Of a DNA stretch of 64,000 nt, positions 1-64,000 are shown piece after piece; positions within the stretch are counted from its first letter, which is position 1; the number at the start of each line of letters is the position of its first letter. The DNA is from Bacteroidales bacterium (GTDB lineage: Bacteria > Bacteroidota > Bacteroidia > Bacteroidales > UBA12077), in the NCBI GenBank assembly GCA_013138975.1, contig WTBR01000065.1, positions 43,750 to 107,749 on the forward strand. The letters are read 5' to 3'. The translations under genes were made by a program, and so were the position numbers. The notes below the pieces were generated by a model, which ran no database searches, had not been told where the DNA came from, and saw only the letters and a program-made list of their open reading frames with translations.

Positions 1-1
1 T

Positions 2-559
2 TTCTTCACTGACATAAAAAGAGAAGGCAAGAAACTTTTCGATACAGGAAAGCATATATTAGAAGAGCCAAAAGAATTGACTCCCCAAAAAAGAAGGGAA
101 ATTGCGGAGGAAGATTTCAAGAATTGGTTTGAACAAGCTATAGATTTTTGGGGTGATTTTAATACTAAATATCAGAAGATAGGCTCTGAATCAATTCGCT
201 ATAGAAAGTGTTCTTTTTTCTTACAACAAACTGTGGAAATGTGTTACACAGCTATTGAAATGGTTTACACACATTACAATCCCTATGAACATAACTTAGA
301 AACGCTAAGAGAACGTACCATTCAGTTTGACAGTAGAATAAAAGATATTTTACCGTATGAAACCGAAGAACAAATAGAATTATTTGATTATTTGAATTTT
401 GCATATATAGGCGGAAGATACCGAAGCAAAAAAGACTTTCCCGTAACAAAAGAACAACTCGATTATTGGAGCAAGGAAGCAAAGAAACTTCTTAACTTGG
501 CAGAAATAATATGTAATGAACGGATTGAATGTTTAAAAGGAATTGAAAATAAAAGCTGA
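2..559 (+). CDS. HEPN domain protein, 5'-truncated by the window edge (probable C-terminal part of an NTase-HEPN fusion or pair)
   Basis: Frame 2 is open from nt 2, with no stop before the tracked TTG at 77, so the ORF enters from the left edge. The leading FFTDIKREGKKLFD resembles the end of a minimal nucleotidyltransferase domain. HEPN-like helices carry YEHNLETL and IGGRYRS motifs. Confidence 0.6.
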   Translation, partial: FFTDIKREGKKLFDTGKHILEEPKELTPQKRREIAEEDFKNWFEQAIDFWGDFNTKYQKIGSESIRYRKCSFFLQQTVEMCYTAIEMVYTHYNPYEHNLETLRERTIQFDSRIKDILPYETEEQIELFDYLNFAYIGGRYRSKKDFPVTKEQLDYWSKEAKKLLNLAEIICNERIECLKGIENKS

Positions 560-624
560 TAATTGAGCTGCTTCCATCTCAATTACTTTCGTAATTAAAA
601 CTTTTTATTTATTGGTTTTTTAAA

Positions 625-763
625 CCCATATGTTGCCCGAAAATATTTTGTAAAATCTATTTTAATTTTCTCCCTACATTCAAACATGCCTTAAAAAGCT
701 TAAAATATCTGAATTTTGATCTAAATTTAGACACTGAAGCAGTTTTTAGACAAACTACCGTTA
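625..763. repeat. Intergenic repeat family K, copy 1 (about 140 bp)
   Basis: By-eye alignment gives roughly 85-90% identity to 3828..3968 in the same orientation. The shared core is cattcaaacatgccttaaaaagcttaaaatatctgaa...gcagtttttagacaaact. Confidence 0.8.
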
Positions 764-906
764 TAAATAAATAGACAAACAAGAATTTTAATTTGTCAGA
801 AAGAGACTTGTAAACTCCTTGTAACAATAATTGAAGATTCCCTAAAGTGTATTAATCGTAATTGCGATTATCCGAAGATTCTCAAATATGTCATTACCTA
901 CTCATC

Positions 907-2826
907 TTATTTTTTATTCTTTTCAGCTTCCTCTTTCAGCTTTTTTATAATTGGAGCAAACTCCTCAATAATAGTTTCTGTGTCCCATCCTAATTCTTTA
1001 TCCTTGGCTTCGTTTTCAATATCTTCAAGCATCATTTTTTCCATATCTTCAATTACCTGACGGCTATGTTTTATAAATATTTTTTGCTCGTGTCGAGAAT
1101 TTACCAATTCCTTTAAGTACTTCTCATCGTGTTTTCTAAATTTTTTAAGCGCCCTTTGAACCTGATTCTTTCGATATCCTATAATACATAAGGCATCAGC
1201 AGCAATGCGCAATCCACCGTCAAAAAATTCTCTATAAACACCAGATATATCTTTCTCAATCATGTCATAATAATCCATCCAGTTTTTTGTTCTGGCAATT
1301 ATTTTTAAGTGAGGAAAATGCTTTTGTGCTACTTCTACAATCTCCATTGTCTTCTCCGGTTCATCAACGGCAATTATCAAAAGTTTTGCGTCCAAGGCAC
1401 CTGCAGCATGCAAAAGATCATGTCTTGAGGCATCACCATAAAATACTTTTAAGCCTAATTTTCTAAGGAGTTCAACATTATTCGGATCCATATCCAGATA
1501 GGTAGCCTGTGTTCCATTGGCTTGCATAAACCGACCAATGGTACTTCCATATCTACCAAAGCCAGCAATAATTACTTCATTTACTTCATCAATTACGTCT
1601 GCTTCTCTTTCTTTAACTTCTTTTGTTCCGAAGTATGGCTGAATCAATTTTTCATTAAGCAACATCAAAAGTGGTGTTAAAGCCATTGAAATCGCCACCG
1701 CAGCGATCATCGGATTCGCAGTTGAGCTTGTCATAACGCCATTCTGAAGTGCATATGAAAATAAAACAAATGCAAATTCACCTCCTTGAGCCAAACCAAA
1801 TGCAAACAGCAAATTATTATCCATTTTCATTCCGAATAAACGACCGATTGAGACAAGAACAATCAACTTTACAAGGATTAATCCAACAACCAACATTGTT
1901 ATTAATCCAGGACTTTCAGTTATTAGTTTAAAATCTATTGAAGCACCAACCGCAATAAAAAACAAACCTAAGAGCAAACCCTTGAATGGTTCAATATCTG
2001 TTTCCAGTTCATGTCGATATTCGCTTTGAGCTAATACAACTCCAGCTAAGAATGTCCCTAATGCAGGGCTTAAGCCAACTTTTGTCATTAAAAGAGTAAT
2101 CCCTATTATCAATAATAAAGCTGCCGCAGTAAATAATTCTCTTAAACGGGTTTGAGCAATTAATCGAAATGCATGACTTATTAAATATCTTCCAGCCAAA
2201 ATGATAGAAACAATGACACCCAAAATAATAATTGTTTGTAAAATAATTGGTAGTCCTTCAATCCAGGTGCTGCTTTCATGTGAATCACTATGTGCGACTT
2301 CTGTAATAGCCAATAATGGTAAGAAAGCTAAAATTGGAATAACTGCAATATCCTGAAATAACAATACTGAAAAAGCATTTTGTCCTCCTACAGATTTGAG
2401 TAATCCTTTTTCATTCAATGTTTGCAAAACAATTGCGGTAGATGATAGAGCCAGAGTTAAACCAAGTGCAAGTGCTGTTTGCCATACAAGTGGACTTACC
2501 AACAATACAATAATAGTTATTATACCAGCAGTTGTAATAACTTGCAATCCTCCTAAACCTAAAATGGGTGCTCTTAATTTCCACAATAATGATGGTTGGA
2601 GTTCTAAACCAACCAAAAATAACATCATAACCACACCAAATTCTGCAAAATGCATCACATCTTGTCCTTCTTCTCCAATAAACCCAAAAACAAAAGGGCC
2701 AATTATTACACCGGCAATTAAATAGCCTAATACAGATCCTAAACCTAACTTTTTAGCAACAGGTACTGCTATTACAGCTGCACTTAAGTATACAAACGCC
2801 TGATAAAAAAAACCTCCTTCATCCAT
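907..2826 (-). CDS. kefC: Glutathione-regulated K+ efflux / CPA2 monovalent cation:H+ antiporter with a C-terminal KTN (TrkA-N) domain
   Basis: 639-aa ORF with a multi-TM Na_H_Exchanger-like N-terminal region (GSVLGYLIAGVIIGP). A Rossmann motif IIAGFGRYGSTIGR follows the membrane part. It sits 1 nt downstream of the KefF/G-like gene. Confidence 0.9.
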   Translation of the reverse strand: MDEGGFFYQAFVYLSAAVIAVPVAKKLGLGSVLGYLIAGVIIGPFVFGFIGEEGQDVMHFAEFGVVMMLFLVGLELQPSLLWKLRAPILGLGGLQVITTAGIITIIVLLVSPLVWQTALALGLTLALSSTAIVLQTLNEKGLLKSVGGQNAFSVLLFQDIAVIPILAFLPLLAITEVAHSDSHESSTWIEGLPIILQTIIILGVIVSIILAGRYLISHAFRLIAQTRLRELFTAAALLLIIGITLLMTKVGLSPALGTFLAGVVLAQSEYRHELETDIEPFKGLLLGLFFIAVGASIDFKLITESPGLITMLVVGLILVKLIVLVSIGRLFGMKMDNNLLFAFGLAQGGEFAFVLFSYALQNGVMTSSTANPMIAAVAISMALTPLLMLLNEKLIQPYFGTKEVKEREADVIDEVNEVIIAGFGRYGSTIGRFMQANGTQATYLDMDPNNVELLRKLGLKVFYGDASRHDLLHAAGALDAKLLIIAVDEPEKTMEIVEVAQKHFPHLKIIARTKNWMDYYDMIEKDISGVYREFFDGGLRIAADALCIIGYRKNQVQRALKKFRKHDEKYLKELVNSRHEQKIFIKHSRQVIEDMEKMMLEDIENEAKDKELGWDTETIIEEFAPIIKKLKEEAEKNKK

Positions 2827-2827
2827 A

Positions 2828-3403
2828 TTACACTTTCTCTTTCATTAGATAATCATTCAGATACTTTAGCTTGCTTGCTTTTTCTTTATCAATTTTTTCA
2901 TCAATAATTTCTTGCAAAATTTTATAATAATCATTTTTGTAGTCAAGTATTCCATCATTTTCAATTGCATGAGTACCATGAACAACGAAAGGTGGTAAAG
3001 GAATCATCTGACACAAAGCTGCCGTTTGATTTAAAGTATGGTTGTTGAAACTCCCTACCTTATATGCCAGCTCAGGACCTCCCGTAGTTATTGCACAAAA
3101 GAACAGCTTCCCTTTTAATGCATTCCCATTGCTCCCATATGCCCAACCATGCTCCAGAACCAAATCCTGCCATTCTTTTATTATGGCAGGTGTACTATAC
3201 CAAAATAAGGGATAATGAAAAATGATACAATCATGTTGTGAGAGTAATTCTTGTTCGTGTTCAACATCAATGTCAAACTCTGGATAATGATCGTATAAAT
3301 CATGAAATGTTACTCCTTTATGATCTGAAAGACCATCTACTAAGACTTTATTCACTCGTGATTTATGAAAAGCGGGGTGTGCAAATAAGATCAGTATTTT
3401 CAT
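2828..3403 (-). CDS. KefF/KefG-type flavodoxin-like NAD(P)H:quinone oxidoreductase (K+ efflux ancillary protein)
   Basis: 191-aa ORF starting MKILILFAHPAFHKSRVNK, with FHYPLFWYSTPAIIKEW typical of the Flavodoxin_2 family. Its stop is 1 nt from the kefC start. Confidence 0.85.
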   Translation of the reverse strand: MKILILFAHPAFHKSRVNKVLVDGLSDHKGVTFHDLYDHYPEFDIDVEHEQELLSQHDCIIFHYPLFWYSTPAIIKEWQDLVLEHGWAYGSNGNALKGKLFFCAITTGGPELAYKVGSFNNHTLNQTAALCQMIPLPPFVVHGTHAIENDGILDYKNDYYKILQEIIDEKIDKEKASKLKYLNDYLMKEKV

Positions 3404-3827
3404 ATAGTATTGATTTTATTTATAGTTCTAAAAATAATTATAACAATAGTTATAACATTTAATCTATTATTATGTTGGCGATGATGTTGTAATTTACAAA
3501 ATATTAAATAAATCTACCCAAGCTTGTAGTAAAATTGAGAAGGTTTGCAGTTAGCGGCCAATTTATAATCGAATAAGCGGCTGACGAGATAATAATCTCG
3601 CCAGTGCACCTTTCACACCCTAATTACTTTCGTAATTATTCTCGTAATTGTATATGCGTGCTTAGCACCTTCCTTTCATTCCAAATATCCCCCGGATATT
3701 TCTCTCTAAGTCACATATACAGCGGTTCGTTAAGTTGTGGAGATCAAATTTTCACGACGATAGGAGTAAATTTGTTTGTAAATGTTGAGTAAAGAAATAT
3801 ACCCTCACATTTTTAGTTCATTTTAAG

Positions 3828-3968
3828 CCCATATGATGCTCAAAAATATTTTGCGAAATCCATGATCTAATTTTCACTCCACATTCAAACATGCCTTAAA
3901 AAGCTTAAAATATCTGAAAATTGATCTAAATTTATACACTAAAGCAGTTTTTAGACAAACTGTCGTTA
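3828..3968. repeat. Intergenic repeat family K, copy 2
   Basis: Direct repeat of 625..763. Together the two copies bracket the kef gene pair. Confidence 0.8.
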
Positions 3969-4207
3969 GGCGCAAGGAGTGAAAAAATAAAGAGAATCAA
4001 TTTGACGACATTTCTAAATAGAAACATTCTTCCAAAACGATAAATAATATTTTAGTTTCCCTACGCACTTTTGCACTAACGTGCAATTAAAAAATGTCCC
4101 TTGAGTATTAAACACTTTTGTTTCGTTTCACTTCACAAAAGCGTTTAATTTTTCCATAATTTAATTGGTAATTATCACTTTGTATTTTTATAAAAGTTAT
4201 TATTATT

Positions 4208-5140
4208 TTAATCCTTTATAAATCTTACTGGCGCAGCAAGAGCAATATTTATCCCTGGGTAAGTTAAATAATAATAATCTTCTCTTACATCAACAAAACA
4301 AATAAGCTCACCTAAACATAAAAATCCTGCCTCACCCCCCCTGAGTGCTTCTTCATCTTTTGGTATATAATAAGCTCCGCTACTAAGGGCATTAAAACCT
4401 GATTTATTTGTCAAAGCTGTCTTAATATCGTTGTCAATTGATATAATACCTTGTTCAATCATTGATTCATATCTTACATAATAATCATCCACCAAATTAC
4501 CTAGAAGTTCGTTCCATTCATTATTGCTTGGTAAGTGCCACCCATCAGGTGCACAATTTACTGCATCTATGCGTTCATAATAACATCCATATGGAGCGTT
4601 ATTTTGTTCATCGATATATTTGTAATAATTTATATTTTCAGGTTCAAATCTAAAATTCTCTGCCATCCATTCTTGATCGCCTACAATTATTGTATTATAT
4701 GTTTTATTATCTCTTGAATCTGTAAAAGAACTATGCTCAATAACAATAGGCTCATCCCAATCCCAAGTTCCAACATGACTTTCATAATATCCAGTACTTG
4801 TTACACCTGTATATGAATATCTAGTCTCACTTGTTAATGTAATTGTTTCTTTACCACCATCAGGATATGTCGTTATTATAGTTTTACAATCATCATATTG
4901 CCACCTATTACCAAAATATTGTGTTTCATTATTCACACCACTGAATGAAAGATCTGAATTATATGTCATATTAAAATATTTTACAGAAGAAGTGCCTTCA
5001 TCTGGGTAGTATTTAATGGTAATATCAAATAAGGATTCTGGTCCAGAACAATTACCTCCATCATCATCTTTCTCACATGAAATGACTATTAAACTTAATG
5101 CTATAACAATAGCGAGGCTAATTTTTGCTTTTATTTTCAT
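4208..5140 (-). CDS. Lipoprotein with a Fibrobacter succinogenes major paralogous (Fib_succ_major) domain
   Basis: Signal peptide plus lipobox (LIVISC). DSRDNKTYNTIIVGDQEWMAENFRF and CAPDGWHLPSNNEWNELL match the TIGR02145-type motifs. Confidence 0.85.
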   Translation of the reverse strand: MKIKAKISLAIVIALSLIVISCEKDDDGGNCSGPESLFDITIKYYPDEGTSSVKYFNMTYNSDLSFSGVNNETQYFGNRWQYDDCKTIITTYPDGGKETITLTSETRYSYTGVTSTGYYESHVGTWDWDEPIVIEHSSFTDSRDNKTYNTIIVGDQEWMAENFRFEPENINYYKYIDEQNNAPYGCYYERIDAVNCAPDGWHLPSNNEWNELLGNLVDDYYVRYESMIEQGIISIDNDIKTALTNKSGFNALSSGAYYIPKDEEALRGGEAGFLCLGELICFVDVREDYYYLTYPGINIALAAPVRFIKD

Positions 5141-5587
5141 AAATAAATTTTAAATGTAATTTTAGATTTCCGAAATATACTCGTTTAGAATTTAAAAAAG
5201 AATACTCAACAGTGAGTATTTACCTATAATGCACTTTGTATTTAATATTAGGAATTATAAATAGAAGCAACATAAATTCTATTCTGTTTTTAATTGACTA
5301 GAGTCAAAATTCACATCGAAACTCATTTAGCATATAGGCATTAATTCATAACAGTTAGATGACTAATCATCCTTTTCCTATCCTATTACAAGCATATTTA
5401 CAATTCTTCAAGAACTTACACACGGTCCAATTGCAAAAAACTTATAATCCCTACCCTATTTTGGCGTTACCGCCAATAATAATTCCAACCATAAACTAAA
5501 ATATTGGTATTTCATGGATACAGTATAACAAACTGACAGGTCAGCACATTAAAACCTCCCAACGCCTAACAGCGGTTCAATAATTAG

Positions 5588-5672
5588 CTAGGTTTTAGTG
5601 GGTTTTTAGTCTTTTTTACTATTTTTAAACTTTATCAACGGGGGATAATGAAACTGGGCAAAATTTCAGCCA
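5588..5672 (+). repeat. Intergenic repeat family R, copy 1
   Basis: The 21-nt core ggataatgaaactgggcaaaa (5643..5663) is present as a perfect reverse complement at 8457..8477. Flanks of about 60 nt are weakly similar. Confidence 0.7.
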
Positions 5673-5795
5673 ATTTTTAACTGCAACCCTTTAGGCACAA
5701 GGGTTTCTAAAAATTAAAAATTACAATCTGACAACATTTTCTAAATTGAATCTTTCTACAAATATGACAAATAAAAACATTAACAGAAACAGAAT

Positions 5796-6836
5796 TTAAT
5801 AGTCTTTTTCTTGATTTTTAACTAGCTCTATTGTTGATAAAAGGCCGCATGCTGCAAAAATATCTTCTCCTCGTGATGACCTAATAGTTGTAAAAACACC
5901 CTTATTGTTTAAAGTTTCTTTAAACTTCAAAAGAGTCTCCTCATCAGATCCCTGTAAAGTTGAATCGGGAATTGGATGAAAACGAATCAGATTAATCCTG
6001 CAACGAACACCATTTAATAATTTTGACAATTCATTAACATGAGACATAGTATCATTAACTCCTTTAAACATTATATATTCAAATGAGACCCTACGTTGCA
6101 GCCCAAAATCAAATTTTTTAATCTCATTAACTACATCTTTTATTGGGTAAACACTTTCAACAGGCATCAAGCTTTTTCGCTCTTCATCAAATGGCGTATG
6201 CATGCTTACTGCCAAATGACAAGTACTATTTTCTAAAAACTTTTTCATTGCAGGAATAATACCAATTGTTGAAACAGTAATTCTTTTAGGACTAAGCGAA
6301 TAACCCCATTCAGATGTTAAAATCTCAATACTTTTCATAACTTCGTCTAAATTGTCAAATGGTTCACCCATACCCATATACACAATGTTTGTTATGTTTT
6401 GCCATTCATCAATTGATCGGTATTGATTAACTATTTCACCAGCTGTTAAATTATTTTGAAATCCTTGACGACCAGTCATACAAAACAGGCAAGCCATTTT
6501 ACAACCCACCTGCGACGAAACACAAACTGTTTTTCTATCCTTGTCAGGTATCATTGCTGTTTCAATATAATTATTGCCCTTTGTCGGGAATAAGTATTTT
6601 TTTGTACCATCAATACTCTTATCAACCTTTAACGATGCTACTAAACCCACCTGAAAATTAGCAGAAAGCAGATCTCTATTTTTTTTTGAGATATTTGTCA
6701 TTTCATCAATAGTAAATATCTCTTTTTTGTACAACCACTCACTTAACTGTTTTGCAGTAAAACTTGGCAGTTTTAATTCGGCACAAATACCTTTTAATTC
6801 AGTTAATGTTTTTCCAAATAGATTTTCTTTGCTCAT
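5796..6836 (-). CDS. rlmN: 23S rRNA/tRNA (adenine-C2)-methyltransferase RlmN (radical SAM)
   Basis: 346-aa ORF with the CxxxCxxC cluster in VSSQVGCKMACLFCMTG, MGMGEPFDN, and a C-terminal GEDIFAACG motif. Confidence 0.95.
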   Translation of the reverse strand: MSKENLFGKTLTELKGICAELKLPSFTAKQLSEWLYKKEIFTIDEMTNISKKNRDLLSANFQVGLVASLKVDKSIDGTKKYLFPTKGNNYIETAMIPDKDRKTVCVSSQVGCKMACLFCMTGRQGFQNNLTAGEIVNQYRSIDEWQNITNIVYMGMGEPFDNLDEVMKSIEILTSEWGYSLSPKRITVSTIGIIPAMKKFLENSTCHLAVSMHTPFDEERKSLMPVESVYPIKDVVNEIKKFDFGLQRRVSFEYIMFKGVNDTMSHVNELSKLLNGVRCRINLIRFHPIPDSTLQGSDEETLLKFKETLNNKGVFTTIRSSRGEDIFAACGLLSTIELVKNQEKDY

Positions 6837-6857
6837 TTTTATATTTTAAATTATAAT

Positions 6858-7499
6858 TTAAAAATATATTTCAGTAATAATATTATTAAAACCTACTCCT
6901 TTTTTTATTAATAGCTTACGTATATCAACCACCATGTCGGTACTGCCACATAGATAGTAATCTATGTTTGTAGGAATATTGTTTAAATCACCAATATATT
7001 TTGTTAGCCTTCCCTCAAAAATATCATCTCCTTTATCTTGCGAACAGCACCTTACATAATTGCTCAATTCTTTAAAAACATTACTAAAATACATATCCGT
7101 TTTTAATCGTCCACCTTGAATTAATTTTAAAGGTTGCTGACCACTTTTAAACATACTATAAAAAGGAGCAATACCAGTTCCAGTTGCTATCCACCATGAT
7201 GGTTTATTATTAAATATAAATTTTCCCTGCACTTTTGTTATCCATATTTTGTCTCCAATATTTGCCGCTGCTAAAGGTGGAGTTAACTCTCCATCATCTT
7301 TAATATTAAAAAGAATAGAAATATTGTGCTCATTATTTCCGCTACAAATGCTATACAGTCGTGGATTCTGCTTTGGTGACATTGTAATTCCAATAATCTG
7401 TCCGGGCTTAAAACTAAATTCACGTTTAATTTCAATAACAAATACCTTATTTGCAATTTGTATTTTATTAACTATTGTAACTTCAGTAAATTTACTCAT
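6858..7499 (-). CDS. Ferredoxin-NADP reductase-like FAD/NAD(P)-binding oxidoreductase
   Basis: Contains RLYSICS (RxYS FAD motif) and WWIATGTGIAPF (NAD(P) motif). The tracked start at 7523 is TTG, so I prefer the ATG at 7499 (MSKFTEV). Confidence 0.8.
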   Translation of the reverse strand: MSKFTEVTIVNKIQIANKVFVIEIKREFSFKPGQIIGITMSPKQNPRLYSICSGNNEHNISILFNIKDDGELTPPLAAANIGDKIWITKVQGKFIFNNKPSWWIATGTGIAPFYSMFKSGQQPLKLIQGGRLKTDMYFSNVFKELSNYVRCCSQDKGDDIFEGRLTKYIGDLNNIPTNIDYYLCGSTDMVVDIRKLLIKKGVGFNNIITEIYF

Positions 7500-7740
7500 A
7501 CAAATAGTTTTGTTATTATACAATTACTAACGAATAAGGTTTAATAAAAAAATAAGCAAGTTGATAAAACTGCCCCCTTTCCATCAGACACATTGGTAAA
7601 TTTTCATTGTCCTTCTCTAAGCCAGATATTTACCAAAGAGTTTAATTAATTTTCTATTATTTTTAGGTAGTAATCCTTTTTTTCCTGTTTTACGTAATAC
7701 AGTCTACGATTTGCTTATGACAAACTTCTGCGCCCCGTAA

Positions 7741-7947
7741 TTATTCGTTTAAATCTTCATTATCAATTACTTGCTCCATCTGATCAAAGTTCCTTATATC
7801 GTTTATCCACCTAGATTCGTCATTAAATGCATTTGAAAAGCCTATCATAAATGCAGCGAAAATTATGAATACCCAACGTCTAGCCCATTTTGACAAGCAT
7901 TTAATTCTATTGAAAAACTGGAAGTTTTTATTTTTTGATTTATCCAT
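7741..7947 (-). CDS. Hypothetical small single-pass membrane protein
   Basis: 68-aa ORF with one hydrophobic helix (WVFIIFAAFMIGF). I recognise no homology. Confidence 0.35.
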   Translation of the reverse strand: MDKSKNKNFQFFNRIKCLSKWARRWVFIIFAAFMIGFSNAFNDESRWINDIRNFDQMEQVIDNEDLNE

Positions 7948-8038
7948 TTTCTTTTGAGTAAAGAATTGTACATTATATTTCTTATTTCATAAACAATTTT
8001 ACTTGAAAGACAGTGTTTTGTAAACAAATCTGTCTCTT

Positions 8039-8401
8039 TTAAGAAATATGATGATTCTCAATGGATTTTCGTGGAATATATGATTTATTAATTATCAAAT
8101 TAATTGGGGTAATCTCAAAAAGCATGTTTGTTTGAGAGATTAATTTAACATTCACTTTTTGATTGTAATATAAAATGTACTCATTTGACCACAGTTTTAT
8201 ATTCAAATTTGTAGTTACGACATCTATGTATTGATTATTATAGAAACATATCGAATCCTGTCCTTTCGGATTGCTTGTACTAAGCCATTCTGTTTCCTTA
8301 TAATATTTTACATTGGGGCAAGAAATAAAAATATTCTCCCCAAGTCCTATTAGACTAATGATTATTATGGAGGAAAGAATAAATTTAAATCGACGTTTCA
8401 A
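8039..8401 (-). CDS. Hypothetical secreted protein or lipoprotein
   Basis: 120-aa ORF with an N-terminal signal-like helix and a possible lipobox (IFISC). Confidence 0.45.
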   Translation of the reverse strand: MKRRFKFILSSIIIISLIGLGENIFISCPNVKYYKETEWLSTSNPKGQDSICFYNNQYIDVVTTNLNIKLWSNEYILYYNQKVNVKLISQTNMLFEITPINLIINKSYIPRKSIENHHIS

Positions 8402-8442
8402 TGAATTTATAATTTAAATTGCACGCAATGTTTCTCGAATAA

Positions 8443-8530
8443 GCTGAGACTGGGATTTTTGCCCAGTTTCATTATCCGTTTATAGAAGTTGAAGATAGAA
8501 CAAAAATTGCGAAACACCAAAAAACCAGGT
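8443..8530 (-). repeat. Intergenic repeat family R, copy 2 (inverted relative to copy 1)
   Basis: Its reverse complement aligns with 5588..5672, with a perfect 21-nt core. Confidence 0.7.
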
Positions 8531-8742
8531 TTTGTTTGACTCTATGCTGTGCATAGTTTTTTATTCTACCTATCCAGTTTTTATTTTTATATACACGCTG
8601 TCCAATTAGAAATTAAAAAAATAAATTTCCACAACAAAGTATGATAAATAGTCCCAATTAATGAATTAAAAGGTTCAAAAGATTAAATTTTAACTAGCTT
8701 TGCAGCCTTATATAAGGATATGCCTAAAACGAAATAATATCG

Positions 8743-9354
8743 ATGAATTTAAAAAAACTAATTCCTGAATTAGTATCTGGACTGAATGATGCAGGATTTG
8801 ATAAGAACCCAAAAAAAATACAGAGTACGAGTATCCCTCAAATTAAATCCGGAGCCGATCTTTTTATTATCTCGCCCGAGGGTTCTGGTAAATCGACCGC
8901 CATTGTAATTGGTATTATTCAGCAGCTAAAAGAGGCATTCGAAGAAGCTCCCCGAGCAATCATTGTTGCCGCTACAAAAGAAAAAGCTTTAGAGATTGAA
9001 GCGCAATTTGAAATTATTGGTAAGCATACCAATTTAAGAACATTCACGGCATTTGATCAGGGTATAATACAATATCAGAAAGATATGATTTACGAAGGAT
9101 TGGATGTACTTATTGGAACACCTAAACGTCTGAACGAACTGGAAAAGATAACCGGGATCCCTCTTTCCAAAATAAAAATGTTTGTGGTTGACGATGCAGA
9201 ATCTTTTACACTCGATAGATATGCCATGATTTACCGGATAGCAGACAGTATCAATAAATCACAATTTATCATGGTAGCAAATTCGTGGAGTAAAAAGTTT
9301 GCGAAATTATCGGAACGAATAATGAAAAATCCGAAAATTATTAAGCCCGAATAA
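8743..9354 (+). CDS. DEAD-box helicase domain-1-only protein with degenerate motifs
   Basis: 203 aa. Motifs are Q-like FDKNPKKIQ, motif I SPEGSGKST, Ib TPKRL and II VVDDAE (in place of DEAD). There is no helicase C-terminal domain before the stop. Confidence 0.75.
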   Translation: MNLKKLIPELVSGLNDAGFDKNPKKIQSTSIPQIKSGADLFIISPEGSGKSTAIVIGIIQQLKEAFEEAPRAIIVAATKEKALEIEAQFEIIGKHTNLRTFTAFDQGIIQYQKDMIYEGLDVLIGTPKRLNELEKITGIPLSKIKMFVVDDAESFTLDRYAMIYRIADSINKSQFIMVANSWSKKFAKLSERIMKNPKIIKPE

Positions 9355-9775
9355 ACCAGGTTTACAATAGAGATTAAATGAAGCTTGAAACCATTGCTTC
9401 TGTCTAATATTCTAACTTGAAATTGAGTACATCCTTATTTTCTTCGCAGGATTCAATAATTATGTACAAGGTACAAATAGAAGTAATATATTCCTTCCAC
9501 TATATACTGTGAATTTACTTTTTTTTAATACGTTTTAATATATATGCTCACAAAAGAGGGAGATTTATACACTTTATCGCTCTGTCGCCATAAAGTTTAA
9601 ATTCTTGCTGATTTTTAATTACTACAGTTTATTATGAGAATCCTACGGATTTTTTTCGCAACAGAATCATAAGCTAAACTGTTGTATGTCATAAAAAATG
9701 GAATAAAACTCAATTTCAATTGTATATATAGCTTCTAAAATCGAGTGAAGATATAAGGTTTTTAAAACGTGAAAA

Positions 9776-10321
9776 CTAAACAACAAAGATAATAAGATAT
9801 TGAATCCCATTTCGAATTTCCTTAAATGCAAGGCTTATCTGGCTTTCTACATTTCGTTTTGTAGTTTCAAGTTCTCGAGCTATTTCGTCGTTCGTCAAGT
9901 CTTGCTGTCTTAGTTGGTATATTTTTTTTCGTTGAGCAGGCATTTTTTCAACAATCATTTCAATTAAAAGAGCTTTTTCTAAAGCAAGGTATTCTTCTTC
10001 CGGGCTGTGCGAAAAACTTAGGTGAGTTTGTGTTTCATCGATTCTCTCTGACCTATATTTTCTTTTCAAAAAGTTAATGGCTTTATTTTTGGCTATGGTG
10101 TACAAATAAGAATCAAACGACTTTTCCGGATTAATAATTTCATGATTTTGCCACAACTCAACAAATATTTCTTCAGCTAATTCTTCTGCATCGGTCATGG
10201 TTTTAACGTAAGCAAAAATGAAAGTTTTGATTTTCATGAAATAAAAAACAAAAACTTTTTCGAAAGCAGGATGACTACCTTTCTGCAATGCAAATAATAT
10301 TGATTTGTCAATTTTTATCAT
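9776..10321 (-). CDS. ECF-type RNA polymerase sigma-70 factor
   Basis: Region 2 (DAEELAEEIFVELW) and region 4 HTH (LTNDEIARELETTKRNVESQIS) are present. The tracked start at 10357 is TTG, so I prefer the ATG at 10321. Confidence 0.85.
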   Translation of the reverse strand: MIKIDKSILFALQKGSHPAFEKVFVFYFMKIKTFIFAYVKTMTDAEELAEEIFVELWQNHEIINPEKSFDSYLYTIAKNKAINFLKRKYRSERIDETQTHLSFSHSPEEEYLALEKALLIEMIVEKMPAQRKKIYQLRQQDLTNDEIARELETTKRNVESQISLAFKEIRNGIQYLIIFVV

Positions 10322-10461
10322 GAAGAGCAAATATATATTTTCCAATTCAGAGAGCAATACTAGAATTGGTTAATAAAACTTAAATGATTTTATATTAAAA
10401 AAAGACAGAATTTTTACTGAGTTTTTGTCGATTCAATTGTATTAACTGTAAATTATAAAAT

Positions 10462-11160
10462 ATGCAAATAAAATATTCATGTATAATTATTGTTGTAGTG
10501 CAACTTTTATCTGTTTTTCAGATTAAGGGACAAGAATCGGAAAAAGATAAAATTTTCATTAATAATTCTATACATAATAAAAATGATACGCAACTACAGC
10601 TGGCTGAACCTTCCTTACATTTTGAGATACCAGAATTATGGGATGGAGATAACAACTTTCATGTAATTCCCTTTGACAAATACGATGCAATGCTCAATTT
10701 AAAGCAAGCGAATAAATATACCAACAGCTTATCCGGAAATTCTTCTTTATTGTTCTTACCGGCGTACCCCGGATTGAGCGATTATAAGAATTTTGGCGGA
10801 ACATTGGGAAATTTCAATATAACCAACAAGCTAACTATAGATTATGGCGCTTTCATTAGTGCCCAATATGGCTTTCTTCTTTCGAGTAAGCAAGTTGTTT
10901 TTGGAGGTAATTTTTTATTGCAATATGCAATTACAAATAAACTACAACTCCAAACCTGGGGACAATATGTAAGCCCGGGTAACAGTTCTGACCCAACTTT
11001 TAATATGCGTACCCTTTTCCCAACAAGCAAATTTGGCACTGGCTTACAATATAATTCAAGTGATAAATCAAAGATTAAAGTGGGGGTTGAACATCAATAC
11101 GATTTAAGTGATAAAACCTGGAAACAGGAATCGGGCGGTAAAGTACTTTTTAAATTTTAA
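10462..11160 (+). CDS. Hypothetical outer-membrane beta-barrel-like protein
   Basis: Signal peptide, alternating Gly/aromatic-rich strands, and a C-terminal ...VLFKF ending in Phe. Confidence 0.55.
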   Translation: MQIKYSCIIIVVVQLLSVFQIKGQESEKDKIFINNSIHNKNDTQLQLAEPSLHFEIPELWDGDNNFHVIPFDKYDAMLNLKQANKYTNSLSGNSSLLFLPAYPGLSDYKNFGGTLGNFNITNKLTIDYGAFISAQYGFLLSSKQVVFGGNFLLQYAITNKLQLQTWGQYVSPGNSSDPTFNMRTLFPTSKFGTGLQYNSSDKSKIKVGVEHQYDLSDKTWKQESGGKVLFKF

Positions 11161-11171
11161 CAATTAGCAAT

Positions 11172-12167
11172 ATGAAATCAGATAAAAAAATTGGAGCAGT
11201 AGAAATGCTTCGGCTTTATTTGCGGAATAGATATTCTCAGGAAACGGAAGAAAAGGTTCAGACCTGGTTAGCAAAAAATCCGAATAGAGAAGAAATTGAA
11301 CAAGTCTCAAAAGAATATTGGGATTCTTTAAAATCCGAAAAGGATAAAACCACTTTTAACGCTTTAAAACGGGTAAATACAAAACTCAATCCGCATGTAG
11401 AAAGAAAGGAAATTGTTTGGTTAAGAACTTTTTCAAAATTTGCTGCTATTTTTATTTTACTTATTGGTTTAAGTGGAGTTTGGTATTACCTATCACATCA
11501 AAAAAATCCGGCTATGATTGAAGTTTTTGCTTTGTACGGAGAAACAAAACAGGTAATTCTTCCCGACCAAACTGAGGTTTGGTTAAATGCAGGCAGTTCT
11601 TTAAAGTATCCATCAGAATTTAATCAGGAAATACGTTCTGTTAGTTTAAAGGGAGAAGCATTTTTCTCGGTAAGAAAAGATAAATCGAAGTCATTTGTTG
11701 TTGAAACAAAAAATTTGATGGTAAAGGTTTTAGGAACAAAATTCAATTTGAAAGCCTACCCGGATGAACATCAAACCATAGCCTCTTTGCAAGAAGGGAA
11801 GATAGAAGTTCAAACAAAAAACAAAGAACACAGGCAGTTAATACCTAATGAGCAGTTAATTTATAATAATCATACTTCAAAACTGAAGCTCGTAGAAATT
11901 AATCCTGATGATATTCCGGATTGGAAAAATGGAAATCTTTTGTTTTCGGAAGTAACACTGGACGAGATATTACAAACACTTACACGAGGCTTCAATATAT
12001 CATTCGATATAGATAAATCCATAGATCTGTCACTTGAATATTATACAATAAAATTTGAACACCATGAAAATCTTGAGCAAATACTTCAGGTTTTAGCTGA
12101 TGTAACCGGGGATTTTTCTTATTACAAAAAAAATGGAAAGATTGTATTGCAAAAAAATATAATATAA
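11172..12167 (+). CDS. FecR-family anti-sigma / transmembrane sensor
   Basis: N-terminal cytoplasmic part, one TM (FAAIFILLIGLSGVWYY), and a FecR domain (DQTEVWLNAGSSLKYP...VLGTKFNLKA). Confidence 0.85.
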   Translation: MKSDKKIGAVEMLRLYLRNRYSQETEEKVQTWLAKNPNREEIEQVSKEYWDSLKSEKDKTTFNALKRVNTKLNPHVERKEIVWLRTFSKFAAIFILLIGLSGVWYYLSHQKNPAMIEVFALYGETKQVILPDQTEVWLNAGSSLKYPSEFNQEIRSVSLKGEAFFSVRKDKSKSFVVETKNLMVKVLGTKFNLKAYPDEHQTIASLQEGKIEVQTKNKEHRQLIPNEQLIYNNHTSKLKLVEINPDDIPDWKNGNLLFSEVTLDEILQTLTRGFNISFDIDKSIDLSLEYYTIKFEHHENLEQILQVLADVTGDFSYYKKNGKIVLQKNII

Positions 12168-12294
12168 ATAAAAAACAATATGCCTATGAAAAAAGAGAAC
12201 CGGTAAAAAATTGCGTTTTCTACCGGTTCATACGAAGATACAAAAATCAACTCTGTGAAAAGTAACTTAGTATCAACAATACAAATATAATAGA

Positions 12295-14895
12295 ATGAAT
12301 TTAAAAAAATCAAGGATTACGGTTCTCATCATTTCAATTTTTCTTTTTCTTTTTTCGTCACAAACGACGGCGCAGGAAAAGCAAATAACGATTCAAAAAG
12401 ATAATATATCATTAAAAAATGCTTTTGCCGAAATTGAAAGGCAAACCAATTATAGTATCGCATATAAAAAATCGGATACAGACGAGAAGCAGAAAATTAA
12501 TTTATCATTAAAAGATGTAAGTTTAGAAAAAGCTTTAGAAAAAATTCTTAAAGACACCGAACTTACATATAAAATCAACGGCTATCATATTATTCTAGTT
12601 CCTAAAAAAGTAAAATCGGAAACAAAAAAATTAATCCTGACTCAATCTATTCGAGGTATAGTTTATGATGTTGAGACGGAACGTCCGGTAGAATTTGCAA
12701 ATGTTTTTCTATTGAATAATCCTTCGATAGGAACAATATCTGACAGTCTTGGACATTTCCTTATACAGGGAGTTCCGCTGGGTTATACGCATATTAAAGT
12801 TTCCTTTGTCGGGTACGAATCCTATATTTATCGCGAAATATTACTTACATCAGCAAGAGATGCTTTTGTTGAAATTCCATTAAAAGAGAGTTGCCAGTCT
12901 ATTGACGAAGTTGTTGTAAGGCCACAAATAAATAAAGAACGTGCAGTAAATCCAATGGCTTTATCCGAAGGACGCATGTTAAGCGTAGAGGAAGCCAATC
13001 GTTTTGCAGGAGCATTTAACGATCCTGCCCGTTTAGTAAGTTCTTTTGCCGGAGTAACCGGAACCGGAGGGATTTCAAGCAATGCGCTTTCTATACGGGG
13101 TAATGCGCCGCAATATACTCAATGGCGTTTAGAAGGCGTAGAAATTCCCAATCCAACACATTTTGCCGACATGATTTCTCTGGGTGGAGGAGTATATTCA
13201 GCGCTAAGCAGCCAAGTGATGGGGAATTCTGATTTTTTTAACGGGGCATTTCCAGCAGAATACAGTAATGCACTTTCCGGAATATTTGATATGCAAATGC
13301 GTAACGGAAATAACCAAAAGCATCAAAATACCATTCAGCTAAGTTTAATTGGGATTGATTTGGCTTCTGAAGGACCATTAAGTAAAAAACACAATAGTTC
13401 TTACATTTTTAATTACCGTTATTCAGTAACAGGTCTGGTTGCCGACGCTAATTTAAAGTACCAGGATCTTTCTTTCAAGCTAAACTTACCAACTAAGAAA
13501 GCCGGTACTTTTTCTATATGGGGACTAGGACTAACTGACAATAATAATGTCGGGCCACTTGACAAAAAAGATTGGGAAACTTATGCCGACAGACAGGATG
13601 TGAAAACAAGCTTGGAAAAAGCCAGTGGCGGGATTACGCATAAGTACAATATTAACAACAAAACCTATATTAAAACTGTGCTTGCAGGAACTTACAATGG
13701 AATTATTCAGGATGTTGGTCAGCTTGATACACTAGCTTCCTACACACAGGTTGTTGATATTAGCAATAAAAACTGGGATATTGTACTAAAATCATATATC
13801 AACAAGAAATTTAGTGTAAAACATGTAAACAGAACAGGGATTACTGTTACCGGAATGATTTATGATTTGGACTACAATGTTACACCCAATTATGGCTTAG
13901 ACATGCCCATGGAGAATGTAGCTAAGGGCACAGGTAATAATTTTCAGGTTTCGGCTTTTTCTCAATCTATTTTTACAATTTCTTCGAAGTTATCGCTTAG
14001 CGCCGGACTAAATGCTCAATATTTTGAATTGAATAGTGACTTTAACCTGGAGCCTCGTTTAAGTATGAAATGGAATTTTAATCCCAAACAATCCCTTTCC
14101 TTAGCCTATGGATTAAATAGCAGACGTGAACGATTGGATTTTTATTACGTGACTGATACAACAACAAATTTGCCCGGTAACAAACATTTGGATTTGGCGA
14201 AAGCACATCTTGTTAATCTGGCTTACGATTGGCATATTTCTGATGTTCTTCATATGAAAGTTGAACCTTACTTTCAATATTTGTTTGATGTACCCGTGGA
14301 ATCGAACACTTCTTTTTCTGTCCTGAATATCGAAGACTATTACCTCGATAAGATTTTAATTAACTCAGGGAAGGGTAGGAATTATGGAATTGATCTTACA
14401 TTTGAGCATTATCTCGAAAAAGGTTCATACTATTTATTTTCCGGGTCTGTTTTCAAATCGGAGTACATGAGTGATGATAAAATCTGGCGAAATACCCGCT
14501 TCGACCGAGGATATAGTTTAAATGGCATATGGGGAAAAGAATGGCTTGTTGGACAGAACAAGAATAATATGTTTGGTCTTAATATCAAGTTAATTTATCA
14601 GGGAGGAGAACGATATACACCTATCGATAAAGAGCTTTCAGAAACTAGCCACGAAATAATACTGGATGACTCAAAAATATTCGGTAAAAAATATGACCCA
14701 TTTATAAATGGCGACCTTACTGTGAGCTATCGGATAAATCGGAAAAAAGTTTCGCACGAAATAGCTTTGAAAGGATTAAACATTGGGCTTTATACAGGAC
14801 AGTCTGGTTATTATTATAATGAAGCAACTAAAGCAATTGTAAAAGGAAATGTGATGGGAGCTTTGTGGGATCTTTGTTATAAGATACGTTTCTAA
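12295..14895 (+). CDS. TonB-dependent receptor with an N-terminal STN signalling domain and a carboxypeptidase-regulatory-like domain
   Basis: STN-like ISLKNAFAEIERQTNYSIAYK, CarbopepD_reg (IRGIVYDVETERPVEFANVFL), plug (IRGNAPQYTQWRLEGVEI), and a terminal aromatic residue (...YKIRF). Confidence 0.9.
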   Translation: MNLKKSRITVLIISIFLFLFSSQTTAQEKQITIQKDNISLKNAFAEIERQTNYSIAYKKSDTDEKQKINLSLKDVSLEKALEKILKDTELTYKINGYHIILVPKKVKSETKKLILTQSIRGIVYDVETERPVEFANVFLLNNPSIGTISDSLGHFLIQGVPLGYTHIKVSFVGYESYIYREILLTSARDAFVEIPLKESCQSIDEVVVRPQINKERAVNPMALSEGRMLSVEEANRFAGAFNDPARLVSSFAGVTGTGGISSNALSIRGNAPQYTQWRLEGVEIPNPTHFADMISLGGGVYSALSSQVMGNSDFFNGAFPAEYSNALSGIFDMQMRNGNNQKHQNTIQLSLIGIDLASEGPLSKKHNSSYIFNYRYSVTGLVADANLKYQDLSFKLNLPTKKAGTFSIWGLGLTDNNNVGPLDKKDWETYADRQDVKTSLEKASGGITHKYNINNKTYIKTVLAGTYNGIIQDVGQLDTLASYTQVVDISNKNWDIVLKSYINKKFSVKHVNRTGITVTGMIYDLDYNVTPNYGLDMPMENVAKGTGNNFQVSAFSQSIFTISSKLSLSAGLNAQYFELNSDFNLEPRLSMKWNFNPKQSLSLAYGLNSRRERLDFYYVTDTTTNLPGNKHLDLAKAHLVNLAYDWHISDVLHMKVEPYFQYLFDVPVESNTSFSVLNIEDYYLDKILINSGKGRNYGIDLTFEHYLEKGSYYLFSGSVFKSEYMSDDKIWRNTRFDRGYSLNGIWGKEWLVGQNKNNMFGLNIKLIYQGGERYTPIDKELSETSHEIILDDSKIFGKKYDPFINGDLTVSYRINRKKVSHEIALKGLNIGLYTGQSGYYYNEATKAIVKGNVMGALWDLCYKIRF

Positions 14896-15275
14896 ATTCC
14901 TATTAAAAATGGGAGATAATATTTAAAGAAACATAACTAAATTTAAAATGAGTTAATAAGCATTAATGTAGACAGCATATTTCTTAGCTGCGATGGCAAG
15001 AAGAAAAGCCTGACTGAGGGTTCGTTTATCCCAGACTTTTTTTGTTTTTTTAGGAGACAATCCCGATAATAAAAATTAACTACGGCTTATAGCTAAAACT
15101 AAAACCAGAATTAAACAAGTTTACTATATTTTTATTATTTTTAAACAATATCATTGATTGATATTGAAACTGCTAATGTGCTGCTAATTTTAACTGCGGG
15201 TCGTTGACGTTCATATTAAAGCTAAACTAATAATAACTTGAACAAAGTTTAATATAAATTCGAAAAAGTAAAATT

Positions 15276-15479
15276 ATGAGTAAAACTAAAATGCTTATTG
15301 ATGAGCTTATTAAAAAGAAAGCAAATGGAAATTCTTTTCAAGAAACAAATGTTAAAATGAAGTTAATGTTTAAAGGGGTTATGCCTGATAAAATAACGGA
15401 TGAATCACCCGATTCAGAAGAAATAATAGCAAAAATTTATGATGTTGCAAAAGATTTTAATATAACCTTAAATAACTAA
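15276..15479 (+). CDS. Hypothetical small protein
   Basis: 67-aa ORF ending 4 nt before the FIST gene start. I recognise no family. Confidence 0.4.
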   Translation: MSKTKMLIDELIKKKANGNSFQETNVKMKLMFKGVMPDKITDESPDSEEIIAKIYDVAKDFNITLNN

Positions 15480-15483
15480 TATA

Positions 15484-16593
15484 ATGAAAGTTAAAATAGC
15501 TTATTCACAAAAAACAGATATAAACAATATTATTACTGAGTTAAAAGAACAAATTGGATCATTTGAATCAAAATTCATACAATTTTATGCTTCATCAAGT
15601 ATAGATTCTGAAAAAATTAGCGAACAAATGTATAAGGCATTTGATAATGTACCTGTAATTGGATGTACTACTTCCGGAGAAATAATATCAGGAAAAATGC
15701 TTGATAATTCCATTGTAATGATGGCAATGGGTTCCGAAATTGTTGACGATTGCAAAATTGAAATACTTACTGATATTAAAAATGGCTCATCATTAGTTGA
15801 TAAGGCATTTGATTCTTTCGGAACTTATTTTGGTACTAATACATCAAATTTAGATTCTGAAAAGTACGTTGGTTTAGTACTTATTGATGGGTTAAGTGGT
15901 ATGGAAGAGAAAATAAATGAAAGAATTGGAGATTTAACTAATGTAACATTTATAGGGGGCTCTGCCGGTGATGACCTTAAATTTGAACAAACATATTTAT
16001 ACGCCAACGGAAAATCATATACCAATGCCGCTATATTAGCTTTAATAAAATGCAATACTGCATTTGATATCCTTAAAACGCAGAGTTTTAAAAGTACCAA
16101 TAAGAAGGTTATAGTTACAAAGGCGGATGAGGCATCAAGAACAATTATTGAATTCAATGGAAAACCTGCTGTGGAAGAATACGCATCGATTGTAGGCGTT
16201 GATAAAGATGCTGTTGCTTCAGCCTTTTCCAAAAATCCTTTAGGTTTGGTTTTCGGAGATGATTTTTTCGTTCGCAGTCCTCAAAAAACGGATGGAGATA
16301 ATATTGTATTTTTTTGCTCAATTAAAGAAGGTATGGAACTGGATGTTCTTGAATCAGGAAATATCGTTGAAGATACTCAGTTAGATCTCCAGGCAAAAAT
16401 TAAAAGTTTTGGTTCTGCTTCAGCAATCCTAAATTTTAATTGTATTCTACGTACACTTGAATTAAAAGAAAAGAATCAAACTGATGCATATGCACAGTTA
16501 TTTAAAGATATACCTACAGTAGGTTTTTCTACTTATGGTGAGAGCTATATTGGTCATATTAACCAAACTGCAGCTATGCTAATATTTAAGTAG
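15484..16593 (+). CDS. FIST (FIST_N + FIST_C) sensory domain protein
   Basis: 369 aa with PVIGCTTSGEI, FIGGSAGDD and GFSTYGE motifs typical of FIST N and C domains. There is no output domain. Confidence 0.8.
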   Translation: MKVKIAYSQKTDINNIITELKEQIGSFESKFIQFYASSSIDSEKISEQMYKAFDNVPVIGCTTSGEIISGKMLDNSIVMMAMGSEIVDDCKIEILTDIKNGSSLVDKAFDSFGTYFGTNTSNLDSEKYVGLVLIDGLSGMEEKINERIGDLTNVTFIGGSAGDDLKFEQTYLYANGKSYTNAAILALIKCNTAFDILKTQSFKSTNKKVIVTKADEASRTIIEFNGKPAVEEYASIVGVDKDAVASAFSKNPLGLVFGDDFFVRSPQKTDGDNIVFFCSIKEGMELDVLESGNIVEDTQLDLQAKIKSFGSASAILNFNCILRTLELKEKNQTDAYAQLFKDIPTVGFSTYGESYIGHINQTAAMLIFK

Positions 16594-16602
16594 AGAATAA
16601 TT

Positions 16603-16639
16603 GAAATAGAGTAACTATAATAATGAGTTACTCTATTTC
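16603..16639 (+). terminator. Hairpin immediately after the FIST gene (terminator-like)
   Basis: Perfect 13-bp stem gaaatagagtaac / gttactctatttc with an 11-nt loop, 10 nt after the stop at 16593. No clear U-tract follows. Confidence 0.5.
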
Positions 16640-16959
16640 ACTAAATCTAAACACTAAAGTGTTAAATTTAAAATTCCCTTCATTTGAGATTCTATTTTAA
16701 TTCGTGAAATTGAATTGATATCTCAATATTTTTTATCTTGATACTTGTGTCTTTAAATCCATTTTTAAGAGTGAAAAGTTTTGAGTTAGAAATTTCCAAA
16801 ATCAAAGTAATCCAAATATTTCTTAGGTGCGTGGTGTTTGTTAAGGGAGATAGTTTACAAAGTTATTTGTAAGTTTCGGCTATTTACATTTAACAAATTT
16901 TATTACCTTGCCTGCCCTTCGGTTTCTGAATCCGAAGCATTATTAAACAATAAAATTAA

Positions 16960-17676
16960 ATGAAAAAAGCAATAATAATAGGTGCAACATCAGGAATTGG
17001 AAAAAAACTAGCTGAATTATTAGTTGATAATGGCTATAAGCTTGGAATAACTGGAAGACGATCTGAATTACTTTCAAAACTAAAAGCAAAGAACCCCGAA
17101 TTAATTATTTCTAAATCATTTGACATAACTGACTTAGAAACAAGCATTAAAAGCTTAAACGAATTGGAAAAAGAACTTGGTGGACTTGATTTGCTTGTAT
17201 TAAGTTCAGGAACCGGAGATTTAAACCAATCACTTGACTTTGAAATTGAAAAACGAACAATTAATACTAATGTTTTAGGCTTTACAAACATTGCAGACTG
17301 GACTTATAAATATTTCGAAAATCAAAAATACGGACATTTTGTTACTATTACTTCAGTTGGAGGCTTAAGAGGTAGTCGAATTGCACCTGCATATAATGCA
17401 AGCAAATCTTATCAAATGAATTATTTGGAAGGATTAAGACAAAAAGCTTCTAAACTTAAAGATCCAATAATTATAACAGATATTCGACCAGGACTTGTAA
17501 ATACCGAAATGGCAAAAGGAGAAGGTTTATTTTGGGTAATGCCTGTGGATAAAATATGCAGACAAATTTTTAAAACAATAAAAAAGAAAAAGAAAGTTGT
17601 TTATGTTTCAAAACGTTGGGGATTTATAGCACGACTAATAAAATTACTACCAAGATTTATTTATGACAAAATGTAA
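16960..17676 (+). CDS. Short-chain dehydrogenase/reductase (SDR) family oxidoreductase
   Basis: Has the GATSGIGKKLA cofactor motif and the YNASKSY catalytic Tyr-x3-Lys motif. Confidence 0.9.
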   Translation: MKKAIIIGATSGIGKKLAELLVDNGYKLGITGRRSELLSKLKAKNPELIISKSFDITDLETSIKSLNELEKELGGLDLLVLSSGTGDLNQSLDFEIEKRTINTNVLGFTNIADWTYKYFENQKYGHFVTITSVGGLRGSRIAPAYNASKSYQMNYLEGLRQKASKLKDPIIITDIRPGLVNTEMAKGEGLFWVMPVDKICRQIFKTIKKKKKVVYVSKRWGFIARLIKLLPRFIYDKM

Positions 17677-17798
17677 TTAAGACGCATAGTGCTGTAAGCT
17701 TTCCATTTTTAGGATAAGTTGATATGCTTTACCAAAATAAAATTACTTTTGCCGTTCTTATTATAATGTGTAAATAAAATTAATTAATCGAAAATAAT

Positions 17799-18368
17799 AT
17801 GAAAATAATATTTAGTAATTTGCTAGTTATCATAATATTGGTTTTATTTTCATGCACTAATTCGAACGTTAAAATATCTACTGAAGACAATTTTAAAATT
17901 GTTGAGTTACCAGATGGTTCCACTGCATATTTAAATAATAACAGCTCCATTAAATATAATAAATACTTTGATGAAAGAATTATAGAACAGAAGGGAGAAG
18001 TATTCTTTGAAGTAACAAAAGGAACAGCACCTTTTATTGTCAAAACTGAGGTAGGAGAAATACAAGTACTCGGGACAAAATTTAATGTAAAATCAAGTAA
18101 TAAAGAACTTGATGTCGAAGTCGAAGAAGGAATAATAGAATTAAAAATAAATAAGTTCATAAAAGAAATTAAAAAAGGGCAAAAAGCATTTTTTAAAAGG
18201 AATCAAAATAGTATTCAGATTAGTAATGCTGAACTTAAACACAAAAAATGGTTAAATAGCTTAGATAAAGAACTAAAAGAATTAGGTAAAACGATCCTTA
18301 AAGATTCCAAAAAGATTAGGAAAGATGTGAAAAAAGAACTTAAAAAGTTTAAGAAAAAACTCAATTAA
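17799..18368 (+). CDS. FecR-domain lipoprotein with a Lys-rich C-terminal tail
   Basis: Lipobox (LFSC), a FecR-like core (DGSTAYLNNNSSIKY...VLGTKFNVKS), and the tail KKIRKDVKKELKKFKKKLN. Confidence 0.7.
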   Translation: MKIIFSNLLVIIILVLFSCTNSNVKISTEDNFKIVELPDGSTAYLNNNSSIKYNKYFDERIIEQKGEVFFEVTKGTAPFIVKTEVGEIQVLGTKFNVKSSNKELDVEVEEGIIELKINKFIKEIKKGQKAFFKRNQNSIQISNAELKHKKWLNSLDKELKELGKTILKDSKKIRKDVKKELKKFKKKLN

Positions 18369-18420
18369 TTTTATTCTTAAATAATAATATTTTATGTCAG
18401 AATAGAATCTGACTCCCTTT

Positions 18421-18604
18421 AACACCAATTAAACACCAAAATAACCGATATAATTCGTTTCTTTTTCATTTATATTTCTTCAAAAAATAAACCCTTAGCT
18501 ATACTTCGACAAAGCTCAACACGGGTGGCTATGTTTGGATTTTTTGAATCGTCTAAGCAAAAAATAATTCAAATTATTTATAAATCATTTTGAAATTTAA
18601 TTGA
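18421..18604 (+). repeat. Intergenic repeat rep1, copy 1
   Basis: Aligns with 62441..62599 in the same orientation. Shared blocks are aaacaccaaaataa..atataattcgtttctttttca.ttatatttcttcaaaaaa and tttttgaatc.tctaagcaaaaaataattcaaattatttata...cattttgaaatttaattg. Confidence 0.8.
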
Positions 18605-18864
18605 TATAAATACTAATTATTTACTCATCTTTTTCAGGCTTATCTTTTCAAGCATTTAAATTAACTCTCAAAACATTTTTAACCTTAAAAGATTCAGTTT
18701 TTATTTATTTTCATAAAAGATTGTGCGACAGTTGTTATTAATAAAATAGAATTAGATGTTATACAACAGTAGTTAAATTATATACAATAAGTGCTCTCTG
18801 AATAGTCATTTTTTAACAATCTTATTTATATTTGCGCCAATGTTTCACAAAACCGCAGTAAAAG

Positions 18865-20034
18865 ATGAACAAAAATATTAGTAAATACTTCTCAGTCGCT
18901 ATTCTATTAATTTATATTGGATTATTTTATATTTTATATCCAATTATTGGAAACACTTTTATAATTTTTTCAATAATACCTGTATTGTGTTTTTTATGGG
19001 CTTTCAATCTTAAATATGGATTATCCTTACAATTAGTTTTAATCATTCACAGATTTGTAGCCTTTAAAATTTTAGGAGAGGACATTCAAGTTTTATTTTC
19101 ACTTGCTTCAATAATTGGCACTTCTTTAAATATCATATTGTTATTTAAAACAAACTATTTGAAAAATTTGATTCAAAGAACTAAAAAGATAGAGGAAACA
19201 TTAATATTACAAAATAAAGAACTGCAAATCACGAAAGCAAAAGCTGAAGAAAGCGACCGATTAAAAACATCATTTCTAGCTAATATGAGTCATGAAATAC
19301 GAACTCCGATGAATTCAATTCTAGGCTTTTCGCGATTATTAAAAGTAAAAGATTTATCACAAGAAGAAAAAGATACTTACTGCGATTTAATTGAAACGAG
19401 TGGAAATCATCTTGTGAAATTGATAGATGGAATAATTGATATTTCAAAAATTGAATCAAATAAACTACCTATTATTGAAAACGAGTGTAACCTAAAGAAT
19501 TTATTATCCGATTTAAATCTTCTTTTTCAATCATCCGAAGAAATAAAAAATAACGCCCAAGTTAAATTATCGATTTGTAATAATTTGTCAAATGATGATA
19601 ATATTATAATTACAGACGAATTACGATTACGTCAAATATTAACGAATCTAATTGAGAATGCGGTTAAGTTTACACACTCGGGTTCAATAATAGTGGAAAA
19701 CTCAATTAAAAACAGCAAGGAGTTACTATTTACAATAAAAGACACAGGAATTGGTATTTCCGATAACACATTACCTATAATTTTCAATCACTTTCGTCAA
19801 GGTGAGGAAACCATTTCAAGGGAATATGGAGGAACAGGTCTTGGACTTGCAATTTCAAAAGCCTGTGTAAATCTTTTAGGTGGTGAAATCGGGGTTAGAT
19901 CAGAACTCAGAAAAGGTTCTACATTTTATTTTACAATTCCTTATAAACCCCTTATAAAGAGAAAAATTAAAAATAAGAATAAAAAAAATCTGCAATTAGA
20001 AAATATATTAGTTAAAGAAGAAGCCATGTGCTAA
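18865..20034 (+). CDS. Membrane-bound sensor histidine kinase (HisKA + HATPase_c) with no adjacent response regulator
   Basis: About 4 N-terminal TM helices, a coiled linker, the H-box SHEIRTPMNSILGF, N-box LTNLIENAVKF and G-box GGTGLGLAIS. Confidence 0.9.
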   Translation: MNKNISKYFSVAILLIYIGLFYILYPIIGNTFIIFSIIPVLCFLWAFNLKYGLSLQLVLIIHRFVAFKILGEDIQVLFSLASIIGTSLNIILLFKTNYLKNLIQRTKKIEETLILQNKELQITKAKAEESDRLKTSFLANMSHEIRTPMNSILGFSRLLKVKDLSQEEKDTYCDLIETSGNHLVKLIDGIIDISKIESNKLPIIENECNLKNLLSDLNLLFQSSEEIKNNAQVKLSICNNLSNDDNIIITDELRLRQILTNLIENAVKFTHSGSIIVENSIKNSKELLFTIKDTGIGISDNTLPIIFNHFRQGEETISREYGGTGLGLAISKACVNLLGGEIGVRSELRKGSTFYFTIPYKPLIKRKIKNKNKKNLQLENILVKEEAMC

Positions 20035-20268
20035 GCCCTTAATTCTACTTTACGACTTTAATGTTTATTTGACTAAGTCCGTCATTCTCGCCTACCTAAG
20101 CACATTATTCGGCGAGCAGGTATGGCGAATTATAAAAGTATAGAACATTGGACTCAAAACATATCAAGTTATATAGAGAGAAAACTCTGAAAAAACAAGG
20201 TGAAGAATTTAGGAAAAAGTATAATTTTAAGAAGATTATGGGCTAAAGTCCAACCTTAATTAGTTTTT

Positions 20269-20422
20269 GCAAGAAAACTCCAAATTACTCACAATCACTT
20301 TCAATTTTCAAAGGTGTTCGTGAGCTTCGCTAAGTTCTGCGTTATTCTTTTTTTGAAAACTTCGAAAGCTTTGTCTTTGAAGCCTTCTTGACAAAGACAG
20401 TAAAAAAGAGTAGTTTTCTTGC
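20269..20422 (+). mobile_element. MITE-like structured repeat rep2, copy 1 (154 bp, 10-bp terminal inverted repeats)
   Basis: TIRs are gcaagaaaac (20269..20278) and gttttcttgc (20413..20422). Internal hairpins are ctcac..gtgag and tctttga..caaagac. It is homologous to 62635..62862. Confidence 0.5.
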
Positions 20423-20699
20423 TGACACTAATTAGCGTATAATACTACGGCATAAATGCCGTAGTTAGTTAGAATTTTTTATACTTAAAATGTCAAAAAA
20501 AGCACTAAAATATTTGTTTAACCAAATGGCTTTACCTTTAGGCGGAGTAAGAAAGTAACAAAATGAATGAGCTTTAGCCCAACAAATTATAATAAAAAAT
20601 AAAATTAATAACTCTGTCCTTCCTAACTGCCTTTGGTATGTCAGACAAGATAAAGCATACGAATTAAATTATGAAGTTATTAATATCTTCTTCAAAGTT

Positions 20700-21716
20700 T
20701 TAAAATTTTGCTTGTAAACGCAGGTCTTCAATAAAATCAGATTTTATCCAGTATATATCCGAAAATCCATTCTGAGGTGAGTTATGCAAATCGAAAAAGT
20801 TATCAGAAGTAAACTCAGTAATAGATAAATTATTTTCGGGAATCTTAGCCGACATATAAAATAAGTATTTTCCATCTGGAGATAATGAAGCAGACCACTC
20901 CTGACCATTTGCACTATTAATTTGATCACCCATATTTATCGGATCACTCCAATTATCATTTTCATCTCTAAACACAATATAATAATCTGTTTTACCATAA
21001 GAATCGGCTAATCCAAAAGTCGGTATTATAATAAAACTTTCTTCGGGTGAAATAAAAGCATTAAACCTAGCACGCCCACCATTAACTTTTTCATTCATTT
21101 TTTCCGGCGTGGTATATTTTCCATCAACCAATTTCGATCGATAAATAAATTCTGATTTTAACTCAGAATCAAAATGATTATAATACATTGTTCCGTCTAA
21201 TGTTAAAGTAGGGAAAAATTCATTCTGATCGGTATTTACGGGCTCACCTAAATTGTAAGGTTCAGTCCAATTGCTATTTGCATCTTTATCTGAAACCCAA
21301 ATATCATATGAAGATTTTTCATCACCGGATATAGGTCTGTTAGATACAAAAAAAAGTTTTTGCCCATCATGCGTAATAAAGGGTTCCGTGTTTTGATATC
21401 TTACATCTTTACAAAAAGTAAAAATTTCTGGTTTTGTCCAAATTCCATTTATTTCCCGTGTATGAAAAATAGTGAAATAATCGGTATTGCCAATTTTTCG
21501 ATTAAAGAATAGTTCCTTTCCATCGGGACTTATAGCAATATCTCTATCAGCCATTCCCGATGATATAATTCCCGGTGCAAACAGTTCGGCAGAATCACTC
21601 GGCAGTGTTTGACCAAGGTAATCTCCTTTTAATACAGGAAACTTACTTTCATTTGTTTGTTGATTTGTACAAGCCGCAATAAGGATTATTGCTAAATAGA
21701 TAAGTTTTTTCATCAT
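20700..21716 (-). CDS. TolB-like beta-propeller (PD40/WD40-like repeat) lipoprotein
   Basis: Lipobox (LIAACT) and repeated ISPDGKELFF / ITHDGQKLFFVSNR / LSPDGKYLFYMS PD40 motifs. Confidence 0.8.
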   Translation of the reverse strand: MMKKLIYLAIILIAACTNQQTNESKFPVLKGDYLGQTLPSDSAELFAPGIISSGMADRDIAISPDGKELFFNRKIGNTDYFTIFHTREINGIWTKPEIFTFCKDVRYQNTEPFITHDGQKLFFVSNRPISGDEKSSYDIWVSDKDANSNWTEPYNLGEPVNTDQNEFFPTLTLDGTMYYNHFDSELKSEFIYRSKLVDGKYTTPEKMNEKVNGGRARFNAFISPEESFIIIPTFGLADSYGKTDYYIVFRDENDNWSDPINMGDQINSANGQEWSASLSPDGKYLFYMSAKIPENNLSITEFTSDNFFDLHNSPQNGFSDIYWIKSDFIEDLRLQAKF

Positions 21717-21786
21717 TGTAAAGGTTTATTTAACTTATAAGATTACAATAAACTGATTTACCCTGTTTTTTGCAAACAAAATCAGT

Positions 21787-21885
21787 GAAACTATAATTTC
21801 AGGAACGTTAGTGAACTAAAAGTATCTAATTGAACTGATCCTGAGCGGACTCAGCTGAGCTTGTCGAAGTTAAGTCGAAGGATCT
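21787..21885 (-). repeat. REP-like repeat family D, copy 1 (inverted orientation)
   Basis: Its reverse complement aligns with 29769..29888. Shared blocks are gttcactaNcgttcctNaaatNatagt and tcgacaagc..ctcag..gtccgctc.ggatc. Confidence 0.7.
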
Positions 21886-22096
21886 CATGAATCATCTCAC
21901 CCCTCAAAGCGAAATTAAAAATATTTTTTTGATACCCTGTCAGCTTACAACGAGTAGTTCATATTACAAACTACCAAAAATACAAAACTAGTTTCTTGAT
22001 TAATAAAAAACGCATCAGGATGTTGGCCCAATGCGTAACTATAATAAAACTGAAGAAATTTGAAACATGGAATTTGAAACCTAAACTTTAATATGT

Positions 22097-22642
22097 TTAC
22101 CTTTTATTTTCAATCCAATTTACAATTTGATCATCCATCGGATTTGTTTTTGAAAAAGCAACATCAACAAGCTTTCCATTTTCATCAATCATATATTTCT
22201 GAAAATTCCATTTTACTTTTGAATCCATTTTACCATTCATTTCCTTTTTGGTTAGCCACTCATACAAAGGATGTATATCGTTTCCTTTTACTGATATTTT
22301 CGACATCATCGGAAATGTTACACTATAATTTGAAGTGCAAAATTGCTTTATCTCAGCTTCTGAGCCCGGTTCTTGCTTCATGAAATTATTTGCTGGAAAA
22401 CCAATAACAACAAAGCCTCTAGAGCTGTATTTATCGTATAATTTTTGCAAATCTTCATACTGGGGTGTAAATCCACACTTCGAAGCTGTATTTACAACTA
22501 ATACTTTTTTTCCCTTTAGTGATGACAAATCAAAATCATCACCATCAATATTTTTCACTTTAAAATCGTAAAAGGATTTTGCCTGAGCCATTAATGCTAT
22601 TGAGATAAACATTAATACAGACATTGCTAATATTTTTTTCAT
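22097..22642 (-). CDS. Glutathione peroxidase (secreted/periplasmic)
   Basis: Signal peptide, then VVNTASKCGFTPQY (active-site Cys), GFPANNFMKQEPG and WNFQKYMID motifs. Confidence 0.92.
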   Translation of the reverse strand: MKKILAMSVLMFISIALMAQAKSFYDFKVKNIDGDDFDLSSLKGKKVLVVNTASKCGFTPQYEDLQKLYDKYSSRGFVVIGFPANNFMKQEPGSEAEIKQFCTSNYSVTFPMMSKISVKGNDIHPLYEWLTKKEMNGKMDSKVKWNFQKYMIDENGKLVDVAFSKTNPMDDQIVNWIENKR

Positions 22643-22711
22643 AACATTTACTTTTGTGTTAATAATTTAATTTATAATTAAACACATGGCAAGTAAATAT
22701 GTTCAGGTGAA

Positions 22712-23371
22712 TTAATTTCTATTATCGTGGAAAAAATAAGTAATAGATAAATTCCAAACCTGATTTTGGGAAATTATAAAAATAGTTTCTTCGGTAGTAT
22801 CAAATAAATCTGTAAAAGTCATTTGATATCTTACGCCAACCTGAAATTGTCCAATTCCAGTATTCAGAATTACACCCACTTCACCTAAACCACTATAATC
22901 AAAATGGTTTTCTACTTCTTTTTCATAGTATTCGCGACGATACAACTCGTTATTTACTTCTACACTTTCATTTTCCGATAAAAAATAAGCAAACGATGTT
23001 CCTAAATTTACGTACACTTTCATTTTTGGTCGCTTCCCCATAACAATCTGAGTAATAAAAGGTAATTCTATATAATTTAATTTTCTATTATATGAATTGC
23101 TTATTGTATCCAAATCTTCTGTCCAACCTTTTTGAGAATAATTTAATTCTATCTGCAATGCAAAATTATTTTCGTTTTGATATTTAAAAACTAAACCACC
23201 AGTATACCCTAATGTTAAACCTTGCGCAATTCCTGGGTTAAATCCTACAGTTGAATAATTAATACCTTGTTTTAAACCTAGCGAATATGAAGGTATAAAC
23301 TTATCTGTTTGAGCAGATATGTTTTGAACAACTAATAAAGTCAGTATCGATATTATAATAAAATGTCTCAA
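22712..23371 (-). CDS. Outer-membrane beta-barrel (porin/PorT-type) protein
   Basis: Signal peptide, alternating beta-strand pattern, 219 aa, typical of OMP_b-brl family proteins. Confidence 0.7.
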   Translation of the reverse strand: MRHFIIISILTLLVVQNISAQTDKFIPSYSLGLKQGINYSTVGFNPGIAQGLTLGYTGGLVFKYQNENNFALQIELNYSQKGWTEDLDTISNSYNRKLNYIELPFITQIVMGKRPKMKVYVNLGTSFAYFLSENESVEVNNELYRREYYEKEVENHFDYSGLGEVGVILNTGIGQFQVGVRYQMTFTDLFDTTEETIFIISQNQVWNLSITYFFHDNRN

Positions 23372-23874
23372 AATTTTATAATTTGATTTTTAGATTAGCA
23401 AATATAATTAATAGTTAATTTATACAAAGCATAAAATTATATTATAGTTTACAATTAAATATACTCCTTAGGTTTTACATAATAATGTAGTCGTACTATT
23501 TTAACTAATTTATTGGGATTTTATGATTTCTACCTACTTAATAAGGTGTAAAATGGATATTAGTTATTATGGCTATTTAATTAAATTTATTACTTTAGTT
23601 CCTTTAATACACTTAATTTCTTTTTTGTTGAATTTCATACAAAATATGCTCTACAAATTGGTATTATAAGTTTAACTTGAACAAATACTACTTGCACTAT
23701 ATAAACATCTAGATATTTGGATTACTAAATTATTATTCATCAACACTTTAGTATATAAAGTTTTATCAAAATGTTTTGAAAGCATATAATAAAAAACACA
23801 TGAAATTAATTGCTAATAGGCAATAAAAATTTATCTTAGTCCGAATTTAATTAAAAACTATTAAACAAAAAAAC

Positions 23875-24627
23875 ATGGATTCTAATCAAAATGATTATCA
23901 CATTAGTTTTTTTAAACCTACTACTGCTCTAGCTAAATGGAATAGAAATTTAGCTATAAAATTGATTTTAATTTGGGCTGTTGCAGTTTTCGGTTTTCAA
24001 TTTCTATTGCGATTAATTGAAAAACCAACCCCAGAAAATGCATATGTAAAATATGAACAGGTTTGGGAAAACATTTCAACGGAAAATGCTAGCATAGAAG
24101 AGATGCAAACATTTGCACACACTTCGCTTTCTGTATTAGGCAAATTAATTATTAAGCCTGATCAAAAAGTTTCATTAAGTAATGCTTTAAGTTGGGTTAC
24201 ATATCAATTAGCTGACTCGTTACAAAAGGAAAGTTTATTTAATCAGACTAAAGATCTTGAAAAAATAAGATCAGAAATAACATCTATTTCTGACCCTGTA
24301 TATCTAGAAGCTAAAAATGCTCTTTCTAATTTAGCGAATTCTATTTTAGGATTACAAAAAACAGATCCTAGAAGGTTAATTGTTGCATTAAGTTTAGTAT
24401 CAAACGATATGGAAGTATTTAAAGCTGAAAATAAAGCTCTAGTGCCAACAATAATGTCTACTTACTTAATTCACAATCAGTCAATTCTAACTGATACTAA
24501 ATTTTTAGGATTTCCTTTTCATTACTTCTATACAGCAGTATTCTTATTAATACTCTTTGTATTCTTATGCTGGTTATACTGCTATCGTGTAGATAAGAAG
24601 AACGTTGAGTTAGACATCGAAGAGTAA
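23875..24627 (+). CDS. DUF4212-like membrane protein with a large insertion between its two TM helices
   Basis: The N-terminal KWNRNLAIKLILIWAVAVFGFQFLL and C-terminal FLGFPFHYFYTAVFLLILFVFLCWLYCYRVDK resemble the two conserved halves of DUF4212. It lies directly upstream of an SSS transporter. Confidence 0.65.
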   Translation: MDSNQNDYHISFFKPTTALAKWNRNLAIKLILIWAVAVFGFQFLLRLIEKPTPENAYVKYEQVWENISTENASIEEMQTFAHTSLSVLGKLIIKPDQKVSLSNALSWVTYQLADSLQKESLFNQTKDLEKIRSEITSISDPVYLEAKNALSNLANSILGLQKTDPRRLIVALSLVSNDMEVFKAENKALVPTIMSTYLIHNQSILTDTKFLGFPFHYFYTAVFLLILFVFLCWLYCYRVDKKNVELDIEE

Positions 24628-24653
24628 TTCGTTACATTCAAAATTTAATAAAT

Positions 24654-26324
24654 ATGAAAAAGTTTTTATTACCTATAATATTACTACTTATGCCTTCCTT
24701 TTTGTTTGCTGCTGGTGCATCAACACAATTAGAAGGTGGATTTAAATTAGGGCCTGCTATTATATTAATTACCATATTATGTGTATTTGTATTAGTAGGA
24801 ATTATTTTTAGAGCAAAAGATACTACCGATTTTTATGCTGCCGGTCGTAGCATATCAAGAGTTGGATCAGGAATGGCTATCGCATCTAACTGGATGAGTG
24901 CAGCTTCATTTTTAGGTATGGCCGCTATTATGTATGGCTCTGGTTATCATGGATTAGCATACGTTGTTGGATGGACAGGCGGATATGTATTACTTTTAAT
25001 ACTTATGGCCGGTCAAATTCGTAAATATGGAAAATATACAGCTGCCGATTTTATTGGTGATCGTTATTATTCAAAAGGATTAAGAGCAACTGGAGCAATT
25101 ATTGCAATTTTAATTTCAATATCATATTGCGTTGGTCAATTTGGAGGAATCGGATTAATGTTTAAATGGATTCTTGGAATAGACTATGCAATTGCAGTAA
25201 TTATTGGAGGTTCTGTTGTTTTAGTTTACACCTTAATATCTGGTATGTTAGGTGTTACTAAAAATATGCAAATACAATATGTTATAATTATTATATCATT
25301 CCTTATTCCATTATTTATATTAACATTTAAATTTGATTATTTCTGGTTGTTACCTCAAATTGGTTACGGTTCAGTTGTATCTGATATTGTTTCCGGAATA
25401 CCTATTGCTGAAACTACTCAAATGTTTAATGCGTTGGGTCATGAATATGCTATGGTTCCTGCTCCTGAATTTGCTATGCCTTGGGATTCTGCAACCGGAC
25501 AAACATTCTTTCAATGGATGGCAATTGCATTTTCATTAATGGTTGGTACTGCAGGTTTACCTCACGTTATTCAACGATTTTATGTTGTACCTAAAGCTCG
25601 TGATGCTCGTTGGTCTGTAGTTTGGGGTTTATTCTTTATATGTATCCTTTATTGGAGTGCACCTGTTTATTCTGCATTCGGTAAAATATTATCAGCAAAT
25701 CCAGAAGTTGGAAAACTATCAAAAGACGCTATTGTAGTTTATACTGCACAGTTAGGTGGTATTAATCCATTAATTGTTGGATTATTAGCAGCAGGTGGTG
25801 TGTCAGCAGCATTTTCAACCGTTTCCGGCTTGTTAGTTGCAGGAGCATCAGCTTTCTCTCACGATTTATATGTTAAAGTATTGTATCCTGAAGCTTCTCC
25901 AAAAAAGCAATTACTTATGGCTAGAGTTGGAACTGTAGTAATGGCTATTATTGTTACTGCTATCGCCTTATTAAAATTAGGACTTATTGCTCAATTAGTT
26001 GCTGTTGCTTTTTCATTAGCAGGTTGTACAATTTTCCCATTATTCTTATTAGGAATATGGTGGAGTGGTTCTAATAAACAAGGTGCAATTGCTGGTTTAA
26101 TTGCAGGGGGTTTAGTTTCTCTTATAGCAATAACATATTTTGTTGCCGGAGTAAAAGGTGTTGATTTACCTGCTTCTGCATTTGTAGCTAAATGGCTTGG
26201 TGCTTGGTTCTTTGCATGGATTGGTGCTCCACTTGCTATTTTGGTAAATATAGTAGTTTCATTAATTACACCTGAAACACCTATTGAAATACGTAAGTTT
26301 TTAGTTCAAAATGTACACTCCTAA
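24654..26324 (+). CDS. Sodium:solute symporter family transporter (VC_2705 / ActP-like)
   Basis: 556 aa and about 13 TM helices. FYAAGRSISRVGSGMAIASNWMSAASFLG resembles the acetate-symporter signature region. Confidence 0.9.
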   Translation: MKKFLLPIILLLMPSFLFAAGASTQLEGGFKLGPAIILITILCVFVLVGIIFRAKDTTDFYAAGRSISRVGSGMAIASNWMSAASFLGMAAIMYGSGYHGLAYVVGWTGGYVLLLILMAGQIRKYGKYTAADFIGDRYYSKGLRATGAIIAILISISYCVGQFGGIGLMFKWILGIDYAIAVIIGGSVVLVYTLISGMLGVTKNMQIQYVIIIISFLIPLFILTFKFDYFWLLPQIGYGSVVSDIVSGIPIAETTQMFNALGHEYAMVPAPEFAMPWDSATGQTFFQWMAIAFSLMVGTAGLPHVIQRFYVVPKARDARWSVVWGLFFICILYWSAPVYSAFGKILSANPEVGKLSKDAIVVYTAQLGGINPLIVGLLAAGGVSAAFSTVSGLLVAGASAFSHDLYVKVLYPEASPKKQLLMARVGTVVMAIIVTAIALLKLGLIAQLVAVAFSLAGCTIFPLFLLGIWWSGSNKQGAIAGLIAGGLVSLIAITYFVAGVKGVDLPASAFVAKWLGAWFFAWIGAPLAILVNIVVSLITPETPIEIRKFLVQNVHS

Positions 26325-27100
26325 TGAGTATATCAATTAATAAAAAGACAAGAGCATTCATCCTTGGGATGACTGCTCTTTCTTTTATCGTTATAACGTT
26401 CTCATATTTTTATTATAAAAATATTAATTCGTCGAAAGACCCTAGAGTAACCAGCGCACGCGAACTATACGAAAAGTATAATAATTATGCGGCACAAAAT
26501 GATTTTGTAAATGTATTTGCTTTACTCGATTCCGTTGAATACATATATAATAATGCAAACCATTTTGCAGAATCGTTCGAGGTAGGTGTACTTTATAATA
26601 ATAGATCAGCCGCTTATCTTACAATGGCTCTATATGAAAATGCACCTGAAGCCTATATGCTATTATCAAAGGATTCTCTTTTGCAATTAGCTCAAGAATC
26701 TGTTCTTAAAAGTATTTCTATTTACGAAAACTGGTTAGAAATATATAGTGAGAAAAATTCTGATCAAATAATTAACATTCTTGATAATGACTATTTTATA
26801 GGATTAGAAAAATATTCCAAAAAAGAAATTAGTCGTTTTGTAAAAAATCGAGTAAAAGAAATTGAAACTGCCCAATACGAAACAGAAAGAAGATTATCGG
26901 TTGCTTACACTAATTTAGGAATTATATACAGGCACAAAGAACAATATGAACAAACGATTGAGAGTTATCAGAAAGCAATTGAATTTTGGGATCAAAATCT
27001 TACTGCAGAAAATAATTTGAATATTTTATTGGGCAAACCCTTGAAAAAAAGAAATTTAATTCAGAAATTATTCCCCCCTAAGCGTAAAGAAGATAAATAA
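26324..27100 (+). CDS. Membrane-anchored TPR-like protein
   Basis: One TM helix (AFILGMTALSFIVITFSYFYY) and a TPR-like AYTNLGIIYRHKEQYEQTIESYQKAIEF. Its start overlaps the upstream stop (TAATG). Confidence 0.6.
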   Translation: MSISINKKTRAFILGMTALSFIVITFSYFYYKNINSSKDPRVTSARELYEKYNNYAAQNDFVNVFALLDSVEYIYNNANHFAESFEVGVLYNNRSAAYLTMALYENAPEAYMLLSKDSLLQLAQESVLKSISIYENWLEIYSEKNSDQIINILDNDYFIGLEKYSKKEISRFVKNRVKEIETAQYETERRLSVAYTNLGIIYRHKEQYEQTIESYQKAIEFWDQNLTAENNLNILLGKPLKKRNLIQKLFPPKRKEDK

Positions 27101-27108
27101 GTTAAATA

Positions 27109-29622
27109 ATGCATTTAACGCCTAAAGATATTCGTAGATTTTTATCAGGAATCGTTTTTCCTTCGATACTTGCTGTTACCTTATTTATTATTTCAATCTA
27201 TATATTTATTATTCCTGTTTTTGAAAACAATATAATGGATAAAAAACGGGAAATGATAAGCGAACTGGTAAATACTGCATGGAGTCTTATCGAAGATTAT
27301 GATCAGGATTATAAAGATAGCCTCATTTCACTTGAAGAAGCTCAGCAACTGGCAATTCATAAAATAGAGAAGATGCGCTATGGTAACGAAAGTAAAGATT
27401 ACTTTTGGATTACCGATTTGTTTCCTCGAATGATAATGCATCCTTATCGTAAGGAATTAAATGGTACTGAGTTAACAAATTATTTTGATCAGGAGGGGAA
27501 AGCTTTATTTGTTGTTGCTGTTGATACGGTGAAAAATAACAATGAAGGTTTTATTGATTATGTATGGCAATGGAAAGATGACTCAAGTCGTATAGTACCT
27601 AAACTTTCTTTTGTAAAAATATATCCGGATTGGGATTGGATAATTGGAACGGGAATTTACCTTGAAGATGTTAAAGAAGAAATATCGGCTCTTGAAAAAC
27701 GATTATTTAAAATAGCTTTTATAGTTATAGGCATAGTTAGTATAATAATTCTTTTTATTGTTAAGCAAAGTCTTGATATTGAAAGAAAAAGACGAGATAT
27801 AGAAAATAAATTAAAAGCCTCGCGAAGAAAATATCAATCGCTGGTAGAGGCATCAGTTGACGGAACCTTACTTGTAATAGATGATCAAATCGTATTTTCA
27901 AATGCGAAATTTAATAATATGCTGGGGAGCTCGGCTAGTTACGTGCTTTCATTAAATTTTGATTCTATTTTCGATGTTAGATGGAATGATGTTAAATCAA
28001 AAATCAAGAAATCAAAACAATCTGAGTCTATTGATACTCAACTTAAAATACTAAATAAACCACACAAAGATGTTGTTATAACTATTTCAATGGTTTATTT
28101 TGGAAAACAAGAAGGTTTTATAATTATTGTTAAAGATATTACAAATGTTAAACTCGTTGAAAAGGAAACGGAACAACTTTCGAATGAAATTCAGACTTCG
28201 CTCTTATTAATGAATCAATCTATTAAGTATTTTGTAAAAGATTTAGTTAAATGTGATATTGATACTTCTATTTATGATGTTGCATTAATTATGACCAAAA
28301 AAAATCAGAATGTAGTTTTTATCACACAAAACAATAGTATTATAGGTATTGTAACAGATAGTGATTTAAGATCTAGAGTTATAGCAAAAAACATTAGTTC
28401 TTCGGGCACAATTGCTCAAATTATGACAGCTCCTGTTATAAATGTACAAGACAATATATTATTATATGAAGCTGTATTAATTTTTAACAAACAAAATATC
28501 ACTCATTTAGCTGTAAAGAACAACAAATCTGAGATAATTGGAGTACTAAGCAACAATGATGTCCACGCTATGCAGAGAAACTCGATAAGTTATCTTGTAA
28601 GAGAAGTAGAAATTGCTGTAAGCGTTGAATATATTCAGGAAATTACGAACAAGCTTCCTATATTAATAAACGCTTTAATTGATAGTGGTGCACGTACCCA
28701 AAATATAACCCGAATTATAACTTCATTAACAGATGCAATTACTGATAGACTTATTACTTTAGCTATTGAATCCCTTGGCCCTCCTCCGTGTAAATTTGCA
28801 TTTATAGCCGTAGGAAGCGAAGGCAGAATGGAACAAACCCTAGCTACGGATCAAGATAATGCCATAATTTTTGAAAATGTAGATAAAGAAAATCATTTAG
28901 TTTATAAAAGATATTTTCTTGAGTTAGGAAATAAAGTTACTAAAGCTCTTGATCAACTTGGATTTAAATATTGCATGGGTGAAGTTATGGCTAATAACCC
29001 TAAATGGGTTTTATCTTTAGATGAGTGGAAAAATCAATATAAAACATGGATAAATAATAGTGACCCAAAAAGTATATTGGAGGCCGGTATCTTTTTTGAT
29101 TTTAGATGTATTTATTGTGAAAAAGAATTAACTGACGATCTTCAGGATTTTATTTTTCAAGCCATTGAAAACAAAGCTGTATTTTTTCATCATATGGCAA
29201 TTCCAATTTTAAAATATAAGTCTGCTGTTAATTTATTTGGGAATATTGTTAGTAATTCAAAAAAAGATGATCAAAATACGCTTGACATTAAAAAGATTAT
29301 ATTACCAATTACCAGTTTCATCCGTTTATATTCCTTAAAAAATAATATTACAGAAACAAACTCTTTACTTCGATTAGAGAAATTATATTCTTTGAATCAG
29401 ATAAATAAAAACTTATACAACGAAATTAATGTATCGTATAATTATCTTATGCTTCTACGATTCAAATCACAAACCAATGAACTATTAAAAAAACGTAATC
29501 CTGATAATTTAATTGATATTGAAGAATTAACCGATATAGAAAAAACAACCATAAAGAAAATTATTTCTGACATTTCAAATCTTCAAGCTCAATTAAACTT
29601 CGACTTTAAAGGAAATCTTTAA
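27109..29622 (+). CDS. Multidomain sensor: Cache - TM - PAS - 2x CBS - DUF294 putative nucleotidyltransferase + DUF294_C
   Basis: Cache-like YFWITDLFPRMIMHPY..LNG, a PAS-like block after the second TM, a CBS pair (IIGIVTDSDLRSRV / IIGVLSNNDV), and the DUF294 NTase motif FIAVGSEGRMEQTLATDQDNAIIF. Confidence 0.85.
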   Translation: MHLTPKDIRRFLSGIVFPSILAVTLFIISIYIFIIPVFENNIMDKKREMISELVNTAWSLIEDYDQDYKDSLISLEEAQQLAIHKIEKMRYGNESKDYFWITDLFPRMIMHPYRKELNGTELTNYFDQEGKALFVVAVDTVKNNNEGFIDYVWQWKDDSSRIVPKLSFVKIYPDWDWIIGTGIYLEDVKEEISALEKRLFKIAFIVIGIVSIIILFIVKQSLDIERKRRDIENKLKASRRKYQSLVEASVDGTLLVIDDQIVFSNAKFNNMLGSSASYVLSLNFDSIFDVRWNDVKSKIKKSKQSESIDTQLKILNKPHKDVVITISMVYFGKQEGFIIIVKDITNVKLVEKETEQLSNEIQTSLLLMNQSIKYFVKDLVKCDIDTSIYDVALIMTKKNQNVVFITQNNSIIGIVTDSDLRSRVIAKNISSSGTIAQIMTAPVINVQDNILLYEAVLIFNKQNITHLAVKNNKSEIIGVLSNNDVHAMQRNSISYLVREVEIAVSVEYIQEITNKLPILINALIDSGARTQNITRIITSLTDAITDRLITLAIESLGPPPCKFAFIAVGSEGRMEQTLATDQDNAIIFENVDKENHLVYKRYFLELGNKVTKALDQLGFKYCMGEVMANNPKWVLSLDEWKNQYKTWINNSDPKSILEAGIFFDFRCIYCEKELTDDLQDFIFQAIENKAVFFHHMAIPILKYKSAVNLFGNIVSNSKKDDQNTLDIKKIILPITSFIRLYSLKNNITETNSLLRLEKLYSLNQINKNLYNEINVSYNYLMLLRFKSQTNELLKKRNPDNLIDIEELTDIEKTTIKKIISDISNLQAQLNFDFKGNL

Positions 29623-29768
29623 TTCCACCTACTAGTTTTCTTAAATTGTAATATTTTTAAAATGAACTACTCCGCCGCAAGCATACGGGGTATGAGCTGA
29701 GGAATTTTTCTTCAATCGCCCCAAGAGATGGGGAACTTCTCTCATGAGCAAAGCGAATAATAAGACAC

Positions 29769-29972
29769 AATAGATCCCTCGACTGCATTTCGACAAGCCT
29801 GACTGCCGTCAGGAAGGCTCAGTGGAGTCCGCTCGGGATCTGTTCGACTATATGATTTCAGTTCACTATCGTTCCTAAAATCATAGTCATAGTTCCAATA
29901 GATCCCTCGACTAAACTCGGGATCAGTTCGACTATATAATTTTAGTTCACTATCGTTCCTAAAATCATAGTC
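29769..29972 (+). repeat. REP-like repeat family D, two tandem copies (29769..29888 and 29897..29972)
   Basis: Both units start aatagatccctcgact and end gttcactatcgttcctaaaatcatagtc. Unit 2 lacks an internal segment of about 46 bp that contains tcgacaagcctgac...ggctcag. Confidence 0.8.
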
Positions 29973-30049
29973 TCACTGATTTAAACATTTTGTTTACTCT
30001 ACTGTTATACTAACTAAACGTTTAATAAAAATAAAGAAATCAAAATCTT

Positions 30050-30613
30050 ATGAAAAAAATTAAAATTTTATTAGCTGTTCTGCTGATAAGTTTTACAGCA
30101 GTAGCACAAGAATTTTCGGTTAATACATCAAAATCGGAATTAAAGTGGACAGGTAAAAAAGTAACAGGAGAACATTGGGGTTTTATTAAATTAAAGGATG
30201 GATCAATTACTCTTAAAAATGATAAAACTCTTGCAGGAGTTTTTCATATCGATATGAATAGTATAGATAACAAAGATTTAGAAGATCCTGAATATAATGG
30301 GAAATTAGTTGGTCATCTTAAATCAGATGATTTTTTTGGTGTTGCAAAATTTTCGATTGCTACTTTAAAAATCACAAAAAGTACACCTTTAAAGAATAAT
30401 ACAACAGATGTTACAGGAGACTTAACAATTAAAGGTATTACTCATCCGGTTACATTTAAAGCAATGAAATCAGAAACGGGTTACACTGCATCTATAAAAA
30501 TTGACAGAACAAAATATGATATTCGTTATGGTTCAGGGAAATTCTTCGATAGTCTTGGCGATAATATGATTTACGATGAATTTGTTTTAGATATAAATCT
30601 GTTTTTAGAATAA
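30050..30613 (+). CDS. YceI-family (polyisoprenoid-binding) periplasmic protein
   Basis: Signal peptide, ELKWTGKKVTGEHWG, and the GHLKSDDFF motif typical of the YceI-like domain. Confidence 0.88.
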   Translation: MKKIKILLAVLLISFTAVAQEFSVNTSKSELKWTGKKVTGEHWGFIKLKDGSITLKNDKTLAGVFHIDMNSIDNKDLEDPEYNGKLVGHLKSDDFFGVAKFSIATLKITKSTPLKNNTTDVTGDLTIKGITHPVTFKAMKSETGYTASIKIDRTKYDIRYGSGKFFDSLGDNMIYDEFVLDINLFLE

Positions 30614-30660
30614 ATACTTTTTAACAGGGTATACAATAAGGTAATATTAAAGCAAAAACA

Positions 30661-30721
30661 CTTCGATAAGCTCAGGATGACAAGCTAATAACAGCGAATT
30701 GTCATACTGAGCTTGTCGAAG
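30661..30721. terminator. Long inverted repeat between convergent genes (bidirectional terminator-like, REP-type sequence)
   Basis: cttcgataagctcaggatgacaa (30661..30683) pairs with ttgtcatactgagcttgtcgaag (30699..30721) as a near-perfect 23-nt inverted repeat. It lies between the yceI-like stop (30613) and the convergent stop (30758). Confidence 0.5.
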
Positions 30722-30757
30722 TATTGAAGGACTCTTTATTTAAAAAAAATAAATGAT

Positions 30758-31711
30758 TTATATTAAATCCAGATCTAACCTATCTCCTATTGCAAATATA
30801 AAATTACCTGTTGCAAAATCAACTAAAATTTGTCCATCACAACTTGGAGTAAATTCATAAAAAACATGACCAAAAACTATATCTGCATCATTTGTTGAAG
30901 ATTCCACTTCTATATCCTGCATAAATACATATCCACTCGTTGGATTTTTTAAACAATCATATGAATAATTTACCCCTATCATAGCCATTTGCAAAACGCC
31001 TGCTGATGATTCCGTATCGTAGTCTTCAACTTTAATAGCCTGTTGACCACCGGATAATATCATTTGTTCTGTTAAAATGTCATCGTAATTATCAAACGTA
31101 CCTTGGTGATATATCTCTATAATCCATGCATTTTGCGTTATTGCAATATTAACTTCACTCTTATCAGTTATGGGTTTATTATTTATTTTAAGTTCTTCTT
31201 CATCTATTTCGTCAGATGTTAAATCATCAAGATCAATCCCTAAATTAATGTCCATGGATGCATAAACTGCAGTAATTTTATTATTGTCAAAAGTTACCGG
31301 GAATGCCACAACATTTTCAAGTTTAAAGGTACCTGCACTAAAGTTCCAATCAGTAAAAAATACTGAAACCAGTGCGGTATTTACTTCTGTTTGAATATAA
31401 GCAATTATCATTTGACCATATGTATCACCTTTAAATTTATATGGGTAATCGGTATTTATATCAACTAATAAAATTTTTGAACTTTTTCCAATTCCTCTTT
31501 TAACATTGGGTATGGTAATTCCCTTTATATCCATAACAACTAATGAAGCGGCATATCCTATCGGAACTACTGTTTTTATAGTTTGCGTAACGGGACTTAC
31601 GGGAGGATCTTGAAACCAATCTTCTAAAGGATTATTAAATTCCTTATTTCTACAAGAGAAATTGATTATTAATAGCAGAATTAAAATATATCTTAAAGTT
31701 TTCATAATCAA
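30758..31711 (-). CDS. Hypothetical lipoprotein
   Basis: 317-aa ORF with a signal peptide and lipobox (IINFSC). I recognise no family. Confidence 0.65.
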   Translation of the reverse strand: MIMKTLRYILILLLIINFSCRNKEFNNPLEDWFQDPPVSPVTQTIKTVVPIGYAASLVVMDIKGITIPNVKRGIGKSSKILLVDINTDYPYKFKGDTYGQMIIAYIQTEVNTALVSVFFTDWNFSAGTFKLENVVAFPVTFDNNKITAVYASMDINLGIDLDDLTSDEIDEEELKINNKPITDKSEVNIAITQNAWIIEIYHQGTFDNYDDILTEQMILSGGQQAIKVEDYDTESSAGVLQMAMIGVNYSYDCLKNPTSGYVFMQDIEVESSTNDADIVFGHVFYEFTPSCDGQILVDFATGNFIFAIGDRLDLDLI

Positions 31712-32189
31712 TTAGTATACATAAATCATTCCAAATAAGTTACATTGTATTATAAAGTATATACAAATATTGCTACCCAATGGAAAACACTTCCTGCTAT
31801 TATTAACAAATGCTATAATAAATGGTTGTACTTTATCTTTTTTATTTTATAAAATAATACCAACTAAACTTGCCATAAGCCATTAAAGTTGTATACAACA
31901 ATAAAAGTCCCATTTCGAAATTACTTTCGGAATAGGACTTTTTATATTATAAATTATAATCTAATTTATTGTTTGTGTTATATCATTTGAGATAAAAGCA
32001 GTTTAGTAATGGGAATTATGATACTGTGCTTATTAAAAACAAGTTAACACATACGATTATCTTCTTACATTCTAGACAAGTGGAGCAGCTCCACACCAAA
32101 CACACACTTTAAATAACGATTTCAACATTCTGCTCAATCTAATTTGCCCTATGATTAATTTTCATTCGAGCTTTTACTGGATTGATAAG

Positions 32190-32552
32190 TTATTTATCAC
32201 TTTGCGCCATCATTTCTTTATAATCTTCATCGCTTACAGATTCCAGATACCCTTTACCTTCACAAGTTGTTAAATCAACTTCAGCAATACATTTAACTTT
32301 ATCATAGTTCAATGTTAAGCCTCCTACCAAATGTACTTTTCCTTTGGCATTTTCAAAATCGGCTTCTTCAAAATTGCAAAATCTTCGATCTAGTTGTATT
32401 CCTATTTCTGTTCCCGTATTTTTATACATAACATGAACATAATCTCTATCTATACACTCTTTTAATGCTGCTGCTGTTTTTTCTGGACGAGCACATTCTA
32501 CGTCTTGTTCTTTTGTTAATCTTATTACTAATTCGTTAAGTTCTTTTTCCAT
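32190..32552 (-). CDS. Hypothetical acidic cytoplasmic protein
   Basis: 120-aa ORF, 25 nt downstream of the 93-aa ORF on the same strand. I recognise no family. Confidence 0.55.
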   Translation of the reverse strand: MEKELNELVIRLTKEQDVECARPEKTAAALKECIDRDYVHVMYKNTGTEIGIQLDRRFCNFEEADFENAKGKVHLVGGLTLNYDKVKCIAEVDLTTCEGKGYLESVSDEDYKEMMAQSDK

Positions 32553-32577
32553 TACTCCAAGTTTTTTTTATTTCTAA

Positions 32578-32859
32578 TTATAGTTCAAATCCTTTATTAA
32601 ATTCTACTCTCCAAACTAACTGAGATAACTTTTTTTCTTCATTTAATCTGTATTGCAACATTTTATGAGATTCAAGTTCTTTCCAAATTTCTTCCAATTT
32701 AGAATCATCTGTTGGTGTTAAAAAGAATATTGCAGCGGTAAGTCTTGTTAATATATTTTCATAAGGTAATTCCCATTCTGAAATTAGTCCTTTTTCTTTT
32801 AATTCTTCTAAATGTTTTTTTACTGCTTTAATTTCAGGAACATTTCCTATTTGTACCAT
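32578..32859 (-). CDS. Hypothetical small protein
   Basis: 93-aa ORF, the first gene of a two-gene unit. I recognise no family. Confidence 0.5.
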   Translation of the reverse strand: MVQIGNVPEIKAVKKHLEELKEKGLISEWELPYENILTRLTAAIFFLTPTDDSKLEEIWKELESHKMLQYRLNEEKKLSQLVWRVEFNKGFEL

Positions 32860-33211
32860 AATATTTAATTTTTGAGATTGCTATTTAAATTATTATTATA
32901 AAGTGTAATACTATTTTTATTCGAATTTTAATGAAATAATCAACATCTTATTTATATGCTTTTATCATAGTCGCACAAATTATTTAAGAATTCAAATGGA
33001 TTCTAAATCTAAACACCTTTTATTAACAAAGCCTAATTATAAAGAATTTCATTTATATTCTTTAATTAACATTATAAATTATTACCAAATAAAACAAACT
33101 AGATAAAGAAAATTAAATGAACAAAAGATTCCGAATTTCTATCAAATCAAATTAGAAGTAATTATAGAATTCTTCAGCCCCTGTTCATTTAGTTAAGTCT
33201 AAATGCGCATT

Positions 33212-35590
33212 TTATTCATATTTGAGAGCTTCAACCGGGTTAGAATTTGCACTTTTTAAGGTATTCTTTAGCACAGTTAATAGAACTATTAGCATAGAAA
33301 GGACAAACGATAAGAGAAGGGTTTTTAAACTCAAATCCTCTTTATAAACAAAATTCGATTGCCACTTATCAAGAAAATATAAAACAATTGGCCAACTGAT
33401 AATATTGGCTAATAGAGTTAAAATTCCATATTTTCTTAGAAATAATAATACGATTTTATATGATGTAGCTCCATTAACTTTTCTAATTCCAATTTCTTTT
33501 TTCTTTTTAGAAATTGAAAAAAGAGATTGCCCGTACAAGCCAATTGCTGCCAAAAGAATTGATATTATGCAGAAAAAAAGAATTATTCGATTTATGTTAT
33601 CCTCTTTATAAAAAGAGGAACTAATTTTATCTTGTACTTCTAAAATTTCAAACTGATGATCCGGGAAATATTCATTCCATGTGTTTGTGGCAAATTCTTT
33701 CGCTTTTGCTTCTCCATTTTTAGTTGTTTTTAGAATAAAATGGTTAGAATTTCTTGGTTTATGAAGCCTAATATGCAATGGATTCTTATTATGCAATAAG
33801 GAAAAAGAATAAAAGTCTTCTACCACCCCTACAATTTTATGATCGTTAATTTTCTCCTCAAGTGGATTTTGATAATTCAGTAATTGGGCTGCTTTTAAAT
33901 TTATTATACACGACTGTGAATCACTAGCTAATCGATTGTCTAGATATCGACCTTCTACAAGTTTAATATCCATTAGTTTTAGATAGTTCCCATCGGTGTG
34001 AATTAGGTCTAAAATAATTCTTGTTTCAGGATCATCTTTAACAGGTATAGAACTAATACCTTTCCAATCTGTCGGTGGCAGTCGAAAACCTGAAACAACG
34101 TCGGTTATTTCAGGAGATTCTAATAAATTAAATTTTAAATTCATTAATTGACTTGCTGTTAATTTTCCGTCTAAATCTGTAACATGCAATCTGTTTTCTG
34201 TTTCGAAACCCGGATCTTTCTTTTTTAAAAACGAAATTTGGCTATAAATACTAAATGTACCTGCAATTAAAACGGTGAAAATTATAATTTGAAAAACGGT
34301 TAAGGAATATTGGAATAGATTTTTCCCTTTGCCCAAATTTGCGTTGCCATTTAGAAGTTTGATTGGAGATTTCCGTGCCAAGAAGAAACTAATATACCCT
34401 GATGATATAATGCTAATAATTATTGTCACAATTAGAAAAGTTCCTAATTGCATCCAATTTCCAAATAGATCAATTTCAATTTGAGTACTAAATAACATAT
34501 TTATTTTATTAATACTAAGTTTAATCAGAAGTAAAGCAATAATAAATGCGATAAAACTTGTAAAAAACGATTCAATAAATTGCTGTCTCCTTATTGATTT
34601 TGTATGACTCCCTATGGTCTTTTTCAGTCCAATCTCTTTTAATCGAGATTCAGAACTTGCCATAGATAAAATGATATAGTTTATCGAAACAATAAAAAGG
34701 ATAAGAATCCCTATTCCTAGAAATAAAAACAAATATGTTGTGTTACCACGTTCAGGGTCATTCATCAAACCTTTTGAATTAAAATGAATATCCAATAAGG
34801 GTTGAAAATAAAAATGTCTTTCCTCTTTTGGAAAAGATTCATTTTCTTCGGATTTATTCCAATTTTGAGTGAATAAATCTATTCGATTAGATTCGTTTAA
34901 TGTAAAATATGTTTCAAAGTAATTCATGCGCCAATCAGATCTAATTGCACTAAAATAACTTCTTCTAGACAAATGCTTTATGATAAAATCATTACTTAAA
35001 AGCATATCAAAAGTAATAGAAGATTCTTTTGGAAAATCATCAACAATAGCATTAATTTGAAATGAATAAATTTCATCATCTATTTGAATATCAATAAGAT
35101 TTCCAATAGGATTTTCTCCATTAAAATACTTTTCATACATGCTTTTTGTTAACACAATTGAGTTCATATTAGTTAAACAATTGTTTGTATTTCCATATAA
35201 AGTATTTGTAGTAAAAACATCAAAGAAACTATTTGAAGTAAACATTGGTTGAGATACTCTTACAAATTCATTATTAACTTTTATGTGAGCATCATAGGGG
35301 TATAATAACTGAGTAACAGCTTCTACTTCAGGAAAGTTATTGCTTAACTGAGTTCCTAAAATATTGGGGGTGTTTGGACCATTAGTTTTATACTTTTTAT
35401 AATGATTTAATACTCGATAGGTTCTATCCTTTTTCTTGTGGAATTTATCATAACTCGTTTGATCGATCAAATAAGAAAGAATAATAAACGTACAGGCAAA
35501 ACCAATAGAAAGACCTATAAGATTAATAAAAAACATGGTTTTGTTTTTCATCAATAATCGTATTGATGAAACGAAATAATGCTTAATCAT
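33212..35590 (-). CDS. FtsX/MacB-type ABC transporter permease (two FtsX modules, MacB-like periplasmic domains)
   Basis: 792 aa with an N-terminal TM, a large extracytoplasmic domain and a 3-TM block, duplicated. The C-terminal end NPVEALKYE is typical of Bacteroidota FtsX-like permeases. No ATPase gene is adjacent. Confidence 0.88.
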   Translation of the reverse strand: MIKHYFVSSIRLLMKNKTMFFINLIGLSIGFACTFIILSYLIDQTSYDKFHKKKDRTYRVLNHYKKYKTNGPNTPNILGTQLSNNFPEVEAVTQLLYPYDAHIKVNNEFVRVSQPMFTSNSFFDVFTTNTLYGNTNNCLTNMNSIVLTKSMYEKYFNGENPIGNLIDIQIDDEIYSFQINAIVDDFPKESSITFDMLLSNDFIIKHLSRRSYFSAIRSDWRMNYFETYFTLNESNRIDLFTQNWNKSEENESFPKEERHFYFQPLLDIHFNSKGLMNDPERGNTTYLFLFLGIGILILFIVSINYIILSMASSESRLKEIGLKKTIGSHTKSIRRQQFIESFFTSFIAFIIALLLIKLSINKINMLFSTQIEIDLFGNWMQLGTFLIVTIIISIISSGYISFFLARKSPIKLLNGNANLGKGKNLFQYSLTVFQIIIFTVLIAGTFSIYSQISFLKKKDPGFETENRLHVTDLDGKLTASQLMNLKFNLLESPEITDVVSGFRLPPTDWKGISSIPVKDDPETRIILDLIHTDGNYLKLMDIKLVEGRYLDNRLASDSQSCIINLKAAQLLNYQNPLEEKINDHKIVGVVEDFYSFSLLHNKNPLHIRLHKPRNSNHFILKTTKNGEAKAKEFATNTWNEYFPDHQFEILEVQDKISSSFYKEDNINRIILFFCIISILLAAIGLYGQSLFSISKKKKEIGIRKVNGATSYKIVLLFLRKYGILTLLANIISWPIVLYFLDKWQSNFVYKEDLSLKTLLLSFVLSMLIVLLTVLKNTLKSANSNPVEALKYE

Positions 35591-35764
35591 ATTTAGATTT
35601 TTTTGTTATTAATAATATTTATACTGTCTATTTAATGCTACATTCTTAAAGAATGTTATCTTGTCACTACTAATTGCATTTATAAAAAAATTATGAAATT
35701 CATTATTGCTTAATAAAAAACTTTTCAATAAAGACTTGTTAATCAGCTAAATTAATTTTGCCAT

Positions 35765-36496
35765 TTACAAAAGTTCAAAATTAAAAATTGAACTATAATC
35801 TTCAAAAGAGTATTTTGGATGTAATTGTCCAAAATAATCCAGATCAAATGGGGTTTCAATAAATCCTAACCACTTTTGCAAAATCTCATTTTGGCCTAAC
35901 CTATCTCCAAGAAAGCTTTCCTCAACCTTTGTAAATGGTATATATAATTCTGCAATTTGATTGAATGAAAAATTTCGCTTTACAGCCTTTTTATATAACT
36001 TTCCTAATTTAGAATATCTATCCTTACAAATAATTTGTATTGCTGTTTCAGGAAAACCATGAAATTTACTAAATGGAGCTATCCATCCTTTTGTTGAATC
36101 TTTGATATATTCAGCCATTTTATGACTCATAATATAAAAGTCCGATTCTATATGAATAATCTTATCATAATCATATAATTGTGCTATTTTATATGAAAAT
36201 GTGAAACTCCTCCACCAACCTTGATAATCATTCCACGTTGGTCTTCCTAAATTATTTTTGAAATGTACCAGATTTATTTTTTTATTGATAGATTCAGGCA
36301 TATTCTCCGGATCTAATATATCCATTTCATATCCGAAATCAGTATCCGGGCTTCCATCATCAATTAGAAACAGATGCTCTGAATTAAAATATTTCATTCT
36401 TTCCAAATAGAATTCTACCCATCTTCGATACCTTTCCTTATTGTTACTATCACTGTTATTATTAATATAACTTGTACAAAATATCAATGTTTTCAT
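35765..36496 (-). CDS. Hypothetical protein, possible GT-A-fold (nucleotide-sugar) transferase
   Basis: HLFLIDDGSPDTDF resembles the GT2 DDGS motif, and HIESDF is a possible DxD-like site. There is an alternative upstream ATG at 36544. The functional call is weak. Confidence 0.6.
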   Translation of the reverse strand: MKTLIFCTSYINNNSDSNNKERYRRWVEFYLERMKYFNSEHLFLIDDGSPDTDFGYEMDILDPENMPESINKKINLVHFKNNLGRPTWNDYQGWWRSFTFSYKIAQLYDYDKIIHIESDFYIMSHKMAEYIKDSTKGWIAPFSKFHGFPETAIQIICKDRYSKLGKLYKKAVKRNFSFNQIAELYIPFTKVEESFLGDRLGQNEILQKWLGFIETPFDLDYFGQLHPKYSFEDYSSIFNFELL

Positions 36497-36653
36497 ATGT
36501 TTAAGTTTTTTGTAATATATAAAATAGTTATTAAACAGAACCATATTTGGGTTGTATTCTGGTAAGAATTGTTTATTTTTTATATGTTATAATGAAACAT
36601 CACTTTGCTTTAGGCTTCTTTTTTCAAAGCTTATTGTACTATTAAAAACCTGA

Positions 36654-39600
36654 TCACTTTTTCTTTAATATATCGCTAATAATTTTCACATTAGTTTCTA
36701 TATGAACAGGAAATAGCATTTCGAAATGCGATCCATTACCCGGATAAAGAGAAAAATGATTATTGGTATATTCTTTCATGCTTTGCACCTTTCCCAATGT
36801 TTCTTTTCTATTTTCTTCATGCCATTGTGAGTGTATAAAATGGATATTTGCATTAATAATTTCAAATTTAGTAATGTTTCTTAAAAAGGAATTATATCCA
36901 ACTATCTTCCTACGTACTTGATCCATTAAGGAATCCAAATTTATTTTCTTCATTTGTTCGTATGTTGAATCAATAAAAAAATCCAAGCTTTTTTCAATCT
37001 CTTCTTCTTTTAAACTTTGCATTTTTTCTAAATCCTTTTCGTTCCATAAGCCATCAATCAAGATTACATCAGAAACGACCTTACCTCTTTGTTCTAGTTC
37101 TTTAGCAACTAGTGAAACTAATTTACATCCAGCTGAATAACCCATTAATCTGTAAGAACTTTGATTATCTATCTCCAATATTTTATTAGCATAGTAATTG
37201 ACTAAATCAATATTCTCAACATAATTGAATGAATGAAAACAATATTCAGGTATTAATCTAGCTACTTCAGCAAAGCAAAGTCCATATCCTATCATTGGAG
37301 GGAAACAAAAGATATTCTCTTTGTTTTTGTCATTATATATCTCATAATCAATTGAAACAAACTTATTTGCCATAATATCTTTTGCAATGGCTTGTATATT
37401 TGATGCCTTGTAAATATGCATTAAAGGTAGAGATATGCCAAATTCAGTTTTAATGGCTGAAACTACGTTTAAAACCTTTAAAGAATGGCCTCCAAGTTCA
37501 AAAAAATCAGCCAAAACACTTATTTCAGTTATTGGAATATTTAAAATTCGAGACCAGATAGCTACAACTTTTTCTTCTGTTTCACTAGCTGGACCAACAT
37601 AATTGTGGTCGGCTTTTACTTGAGGTAATGGTAAGGCTTTATAATTTACTTTCCCATTAGCTGTCAGAGGCAAGCTTTCTATCTCTACAATACAGGATGG
37701 CACCATATATTCAGGTAACAAATCTGTCAAATAACTTCTAAAATCGTTCTCATATTCTTTTTGTCCTAATACAACATAAGCACATAGATATCTATCGTCC
37801 CCTTCTCCTCTGACTATTATTATACATTCTTTTACATTTTCATATTTTAATAAAACATTTTCTATTTCGCCAAGCTCTATCCTAAAACCACGAATTTTCA
37901 CCTGATTATCATGACGTCCAAGTAATTCTATGCACTCTCCTTTTACTTCCTTTCCTATATCTCCTGTTTTATAAACTAAATCATCTGGATTCTCACTAAA
38001 CGGATTTTGTATAAAACTCATTTTTTCATTCCCATTCACATCATAATACCCTAATGTTTTATATGGAGTTCGTATATAAATCTCTCCAGAGATGCCTGTG
38101 GGACATATATTTTGATTCTTATCTAATACTATAAATCTTGAACCTTTTATTGGTTTTATTGGTATATATTGTCTTGAGATATCTTCAATTTTTATTCTGT
38201 ATGATGATTTTGCCAATGTTGTTTCTGTGGGGCCATAGATGTTGACTAGCTGAATCCTTTCTTCAAAAATTTCATACCATTTTTTTAATTCAAAAGGTAT
38301 AATTTTTTCACCTGCTAATAATATATATTTTAATCCATTGATCCGCCCACTATTCAGTTCAACTTTATTCATTTGTCTAAATACACTTGGAACACAATGC
38401 ATTAAAGTTACATCACTTTTCTCTATCCAATCTATGAGCTTTTCTCCATTAAGCTGTATTCCTTCATTCGGTATACATATAGATCCACCTGCAACTAAAG
38501 GGGCAAAAATATCTCTTAAAAAAACATCGAACCCCGGATTTGTAAGTTGACTGAAGTTGTATGTATGGCATATTGAAAATTCAGATATTTCCCATTTAAT
38601 AAAATGTGCCAAACTATTATTTTTACCTAATATGGCCTTTGGCACACCGGTACTTCCCGATGTGTAATAAATATATAATGGGTCAGATGGTAAATACTCC
38701 AACTTTATTCCGCTCTTCCAATTCGTATTATATATTTCATTATTTAAATTAATAAATTGTGTATCTGTTAAGTTGTTTTGATTTTGTTGAAAGACCCGAT
38801 CCATTCCTTCCCCAACTATTATCCAATTGAGTTGTACTTGCTCAACCATACTCAATATTCTATTAACTGGAAAATTAGCATCAAGTGGAACAAATACGCA
38901 ACGAGCATGAATTATACCCAAAATAATGCTTATTACCTCTACTCTATCATTGGAATAAACCCCAATCAAACTTCCTTCTTTTATCCCCAAATTTGATATA
39001 TGCATTGCTATTGCCGTATATCTATTTTGAAGCTCTTTATAACTTATTTCTCCATTTTCATCTTTAATTGCTATTTTATCTTGGTTATTTCTAAAACTTC
39101 TCCTAATAATTTCTTGAATAGTTAATTCTTCAATTTCCGGATCTGTTATTATTTCATTGAATTTTTCTATTTTTATTTTTCTATCTTCTATTGATAGCAA
39201 ACTTATTGTGGATATCTTTTTTTGTTGATTTAATGCTACCTGATCAGTTAATATCTTAAAATAATCAATAAATTTGCTTATTGTTTCTTTATTAAATAGT
39301 TTCTTTCTATATTCAAATATCAGCACAATATTGCTTCTATGCTCCCATCCTCTTAAATACAAATCAAACTTTACATTCCCCTCTGAATAAATATTCTTTG
39401 TATCTTCAATTTCTTGATTTTTGCTAAAATCAATATGATTAAGCAAATTAAACATTACATCAATTAACGGATTTCTACTTAAATCTCGCCCGATCGATAT
39501 ATTCTCAACTAATTCCTCAAATTGATATTCTTGATTCTCAAAAGCATCTAAAACGTTTTGCCTTAATCTTGCAACAAACTCTTTTATGGTATTATCTTCT

Positions 39601-42600
39601 TTAACTTCATTCCGAATAGCGAGGGTATTTAAGAAAAGACCAACTATATTTTCCAAATCTGAATGTTTACGATCTACTATCGGGCTTCCTACAATTATAT
39701 CATTTTGCCCACTCAACTTTGAAAGAAGTAAGGTGAAAATTGATAATACTGACATATATAGGGTTATATCATTTTCTTTTGCAAAAGCCCTTATATTCTC
39801 AGTTTCTTCTTTACTTAAAACAAAACGTATACTTGCCCCTTCGTATTCCTGAATGGCAGGGCGAGGATAATCTGCAGGTAGATCCAAGATTGGTATTTCA
39901 CCTGAATACTTATCCAACCAATATGACTCCTGTCCTTTTATTCTCTCTTGCTGTTCAGGGCTGTTCTGCCATTCACTAAAGTCTTTGTAATGCAATTGTA
40001 AAGGTTCTAAATCTCTTCCTTCTAGAAGTTTATAAAAATCCTTTTCTAATATTTCATGAGATTTACCATCACTAATGATATGATGCATATCGATCATTAA
40101 CAAACTTCCTCCTCCTTTTACATTTACTTTGGATACTCGTAAAAGGGGGGCTTTACTTAAATCAAAGGCTTGTATGAATTGATGCCGCTTTTGCTGTACT
40201 TCTTCTTTTGTAATGGTATATTCTTCAACGGTAAATTCTACTTCTTCGTGGATGCGCTGAACTGGCTCTTCTCCTTCTATCTCAAAGCTTGTGCGGAAGC
40301 TTTCATGCCGTTTTATTAGTTGACGGAATGCTTCTTCTATTTTTTCTTTATCTGCTTCTGTTCCCAGTGAAATTATATAAGGCATATTATATGCTGTTGA
40401 TTCCAATTCCAACTCTTGCAATAAATACATGCGTTTCTGTGCCGGAGATAATGGGTAATTTGATTGTTCCTGCGCTTTTGGTATAGATACAAACTTTTTC
40501 TTTGTACTTCTTTCTATATGACTTGCCTGTGATTTTATTGTTGAATGTAAAAATACATCTCGTAAGGGAAATTCAACTCCTATTTCTTTATGTATCTTAC
40601 TTGTTAATACAGTAGCTTTTAAGGAATGACCTCCTATGGAGAAAAACTTAGTATTTACACTTATATCTTTCTTATCAATATTTAATACATCTGACCATAT
40701 TTTAACCAACTTTTCTTCCGTTTCATTGGATGGTGCAACATAATCATCACCTGCTTTTATTTCCGGTGATGGCAGAACTTTACGATTTACCTTTCCATTT
40801 ACATTTAGGGGTAAACTTTCTAATTCTACAAAATAAGAAGGAATCATATAATCGGGAAGTTGTGCTGATATATAAGATCTTAACTCTTCATGATTGAGTT
40901 CTTCTTTACAAACTATATATGCGCATAGGCACTTTTCATTGTTTTTTTCAATAGCCAGAACTACACTCTCTTTTATGTTTTCATGTTTTAATAAAGTACT
41001 CTCTATCTCGCCTAATTCGATCCTAAAACCACGGATCTTTACCTGATGATCAATTCTTCCTAAAAACTCGATATTACCATCGGGTAACCAACGAGCTAAA
41101 TCGCCTGTGCGATATAAACGCTCTCCTTCTTTGAAAGGATGCTCGATAAATTTTTCTTCTGTTAATTCTGGATTATTTAAATAAGCTATTGCTAGTCCTT
41201 CTCCACTAACACACAATTCGCCAGACACTCCAATTGGTTGAAGCTGGTTGTATATATCTAAAATATAAACTTGACTATTTTCTATTGGCTTACCAATTGG
41301 AATATTATTTTCCAGTTTTTGAACCTCAAATCTAGTAGTTACTACTGTATTTTCCGTCGGTCCATAATTATTATATAACTTATATTCTCTTTTAGTAAAA
41401 CTATTTAACTTATCACCTCCTGTCAATAAAAGTCGCAACGAATTATTTTCATACTCTATAAAATTTTCACAAAACTGTGTCGGTAAAAAACTAATTGTTA
41501 TGTCTTGCTTATGAAAATATTCGTTTAAACTTTGTGAATCAATTTTTATATTTTCATCTATCACATATAACGATGCCCCAACGATTAATCCAGGAAAAAG
41601 TTCCCAGACTGAAGCGTCAAATCCGAAACCGGCATACTTACTTATACGATCTTTTGAATTAATCTTATAAAATTCATTATGTCCAAAACATAAATTCACT
41701 AATGATCTGTTTTCAACTAATGTTCCTTTAGGCAAACCTGTTGATCCTGATGTATAAATAATATACGCAGCATAAGATGGTTGAACTAATTCTCCAAGAT
41801 CACTTGAAGCTAGTGAATTCATATCATTTGTATAAACATTATTTATACAAATATTTTTATGACTTAAAAATTCTTTTGTAGTGTCTCCAGTGAAAATTGT
41901 TTCTATACAACTATCCTGCAATATAAATTGAATTCGAGAATCGGGTAAAGAATTATCTATTGGGAGGTAAGTTTTTCCTGATTTTAATATTCCGAAAATA
42001 CCAATATACAGCTCTATTGAAGGTTCATATAATATACCAATAATTTCAGATTCATACCCATTCAAGTCAATCAGATATCGAGCAAATTGATTGGATCTTT
42101 CATTTAATTCTTTATATGTCAGTAACTGATTTCCATAAACCAATGCTATATTATCGGGAGTTTTCTCTACCTGCTCCTCAAATAACTGATCAATGGTCTT
42201 ATCTTTTGGATATTCTGCTTTTGTATTATTAAACTCATACAATAACTGATGTTTCTCCTCTTCTGACAGAATATCTATTTCAGAAATCTTAATCTCTGGC
42301 TTTTTTACTAATTGATCTACTATCTGTTTAAAAAATACTATAAATCTATCTATTGTCTCTTCTTTAAATAATCTTGTACTATATTCTAAATTTAAAAATA
42401 TATTATTATCAAATTCAATTGCTGTTAAATTTAAATCGAATTTTGATGTTCCCTTCTTATGACTACTATCAATATCTTCATTTATTGTCCCATTATTCTC
42501 AGTTTGATTCAACAAATTAAACGTTACATCAAAGATCGGGTTCCGGCTTGTATCTCTTCTTACACCTAGCTTGTCAACCAAATCTTCAAACTGGAAATCC

Positions 42601-43751
42601 TGATTTTCAAACGACTCTAATGTTGTTTGCTTTAATCTTGATATAAACTCTTTTATCGTTTCATCTCCTCTTACTTCATTCCTTATTGCAAGGGTATTCA
42701 CAAACATTCCGACTATATTCTCCAAATCAGGGTAATTACGTCCTGCTATTGGACAACCTAATACTATATCTTCTTGTCCGCTTAATTTGGAAAGCAGAAT
42801 TGTATACACTGTCAATATACCCATGTAAAGGGTGAGACCATTTTCTTTTACCAGTGACATTAAACTTTTTGTTTCATTTTTACTTAAAACAAAGCTTACT
42901 GTTGCCCCTTCGTAACTTTGTATATGTGGACGAGAATAATCTAAAGGTAAATTTACAACAGGAATTTCATCTGAAAATTTTTTTAACCAATAGTCCTCTT
43001 GTTTTTTAACATTCTCTTGTTGCTCCAAACTATTCTGCCATTCACTATAATCCTTATATTGTAAGCTTAAATGTGATAATTCTTTTCCTAAATAGAGAGA
43101 TTGGAATTCTTGTTCTAAAATATCAAGTGAAACTCCATCACTAATTATATGGTGCATATCTATAATTAAAAAACTTCTCTCTTCTTTTCCTTCCACTATA
43201 GCTGCCCGCAAAAGTGGAGCTTTTGATAAATTGAATGCTTGTATGAATTTATTTCGTGCAGATTTCATATTAGTTTTCTCAATTGAGAATTCTTCAATCT
43301 TAAATTCTACTTTTTCATGGACACATTGAACAGGGACTTCATCTCGAACTTCAAAACTCGTACGAAAGCTTTCATGACGTGCAATCAATTGGTGAAATAC
43401 TTCTTCAATTTTATTCTTATTTATATCATTTCCTAGTTTAATTGTATGCGAGATATTGTAACTTATTGAATCTAAATCCATCTGTTGCAATACATATTGC
43501 CTTTTCTGTGCAGATGATAATGGATAGTAATCTTTTTTTAATGCTGGTTTTAATAAGGTATATGAATCATAAACCCCTTCTGAAGATCTTTTTAAGAAAT
43601 CTATAATATCTAACTTTAATCTTTTTATATCATTAACTATATCTGGGGTAAGAACATTTTTCGGTGCTGCAATTTTAAGATCTTCATTTTTTAATTTAAT
43701 AGTTACACCTAAGTCTTTAATTCTAAATATAAAGTCCTGAATATTTTTCAT
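36654..43751 (-). CDS. NRPS, 2365 aa: docking-C-A(Leu-like)-T-C-A(unknown)-T-TE
   Basis: HHIISDG at aa 199-205 and 1223-1229. A cores are YTSGSTGLPKG and YTSGSTGVPKA. Carrier motifs are GGHSL at aa 1040-1044 and 2087-2091. The TE has GYSAG (aa 2204-2208) and a GSHFEM His. The start overlaps the PKS stop (ATGA). Confidence 0.97.
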   Translation of the reverse strand: MKNIQDFIFRIKDLGVTIKLKNEDLKIAAPKNVLTPDIVNDIKRLKLDIIDFLKRSSEGVYDSYTLLKPALKKDYYPLSSAQKRQYVLQQMDLDSISYNISHTIKLGNDINKNKIEEVFHQLIARHESFRTSFEVRDEVPVQCVHEKVEFKIEEFSIEKTNMKSARNKFIQAFNLSKAPLLRAAIVEGKEERSFLIIDMHHIISDGVSLDILEQEFQSLYLGKELSHLSLQYKDYSEWQNSLEQQENVKKQEDYWLKKFSDEIPVVNLPLDYSRPHIQSYEGATVSFVLSKNETKSLMSLVKENGLTLYMGILTVYTILLSKLSGQEDIVLGCPIAGRNYPDLENIVGMFVNTLAIRNEVRGDETIKEFISRLKQTTLESFENQDFQFEDLVDKLGVRRDTSRNPIFDVTFNLLNQTENNGTINEDIDSSHKKGTSKFDLNLTAIEFDNNIFLNLEYSTRLFKEETIDRFIVFFKQIVDQLVKKPEIKISEIDILSEEEKHQLLYEFNNTKAEYPKDKTIDQLFEEQVEKTPDNIALVYGNQLLTYKELNERSNQFARYLIDLNGYESEIIGILYEPSIELYIGIFGILKSGKTYLPIDNSLPDSRIQFILQDSCIETIFTGDTTKEFLSHKNICINNVYTNDMNSLASSDLGELVQPSYAAYIIYTSGSTGLPKGTLVENRSLVNLCFGHNEFYKINSKDRISKYAGFGFDASVWELFPGLIVGASLYVIDENIKIDSQSLNEYFHKQDITISFLPTQFCENFIEYENNSLRLLLTGGDKLNSFTKREYKLYNNYGPTENTVVTTRFEVQKLENNIPIGKPIENSQVYILDIYNQLQPIGVSGELCVSGEGLAIAYLNNPELTEEKFIEHPFKEGERLYRTGDLARWLPDGNIEFLGRIDHQVKIRGFRIELGEIESTLLKHENIKESVVLAIEKNNEKCLCAYIVCKEELNHEELRSYISAQLPDYMIPSYFVELESLPLNVNGKVNRKVLPSPEIKAGDDYVAPSNETEEKLVKIWSDVLNIDKKDISVNTKFFSIGGHSLKATVLTSKIHKEIGVEFPLRDVFLHSTIKSQASHIERSTKKKFVSIPKAQEQSNYPLSPAQKRMYLLQELELESTAYNMPYIISLGTEADKEKIEEAFRQLIKRHESFRTSFEIEGEEPVQRIHEEVEFTVEEYTITKEEVQQKRHQFIQAFDLSKAPLLRVSKVNVKGGGSLLMIDMHHIISDGKSHEILEKDFYKLLEGRDLEPLQLHYKDFSEWQNSPEQQERIKGQESYWLDKYSGEIPILDLPADYPRPAIQEYEGASIRFVLSKEETENIRAFAKENDITLYMSVLSIFTLLLSKLSGQNDIIVGSPIVDRKHSDLENIVGLFLNTLAIRNEVKEDNTIKEFVARLRQNVLDAFENQEYQFEELVENISIGRDLSRNPLIDVMFNLLNHIDFSKNQEIEDTKNIYSEGNVKFDLYLRGWEHRSNIVLIFEYRKKLFNKETISKFIDYFKILTDQVALNQQKKISTISLLSIEDRKIKIEKFNEIITDPEIEELTIQEIIRRSFRNNQDKIAIKDENGEISYKELQNRYTAIAMHISNLGIKEGSLIGVYSNDRVEVISIILGIIHARCVFVPLDANFPVNRILSMVEQVQLNWIIVGEGMDRVFQQNQNNLTDTQFINLNNEIYNTNWKSGIKLEYLPSDPLYIYYTSGSTGVPKAILGKNNSLAHFIKWEISEFSICHTYNFSQLTNPGFDVFLRDIFAPLVAGGSICIPNEGIQLNGEKLIDWIEKSDVTLMHCVPSVFRQMNKVELNSGRINGLKYILLAGEKIIPFELKKWYEIFEERIQLVNIYGPTETTLAKSSYRIKIEDISRQYIPIKPIKGSRFIVLDKNQNICPTGISGEIYIRTPYKTLGYYDVNGNEKMSFIQNPFSENPDDLVYKTGDIGKEVKGECIELLGRHDNQVKIRGFRIELGEIENVLLKYENVKECIIIVRGEGDDRYLCAYVVLGQKEYENDFRSYLTDLLPEYMVPSCIVEIESLPLTANGKVNYKALPLPQVKADHNYVGPASETEEKVVAIWSRILNIPITEISVLADFFELGGHSLKVLNVVSAIKTEFGISLPLMHIYKASNIQAIAKDIMANKFVSIDYEIYNDKNKENIFCFPPMIGYGLCFAEVARLIPEYCFHSFNYVENIDLVNYYANKILEIDNQSSYRLMGYSAGCKLVSLVAKELEQRGKVVSDVILIDGLWNEKDLEKMQSLKEEEIEKSLDFFIDSTYEQMKKINLDSLMDQVRRKIVGYNSFLRNITKFEIINANIHFIHSQWHEENRKETLGKVQSMKEYTNNHFSLYPGNGSHFEMLFPVHIETNVKIISDILKKK
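36672..37325 (-). other. Thioesterase (chain-release) domain of the 2365-aa NRPS
   Basis: aa ~2143-2360: IFCFPPMIGYG, GYSAG nucleophile elbow, ILIDG, C-terminal GNGSHFEM. Confidence 0.85.
43587..43751 (-). other. TubC-N-like N-terminal docking domain (2365-aa NRPS)
   Basis: IFRIKDLGVTIKLKNEDLKIAAPKNVLTPDIVNDIKRLKLDIIDFL fits the pattern L..L...GV.L..E...L....P...L...L...I...K..L..FL. Confidence 0.65.
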
Positions 43752-46700
43752 ATTATAATCTCTTCCATGTTATTATTTAAATACTCAACTAATAATGCTA
43801 TAGTAGGTCTTTTAAAAATCTCTTTAACCCCTATTCTTACACCAAATTCTTTATGTAGTATACTAAATAATCTCATTGCTTTAAGAGAATTGCCTCCTAA
43901 TTCAAAGAAATCGTCCATTATTCCTATCTTTTCATATCGAAAGAACATATTCCATATCTCAGTTATTTTTACCTCCATTTCAGTCTTAGGTTCAACAAAT
44001 TCATTACTTAACTCAGGACGGGAATATAATTGAATTTCTGATTCTGATTCTGATTTAAGTTCCGTATTCTCTTTGGTCAAATTAACAACCCATTTTTCTA
44101 ATCTATCATTTAAGTCCGATATTGACTGAACCACATATCCAAGACCACACTCTTTGAGTGACAATATATTTTCTATCAATTTAGTTCCTTCAGCAGTTAG
44201 TACATACTTTTCACTTAATTCGTTTGCATCCTTTTTATCCCTGCTACTAAACCATCCATCCAAATCAACATTTATCCAAGGAATACTTCCATTTCGCAAA
44301 TCATTATTTATTACTCCATTCATATATATATTGGAACACGCATAAGCACCAAAACCTAAACCACCCAAAATAGATGATACAGACGATGTAACAAAGCAAA
44401 AATCGATACTATGCTTTTTTATAATTTGCCGTAAAGCCATTAATCCATAAAGTTTTGGATTGAAATGCTCTTTATTTATTTCTTCTGTTAATTTAGTTAC
44501 AGGAACAAAATAGTTTGAGTTTATCACTCCTGCAAAATGAAAAACTCCATTTATAAAGCCAAACTCTTTTTTACTTTCATTAAATACAAACTCTAGTTTT
44601 TTCTTATCACTAACATTTAGATTGTAAGTTCTTACAGTTCCTCCTTCTAATTCTATTTCTTTAATTACTAATATCTTTTTACTTATGCTATCATCAAGGC
44701 CTTTTTCATTTATCCAATTATCCCATTCATTTCTAGAAGGAAATTGACTTCTTCCTAATAATATTACTTTTGCTTTGTATACTTTACCTAAATATTCTGC
44801 AATATCAAGACCAATACCTCCAAGTCCACCAGTTATTATATAAACCCCTCCAGTTTTTAGCAAATTACTTTTTTCCTTAATTTCGATATTTATAGATCTA
44901 TAACTTTCTGCCAATCTTTTCCCATACCTGTATGCAATTACTCTCTCTTTACTTTTGGTAAATATTTCATTTATTATATTGCTTAATTGTAATTTTTCTT
45001 TAAAGCATGGATACTCAACATCTATAATTTTAGTGTCAATACCTGGTATCTCTTGACCAATTACTTTTAATAAGGTACCAATCATTCCTCTTTCTGGGCA
45101 AAGAGTTTCCTCATCGTTAATATTACATGCTCCACTTGTCACACTTACTATTTGAGAATTCTGACTTAAAAAATCTAACAATTCTTTAACGATATTTATA
45201 ATTGTCCTATAACCTTTGTCAATTTCAATATCATGAATATTATTCTCATCCTTGTTACCCGATATTTCCCCAAAATTCCAAAAATGTAATACTTTATTAA
45301 AAGACGTATCTTTTTGTATAAATTCATTTTTTAAACAAATCAAATCATCTATACAATTAGCTTTTATGCTATACTTATTTTTATCAAGAATTTCATAATT
45401 TAAGTCAAGCCAAACCTCTGTAATTTCATGATTATTTTCTTTGAGATTTTTTATTACATCTTTACACAATTTACTTGCATTACAAAAAATCAGTAACTTT
45501 TCACTTATAATAACATTTTTGTCTTTTTTAAGAAGTACAGCTTGTTCCCAAGAAGGTGCGTAAAACCATTCAGACATTCTTCGCCTTTCTTTAGGCGCAT
45601 ATTCGCTATTTTGAAGCTTTTGACTTATTAACTTTTCGATATTTACTTTTGATTCAAACTTGTGTTTATCAAACTCATAGCTTGGCAAAGAAACTTTATG
45701 TCTAATTTCTCCCGCATAATATTTCACCCAATCTATTTCAACCCCGTTCAGCCATAATTCACCAATTTGATTCGCAAAATATTCGTTATCATCTATTAAT
45801 TCTTTTTTATGTTTTATGAGATTTATTGCACTATCACTGTTTCGAACCTTTTCGTTAAGTTCGACAAATGAAACTAAACCTTTATCCGAACCAAGTTGTA
45901 CAAACACTGTATCTCCTTTCTTAAGAAGATTACTTATTCCTTTTGAGAATTTAATTGTCTCTCTTAAATGTCTACTCCAATATCTATCACTTGTAGCTTC
46001 CTCATTTTTTATCCAGTCACCACTTAAACCAGATATGTATGGAATTTTTGGTTCATTCAGTTTCATTTGAGATATTCTCTGTCTGAATTTTTCCATAATA
46101 GGAATCATCATATTTGAGTGTCCTGCTCTTGGAACTTTAAGCATTAGTGTATCAAATCCATCCTTTGTGACAACTTGTTCAAATTCTTCAATATCTTTTA
46201 CTTTACCAGACACAATACATAAATCTTGTCCATTAATTGCGGCTAACGAAATATCGCTATATTTAGATATATATTCATAAATTTTCTCTTCAGTCATATT
46301 TACAGACATCATTAAGCCTGGATCAACACTTTCCATCAGCTCACTTCTAAGTGCAACTACTTCAAGAGCATCTTCAAGACTAAATACTCCAGATAAACAA
46401 GCTACTCCTATTTCTCCAAAACTATGACCAATCATATAATCTGGCTTTATACCAATATTAATTAATAGCTTTGCTAAGCTATACTCAAATACGAATTTTA
46501 TAGGTTGTGTATATAATACCTGATTTATTTTACTTTCATTTTGACTTTTAGAATCATCTGCGGCAAATAAAATCTCTCGTATATCAAATCCCAATCTTTT
46601 TTTTATTATCTCGCTGCACTTATCAATACTTTCTTTAAAGCAAGATTCTTTTTCATACAATCCTCTCCCCATATTTACATACTGAGATCCTTGACCTGAG

Positions 46701-48274
46701 AACATAAACACAACATTTTTATTGGTATTTTTAGTAAGCTTGCTTTTTATTTTTAATTTATTATCAATATTTTCTATACCTTCTTTGATATCACTACAAA
46801 CAAACATTTTTCTATGAAAAAAATGTTTTCTACCTATTTGCAATGTATAAGCAATATCTGCAAAGTTAATGTCGGAATTCTTTACCAGATATTCTTTTAA
46901 GTTCTGAATGTTATTTTCTAAAGCTGTTTTTGTTTTTCCTGAGATTAATAAAATTTTACAATCTCTACTTATTATCGAAGACTTTATTTGTGGAGGCTCT
47001 TCTAATATTGCATGAGCATTTGTACCTCCAACTCCTAATGATGTTACTCCAGCTCTTAAAGGATACTTATCGTTTTTCCATTCTTTAGTTTCAGTATTAA
47101 CATAAAACGGACTATTATCAATATCAATTTTGGGATTAGGATTCTTAAAATGTAAACTTGGGACTAGTGTTTTATTATTTAAACACAATACCGTTTTTAT
47201 AAATCCAATTACACCCGCGGCTGCATCAAGATGCCCAGCATTACTTTTTACAGAACCTATTGCACAAGAATTTCGAATATCTAAATTGAATGCTGATTTT
47301 AATCCTTCAACTTCAACAGGATCACCTAAACTTGTAGCGGTGCCATGACATTCTACATAGCTAATACTTTCGAAATCTACTTCAGCCATTTGCATTGCAG
47401 TTCGTATTACTTCAGCTTGTCCTTCAATACTTGGAGCAGTAAACCCTACTTTTCTATTACCATCATTATTTATTGCAGTTCCTTTTACTATAGCATAAAT
47501 GTTGTCACCATCATCAAGAGCGTCTTGTAATCTTTTTAATACTACAATACCAATCCCATTTCCTATAACTGTACCACCAGCTTTTTCATCGAAAGATCGA
47601 TTATGTCCATCGGGAGAGTTTATCATTCCTTTCTTATAAGTATATCCCATTTTTTCAGGGTTGAAAGTTACCCCCCCAGCTAATGCAATATCACATTGAC
47701 CTGACAAGATTCCTAAGCAAGCCGAATTTATAGCAACCAATGAGGTTGAACATGCTGTATATATGGTTACGGCCGGCCCTCTAAGATTTAATTTATAAGC
47801 TATTCTTGTAGCTAGATTATCTTTATCAATTACCTGAGAATTTTCCCAAGTATATTGACCTTTTATATAATTAGATGCTTCCCAATTAAATTTCCCCGAA
47901 GCCCCAGCAAATACTCCAATAGATCCTTTAAATGTATCAGGTATACAACCAGCATCCTCTAATGCCTTCCATGCATGTTCATGAAAAAGACGCAATTGAG
48001 GATCCATAACTTCGACCTCGTTAGGAGCATAACCAAAGAAATTTGAGTCAAAGCATTCACTATCATGTAGATAACCTATAGCTTTAATATAATTAGGATT
48101 TTTTATTTCATTCTCACTGATTCCTGCTTCCAATAATTCATTATCATTAAAGAAAGTAATCAACTCTTTTCCTTTTTTCAAATTATTCCAAAAAGTCTCA
48201 ATATCCTTAGATTGTGGGAATTTTCCAGACATTCCTATTACTGCTATTTCCAAACCATTATAATTCTCTTCCAT
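43748..48274 (-). CDS. Type I PKS module, 1508 aa: KS-AT-KR-carrier
   Basis: KS has TACSTS (Cys175, nt 47750..47752), ECHGTATSLGDP and SNAGHLD. AT has FSGQGSQ, GHSFGE (Ser618, nt 46421..46423) and RAGHS. KR has YIITGGLGGIGLDIA and ..GAYACSN. The carrier has FFELGGNSLKA (Ser1463). Confidence 0.97.
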   Translation of the reverse strand: MEENYNGLEIAVIGMSGKFPQSKDIETFWNNLKKGKELITFFNDNELLEAGISENEIKNPNYIKAIGYLHDSECFDSNFFGYAPNEVEVMDPQLRLFHEHAWKALEDAGCIPDTFKGSIGVFAGASGKFNWEASNYIKGQYTWENSQVIDKDNLATRIAYKLNLRGPAVTIYTACSTSLVAINSACLGILSGQCDIALAGGVTFNPEKMGYTYKKGMINSPDGHNRSFDEKAGGTVIGNGIGIVVLKRLQDALDDGDNIYAIVKGTAINNDGNRKVGFTAPSIEGQAEVIRTAMQMAEVDFESISYVECHGTATSLGDPVEVEGLKSAFNLDIRNSCAIGSVKSNAGHLDAAAGVIGFIKTVLCLNNKTLVPSLHFKNPNPKIDIDNSPFYVNTETKEWKNDKYPLRAGVTSLGVGGTNAHAILEEPPQIKSSIISRDCKILLISGKTKTALENNIQNLKEYLVKNSDINFADIAYTLQIGRKHFFHRKMFVCSDIKEGIENIDNKLKIKSKLTKNTNKNVVFMFSGQGSQYVNMGRGLYEKESCFKESIDKCSEIIKKRLGFDIREILFAADDSKSQNESKINQVLYTQPIKFVFEYSLAKLLINIGIKPDYMIGHSFGEIGVACLSGVFSLEDALEVVALRSELMESVDPGLMMSVNMTEEKIYEYISKYSDISLAAINGQDLCIVSGKVKDIEEFEQVVTKDGFDTLMLKVPRAGHSNMMIPIMEKFRQRISQMKLNEPKIPYISGLSGDWIKNEEATSDRYWSRHLRETIKFSKGISNLLKKGDTVFVQLGSDKGLVSFVELNEKVRNSDSAINLIKHKKELIDDNEYFANQIGELWLNGVEIDWVKYYAGEIRHKVSLPSYEFDKHKFESKVNIEKLISQKLQNSEYAPKERRRMSEWFYAPSWEQAVLLKKDKNVIISEKLLIFCNASKLCKDVIKNLKENNHEITEVWLDLNYEILDKNKYSIKANCIDDLICLKNEFIQKDTSFNKVLHFWNFGEISGNKDENNIHDIEIDKGYRTIINIVKELLDFLSQNSQIVSVTSGACNINDEETLCPERGMIGTLLKVIGQEIPGIDTKIIDVEYPCFKEKLQLSNIINEIFTKSKERVIAYRYGKRLAESYRSINIEIKEKSNLLKTGGVYIITGGLGGIGLDIAEYLGKVYKAKVILLGRSQFPSRNEWDNWINEKGLDDSISKKILVIKEIELEGGTVRTYNLNVSDKKKLEFVFNESKKEFGFINGVFHFAGVINSNYFVPVTKLTEEINKEHFNPKLYGLMALRQIIKKHSIDFCFVTSSVSSILGGLGFGAYACSNIYMNGVINNDLRNGSIPWINVDLDGWFSSRDKKDANELSEKYVLTAEGTKLIENILSLKECGLGYVVQSISDLNDRLEKWVVNLTKENTELKSESESEIQLYSRPELSNEFVEPKTEMEVKITEIWNMFFRYEKIGIMDDFFELGGNSLKAMRLFSILHKEFGVRIGVKEIFKRPTIALLVEYLNNNMEEIII

Positions 48275-48276
48275 GA

Positions 48277-51200
48277 TTAACGTCTTGTTTTTTTTAATAA
48301 AATTTTCATTGATTCCTTACCTTTATTGATTTCTTCAGTTCTATTATTTTTAGAAACATCAAAATCACTAACACCTTCAATGTAATTAGCTAATTTTCTA
48401 ATAGATGTATTTCTAAATAAGTCCATAATATTTAATTTATAACCTGTTGAATTTGTTATCTTCTGAACTACTTTTATCATAAACAATGAATGACCACCTA
48501 GCTCAAAGAAATTAGCGTCAATTCCTATTTTTTCTTTTTCAATTCCTAAAACTTCAGACCAAACTTCCACAAACTTCTCTTCGATTTTATTTGTTGGTGC
48601 CTCATAATCGTCTCCCACTTTTACTTCTGGCCAGGGTAAATCTTTCTTATCTACTTTTCCATTTCCAGTTAATGGAATAGATTCTAACTCTACAAAATAA
48701 GCAGGTATCATGTAAGCAGGAAGTTCTCTAAATAGGTAATCTTTAATCTGATCAGTATTTAGTTTCTTATTATATAATACTATATATGAACATATTGATT
48801 TTTCTCCTTCCTTATCAAGTGCAATAGTCACACATTCTTTTATATCAGGATGTTTTAATAAGCAATTTTCAATTTCCTTAAGTTCAACTCTATATCCACG
48901 AATTTTTATTTGTTCATCTATTCTATCAATAAATTCCAAATTTCCATCGCATAGAAATTTTGCAAGATCTCCTGTTTTATATAATTTTTTCTCATTTAAT
49001 ATCGAATTTTCAACAAATTTCTCATCGGTTAAATCTTGATTACCAATATATCCCCTTGCAAGACTATCTCCTCCAATATATAATTCGCCACATACACCTT
49101 TTGGAACGGGATTACAATCTTCATCTAAAAGATAAATTCGAGAATTAGCCGCTGGGATTCCAATTGGAACTGCCTTATTCAAACTTTCTGATTTCTTATA
49201 TTGATAAGTCATACAACCAACAGTTGCTTCAGTTGGGCCGTATTCATTAAAAATCTCTATTTTGCCTCTGTATTTATCTAAAATTTCATTAGCCAATTTG
49301 GTTTCCAATTGTTCTCCACCAACAATAAATCTTTTAACATTAGACACATCCGAAGGAATTATACTCGAATCATCCCTGATTAGTTTTAAATGTGATGGGG
49401 TTAATTTTATTACTCCTGACTTATTATCATTCAATACCTTATTTAATAAAATCTCATTAGGTATATCGGAATATACAACAACTGCATTCCCGGATATCAA
49501 TGGGGTAAAGATTGAAGTTACAGTTAAATCAAAGGAAACGGATGTATAAAAAGGGAAATTTACTGTTTCATTTCCAACATAAACTTTTTTAGCCCACCAG
49601 ATATAATTTACAAGACTTCTATTTTCTATCATTACTCCCTTAGGCTTGCCCGTTGTACCAGAAGTATATATAATATAAGCTAAACATCCTGAATCATAAT
49701 TTATATTAATATTATTTTGGTCTTCATTAAGATTCCAAATTTCTTCAATTTTAATTATTTTCTCAATATCGATATTTAAAAATAATTGCTCTCTGTCATA
49801 ATCAGAAATATTCGAATCTAAAACGACCAATTTAGAATTACTATTCTCAATAATATATTTTTTTCTTTCTAATGGAAGATTTAAATCTATTGGAAGATAA
49901 GCTCCTCCGGCTTTTAAAACAGCTAATAAAGTAATTATCGTTTTTTCTGAACGCGAAATTAAAATTGCAACTACATCATTTGAACCTATTCCTTTCTGAA
50001 TAAACTGAACAGCTAAGGAATTAACCTTTTTCATTAAATCCTGGTAATTCATACTCTCTTCACCAAAAATTAATGCTTTAGCCAGTGGTGTTATGGAAGC
50101 TTGATTTTCTATTAATTCAATAATAGTTTTATCTTTTGGATAGCTTTCTACTGTTTTATTAAAATCAATTAGGGTTTCCTGCTTTTCTTGTTTTACTAAA
50201 ATATCAAATTCAGAAATCTTAATATCAGAATTTGCACATAACTGCTTAACTATTGATTTAAAATAGATTATAAATCTATCAATGGTCTCAGATTTAAAAA
50301 GTTTGGTACAATATTCCAAGTTCATCAACAATTGATCTCCAAAATCAAAGGCTGTCAAATTCAGGTCAAATTTTGATGTGCCTGTAAAATGTTCATTTGT
50401 AATGCTTTTTAATTCCCCTGCAAATTCATCATGATTCAATAAATTAAACATTACATCAAAAAGAGGATTTCGGCTTATATCACGCTCTAGAGATAATTTA
50501 TCAATCAAATCCTCGAATTGACATTCCTGATTATCAAAAGCTTCTAATGCATTATTTTTTACATTGATAATAAAATCAGACAATCGCTCATTCTTTTTTA
50601 ATTCATTTCTTAAAGCCAGTGTATTTACAAACATTCCAATTATTCCCTCCAAGTCTGAATGGCGTCTTGAAGCTACAGGAGTACCAATGATTATATCTTT
50701 ACTTCCACTTAATTTTGACAGCATAATATTGAATACTGCCAACAAAACCATAAAAAGTGTTGCATCATTTTCTTTTGCAATACTTTTTATAGCTGAAGTT
50801 TCTTTTTGAGTCAAAACATAATATACGGATGCTCCACTATGACTTTGCAATGAGGGTCTGTTATAATCATATGGTAATTCCAGTTTAGGTATTTCACCAG
50901 AATATTTTTCAACCCAAAAACTCTCTTGCGCTTTTATATTTTCTTTTTGGGTTTCGCTATTTTGCCATTCTGAAAAATCTTTATATTGTAATGGAATTGA
51001 TGGTAACTCAATTCCTTGTGACAATTGACTAAACTCTTTTTTTAGTATAACATGAGAAACTCCATCACTTATTATATGGTGCATATCATATAAAAGAAAA
51101 TTTCTACCTCCTTCAGTCTCAAACATTTCAACTCTAAGTAAAGGAGCTTTAGATAAATCAAATACTTTTACAAATCCCTTTCTTGCATTTCCAATTTCTT

Positions 51201-54200
51201 CATCTTTTATTTTAGTAAGCTTCACGTTAAACTTAACCTGATCATGTATCTTTTGAACTGGTTGTTCATCTATTATTTCAAAACTAGTTCTGAAACTTTC
51301 ATGACGTTCTATAAGCCTATCTATAACTTGAGTTATTTTTTCCTTATTTATTTCTTGCGATAACTCAATAACACCCGGTAAATTATAAGCAATACTATCT
51401 TTGTTTAATTGTTGAAGAAAATATATCCTTTTTTGAGCTGAAGATAAGTTATAATATGATTTCTCAGGAGCTTTTGAAATAGTTAAGAAACTTTCCTTAG
51501 ACGAAGATTGTATCCTATCTGATAATTTTTTTATTGTTTGATATTGGAATACTTCAATTAATCTTAATTTTACTTCAAATTTTTTATGAATTTTCGATAT
51601 TAATAAAGTCGCTCTTAAAGAGTGTCCTCCTAAAGTAAAGAAGTTATCTTCTATTCCAATTTGATTTGCATCAATGTTTAGTATTTCTGACCAAATTTCC
51701 GTTAAGCATTTTTCAAGCTCATTTGTTGGAGGAGCATAGTCTTCTCCCGCTTCAATTTTTGGAACTGGTAATGCCTTTCTATTTATTTTTCCATTTGGTG
51801 TTAGCGGAATAAAATCCAATTCTATGAAAAATAAAGGGATCATATAGTCAGGTAGAGTTTTTGACAGGTGATCTCTAATTGACTTTATAAGTTCTTGTTT
51901 TCTTAAACCAGCAACAAAATAAGCACAAATAAATTTTTCTCCCTTATCATCTTCGCGATCTATAACAACTACTTGTTTTACTTGTTTTAGTTCAAGAATA
52001 CAGTTTTCAATTTCATTAAGTTCGATTCTAAAACCTCTAATTTTAACTTGATGATCTATACGTCTTAGAAATTCAATATTTCCACTTTTATGGTGTCGTA
52101 CCATATCACCGGTTTTAAATATTTTTGAATCAGACAACTTATTTTCTACAAATTTCTCATGAGTAAGTTCCGGCTGGTTTAAATATCCTCTTGACAAACC
52201 ATCACCTGAAACACATAATTCCCCGGATATGCCCATTGGAACAGGGGTTCCTTGATCATCTAAAATAAAAGTTTTTAGATTAGATAATGGTTTCCCAATA
52301 AACATTGGTAAACCGTTATTTACATAAATCTTATTACTGCTACTATTTTCTTTTAATAATAACTCTTTTATTTTTTCGAGTTCTATGGTTGAATTGTTTT
52401 CATCAAAAAGTTCATTTGCTATTTCCATTTGATTTTCCAGAACCCTAAATATATCCTGATATGTTGTTAATGGATTCGACAAAACTACTCTAAGTACTAC
52501 AACATCTATTTCTTTTGCGTATTTTGTATGGGTAAGTGTTGTTTTTGAAACAAAAGTTTCACCTTTGTAAAATTGATGATTTTGTAATTTTAAATTTACT
52601 TCATTAATTTCATTCTGATATTTATTTAAATCATTTTTATTAGCAATCATATCCCTGAATTTTTCAGGAATATATCGATAACAAACAATGTTTAACTGAG
52701 GTTTCATAATGAGTTCAAAGCAATCCAAAGTTTCTATTAGCTTAGATAAAAATACAGATGAATTAATTCCTTGCTCAATTAAGGATGCATATCCCTTTTT
52801 TCCAATAAGATGAAGAGAAGCATGCAAACTCATAGAAATTGCTGATCTTGAACCTTCAATTGTAAATCGCCCTGTATCAAATGAATTATTAGTAGCTTGA
52901 TAATTAGCAGTAACAGAACCGTACTGCAATAATTTCGGGTCTTTAAATAAACAAACACTTATGCCTTGTGGCAAATAAAGTTGTTTATGACCACAGAATG
53001 TAATTGAATCTGAAAGCTCTATACCATTTAATCTGTTGGCAAATTTCTCTGAAAACATAGTTGCTCCACCCCAAGCGGCATCCACATGAAAATGGATATT
53101 AAACTCTTTGGCAAGCTCTCCCATTTCCACTAATGGATCTATTTCTCCTGTTTCTGTTGTACCTGCTATTGCAACTATTGCAATAATTAACTTCTTACTT
53201 TTATTGCATTCAATAATAATAGATCTAAGGTTATCAATATCTAACTTCCCATCTTTATTGTAATCAGCATAAATAATATTATCGGTTCCCATTCCAAGAA
53301 TCGACGCTGATTTCTTTATGGAATAATGCATTAACCTTGATCCAATAATTACCATATCATCATAGCCATGTTTCTCTAATGCTTTATAAATACTGTGTTG
53401 CATTACAGTATTATTTTCATCTAATGCAAGCAATTTTTTATTTCTTGCTGCAAGCATTGCGGAAATGTTGGATGTAGTACCCCCGGTTGAAACTATTCCC
53501 AAGTTTGTATTAACTGTTTGTATATATTCAGAATAAAATTCATCATTAAATGAATAAAATAAACGATGAAGTATAGCAAGTGCCTCCCTTTCAACAAATG
53601 TTAAGGATTTTGAAGTTTCTATTTTTACCAAATTTTGATTTAGTTGGGAAATCAGTTTACTAAAATCATTTACAAAATCGGGTAATGCAGAGGTCATATG
53701 ACCTATATTCTGTGGCGCTGCTGAATTAATAACAAATGGTAATATGTCTTTATAAAGGATCTTGTTATATTCATCTAAGGATATTGGATAATCTGGGGCT
53801 GTACTTTTCTTAAACCTATTTGCTATTGAATCCAAACTAACATTTGGCATTGTAATAGCTCCAGGTTTTAAAATATCTATGGCTGGATTTATATGAATAT
53901 TCTTAAAATATTTATGAACATCCTCAATATAAAACCTTGTTACTTCGTGATATGTTGCATCTGCACTAACTTCAGATGAACCATAAACATTTATTAGTTT
54001 TGAATTTGTAAATTCTTTATAAAACTCTTCTGCTAAATCTAAATTTAAAGCTTCGCCACTACAAAATACATATTTTAAACTTTTTAAGATCTCCCTATTC
54101 TGCTTTATTGAAATAATTGTCTTTAAGAAAGAAGGAACTAATACAGTTCTAGTAATCTTATATTTATCTAATAAATCGATAAATATTTCGATGTCTTTTG

Positions 54201-57200
54201 TGTTTTCTTCGGAGAATATATAGAGTGGATCTTTATTAAGTAGTGATGAAAATATTTCTGCCACATGATCAACAAAACTTACTGACGTTTTTTGACAAGA
54301 TCTTTCTCCATCTCCAATTGGATAAGTATTCCACAACCAGTATAGCCTGTTGATAATACCTTTACTTTTCCCCATCACTCCTTTTGGGTTACCTGTAGAT
54401 CCTGATGTATAAATTATATATGTTATGTCATCCGGTAATATTTTAATTTTTAAATTATTTACTGTTTCCTTTTTTATCTCTTTGTCATGATTCTCTGGAC
54501 AAATCACATTAGCTTTTATATTAGAAAACAGCGATTTATAAATATCCTTGGTTATTAATATTTCTGCATTGCTTTCTTTTAGCATAAAATTTAACCGATC
54601 GGATGGGTAGTTCGGATCTAAAGGAATATAAATGCCTCCGGTTTTAATAATTGCTAACATTCCAACGATCATGTCAATGGAACGTTTTTCGCAAATTGCT
54701 ATTAATGTTTGAGGTTTTACACCATTTCTAACCAAATAACCGGCCATTTGATTTGCCCTTTTGTTCAACTCAAAATTTGTAATTTGATTATCGCCTTCAA
54801 TTAAAGCAATTCGGTCTCCATTTATCTTTACTTGTTCTTCAAATAATTGTTTTATACTTTTTTCTACTGGATACTCCATTTTAGTATCATTAAAATCAAA
54901 TAGTATTTTCTTTCTTTCATCTAATGATAATAGATCAATTTCCAATATCTTATTGCTCTTTTTAGATGATAACTGCTGAACTATTTGTCTAAAGTATCTT
55001 ATGTATTGCTCTATTGTTTGAGGTTTAAATAATTTTGTGCAATACTCAAACCCTAATAGAATTTGATCACCATAATCAAATGCTGTTAGGGTAAGATCAA
55101 ATTTCGAAATACCATTTTTATGGTTAAATTCTTCGTAATCTAACGCTGAAAGGTCTCCTGAAAACTCTTTCATATTAAACATATTGAACATTACATCAAA
55201 TACCGGATTACGACTTGTATCTCTTTCTACAGATAACTTCTCAACTAAATCTTCGAATTGATATTCCTGATTATCAAAAGATAATAAAGTATTCTGCTTA
55301 ACCTCTTGCAGGAACTCCTTAACGGTTTTAAAAGATGAAGGATAATTTCTTAATGGCAAAGTATTAATGAACATACCTACAATTCCTTCTAAATCCGAAT
55401 GAAGACGAGAAGCTATAGGAGTGCCAATAACAATATCATCCTGACCACTTAATTTTGATAATAAAATATTATATATAGATAAAAGAGCCATAAAAAGGGT
55501 GGAATCACCTTCCTTTGCAATGCTTCTAACCATTTTTGTCTCCTCTTTACTCAATACAAATGATGCAAATGCTCCCTTTGTACTTTGAATTGGAGGTCTT
55601 GAATAGTCAGTTGGTAAATTTAAAATAGGGAGTTCATCTGAAAATTGATTAATCCAAAAATGTTCTTTTTCTTTTATACTATTTTGCTGATCTTCACTAT
55701 TTTGCCATTCACAGAAATCTTTGTATTGTAAAGTCAAAGGTTCAAGTTCTTCTCCTTCCATTAATTTCAAGAAATCTTGTTTTAGTATTTCGTTTGATGT
55801 TCCATCACTTATTATATGATGAAGATCAAACATTAAAACGGGATTACTATTTTCTATATTTACAATCTCAACTCTTAATAATGGTGCTTTACCCAGATCA
55901 AAAGGGCGCACAAAGCTTTCTCTTTGTGCTTGCAATTCAGACTCCACAATTGTACTCTCTTGTATTTCAAAAAATACATCTTTTTGTATTTGTTGGATAG
56001 GCACGTCATTTATTATCATAAAACATGTTTGAAAGCTTTCATGTCTTAGCACCAAGGTTTTAAATGCTGTCGCTACTTCCTCTTTCTTAAAATTCTGATT
56101 TAAATTAATAATTCCCGGCATATTATAAGAGATACTTTCGGGGTTCAACAACTGCAAAAAATACATTGATTTTTGTGCAGATGATAAATTATAGTATTCT
56201 TTTATTTTTGCTTTAGGAATTGAATTAAATTCCTTTTTATTACTAGTTTGAACCCTTTTTGCTTGATCTTTAATTGTTGAAAGCAAAAACATATCTCTCA
56301 AAATAAACTCAACTCCGAATTCCTTATGTATTTTCCCTGCTAAAATAGAAGCTTTAAGCGAATGCCCTCCAATATTAAAGAAGTTTGCGTTTATACTTAT
56401 TTCTGATGAAGAGATGTTTAAAACCTTAGCCCAAATAGTTGTTAATTTTTTTTCAATATCATTTGAGGGAGCAATATATTGATCGCCAGCGTTTATTTTT
56501 GGTATAGGTAATTTCTTTCTATCTATCTTCCCATTTGCTGTTAGTGGTATTGCATCTACATTTATAAAAAAAGAAGGTATCATATATTCGGGCAAGTGAA
56601 ACATTAAAGTTTCTTTTATTGACTCTATTATTTCATTCTCTCCATTTATAACAAGGTATGCACACAGGTATTTCTCTTTATTAGTATCTTCTCTTACAAT
56701 AACTACGCATTCTTTTACTTCATTATTTTTTAATATACTGTTTTCAATTTCTCCAATTTCAATCCTATATCCCCTAATTTTAACTTGATTATCAATTCTT
56801 CCGATAAACTCTAACTCCCCATTGGATAACCATCGAGCCAAATCACCTGTTTTGTATAAAGTCTCTCCCTCTATAAACGGGTCGCTTATAAATTTCTCAT
56901 GAGTTAGTTGATCATTTGCAAAATAGCCTTTCCCAACTCCATCTCCGGATATACACAGTTCGCCTGCAATACCTATAGCTTGCATTTTATTATCTTCATT
57001 TAAAATATAGATATTTGTGTTTCCAATCGGTTTTCCAATATTCAAAACATCTTTATTATCTAATTTTTTTATAGCTGACCAAATTGTTGTTTCAGTTGGC
57101 CCATACATATTATATAATAATCCAGGGAAAAACTCTTTAACTGTTTGATATAAACCAAAAGGAAATTCTTCTCCTCCAACTAAAAGTTTACCAATCTTTG

Positions 57201-59502
57201 CTAAATCTTTTCTTCCTTCTGCTTCTTCAATAATTAATTTTAACCTCGAAGGTGTTAGTTGTAATATATTTACTTTATGTTTTTCAATTAATTTAGAAAT
57301 TAATCTCGGTTCTGTTTGTTCTTCATTATTCCCTAGCACCATTTTAGCACCACTTAACAATGGTACAAACAGTTCCAGTCCAAAAATATCGAAAGCGACT
57401 GTGGTTAATGATAGTAATGTGTCAGTTTGTTTTGTTTGTATTAGTTCGAACATTGAAAATACAAAATTCACAACATTCTGATTATCTATCATTACCCCTT
57501 TTGGTTCTCCTGTTGATCCTGACGTGTATATTACATATGCAAGGTTTTCTTTGTTAGTTTTTATGGATTCAAATACTGTTTCTTCAAAATTTATATCCTT
57601 TAAAATATCAATTTGTGTTGCTTTAATATTTTCACTTCTTTTATTATTTACTAACACATATTCTATTTCACTTTTCTCAATAATTAACTGGTTTCTTTCT
57701 TCAGGATATAAAGGATCCATTGGTAAATATGCTGCTCCGGCTTTCAAGATTCCCAATATCCCTATTATCATTTCAATACTTCTATCGATCATTAAACCAA
57801 TCAATTGTCCTGACTCCACTCCTCTTTTAGTCAACTCTATAGCTACACTATTTGATAGTTCATCTAACTCCAAAAATGTTTTACTTTCATTATTAAAAAT
57901 TAATGCTGTTGCTACCGGAAGTTTTATTACATTTTCTTTAAAAAGCTGAATTATGGTTTTATCCTTAGGGTAGTTGGTTTTAGTTTTATTAAACTCAAAT
58001 AAAATATGGTTTTTTTCTTCCTTCGTGATAATTGATAAATCTGAAAGTTTTCTATCAAAATCACCATTTAAGTTTTGTACAATAATTTTAAAATATGCAA
58101 TAAATCTTTCTATAGTTTTAGGGCTAAACAATTTTGTACAATACTCAAAGTTCAATAATATCTGATCTCCACAATCTACGGCTATAAGATGTAAATCTAA
58201 TTTGGCTACATGTTCTGTATGTATAAATTCTCTTTCCAACTTAGATAAATCTTCTTTATGATCGCTTATATTATTTAAATTAAATGAAACATCAAATATT
58301 GGATTTCTGCTTGTATCTCTGTAATGGATTACTTTCTCTACTAAATCTTCAAATTGGAAGTCTTGATTTTCAAATGCTTGTAATGCTGCAGATTTAACTT
58401 CATCAAAGAATTCTAATAATGTTTTTTCCTTATTAGGAAAACTCCTGAATGGCAAGGTATTTATAAATACACCAACAATCTCATCTAAATCAGAATGTCT
58501 CCTACCTGCAAGCGGTACTCCGACAATGATATCATTTTGCCCACTTATTTTTGACAGTAATATTTTAAACGCCGACAATAGCGCCATAAATAAAGTAACA
58601 TCATACTTTGAGACTATTTTTCTCAAAATATTCGTTTCATCAACAGTTAAAGCAATCTTTACAGAAGCTCCTTCTGTTGATTGATACACCGAACGTGGAT
58701 AATCAGTTGGTAAATCAAGAATTGGTAATTCATCTGAGAATCTATTTACCCAATATTTCTTTTGACTTTTTATATTATCTTGTTGTTCTTTACTATTTTG
58801 CCATTCTGAAAAATCTTTGTATTGTAATTTTAATGGTATTAGTTCTTTCCCTTTTATTAAATCAAAAAAATCATGTGTTAATATCTTAAAAGAAGTTCCA
58901 TCGCTAATAATGTGGTGCATATCAAGCATTAAAACAGACTCATCTTCCTTTCTAACCAACTGAACTCTAAACAAGGGTGCCTCACTAAAAATGAATGGCT
59001 TAACAAATTGCTTCAATACAATTTCTAAATCATTTTCAGCAATTTCTTTTTCATGTATTTTAAATGTAACTTTTTCATGTACTTGTTGCACCGGGTGATC
59101 ATCAATAATTTTAAAGCTTGTACGAAAATTTTCATGTCGGTCAATCAGTTTTTCGAAAGCATCCCTTAATCTGTCGATATCCTCATTTCTTGATAAAGGA
59201 ATCAAATGTTGCACATTATATACCATACTTTCCGGATTCATCTGTTGAAGGAGAAACATTCGTTTCTGGGCGGATGATAATGGATAATATTCTTTATAAT
59301 CTGCTTTTGTTATTGTTATAAACTTATCTTTATTATCAATTCCTGATAAGTATTTTAATAGTTCGCTCTTATTCTGTTTAATTTCCTCAATAATATCTTT
59401 TGGAATTTTTCCTTGGGATGATTGAATTTTGAGCTTATTATTATCTACTATTACCTTAATATTTAGTTTATAAAGTTTTGACAATAAATCTTTTATTTTC
59501 AT
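48277..59502 (-). CDS. NRPS, 3741 aa: docking-C-A(Gly-like)-T-C-A(interrupted by a PLP decarboxylase domain; beta-Ala-like code)-T-C-A(Asn-like)-T
   Basis: Three HHIISDG C domains (aa 196-202, 1228-1234, 2808-2814). Three A domains with cores at aa ~659-668, 1698-1708 and 3279-3288. Three GGHSL carriers (Ser1048, 2628, 3672). It is a single uninterrupted ORF. Confidence 0.97.
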   Translation of the reverse strand: MKIKDLLSKLYKLNIKVIVDNNKLKIQSSQGKIPKDIIEEIKQNKSELLKYLSGIDNKDKFITITKADYKEYYPLSSAQKRMFLLQQMNPESMVYNVQHLIPLSRNEDIDRLRDAFEKLIDRHENFRTSFKIIDDHPVQQVHEKVTFKIHEKEIAENDLEIVLKQFVKPFIFSEAPLFRVQLVRKEDESVLMLDMHHIISDGTSFKILTHDFFDLIKGKELIPLKLQYKDFSEWQNSKEQQDNIKSQKKYWVNRFSDELPILDLPTDYPRSVYQSTEGASVKIALTVDETNILRKIVSKYDVTLFMALLSAFKILLSKISGQNDIIVGVPLAGRRHSDLDEIVGVFINTLPFRSFPNKEKTLLEFFDEVKSAALQAFENQDFQFEDLVEKVIHYRDTSRNPIFDVSFNLNNISDHKEDLSKLEREFIHTEHVAKLDLHLIAVDCGDQILLNFEYCTKLFSPKTIERFIAYFKIIVQNLNGDFDRKLSDLSIITKEEKNHILFEFNKTKTNYPKDKTIIQLFKENVIKLPVATALIFNNESKTFLELDELSNSVAIELTKRGVESGQLIGLMIDRSIEMIIGILGILKAGAAYLPMDPLYPEERNQLIIEKSEIEYVLVNNKRSENIKATQIDILKDINFEETVFESIKTNKENLAYVIYTSGSTGEPKGVMIDNQNVVNFVFSMFELIQTKQTDTLLSLTTVAFDIFGLELFVPLLSGAKMVLGNNEEQTEPRLISKLIEKHKVNILQLTPSRLKLIIEEAEGRKDLAKIGKLLVGGEEFPFGLYQTVKEFFPGLLYNMYGPTETTIWSAIKKLDNKDVLNIGKPIGNTNIYILNEDNKMQAIGIAGELCISGDGVGKGYFANDQLTHEKFISDPFIEGETLYKTGDLARWLSNGELEFIGRIDNQVKIRGYRIEIGEIENSILKNNEVKECVVIVREDTNKEKYLCAYLVINGENEIIESIKETLMFHLPEYMIPSFFINVDAIPLTANGKIDRKKLPIPKINAGDQYIAPSNDIEKKLTTIWAKVLNISSSEISINANFFNIGGHSLKASILAGKIHKEFGVEFILRDMFLLSTIKDQAKRVQTSNKKEFNSIPKAKIKEYYNLSSAQKSMYFLQLLNPESISYNMPGIINLNQNFKKEEVATAFKTLVLRHESFQTCFMIINDVPIQQIQKDVFFEIQESTIVESELQAQRESFVRPFDLGKAPLLRVEIVNIENSNPVLMFDLHHIISDGTSNEILKQDFLKLMEGEELEPLTLQYKDFCEWQNSEDQQNSIKEKEHFWINQFSDELPILNLPTDYSRPPIQSTKGAFASFVLSKEETKMVRSIAKEGDSTLFMALLSIYNILLSKLSGQDDIVIGTPIASRLHSDLEGIVGMFINTLPLRNYPSSFKTVKEFLQEVKQNTLLSFDNQEYQFEDLVEKLSVERDTSRNPVFDVMFNMFNMKEFSGDLSALDYEEFNHKNGISKFDLTLTAFDYGDQILLGFEYCTKLFKPQTIEQYIRYFRQIVQQLSSKKSNKILEIDLLSLDERKKILFDFNDTKMEYPVEKSIKQLFEEQVKINGDRIALIEGDNQITNFELNKRANQMAGYLVRNGVKPQTLIAICEKRSIDMIVGMLAIIKTGGIYIPLDPNYPSDRLNFMLKESNAEILITKDIYKSLFSNIKANVICPENHDKEIKKETVNNLKIKILPDDITYIIYTSGSTGNPKGVMGKSKGIINRLYWLWNTYPIGDGERSCQKTSVSFVDHVAEIFSSLLNKDPLYIFSEENTKDIEIFIDLLDKYKITRTVLVPSFLKTIISIKQNREILKSLKYVFCSGEALNLDLAEEFYKEFTNSKLINVYGSSEVSADATYHEVTRFYIEDVHKYFKNIHINPAIDILKPGAITMPNVSLDSIANRFKKSTAPDYPISLDEYNKILYKDILPFVINSAAPQNIGHMTSALPDFVNDFSKLISQLNQNLVKIETSKSLTFVEREALAILHRLFYSFNDEFYSEYIQTVNTNLGIVSTGGTTSNISAMLAARNKKLLALDENNTVMQHSIYKALEKHGYDDMVIIGSRLMHYSIKKSASILGMGTDNIIYADYNKDGKLDIDNLRSIIIECNKSKKLIIAIVAIAGTTETGEIDPLVEMGELAKEFNIHFHVDAAWGGATMFSEKFANRLNGIELSDSITFCGHKQLYLPQGISVCLFKDPKLLQYGSVTANYQATNNSFDTGRFTIEGSRSAISMSLHASLHLIGKKGYASLIEQGINSSVFLSKLIETLDCFELIMKPQLNIVCYRYIPEKFRDMIANKNDLNKYQNEINEVNLKLQNHQFYKGETFVSKTTLTHTKYAKEIDVVVLRVVLSNPLTTYQDIFRVLENQMEIANELFDENNSTIELEKIKELLLKENSSSNKIYVNNGLPMFIGKPLSNLKTFILDDQGTPVPMGISGELCVSGDGLSRGYLNQPELTHEKFVENKLSDSKIFKTGDMVRHHKSGNIEFLRRIDHQVKIRGFRIELNEIENCILELKQVKQVVVIDREDDKGEKFICAYFVAGLRKQELIKSIRDHLSKTLPDYMIPLFFIELDFIPLTPNGKINRKALPVPKIEAGEDYAPPTNELEKCLTEIWSEILNIDANQIGIEDNFFTLGGHSLRATLLISKIHKKFEVKLRLIEVFQYQTIKKLSDRIQSSSKESFLTISKAPEKSYYNLSSAQKRIYFLQQLNKDSIAYNLPGVIELSQEINKEKITQVIDRLIERHESFRTSFEIIDEQPVQKIHDQVKFNVKLTKIKDEEIGNARKGFVKVFDLSKAPLLRVEMFETEGGRNFLLYDMHHIISDGVSHVILKKEFSQLSQGIELPSIPLQYKDFSEWQNSETQKENIKAQESFWVEKYSGEIPKLELPYDYNRPSLQSHSGASVYYVLTQKETSAIKSIAKENDATLFMVLLAVFNIMLSKLSGSKDIIIGTPVASRRHSDLEGIIGMFVNTLALRNELKKNERLSDFIINVKNNALEAFDNQECQFEDLIDKLSLERDISRNPLFDVMFNLLNHDEFAGELKSITNEHFTGTSKFDLNLTAFDFGDQLLMNLEYCTKLFKSETIDRFIIYFKSIVKQLCANSDIKISEFDILVKQEKQETLIDFNKTVESYPKDKTIIELIENQASITPLAKALIFGEESMNYQDLMKKVNSLAVQFIQKGIGSNDVVAILISRSEKTIITLLAVLKAGGAYLPIDLNLPLERKKYIIENSNSKLVVLDSNISDYDREQLFLNIDIEKIIKIEEIWNLNEDQNNININYDSGCLAYIIYTSGTTGKPKGVMIENRSLVNYIWWAKKVYVGNETVNFPFYTSVSFDLTVTSIFTPLISGNAVVVYSDIPNEILLNKVLNDNKSGVIKLTPSHLKLIRDDSSIIPSDVSNVKRFIVGGEQLETKLANEILDKYRGKIEIFNEYGPTEATVGCMTYQYKKSESLNKAVPIGIPAANSRIYLLDEDCNPVPKGVCGELYIGGDSLARGYIGNQDLTDEKFVENSILNEKKLYKTGDLAKFLCDGNLEFIDRIDEQIKIRGYRVELKEIENCLLKHPDIKECVTIALDKEGEKSICSYIVLYNKKLNTDQIKDYLFRELPAYMIPAYFVELESIPLTGNGKVDKKDLPWPEVKVGDDYEAPTNKIEEKFVEVWSEVLGIEKEKIGIDANFFELGGHSLFMIKVVQKITNSTGYKLNIMDLFRNTSIRKLANYIEGVSDFDVSKNNRTEEINKGKESMKILLKKTRR
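52309..53940 (-). other. Group II PLP-dependent amino-acid decarboxylase-like domain nested in the second A domain (aa ~1855-2398)
   Basis: Motifs are STGGTTSNISAMLAARN (aa 2005-2021), HVDAAWGG (nt 53065..53088) and SITFCGHK (Lys2173 codon at nt 52984..52986). It is flanked by A5 (NVYGSSE, nt ~53971..53991) and by IGKP / A6 GELCVSGD (nt 52201..52224). Confidence 0.8.
59338..59502 (-). other. TubC-N-like N-terminal docking domain (3741-aa NRPS)
   Basis: IKDLLSKLYKLNIKVIVDNNKLKIQSSQGKIPKDIIEEIKQNKSELLKYL shows the same pattern as the N-terminus of the 2365-aa NRPS. Confidence 0.65.
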
Positions 59503-59798
59503 AATGATTTCTTATGATAAGATGATAAAGAATATATTATTTAATATCCGCAAGTATATTTTCATTCATTTAGATATTAAGTAATTAGCCGTACCTCGAT
59601 TAACTACTATAGATGACATGAAACTATAACCAACTTGCTGATTATTAATAAATCCGTGCCACGCTTTGCGGATTTAAGATATTAATTTAAATATTTATTT
59701 TATATTGAATTCCCTATGCTAAACAGAGTTAATCAATATGAAATTTGATGATACAGTGTTTTTAAGAATAGAGGAAACTTACTTCAACAATAGTCTAT

Positions 59799-62396
59799 TT
59801 ACACTTCTACTTCTTCTGATATATTCTCCATTTCCACTCCTTGAAAAATTAGCATCGCATATTCTAAAATTGTTGGTGCCTCAAAAACTTTAACTAAAGG
59901 AATATTTACATCAAATTCTTTATGAACTTTAGCTGTTAAAATTGTTGCTTTTAGGGAATGTCCTCCAAGATCAAAGAAATTTGCATTGGTACTTAATTTC
60001 TCTTGAGGTATTTTAAATAAATCAGACCATATCTTAACGAGTTTCTCTTCTGTTTTATTTGCCGGAGCAATGTATTCTTCCTGAACTTTCATTTCAGGTG
60101 TCGGAAGAGCTGTTTTGTTTATTTTTCCATTACTATTTAATGGCAGACTGTCTAACTCAACAAAATAAGACGGAATCATATAGTCAGGTAATGAATTTTT
60201 TAAATAAGCTTGTAACTCTGCTTGATTAAATTGTTCTTTACCCTCAAGGTATGCGCATAAGTACTTATCATCGTTTTCCTCCCTAACTATAACTACACAA
60301 TTCTCAACATTCCTATTTTTATTGATTGCATTTTCTATTTCTCCAAGCTCAATTCTAAAACCTCGAATTTTTACTTGATCATCAATCCTACCTATAAACT
60401 CCATATTACTATTAGGAAGCCAACGAGCAAGATCGCCTGTACGATATAATTTTTCTCCCTCAATAAACGGATGTGCGATAAATTTTTCATTGGTTAATTG
60501 CTCCTTGTTCAGATAAGCTTTCGCTAAACCTACACCAGAAACACATAACTCTCCCGGGATACCAATAGGCTTTAGCTGTTCACTATATTTATCCAATATA
60601 TAAACCTGCATATTATTAATAGGCAATCCTATAGGCACATTCGTTTCTTTATTATTATCATATTTATAAATCATACAACCTACTGTTGCTTCGGTTGGGC
60701 CATACTCATTATAAATTATAACTTCAGGATTCTTCTCTGTTATATTTCGACATAAATTAGAGTCCAATAATTCACCACCAACAATAAATTTATTAATACT
60801 GGTTGTTTTGTTTTTTTCTAAAAGCTGACTAAATACACGTAAATGTGATGGCGTAGCCTTTATTATGTTTACTTGGTCTCTTAGAACCATATCCTCAAGT
60901 ATTTCCAGAACATCTCCTTCAGGGTAAATTATTATTTTATTACCAGATAATAATGGTAAATAAATTGATGAAATGGTTAAATCAAAACTCATACTGGTAT
61001 ACAATGGCATACTAACTTCTTGTGAGTCTATATAATGATGTATTCCCCATTGTACATAATTAACTAAACTGGAATGAGCTATAACAACTCCTTTTGGTAT
61101 ACCTGTTGAACCTGATGTATAAATGATATATGCAGGATCATTCGATGAATACTTTATTTCTATGTTTTCACATGATCCTGAATATATATTAGGATCACTC
61201 ATGTCAAGCAGATTGTTCGATGGAATCCCTTGAAGGTTATTCGTGTTTTGAGTAATCAATTCAGAATGCGAAAGCAAAATTGACAATTCACTATCTTCAA
61301 TCAAATATTGTTTTCTGGAATTCGGGTAGTTTTTATCTATAGGCACATAAACACCTCCAACCTTTAATGTCGCTAAAATTGCAATAATTGAATCAATTGA
61401 TCGATTCAACATTATACCTATTCTCGAACCTACTTCTGCACCCTTACTTTGTAATAAATGGGCTAACTGATTCGATTTATTGTTTAAGTCTCTGTAATTT
61501 AATCGTTGTCCTTGAAATTCCAATGCAATATTGTCAGGAGATTTTTCAACCTGTGCTTCGAACAAATCAATTATCGTCTTATTATCTGAATAATTTGCCT
61601 TTGTTTCATTATTTTTTTGCAATTGAGCATATTTATCTTCATCATTGATAAGATCAATCTCTGCTAAAGGCTTATCTATATTTTCATAAAAAGATTCAAG
61701 AACCTTAGAATAAAAATTAAATAATTTTACTATCGTTTCATCTTTATAGAAATTAGAATTATATTTTATTTTGCATGATAATGAATCATTATTTACTGAA
61801 AATGAAAATAGTAAGTTAAATTTTATGTTGCTTAAATAATCCTCTGTTTGTAAGTTTTCTAATATTATTCCTATATCAAAAAACGGATAAAAATCATCTT
61901 TCTCATATGGTATCTTAAGCTTCTTTATTATATGTTCAAGAGGATAATTTTGATTTTTATTCGCTTCGATAATAATATCTTTTGTTTTTAATAATAACTC
62001 TTTAACACTTTGCTTTTCATCTACATTATTACGTAATACAAGAATTGTATTAATGAAATTTGCCCCACTTGTCTGCTTATATATAGATGTTCCTATTGAA
62101 ATGTCATTTTCAAAAGAATGCTTACGGATTAAAATAAACAATGCTGTTTTTAAAATAAATTGCAATTTTAAATCAGATCCTTTGCTTAACTTATTTATGC
62201 TTGAAAATATTTCATTTCCTATTTCAAATTCCAAATACTTGTATTCTGTTGTTTTGGTTTTAACATCAGGAAAATCACTTGGAAAATTACTTTTTTTGAA
62301 ATCTTCACCTAGTATTTTTAACCAATACTGCATTTCTTCTTGTTCTTTTTGAACTAATATTGTTGTTTTATCTGCATTCAATTTCTCGTCTTTCAT
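59799..62396 (-). CDS. NRPS module, 865 aa: (C-terminal-lobe-only C-like region)-A(Asn/Asp-like)-T
   Basis: The N-terminal ~250 aa align only with the post-HHxxxDG half of C domains (QYWLKILGEDF..FPSDFP ~ YWLKKFSDEIP..LPLDYSRP). A cores are YTSGSTGIPKG, NEYGPTE, YRTGDLARW and NGKINK. The carrier is FFDLGGHSLKA, followed by the acidic tail ENISEEVEV. Confidence 0.95.
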   Translation of the reverse strand: MKDEKLNADKTTILVQKEQEEMQYWLKILGEDFKKSNFPSDFPDVKTKTTEYKYLEFEIGNEIFSSINKLSKGSDLKLQFILKTALFILIRKHSFENDISIGTSIYKQTSGANFINTILVLRNNVDEKQSVKELLLKTKDIIIEANKNQNYPLEHIIKKLKIPYEKDDFYPFFDIGIILENLQTEDYLSNIKFNLLFSFSVNNDSLSCKIKYNSNFYKDETIVKLFNFYSKVLESFYENIDKPLAEIDLINDEDKYAQLQKNNETKANYSDNKTIIDLFEAQVEKSPDNIALEFQGQRLNYRDLNNKSNQLAHLLQSKGAEVGSRIGIMLNRSIDSIIAILATLKVGGVYVPIDKNYPNSRKQYLIEDSELSILLSHSELITQNTNNLQGIPSNNLLDMSDPNIYSGSCENIEIKYSSNDPAYIIYTSGSTGIPKGVVIAHSSLVNYVQWGIHHYIDSQEVSMPLYTSMSFDLTISSIYLPLLSGNKIIIYPEGDVLEILEDMVLRDQVNIIKATPSHLRVFSQLLEKNKTTSINKFIVGGELLDSNLCRNITEKNPEVIIYNEYGPTEATVGCMIYKYDNNKETNVPIGLPINNMQVYILDKYSEQLKPIGIPGELCVSGVGLAKAYLNKEQLTNEKFIAHPFIEGEKLYRTGDLARWLPNSNMEFIGRIDDQVKIRGFRIELGEIENAINKNRNVENCVVIVREENDDKYLCAYLEGKEQFNQAELQAYLKNSLPDYMIPSYFVELDSLPLNSNGKINKTALPTPEMKVQEEYIAPANKTEEKLVKIWSDLFKIPQEKLSTNANFFDLGGHSLKATILTAKVHKEFDVNIPLVKVFEAPTILEYAMLIFQGVEMENISEEVEV

Positions 62397-62440
62397 AATT
62401 AGATCATAATTTTTTAATAAATAATTTCTAGAGTTTTATT

Positions 62441-62599
62441 AATACCAACTAAACACCAAAATAAGCTATATAATTCGTTTCTTTTTCACTTATATTTCTT
62501 CAAAAAAGAAAATCGTAACTACTGCTATGCTAGTATTTTTTGAATCATCTAAGCAAAAAATAATTCAAATTATTTATAGCTCATTTTGAAATTTAATTG
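62441..62599 (+). repeat. Intergenic repeat rep1, copy 2 (inside the NRPS gene spacer)
   Basis: Aligns with 18421..18604 in the same orientation. Confidence 0.8.
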
Positions 62600-62634
62600 G
62601 CATAACTCTTAATATTTTCACCTATATAGTGTTT

Positions 62635-62862
62635 GCAAGAAAACGCCAAATTACTCACGAGTTTAATAATTATAAAATTGTGTTCGTGAGCTTCGCAAGG
62701 TTCTTCGTTACTCTCGTTTTGAAACCAGTTACTTCGACAGGCTCAGCACATAGCATTCACAAAAGTGAACTCCTTGGTTTTCAAAATCTCGAATTCCGAT
62801 AACTATCGGAACGTCTTTGACGCTTTCTTATCAAAGACTATAATAATATGTAGTTTTCTTGC
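62635..62862 (+). mobile_element. MITE-like structured repeat rep2, copy 2 (228 bp, carries an extra REP-like insert)
   Basis: TIRs are gcaagaaaac (62635..62644) and gttttcttgc (62853..62862). It has the same internal hairpins as 20269..20422, plus about 74 extra bp containing cttcgacaggctcagcac. Confidence 0.5.
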
Positions 62863-62884
62863 AGGCTCTATATAGTTTGGTTTC

Positions 62885-64000
62885 TTAAAATTCAAAATCA
62901 ACATCCTGTTGATCAAAAGGGGAACTAACTTCTGTCATTCTACTCATTAAATTAATATCATTTATCTTAACTGCATTACTATTTACAATTTGTTTAAAAT
63001 ATAATATAAATTGTTCTATTGTTTCAGGTTTAAATAATTTTGTACTATATACAAAACTTAACATTAATTGATCTCCATAATCAACAGTAGATAAGGTTAA
63101 ATCAAATTTGGAAGTTCCAGCATTATGAATCAAACATTGATTGTTAAAGTTTGATAAATCACCACTATATTCGTCCTGATTTAAAACATTAAACACAACA
63201 TTAAATATTGGATTATGACTAATGTTACGTTCTACAGATACTTGCTCTACTAAATCCTCAAACTGATAATCTTGATGCTCAAATGCTTCAAGGGTATTTT
63301 GTTTTAATTTACGTAAATACTCTTTTAAAGTATCGCTTCCTTTTACTTCATTCCGCATTACCAAAGTATTTATAAATAGTCCTACTATATTCTCCAAATC
63401 AACATGACTTCGACCTGCTATAGGTGTTCCTACAATTACATCCTCTTGACCTGTCAATTTGGAAAGGAGTATTGTGAAAACAGATAAAACTGACATGTAA
63501 AGAGTTAATTCATTTTCTTTTGTCAGTAATTTTATAATTTTTGTTTCTTCTTTACTTAATGTAAAACTAACAATGGCACCATCAAAGCTTTTCTTATCAG
63601 GACGAGTATAATCTGTAGGTAACTCTAATGCAGGAATTTCACCTTTAAATCTATTGATCCAATATTGTTCTTGTTTTTTTACTTTAACCTTCTGTTCTTC
63701 ACTGTCCTGCCATTCACTAAAGTCTTTATATTGCAACTCTAAGGGAGGTAAATCTTCACCTAAATACAGTTTCTGGAATTCTTGTTTTAAAATTACGCGT
63801 GAGACTCCATCACTTATAATATGATGCATATCTACCATTAACAAACTATCTTTTCCTTTGATTTCAACTATGGCTACTCGTAAAAGAGGTGCTTGAGTTA
63901 AATCAAAAACTTGTGTGAATTTGTTAAGGGTAGTTTGTTTTTCTGTTTCTTCAATCTTAAAGTTTTCAACTTTAAAATCTACATGATCATGTATGATCTG
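62885..64000 (-). CDS. NRPS, 5'-partial (continues beyond the right window edge); the visible part is a complete C domain followed directly by a stop
   Basis: The reading frame is open from 64000. The tracked TTG at 63844 is internal (..APLLRVAIVEIKGKDSLLMVDMHHIISDG..). The C domain is highly similar to the other C domains here and ends ..KINDINLMSRMTEVSSPFDQQDVDFEF*. Confidence 0.93.
   Translation of the reverse strand, partial: QIIHDHVDFKVENFKIEETEKQTTLNKFTQVFDLTQAPLLRVAIVEIKGKDSLLMVDMHHIISDGVSRVILKQEFQKLYLGEDLPPLELQYKDFSEWQDSEEQKVKVKKQEQYWINRFKGEIPALELPTDYTRPDKKSFDGAIVSFTLSKEETKIIKLLTKENELTLYMSVLSVFTILLSKLTGQEDVIVGTPIAGRSHVDLENIVGLFINTLVMRNEVKGSDTLKEYLRKLKQNTLEAFEHQDYQFEDLVEQVSVERNISHNPIFNVVFNVLNQDEYSGDLSNFNNQCLIHNAGTSKFDLTLSTVDYGDQLMLSFVYSTKLFKPETIEQFILYFKQIVNSNAVKINDINLMSRMTEVSSPFDQQDVDFEF

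What the first reader, a model, noticed from the sequence alone, without database searches (positions are those of the whole stretch)
62397..62884. NRPS gene junction occupied by two repeat elements; the upstream gene stops exactly where the C-A linker should continue
The partial NRPS gene ends ...VDFEF-TAA (stop at 62885..62887). At the equivalent point the intact modules read:
- LFEFNKTKTNYPKDKTI
- LYEFNNTKAEYPKDKTI
- LFDFNDTKMEYPVEKSI
- LIDFNKTVESYPKDKTI

In frame after the stop, the next codons still read E-T-K-L-Y (62870..62884). The sequence then runs into the right terminal inverted repeat of the MITE-like element (62853..62862). This looks like a residual A-domain N-terminus cut off by the element.

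The 488-bp spacer consists almost entirely of rep1 (62441..62599) and rep2 (62635..62862) and has stops in all frames.

The result is a synthetase protein that terminates in a C domain with no cognate A-T. Two explanations are possible:
- The assembly line was broken or rewired by repeat-mediated insertion or deletion.
- It is a genuinely split module, with the terminal C acting in trans on the following A-T protein.
Basis: partly seen in the sequence, partly recalled or inferred. Interest (0 to 1): 0.65.

Follow-up and report, generated by a model that had tools for sequence, protein, structure and literature searches.

The report
Two MITEs in split NRPS spacer
Two small mobile DNA elements sit in the gap between two neighbouring peptide-synthetase genes, but a sister strain without them has the same stop codon and the same two genes, so this is a naturally split enzyme module and not a gene broken by the elements.

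Summary
The coordinates and repeats are real. The genes lie on the minus strand. The upstream NRPS gene ends in a complete condensation (C) domain (stop 62885-62887). 86% of the 488-bp spacer is two inverted-repeat elements.

The "cut by the element" reading fails. A sister-strain contig (L002, 95% protein identity) has the same stop and a 79-bp element-free spacer, collinear with what remains here once both elements are removed. rep2 (62629-62868) is a true MITE. It has a 6-bp TATATA target duplication, a single TATATA at the empty site, and dozens of copies in Bacteroidales MAGs. The "L-Y" of E-T-K-L-Y is encoded by that target site, and the similarity is not significant (P=0.12).

The downstream protein is not A-T. 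It is a truncated C domain (C-terminal lobe only, no HHxxxDG) followed by A-T. This lobe has dN/dS 0.12, the same as the A domain, and is modelled packed on the A core as in EntF.

In 9 of 10 informative unrelated clusters, such a protein follows a subunit ending in T-C. The best reading is an ancestral split module, with the terminal C acting in trans (inferred), that later received two MITE insertions. This is ordinary, with a moderately interesting junction type.

The parts
62885..64000 (-). 3' part of the upstream NRPS gene, which runs off the window. It encodes a complete, apparently catalytic C domain (HHIISDG) ending ...VDFEF, with stop TAA at 62887..62885.
   Evidence: Translation. Pfam Condensation 3e-90, profile 72-432/456. 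48-56% identical to the five internal C domains of the same cluster.
62875..62884 (-). Native spacer next to the stop (GAAACCAAAC on the minus strand). This is the 'E-T-K' part of the supposed remnant.
   Evidence: Collinear with the L002 empty-site spacer. A 1-nt indel relative to L002 breaks the frame.
62869..62874 (.). Target-site duplication TATATA, copy on the stop-codon side of rep2.
   Evidence: The same hexamer occurs at 62623-62628. The L002 empty site has a single TATATA. TANNTA duplications flank about 25 other copies.
62629..62868 (.). rep2: a 240-bp MITE with imperfect 16-bp terminal inverted repeats (GTGTTTGCAAGAAAAC ... GTTTTCTTGCAGGCTC).
   Evidence: Second copy in the window at 20263-20428 with TAATTA duplication. 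A 26-mer from the left end matches 34 places in GTDB genomes, most of them in one Bacteroidales MAG and others in a Saccharicrinis MAG. Absent from L002.
62623..62628 (.). Target-site duplication TATATA, second copy.
62606..62622 (-). Native spacer between the two elements (GGTGAAAATATTAAGAG.. on the minus strand).
   Evidence: Matches L002 GGTGAAAATATTAAGAGTT.
62437..62605 (.). rep1: a palindromic, MITE-like element of about 167 bp with terminal inverted repeats (TTAATACCAACTAAA / TTATGCCAATTAAA). The limits are uncertain by a few bases and the target duplication is unresolved (possibly TA).
   Evidence: 77% identical to 18419-18622. Folds as one long hairpin. Absent from the L002/L003 empty site, where it splits a small AGAGTTT..AAACTCT palindrome. 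The Logan assembly of the same strain breaks inside it (L001).
62397..62436 (-). Native spacer next to the start codon of the downstream gene.
   Evidence: Aligns with L002 and L003 upstream of the ATG.
61611..62396 (-). Truncated C domain (C-terminal lobe only, aa 1-262) at the N-terminus of the 865-aa protein. It has no HHxxxDG.
   Evidence: Pfam Condensation profile 190-452/456. dN/dS 0.12 against the sister strain. pLDDT about 85-94. The whole model superposes on holo-EntF C-A-T with TM 0.87.
60123..61562 (-). Adenylation domain (aa 279-758) of the 865-aa protein.
   Evidence: Pfam AMP-binding and AMP-binding_C.
59856..60047 (-). Thiolation (carrier) domain (aa 784-847) of the 865-aa protein. 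The gene ends at 59799.
   Evidence: Pfam PP-binding.
18419..18622 (.). Second copy of rep1, in an intergenic position.
20257..20434 (.). Second copy of rep2 with TAATTA target duplications. It is shorter and lacks the segment equivalent to 62725-62812.

Best explanation
The junction is an ancestral, maintained subunit boundary inside one NRPS module. The upstream protein ends with a complete C domain. The next gene encodes the rest of the module as a separate protein: a C-terminal-lobe remnant of a C domain, then A, then T.

In the lineage of this window, two non-autonomous mobile elements (rep2, a TANNTA-duplicating MITE, and rep1, a palindromic MITE-like element) inserted into the pre-existing spacer of about 75-80 bp. 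This stretched it to 488 bp without touching either coding sequence.

SHOWN
- The insertions are secondary.
- The stop codon and the two-gene arrangement predate the insertions.
- The truncated C lobe is under purifying selection.
- The same [..T-C] / [truncated C-A-T] arrangement recurs in unrelated clusters.

INFERRED
- The terminal C condenses the upstream chain in trans onto the amino acid carried by the T domain of the 865-aa protein.
- The retained C lobe serves as the structural platform of the A domain, and possibly as the contact for the upstream subunit.
- Transcription reads through the two elements, which would fold as large hairpins in the mRNA.
For: 1. Empty site. L002 and L003 (Logan SRR25180550 and SRR25180567; orthologue 95% identical) read ...DQQDVDFDF-TAA, then 79 bp, then ATG, with neither element. 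Removing both elements and one TATATA from the window spacer leaves a sequence collinear with that 79 bp.

2. rep2 is mobile.
   - It has 6-bp TANNTA duplications in about 25 copies.
   - A 26-mer from its end matches 34 places in Bacteroidales and Saccharicrinis MAGs.

3. The truncated C lobe is not decaying. Between the two strains (dS 0.17), dN/dS is 0.12 for the lobe and 0.11 for the A domain.

4. Predicted structure. The model has pLDDT 85.4 and pTM 0.77. It superposes on holo-EntF 5T3D with TM 0.87 and rmsd 3.7 A, so the lobe sits on the A core where a normal C lobe does.

5. Recurrence. A megasynthase ending in T plus a full C lies upstream of a truncated-C-A-T(-TE) protein in the window and in L004, L005/6, L009, L010, L045 (two consecutive junctions), L047, L060 and L061. 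L007/8 is the only exception.

6. In L060 and L061 the truncated-C protein carries the terminal TE. It must therefore receive a chain from a C domain in trans.

7. Frequency among relatives.
   - 32 of the 120 nearest relatives start (with Met) with a truncated C, most of them at profile positions 180-188.
   - In a 1.84-billion-protein profile search, 44 of the top 150 start that way, and 29 of those 44 also end in a full C.

8. Published precedents.
   - Polymyxin PmxA is described with four modules. [quoted passage not shown] That PmxA therefore ends in the C domain of that last module is my reading and recollection, not quoted from the paper.
   - The roughly 300-aa N-terminal extension of the ramoplanin stand-alone A-T module is required for trans-complementation (PMC8949500).

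9. Within this cluster, ordinary T-to-C subunit junctions use TubC_N docking domains. The junction studied here is of a different type.
Against: - There are no transcript, protein or product data. Trans condensation is an inference.
- The upstream gene runs off the window, and no full-length copy was found. Its own start, and any release function, are unknown.
- In L007/8 a truncated-C-A-T protein follows a subunit ending in A-T. The published ThdA has a truncated C in a true starter module. The lobe is therefore not strictly tied to a trans-acting C.
- Subunits ending in a full C are common in this NRPS neighbourhood: 20% of the hits and 51% of the top hits. The 9-of-10 association is enriched but less extreme than it looks.
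- The two elements would form very stable RNA hairpins (z = -7.6). No Bacteroidetes-type -7 motif lies in the spacer on the coding strand. Expression of the downstream genes in this strain may therefore be impaired.
- The target duplication of rep1 could not be resolved.
Confidence: 0.7

Rival explanations
1. Two assembly lines meet here. The 865-aa protein would be a loading module whose truncated C is the inactive 'C*' seen in some starter modules. The upstream terminal C would be a chain-terminating or otherwise unrelated C domain. The spacer would then be an ordinary intergenic region between functionally separate genes.
For: - A truncated N-terminal C* in a genuine starter module is published for ThdA (PMC7253712).
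- L007/8 shows a truncated-C-A-T protein after a subunit ending in A-T.
- The upstream gene is incomplete in the window.
Against: - 9 of 10 informative loci have a full C at the end of the preceding synthetase.
- In L060 and L061 the same kind of protein carries the TE and cannot be a starter.
- Both genes are on the same strand, only 79 bp apart in the empty-site strain.
- A terminal C with no acceptor nearby would be left unexplained.
Confidence: 0.2
2. The elements, or recombination between them, cut a once-continuous C-A-T... gene, deleting A-T and the N-terminal lobe of the next C domain. E-T-K-L-Y would be the residue of the lost A-domain N-terminus.
For: - The stop lies exactly at the C-A linker.
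- The downstream protein starts with half a C domain.
- 86% of the spacer is repeat elements with their flanking duplications.
Against: - The sister strain has the same stop and the same start without either element.
- rep2 has a clean target duplication of the native spacer, so it is a simple insertion.
- E-T-K-L-Y is not significant (P=0.12), is out of frame in the sister strain, and partly lies on the target site.
- The truncated C has dN/dS 0.12.
- The same architecture occurs in distant clusters that lack these elements.
Confidence: 0.03
3. The split is ancestral, but the double insertion has uncoupled or silenced the downstream genes in this strain through a polar effect. The cluster here would be functionally broken even though every ORF is intact.
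For: - The spacer grew from 79 to 488 bp.
- The RNA is predicted to form two large hairpins (-132 kcal/mol, z = -7.6).
- No TAnnTTTG motif lies on the coding strand in the spacer.
Against: - No intrinsic-terminator-like site is present.
- All large ORFs are intact.
- MITEs within operons are often tolerated (general knowledge).
- Nothing here measures expression.
Confidence: 0.15
4. Misassembly: the repeats caused two unrelated contigs to be joined.
For: Short-read assemblies of the same strain break inside rep1 (L001 starts within it).
Against: - L002 joins the end of the upstream gene directly to the 865-aa gene in an independent sample without repeats.
- Native spacer segments in the window lie in the expected order between and beside the elements.
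Confidence: 0.02

Closest known systems
Polymyxin synthetase PmxA / PmxB split final module (Paenibacillus polymyxa)
   Same: One elongation module is divided between two proteins. [quoted passage not shown] I infer, and recall, that PmxA also carries the C of that last module. The system is functional, so a C|A split can work in trans.
   Different: - It belongs to a different phylum and product.
- Whether PmxB starts with a C-lobe remnant could not be checked here. Its size suggests about 200 extra N-terminal residues, but this is my inference only.
- The primary paper was not held.
Truncated 'C*' domain at the N-terminus of NRPS modules (e.g. ThdA of thermoactinoamide)
   Same: An N-terminal partial C domain directly precedes an A domain, is judged catalytically inactive, and is proposed to influence the A domain through the C-lobe/A interface (PMC7253712).
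   Different: ThdA is a true loading module with no upstream T-C subunit. Here the lobe follows a subunit that ends in a complete C.
Ramoplanin / enduracidin stand-alone A-T modules with a ~300-aa N-terminal extension
   Same: A separate A-T protein works in trans with the main assembly line. For ramoplanin, the N-terminal extension is reported to be required for that trans-complementation (PMC8949500).
   Different: The extension is described there as having no substantial homology to known sequences. In that system the main line has a defective A domain rather than no A-T at all. The sequences were not compared here.
XU / XUC exchange-unit boundaries used in NRPS engineering (A-T-C units; fusion point between the two C-domain lobes)
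   Same: The natural protein starts at the hinge between the C-domain lobes (profile position about 185 of 455). Many relatives run from a truncated C to a terminal full C. These are the same breakpoints that engineers chose. This comparison rests on my own knowledge of the concept.
   Different: Those are engineered fusions within one polypeptide. Here the upstream C is complete, so its C lobe is present in addition to the remnant.
Bacterial MITEs
   Same: Short size, no coding capacity, terminal inverted repeats, target-site duplication, many dispersed intergenic copies, and presence/absence polymorphism between strains.
   Different: No autonomous parent element with the same ends was found, so the IS family is unassigned. 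rep1 has only two observed copies.

Membership tests
MITE (rep2) | Terminal inverted repeats | tested here: met
   GT(C/G)(T/G)(T/C)TGCAAGAAAAC at both ends, 13 of 16 matching, in the window and in MAG copies.
MITE (rep2) | Target-site duplication, with an empty site carrying a single copy | tested here: met
   TATATA flanks the element on both sides and occurs once in L002. TANNTA pairs flank about 25 other copies.
MITE (rep2) | Multiple dispersed copies and no coding capacity | tested here: met
   34 matches to a 26-mer in GTDB genomes, most of them in one Bacteroidales MAG, plus 2 copies in the window. Length is 166-253 bp. Stops occur in all frames.
MITE (rep2) | Autonomous IS partner with the same ends | tested here: not met
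   Copies lacking an exact right end were degenerate or truncated MITEs, not transposase-bearing elements. Only 8 kb around each match was available.
MITE (rep1) | Inverted repeats, target duplication, multiple copies | tested here: inconclusive
   - Terminal inverted repeats and a whole-length hairpin are present.
- It is absent at the L002/L003 empty site.
- There are only 2 copies in the window and none in 272 kb of MAG loci.
- The duplication is unresolved (possibly TA).
Split NRPS module with trans-acting C (PmxA/PmxB type) | Upstream subunit ends in a complete C domain with the catalytic motif | tested here: met
   Pfam profile 72-432/456, HHIISDG.
Split NRPS module with trans-acting C (PmxA/PmxB type) | The next subunit supplies A-T but has no catalytic C | tested here: met
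   The 865-aa protein has C profile 190-452 only, no HHxxxDG, then A, then T.
Split NRPS module with trans-acting C (PmxA/PmxB type) | The split is conserved and not a lesion | tested here: met
   Same stop and start in the sister strain. dN/dS 0.12. Same arrangement in 9 of 10 informative loci.
Split NRPS module with trans-acting C (PmxA/PmxB type) | Condensation in trans between the two proteins | not testable with these tools
   Needs biochemistry or product analysis.
N-terminal truncated C (C-lobe) - A unit | Only the C-terminal lobe is present, starting at the inter-lobe hinge | tested here: met
   HMM start 186 of 455 in the window protein. Starts are 180-188 in about 26 relatives.
N-terminal truncated C (C-lobe) - A unit | The lobe keeps the canonical packing on the A core | tested here: met
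   This is a prediction only. The AF2 model superposes on holo-EntF with TM 0.87 and rmsd 3.7 A over 890 columns.
Disrupted / pseudogenised NRPS gene | An element-free relative has one continuous ORF, or there is remnant coding sequence in the spacer, or constraint is relaxed | tested here: not met
   The relative has two ORFs and the same stop. The remnant similarity has P=0.12 and its frame is not conserved. dN/dS is 0.12.

The most novel reading that the evidence does not exclude
The [..T-C] / [C-lobe-A-T..] boundary may be a widespread, so far undescribed class of NRPS inter-subunit junction.

- The retained C lobe, besides stabilising the A domain, would be the recognition element for the upstream terminal C.
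- The junction would be a preferred slot for tailoring genes. B12-radical-SAM, ATP-grasp or PP-loop-like genes sit exactly there in L005, L009, L047, L060 and L061. In this window the same slot holds mobile elements.
- Many giant synthetases (29 of 44 in the top profile hits) both start with the lobe and end with a full C. Whole assembly lines would then be cut in this A-T-C register.
- The same hinge boundary appears to have been reached at least twice. The lobe of P0002 is a canonical C lobe, 48% identical to normal C lobes and 24% identical to the window's lobe.
Probability: 0.3. Interest if true: 0.6.

Novelty: new member of a known kind. Interest (0 to 1): 0.35.

Why it matters
For this locus, the result removes a false lead. 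The cluster is not visibly broken, and the repeats are recent passengers in a spacer that tolerates them.

More generally, the comparison shows that nature repeatedly cuts NRPS assembly lines after the C domain while keeping a selected C-lobe remnant in front of the next A domain. This is the register that engineers use for exchange units and for split ('type S') synthetases.

If the lobe proves to be a docking or platform element, it could be a portable part for building NRPSs from separately expressed subunits. It could also improve the rules by which genome-mining tools order subunits in Bacteroidota clusters.

The strain pair with and without the MITEs is a natural experiment on whether such insertions affect operon expression.

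Tried and rejected
- Protein-guided scan of GTDB genomes with the 865-aa protein found no relative. The source species or cluster is not among the representatives.
- Homologue search with the upstream C fragment gave a best hit of 64% identity and no full-length copy of the upstream gene. Its architecture beyond the window stays unknown.
- Exact look-up of the 865-aa protein returned only a 2.8-kb contig that breaks inside rep1.
- A metagenome scan with a 20-mer from the end of the upstream gene gave 12 hits. All were chance matches with no homology to the junction.
- Rfam found no family anywhere in the window.
- rep1 has no copy in 272 kb of MAG loci. Its family and target duplication remain open.
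- The search for an autonomous element with rep2 ends found only degenerate MITEs.
- A composite transposon made of the second rep1 and rep2 copies was rejected. The gene between them is a histidine kinase, not a transposase.
- Promoter and terminator scans of the spacer found nothing above shuffles and no terminator. No Bacteroidetes -7 motif lies on the coding strand.
- A recent tandem duplication of the upstream C lobe as the origin of the truncated C was rejected. The two are only 26% identical. P0002's lobe is likewise only 23% identical to its own upstream C.
- The primary polymyxin cluster paper was not held.
- The profile search of 1.84 billion proteins ranks by summed score and is dominated by giant multi-module proteins. 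It gives architecture counts but not a clean family size.

Full report
WHAT IS THERE

The window is 30% G+C. All the synthetase genes lie on the minus strand.

The ORF that runs off the window at 64000 ends ...SSPFDQQDVDFEF-TAA, with the stop at 62887..62885. Pfam sees one complete Condensation domain in it (profile positions 72-432 of 456, E = 3e-90), and the catalytic HHIISDG motif is intact. It is an ordinary C domain for this cluster, 48-56% identical to the five internal C domains.

The next ORF (62396..59799, 865 aa) starts 488 bp downstream. That spacer has 10-15 stops in every frame.

THE DOWNSTREAM PROTEIN IS NOT A-T

Pfam finds Condensation again at residues 17-255, but only profile positions 190-452. 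AMP-binding, AMP-binding_C and PP-binding follow. The protein thus starts with the C-terminal lobe of a C domain and lacks the N-terminal lobe and HHxxxDG.

The rest of the cluster is as follows:
- a 3741-aa NRPS with an N-terminal TubC_N docking domain and an embedded PLP-decarboxylase-like domain;
- a KS-AT-KR-ACP PKS;
- a TubC_N-C-A-T-C-A-T-TE protein.

The conventional T-to-C subunit junctions of this cluster therefore use TubC_N docking domains, and the junction under study is of another type.

THE REPEATS

BLAST of the spacer against the window confirms both repeats:
- 62439-62617 matches 18419-18622 (77%);
- 62627-62724 plus 62813-62870 match 20261-20430.

rep2 has ends GTGTTTGCAAGAAAAC...GTTTTCTTGCAGGCTC (62629-62868) and is flanked by TATATA on both sides (62623-62628 and 62869-62874). 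The second copy is flanked by TAATTA.

A 26-mer from its left end matches 34 places in GTDB genomes. Most are in one 6.7-Mb Bacteroidales MAG contig. Others are in a Saccharicrinis MAG (Marinilabiliaceae) and in two further Bacteroidales MAGs. About 25 of those copies show the same ends and a matching 6-bp TANNTA duplication. No transposase-bearing partner was seen. rep2 is therefore a genuine MITE, and the window most likely comes from a bacterium of Bacteroidales/Marinilabiliales affinity.

rep1 (about 62437-62605) has terminal inverted repeats and folds as a single long hairpin. Only two copies were seen, and its target duplication is unresolved.

As RNA, the spacer would form two large hairpins, one per element (-132 kcal/mol, z = -7.6). 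No terminator-like site was found, and no Bacteroidetes-type -7 motif lies on the coding strand.

THE DECISIVE COMPARISON

The 865-aa protein has a 95%-identical orthologue (P0001) on two short Logan contigs from other samples. L002 reaches 116 bp upstream of the ATG and reads:

...GATCAACAGGATGTTGATTTTGATTTT-TAA-AACAACCAAACTATATAGGTGAAAATATTAAGAGTTTAGGAAACTCTAAAAGTTATTTATTAAAATTTATTATATAATT-ATG

The features of this sequence are:
- the same C-terminal peptide (..DQQDVDFDF);
- the same stop;
- a 79-bp spacer with a single TATATA;
- neither element.

L003 agrees over its 52 bp. Deleting rep1, rep2 and one TATATA from the window spacer leaves a sequence collinear with those 79 bp.

The elements landed in a pre-existing intergenic region, and the stop and the gene split are older than the insertions. 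The contig also shows, independently of any repeat, that the two genes are adjacent, which answers the misassembly worry.

E-T-K-L-Y

- At the nucleotide level, the 30 nt after F-E-F match the best of the five linkers at 14/30. 12% of random 30-mers from the window do as well, while the linkers share 16-23/30 with one another.
- The L-Y codons lie on the TATATA target site.
- A 1-nt indel in L002 moves the conserved ACCAAACTATATAG out of frame with the upstream ORF, whose in-frame continuation there reads N-N-Q-T-I-stop.
- The similarity is therefore not evidence of a truncated A domain.

IS THE TRUNCATED C A RELIC OR A PART?

- Selection. Between the window and L002 (dS = 0.17), dN/dS is 0.12 for residues 1-260, 0.11 for the A domain and 0.32 for the T domain and tail. 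The lobe is as constrained as the A domain.
- Structure. An AlphaFold2 model built on 22 homologues is confident (pLDDT 85.4, pTM 0.77; lobe blocks mostly 85-94). It superposes on holo-EntF (5T3D, C-A-T-TE) with TM 0.87 and rmsd 3.7 A over 890 columns, and on the Txo1/Txo2 C-A didomains. This is a prediction, but it places the lobe on the A core where a normal C lobe sits.
- Divergence. The lobe is only 21-25% identical to any full C domain tested, including the one just upstream. It is not a recent duplicate.

RECURRENCE ELSEWHERE

Of the 120 nearest relatives of the 865-aa protein, 32 start (with Met) with a truncated C. Most begin at profile positions 180-188 within 4-41 residues of the N-terminus.

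The gene neighbourhoods I could fetch were these:

- Window: preceding synthetase ends in T plus full C. No gene in between.
- L004: ends in T plus full C. 66-bp spacer.
- L005/6: ends in T plus full C. B12-radical-SAM gene in between.
- L009: ends in T plus full C. B12-radical-SAM gene in between.
- L010: ends in T plus full C. No gene in between.
- L045: ends in T plus full C at two consecutive junctions.
- L047: ends in a full C; the Pfam scan of its last 599 residues listed no PP-binding hit. B12-radical-SAM gene in between.
- L060: ends in a full C; only the C-domain model was run on this protein, and the precomputed Pfam list gives PP-binding before Condensation. PP-loop-like gene in between. 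The truncated-C protein carries the TE.
- L061: the preceding gene is cut by the contig start; its 493-aa fragment ends in a full C. ATP-grasp gene in between. The truncated-C protein carries the TE.
- L007/8: ends in A-T. This is the only exception.
- L046: cut by the contig end, so uninformative.

That is 9 of 10 informative loci. A truncated-C-A-T-TE protein is a final module and must receive its chain from a C domain on another protein.

A profile of the lobe searched against 1.84 billion proteins found 85,241 hits. Among the top 150, 44 start with the lobe, and 29 of these also end in a full C.

One caveat applies. Subunits ending in a full C are common in this neighbourhood (20% of the hits, 51% of the top profile hits). 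The association is enriched but not overwhelming.

P0002's lobe is a canonical C lobe, 48% identical to normal lobes, 24% to the window's lobe and 23% to its own upstream C. The same hinge boundary seems to have been reached more than once.

MECHANISM

Shown:
- two mobile-element insertions into an older spacer;
- an ancestral and selected two-gene arrangement.

Inferred:
- The terminal C of the upstream protein condenses its chain onto the aminoacyl-S-T of the 865-aa protein in trans.
- The chain then passes through the TubC_N-docked next subunit and onward to the TE.
- The lobe keeps the C-lobe/A-core platform, which published work links to A-domain activity and selectivity (cited in PMC7253712). 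It may also contact the upstream subunit.

Published precedents:
[quoted passage not shown] That PmxA ends in the C domain of that module is my reading, not a quotation.
- The roughly 300-aa N-terminal extension of the ramoplanin stand-alone A-T module is required for trans-complementation (PMC8949500).

My searches of the held literature found no description of the combined [T-C]/[lobe-A-T] junction as a class. That search was not exhaustive.

VERDICT

This is a naturally split NRPS module whose spacer has picked up two MITE-type elements in one strain. It is a new member of known kinds: a split module with a trans-acting C, an N-terminal truncated C, and intergenic MITEs.

The recurring junction type is the part worth a specialist's attention. 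The effect of the insertions on expression is open.

Noticed in passing
L005 6337-7977; L009 6302-7978; L047 6374-7987; L060 2490-3590 and 6895-7995; L061 1556-2791: In five unrelated clusters, a tailoring-type gene (B12-binding radical SAM, ATP-grasp, or a PP-loop-like 366-aa protein with an SGGVDSS motif) sits exactly between the subunit ending in a full C and the protein starting with the truncated C. In L045 a radical-SAM/B12 domain is embedded inside the A domain instead. The split may exist to let the carrier-bound amino acid be modified before condensation.
   Followed up: partly
representative proteins P0241-P0390: Many giant NRPS proteins (3,300-7,000 aa) both begin with the truncated C lobe and end with a full C (29 of 44 lobe-initiated proteins in the top 150). 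Whole assembly lines appear to be cut in an A-T-C register instead of the textbook C-A-T register.
   Followed up: partly
L004 10001-12643 (P0002): The truncated C of P0002 is a canonical C lobe. It is 48% identical to ordinary internal C lobes and only 23-24% identical to the window's lobe and to its own upstream C. It starts at the same hinge position, which suggests independent or recombinational origin of the same boundary.
   Followed up: partly
window 59503-59798: The spacer between the 865-aa gene and the next NRPS gene is 296 bp here and 150 bp in the sister strain L002. About 146 extra bases lie directly after the stop. They have no other copy in the window or in the MAG loci.
   Followed up: partly
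window 52672-53754 (minus strand; aa 1917-2277 of the 3741-aa NRPS): A PLP-dependent decarboxylase-like domain (Pyridoxal_deC, 5.6e-49; weaker Aminotran_5 and Beta_elim_lyase hits) is embedded in the large NRPS. This is an unusual in-line tailoring domain.
   Followed up: no
window 18419-18622 and 20257-20434: The second copies of rep1 and rep2 lie in the same order and orientation as at the junction. Here they are 1.6 kb apart and flank a histidine-kinase gene (18865-20034). The gene is not a transposase, so this is not a composite element.
   Followed up: yes
window 62725-62812: The junction copy of rep2 carries an internal segment of about 88 bp that the copy at 20263-20428 lacks. MAG copies range from about 130 to 253 bp, so the family has internal length variants with conserved ends and a conserved GTCTTTGA..TCAAAGAC hairpin near the right end.
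   Followed up: partly
L002 72-88 (empty site); window 62430-62436 and 62604-62609: rep1 inserted into the loop of a small palindrome in the native spacer (AGAGTTT-AGG-AAACTCT on the coding strand). In the window the two arms are separated by the element.
   Followed up: no
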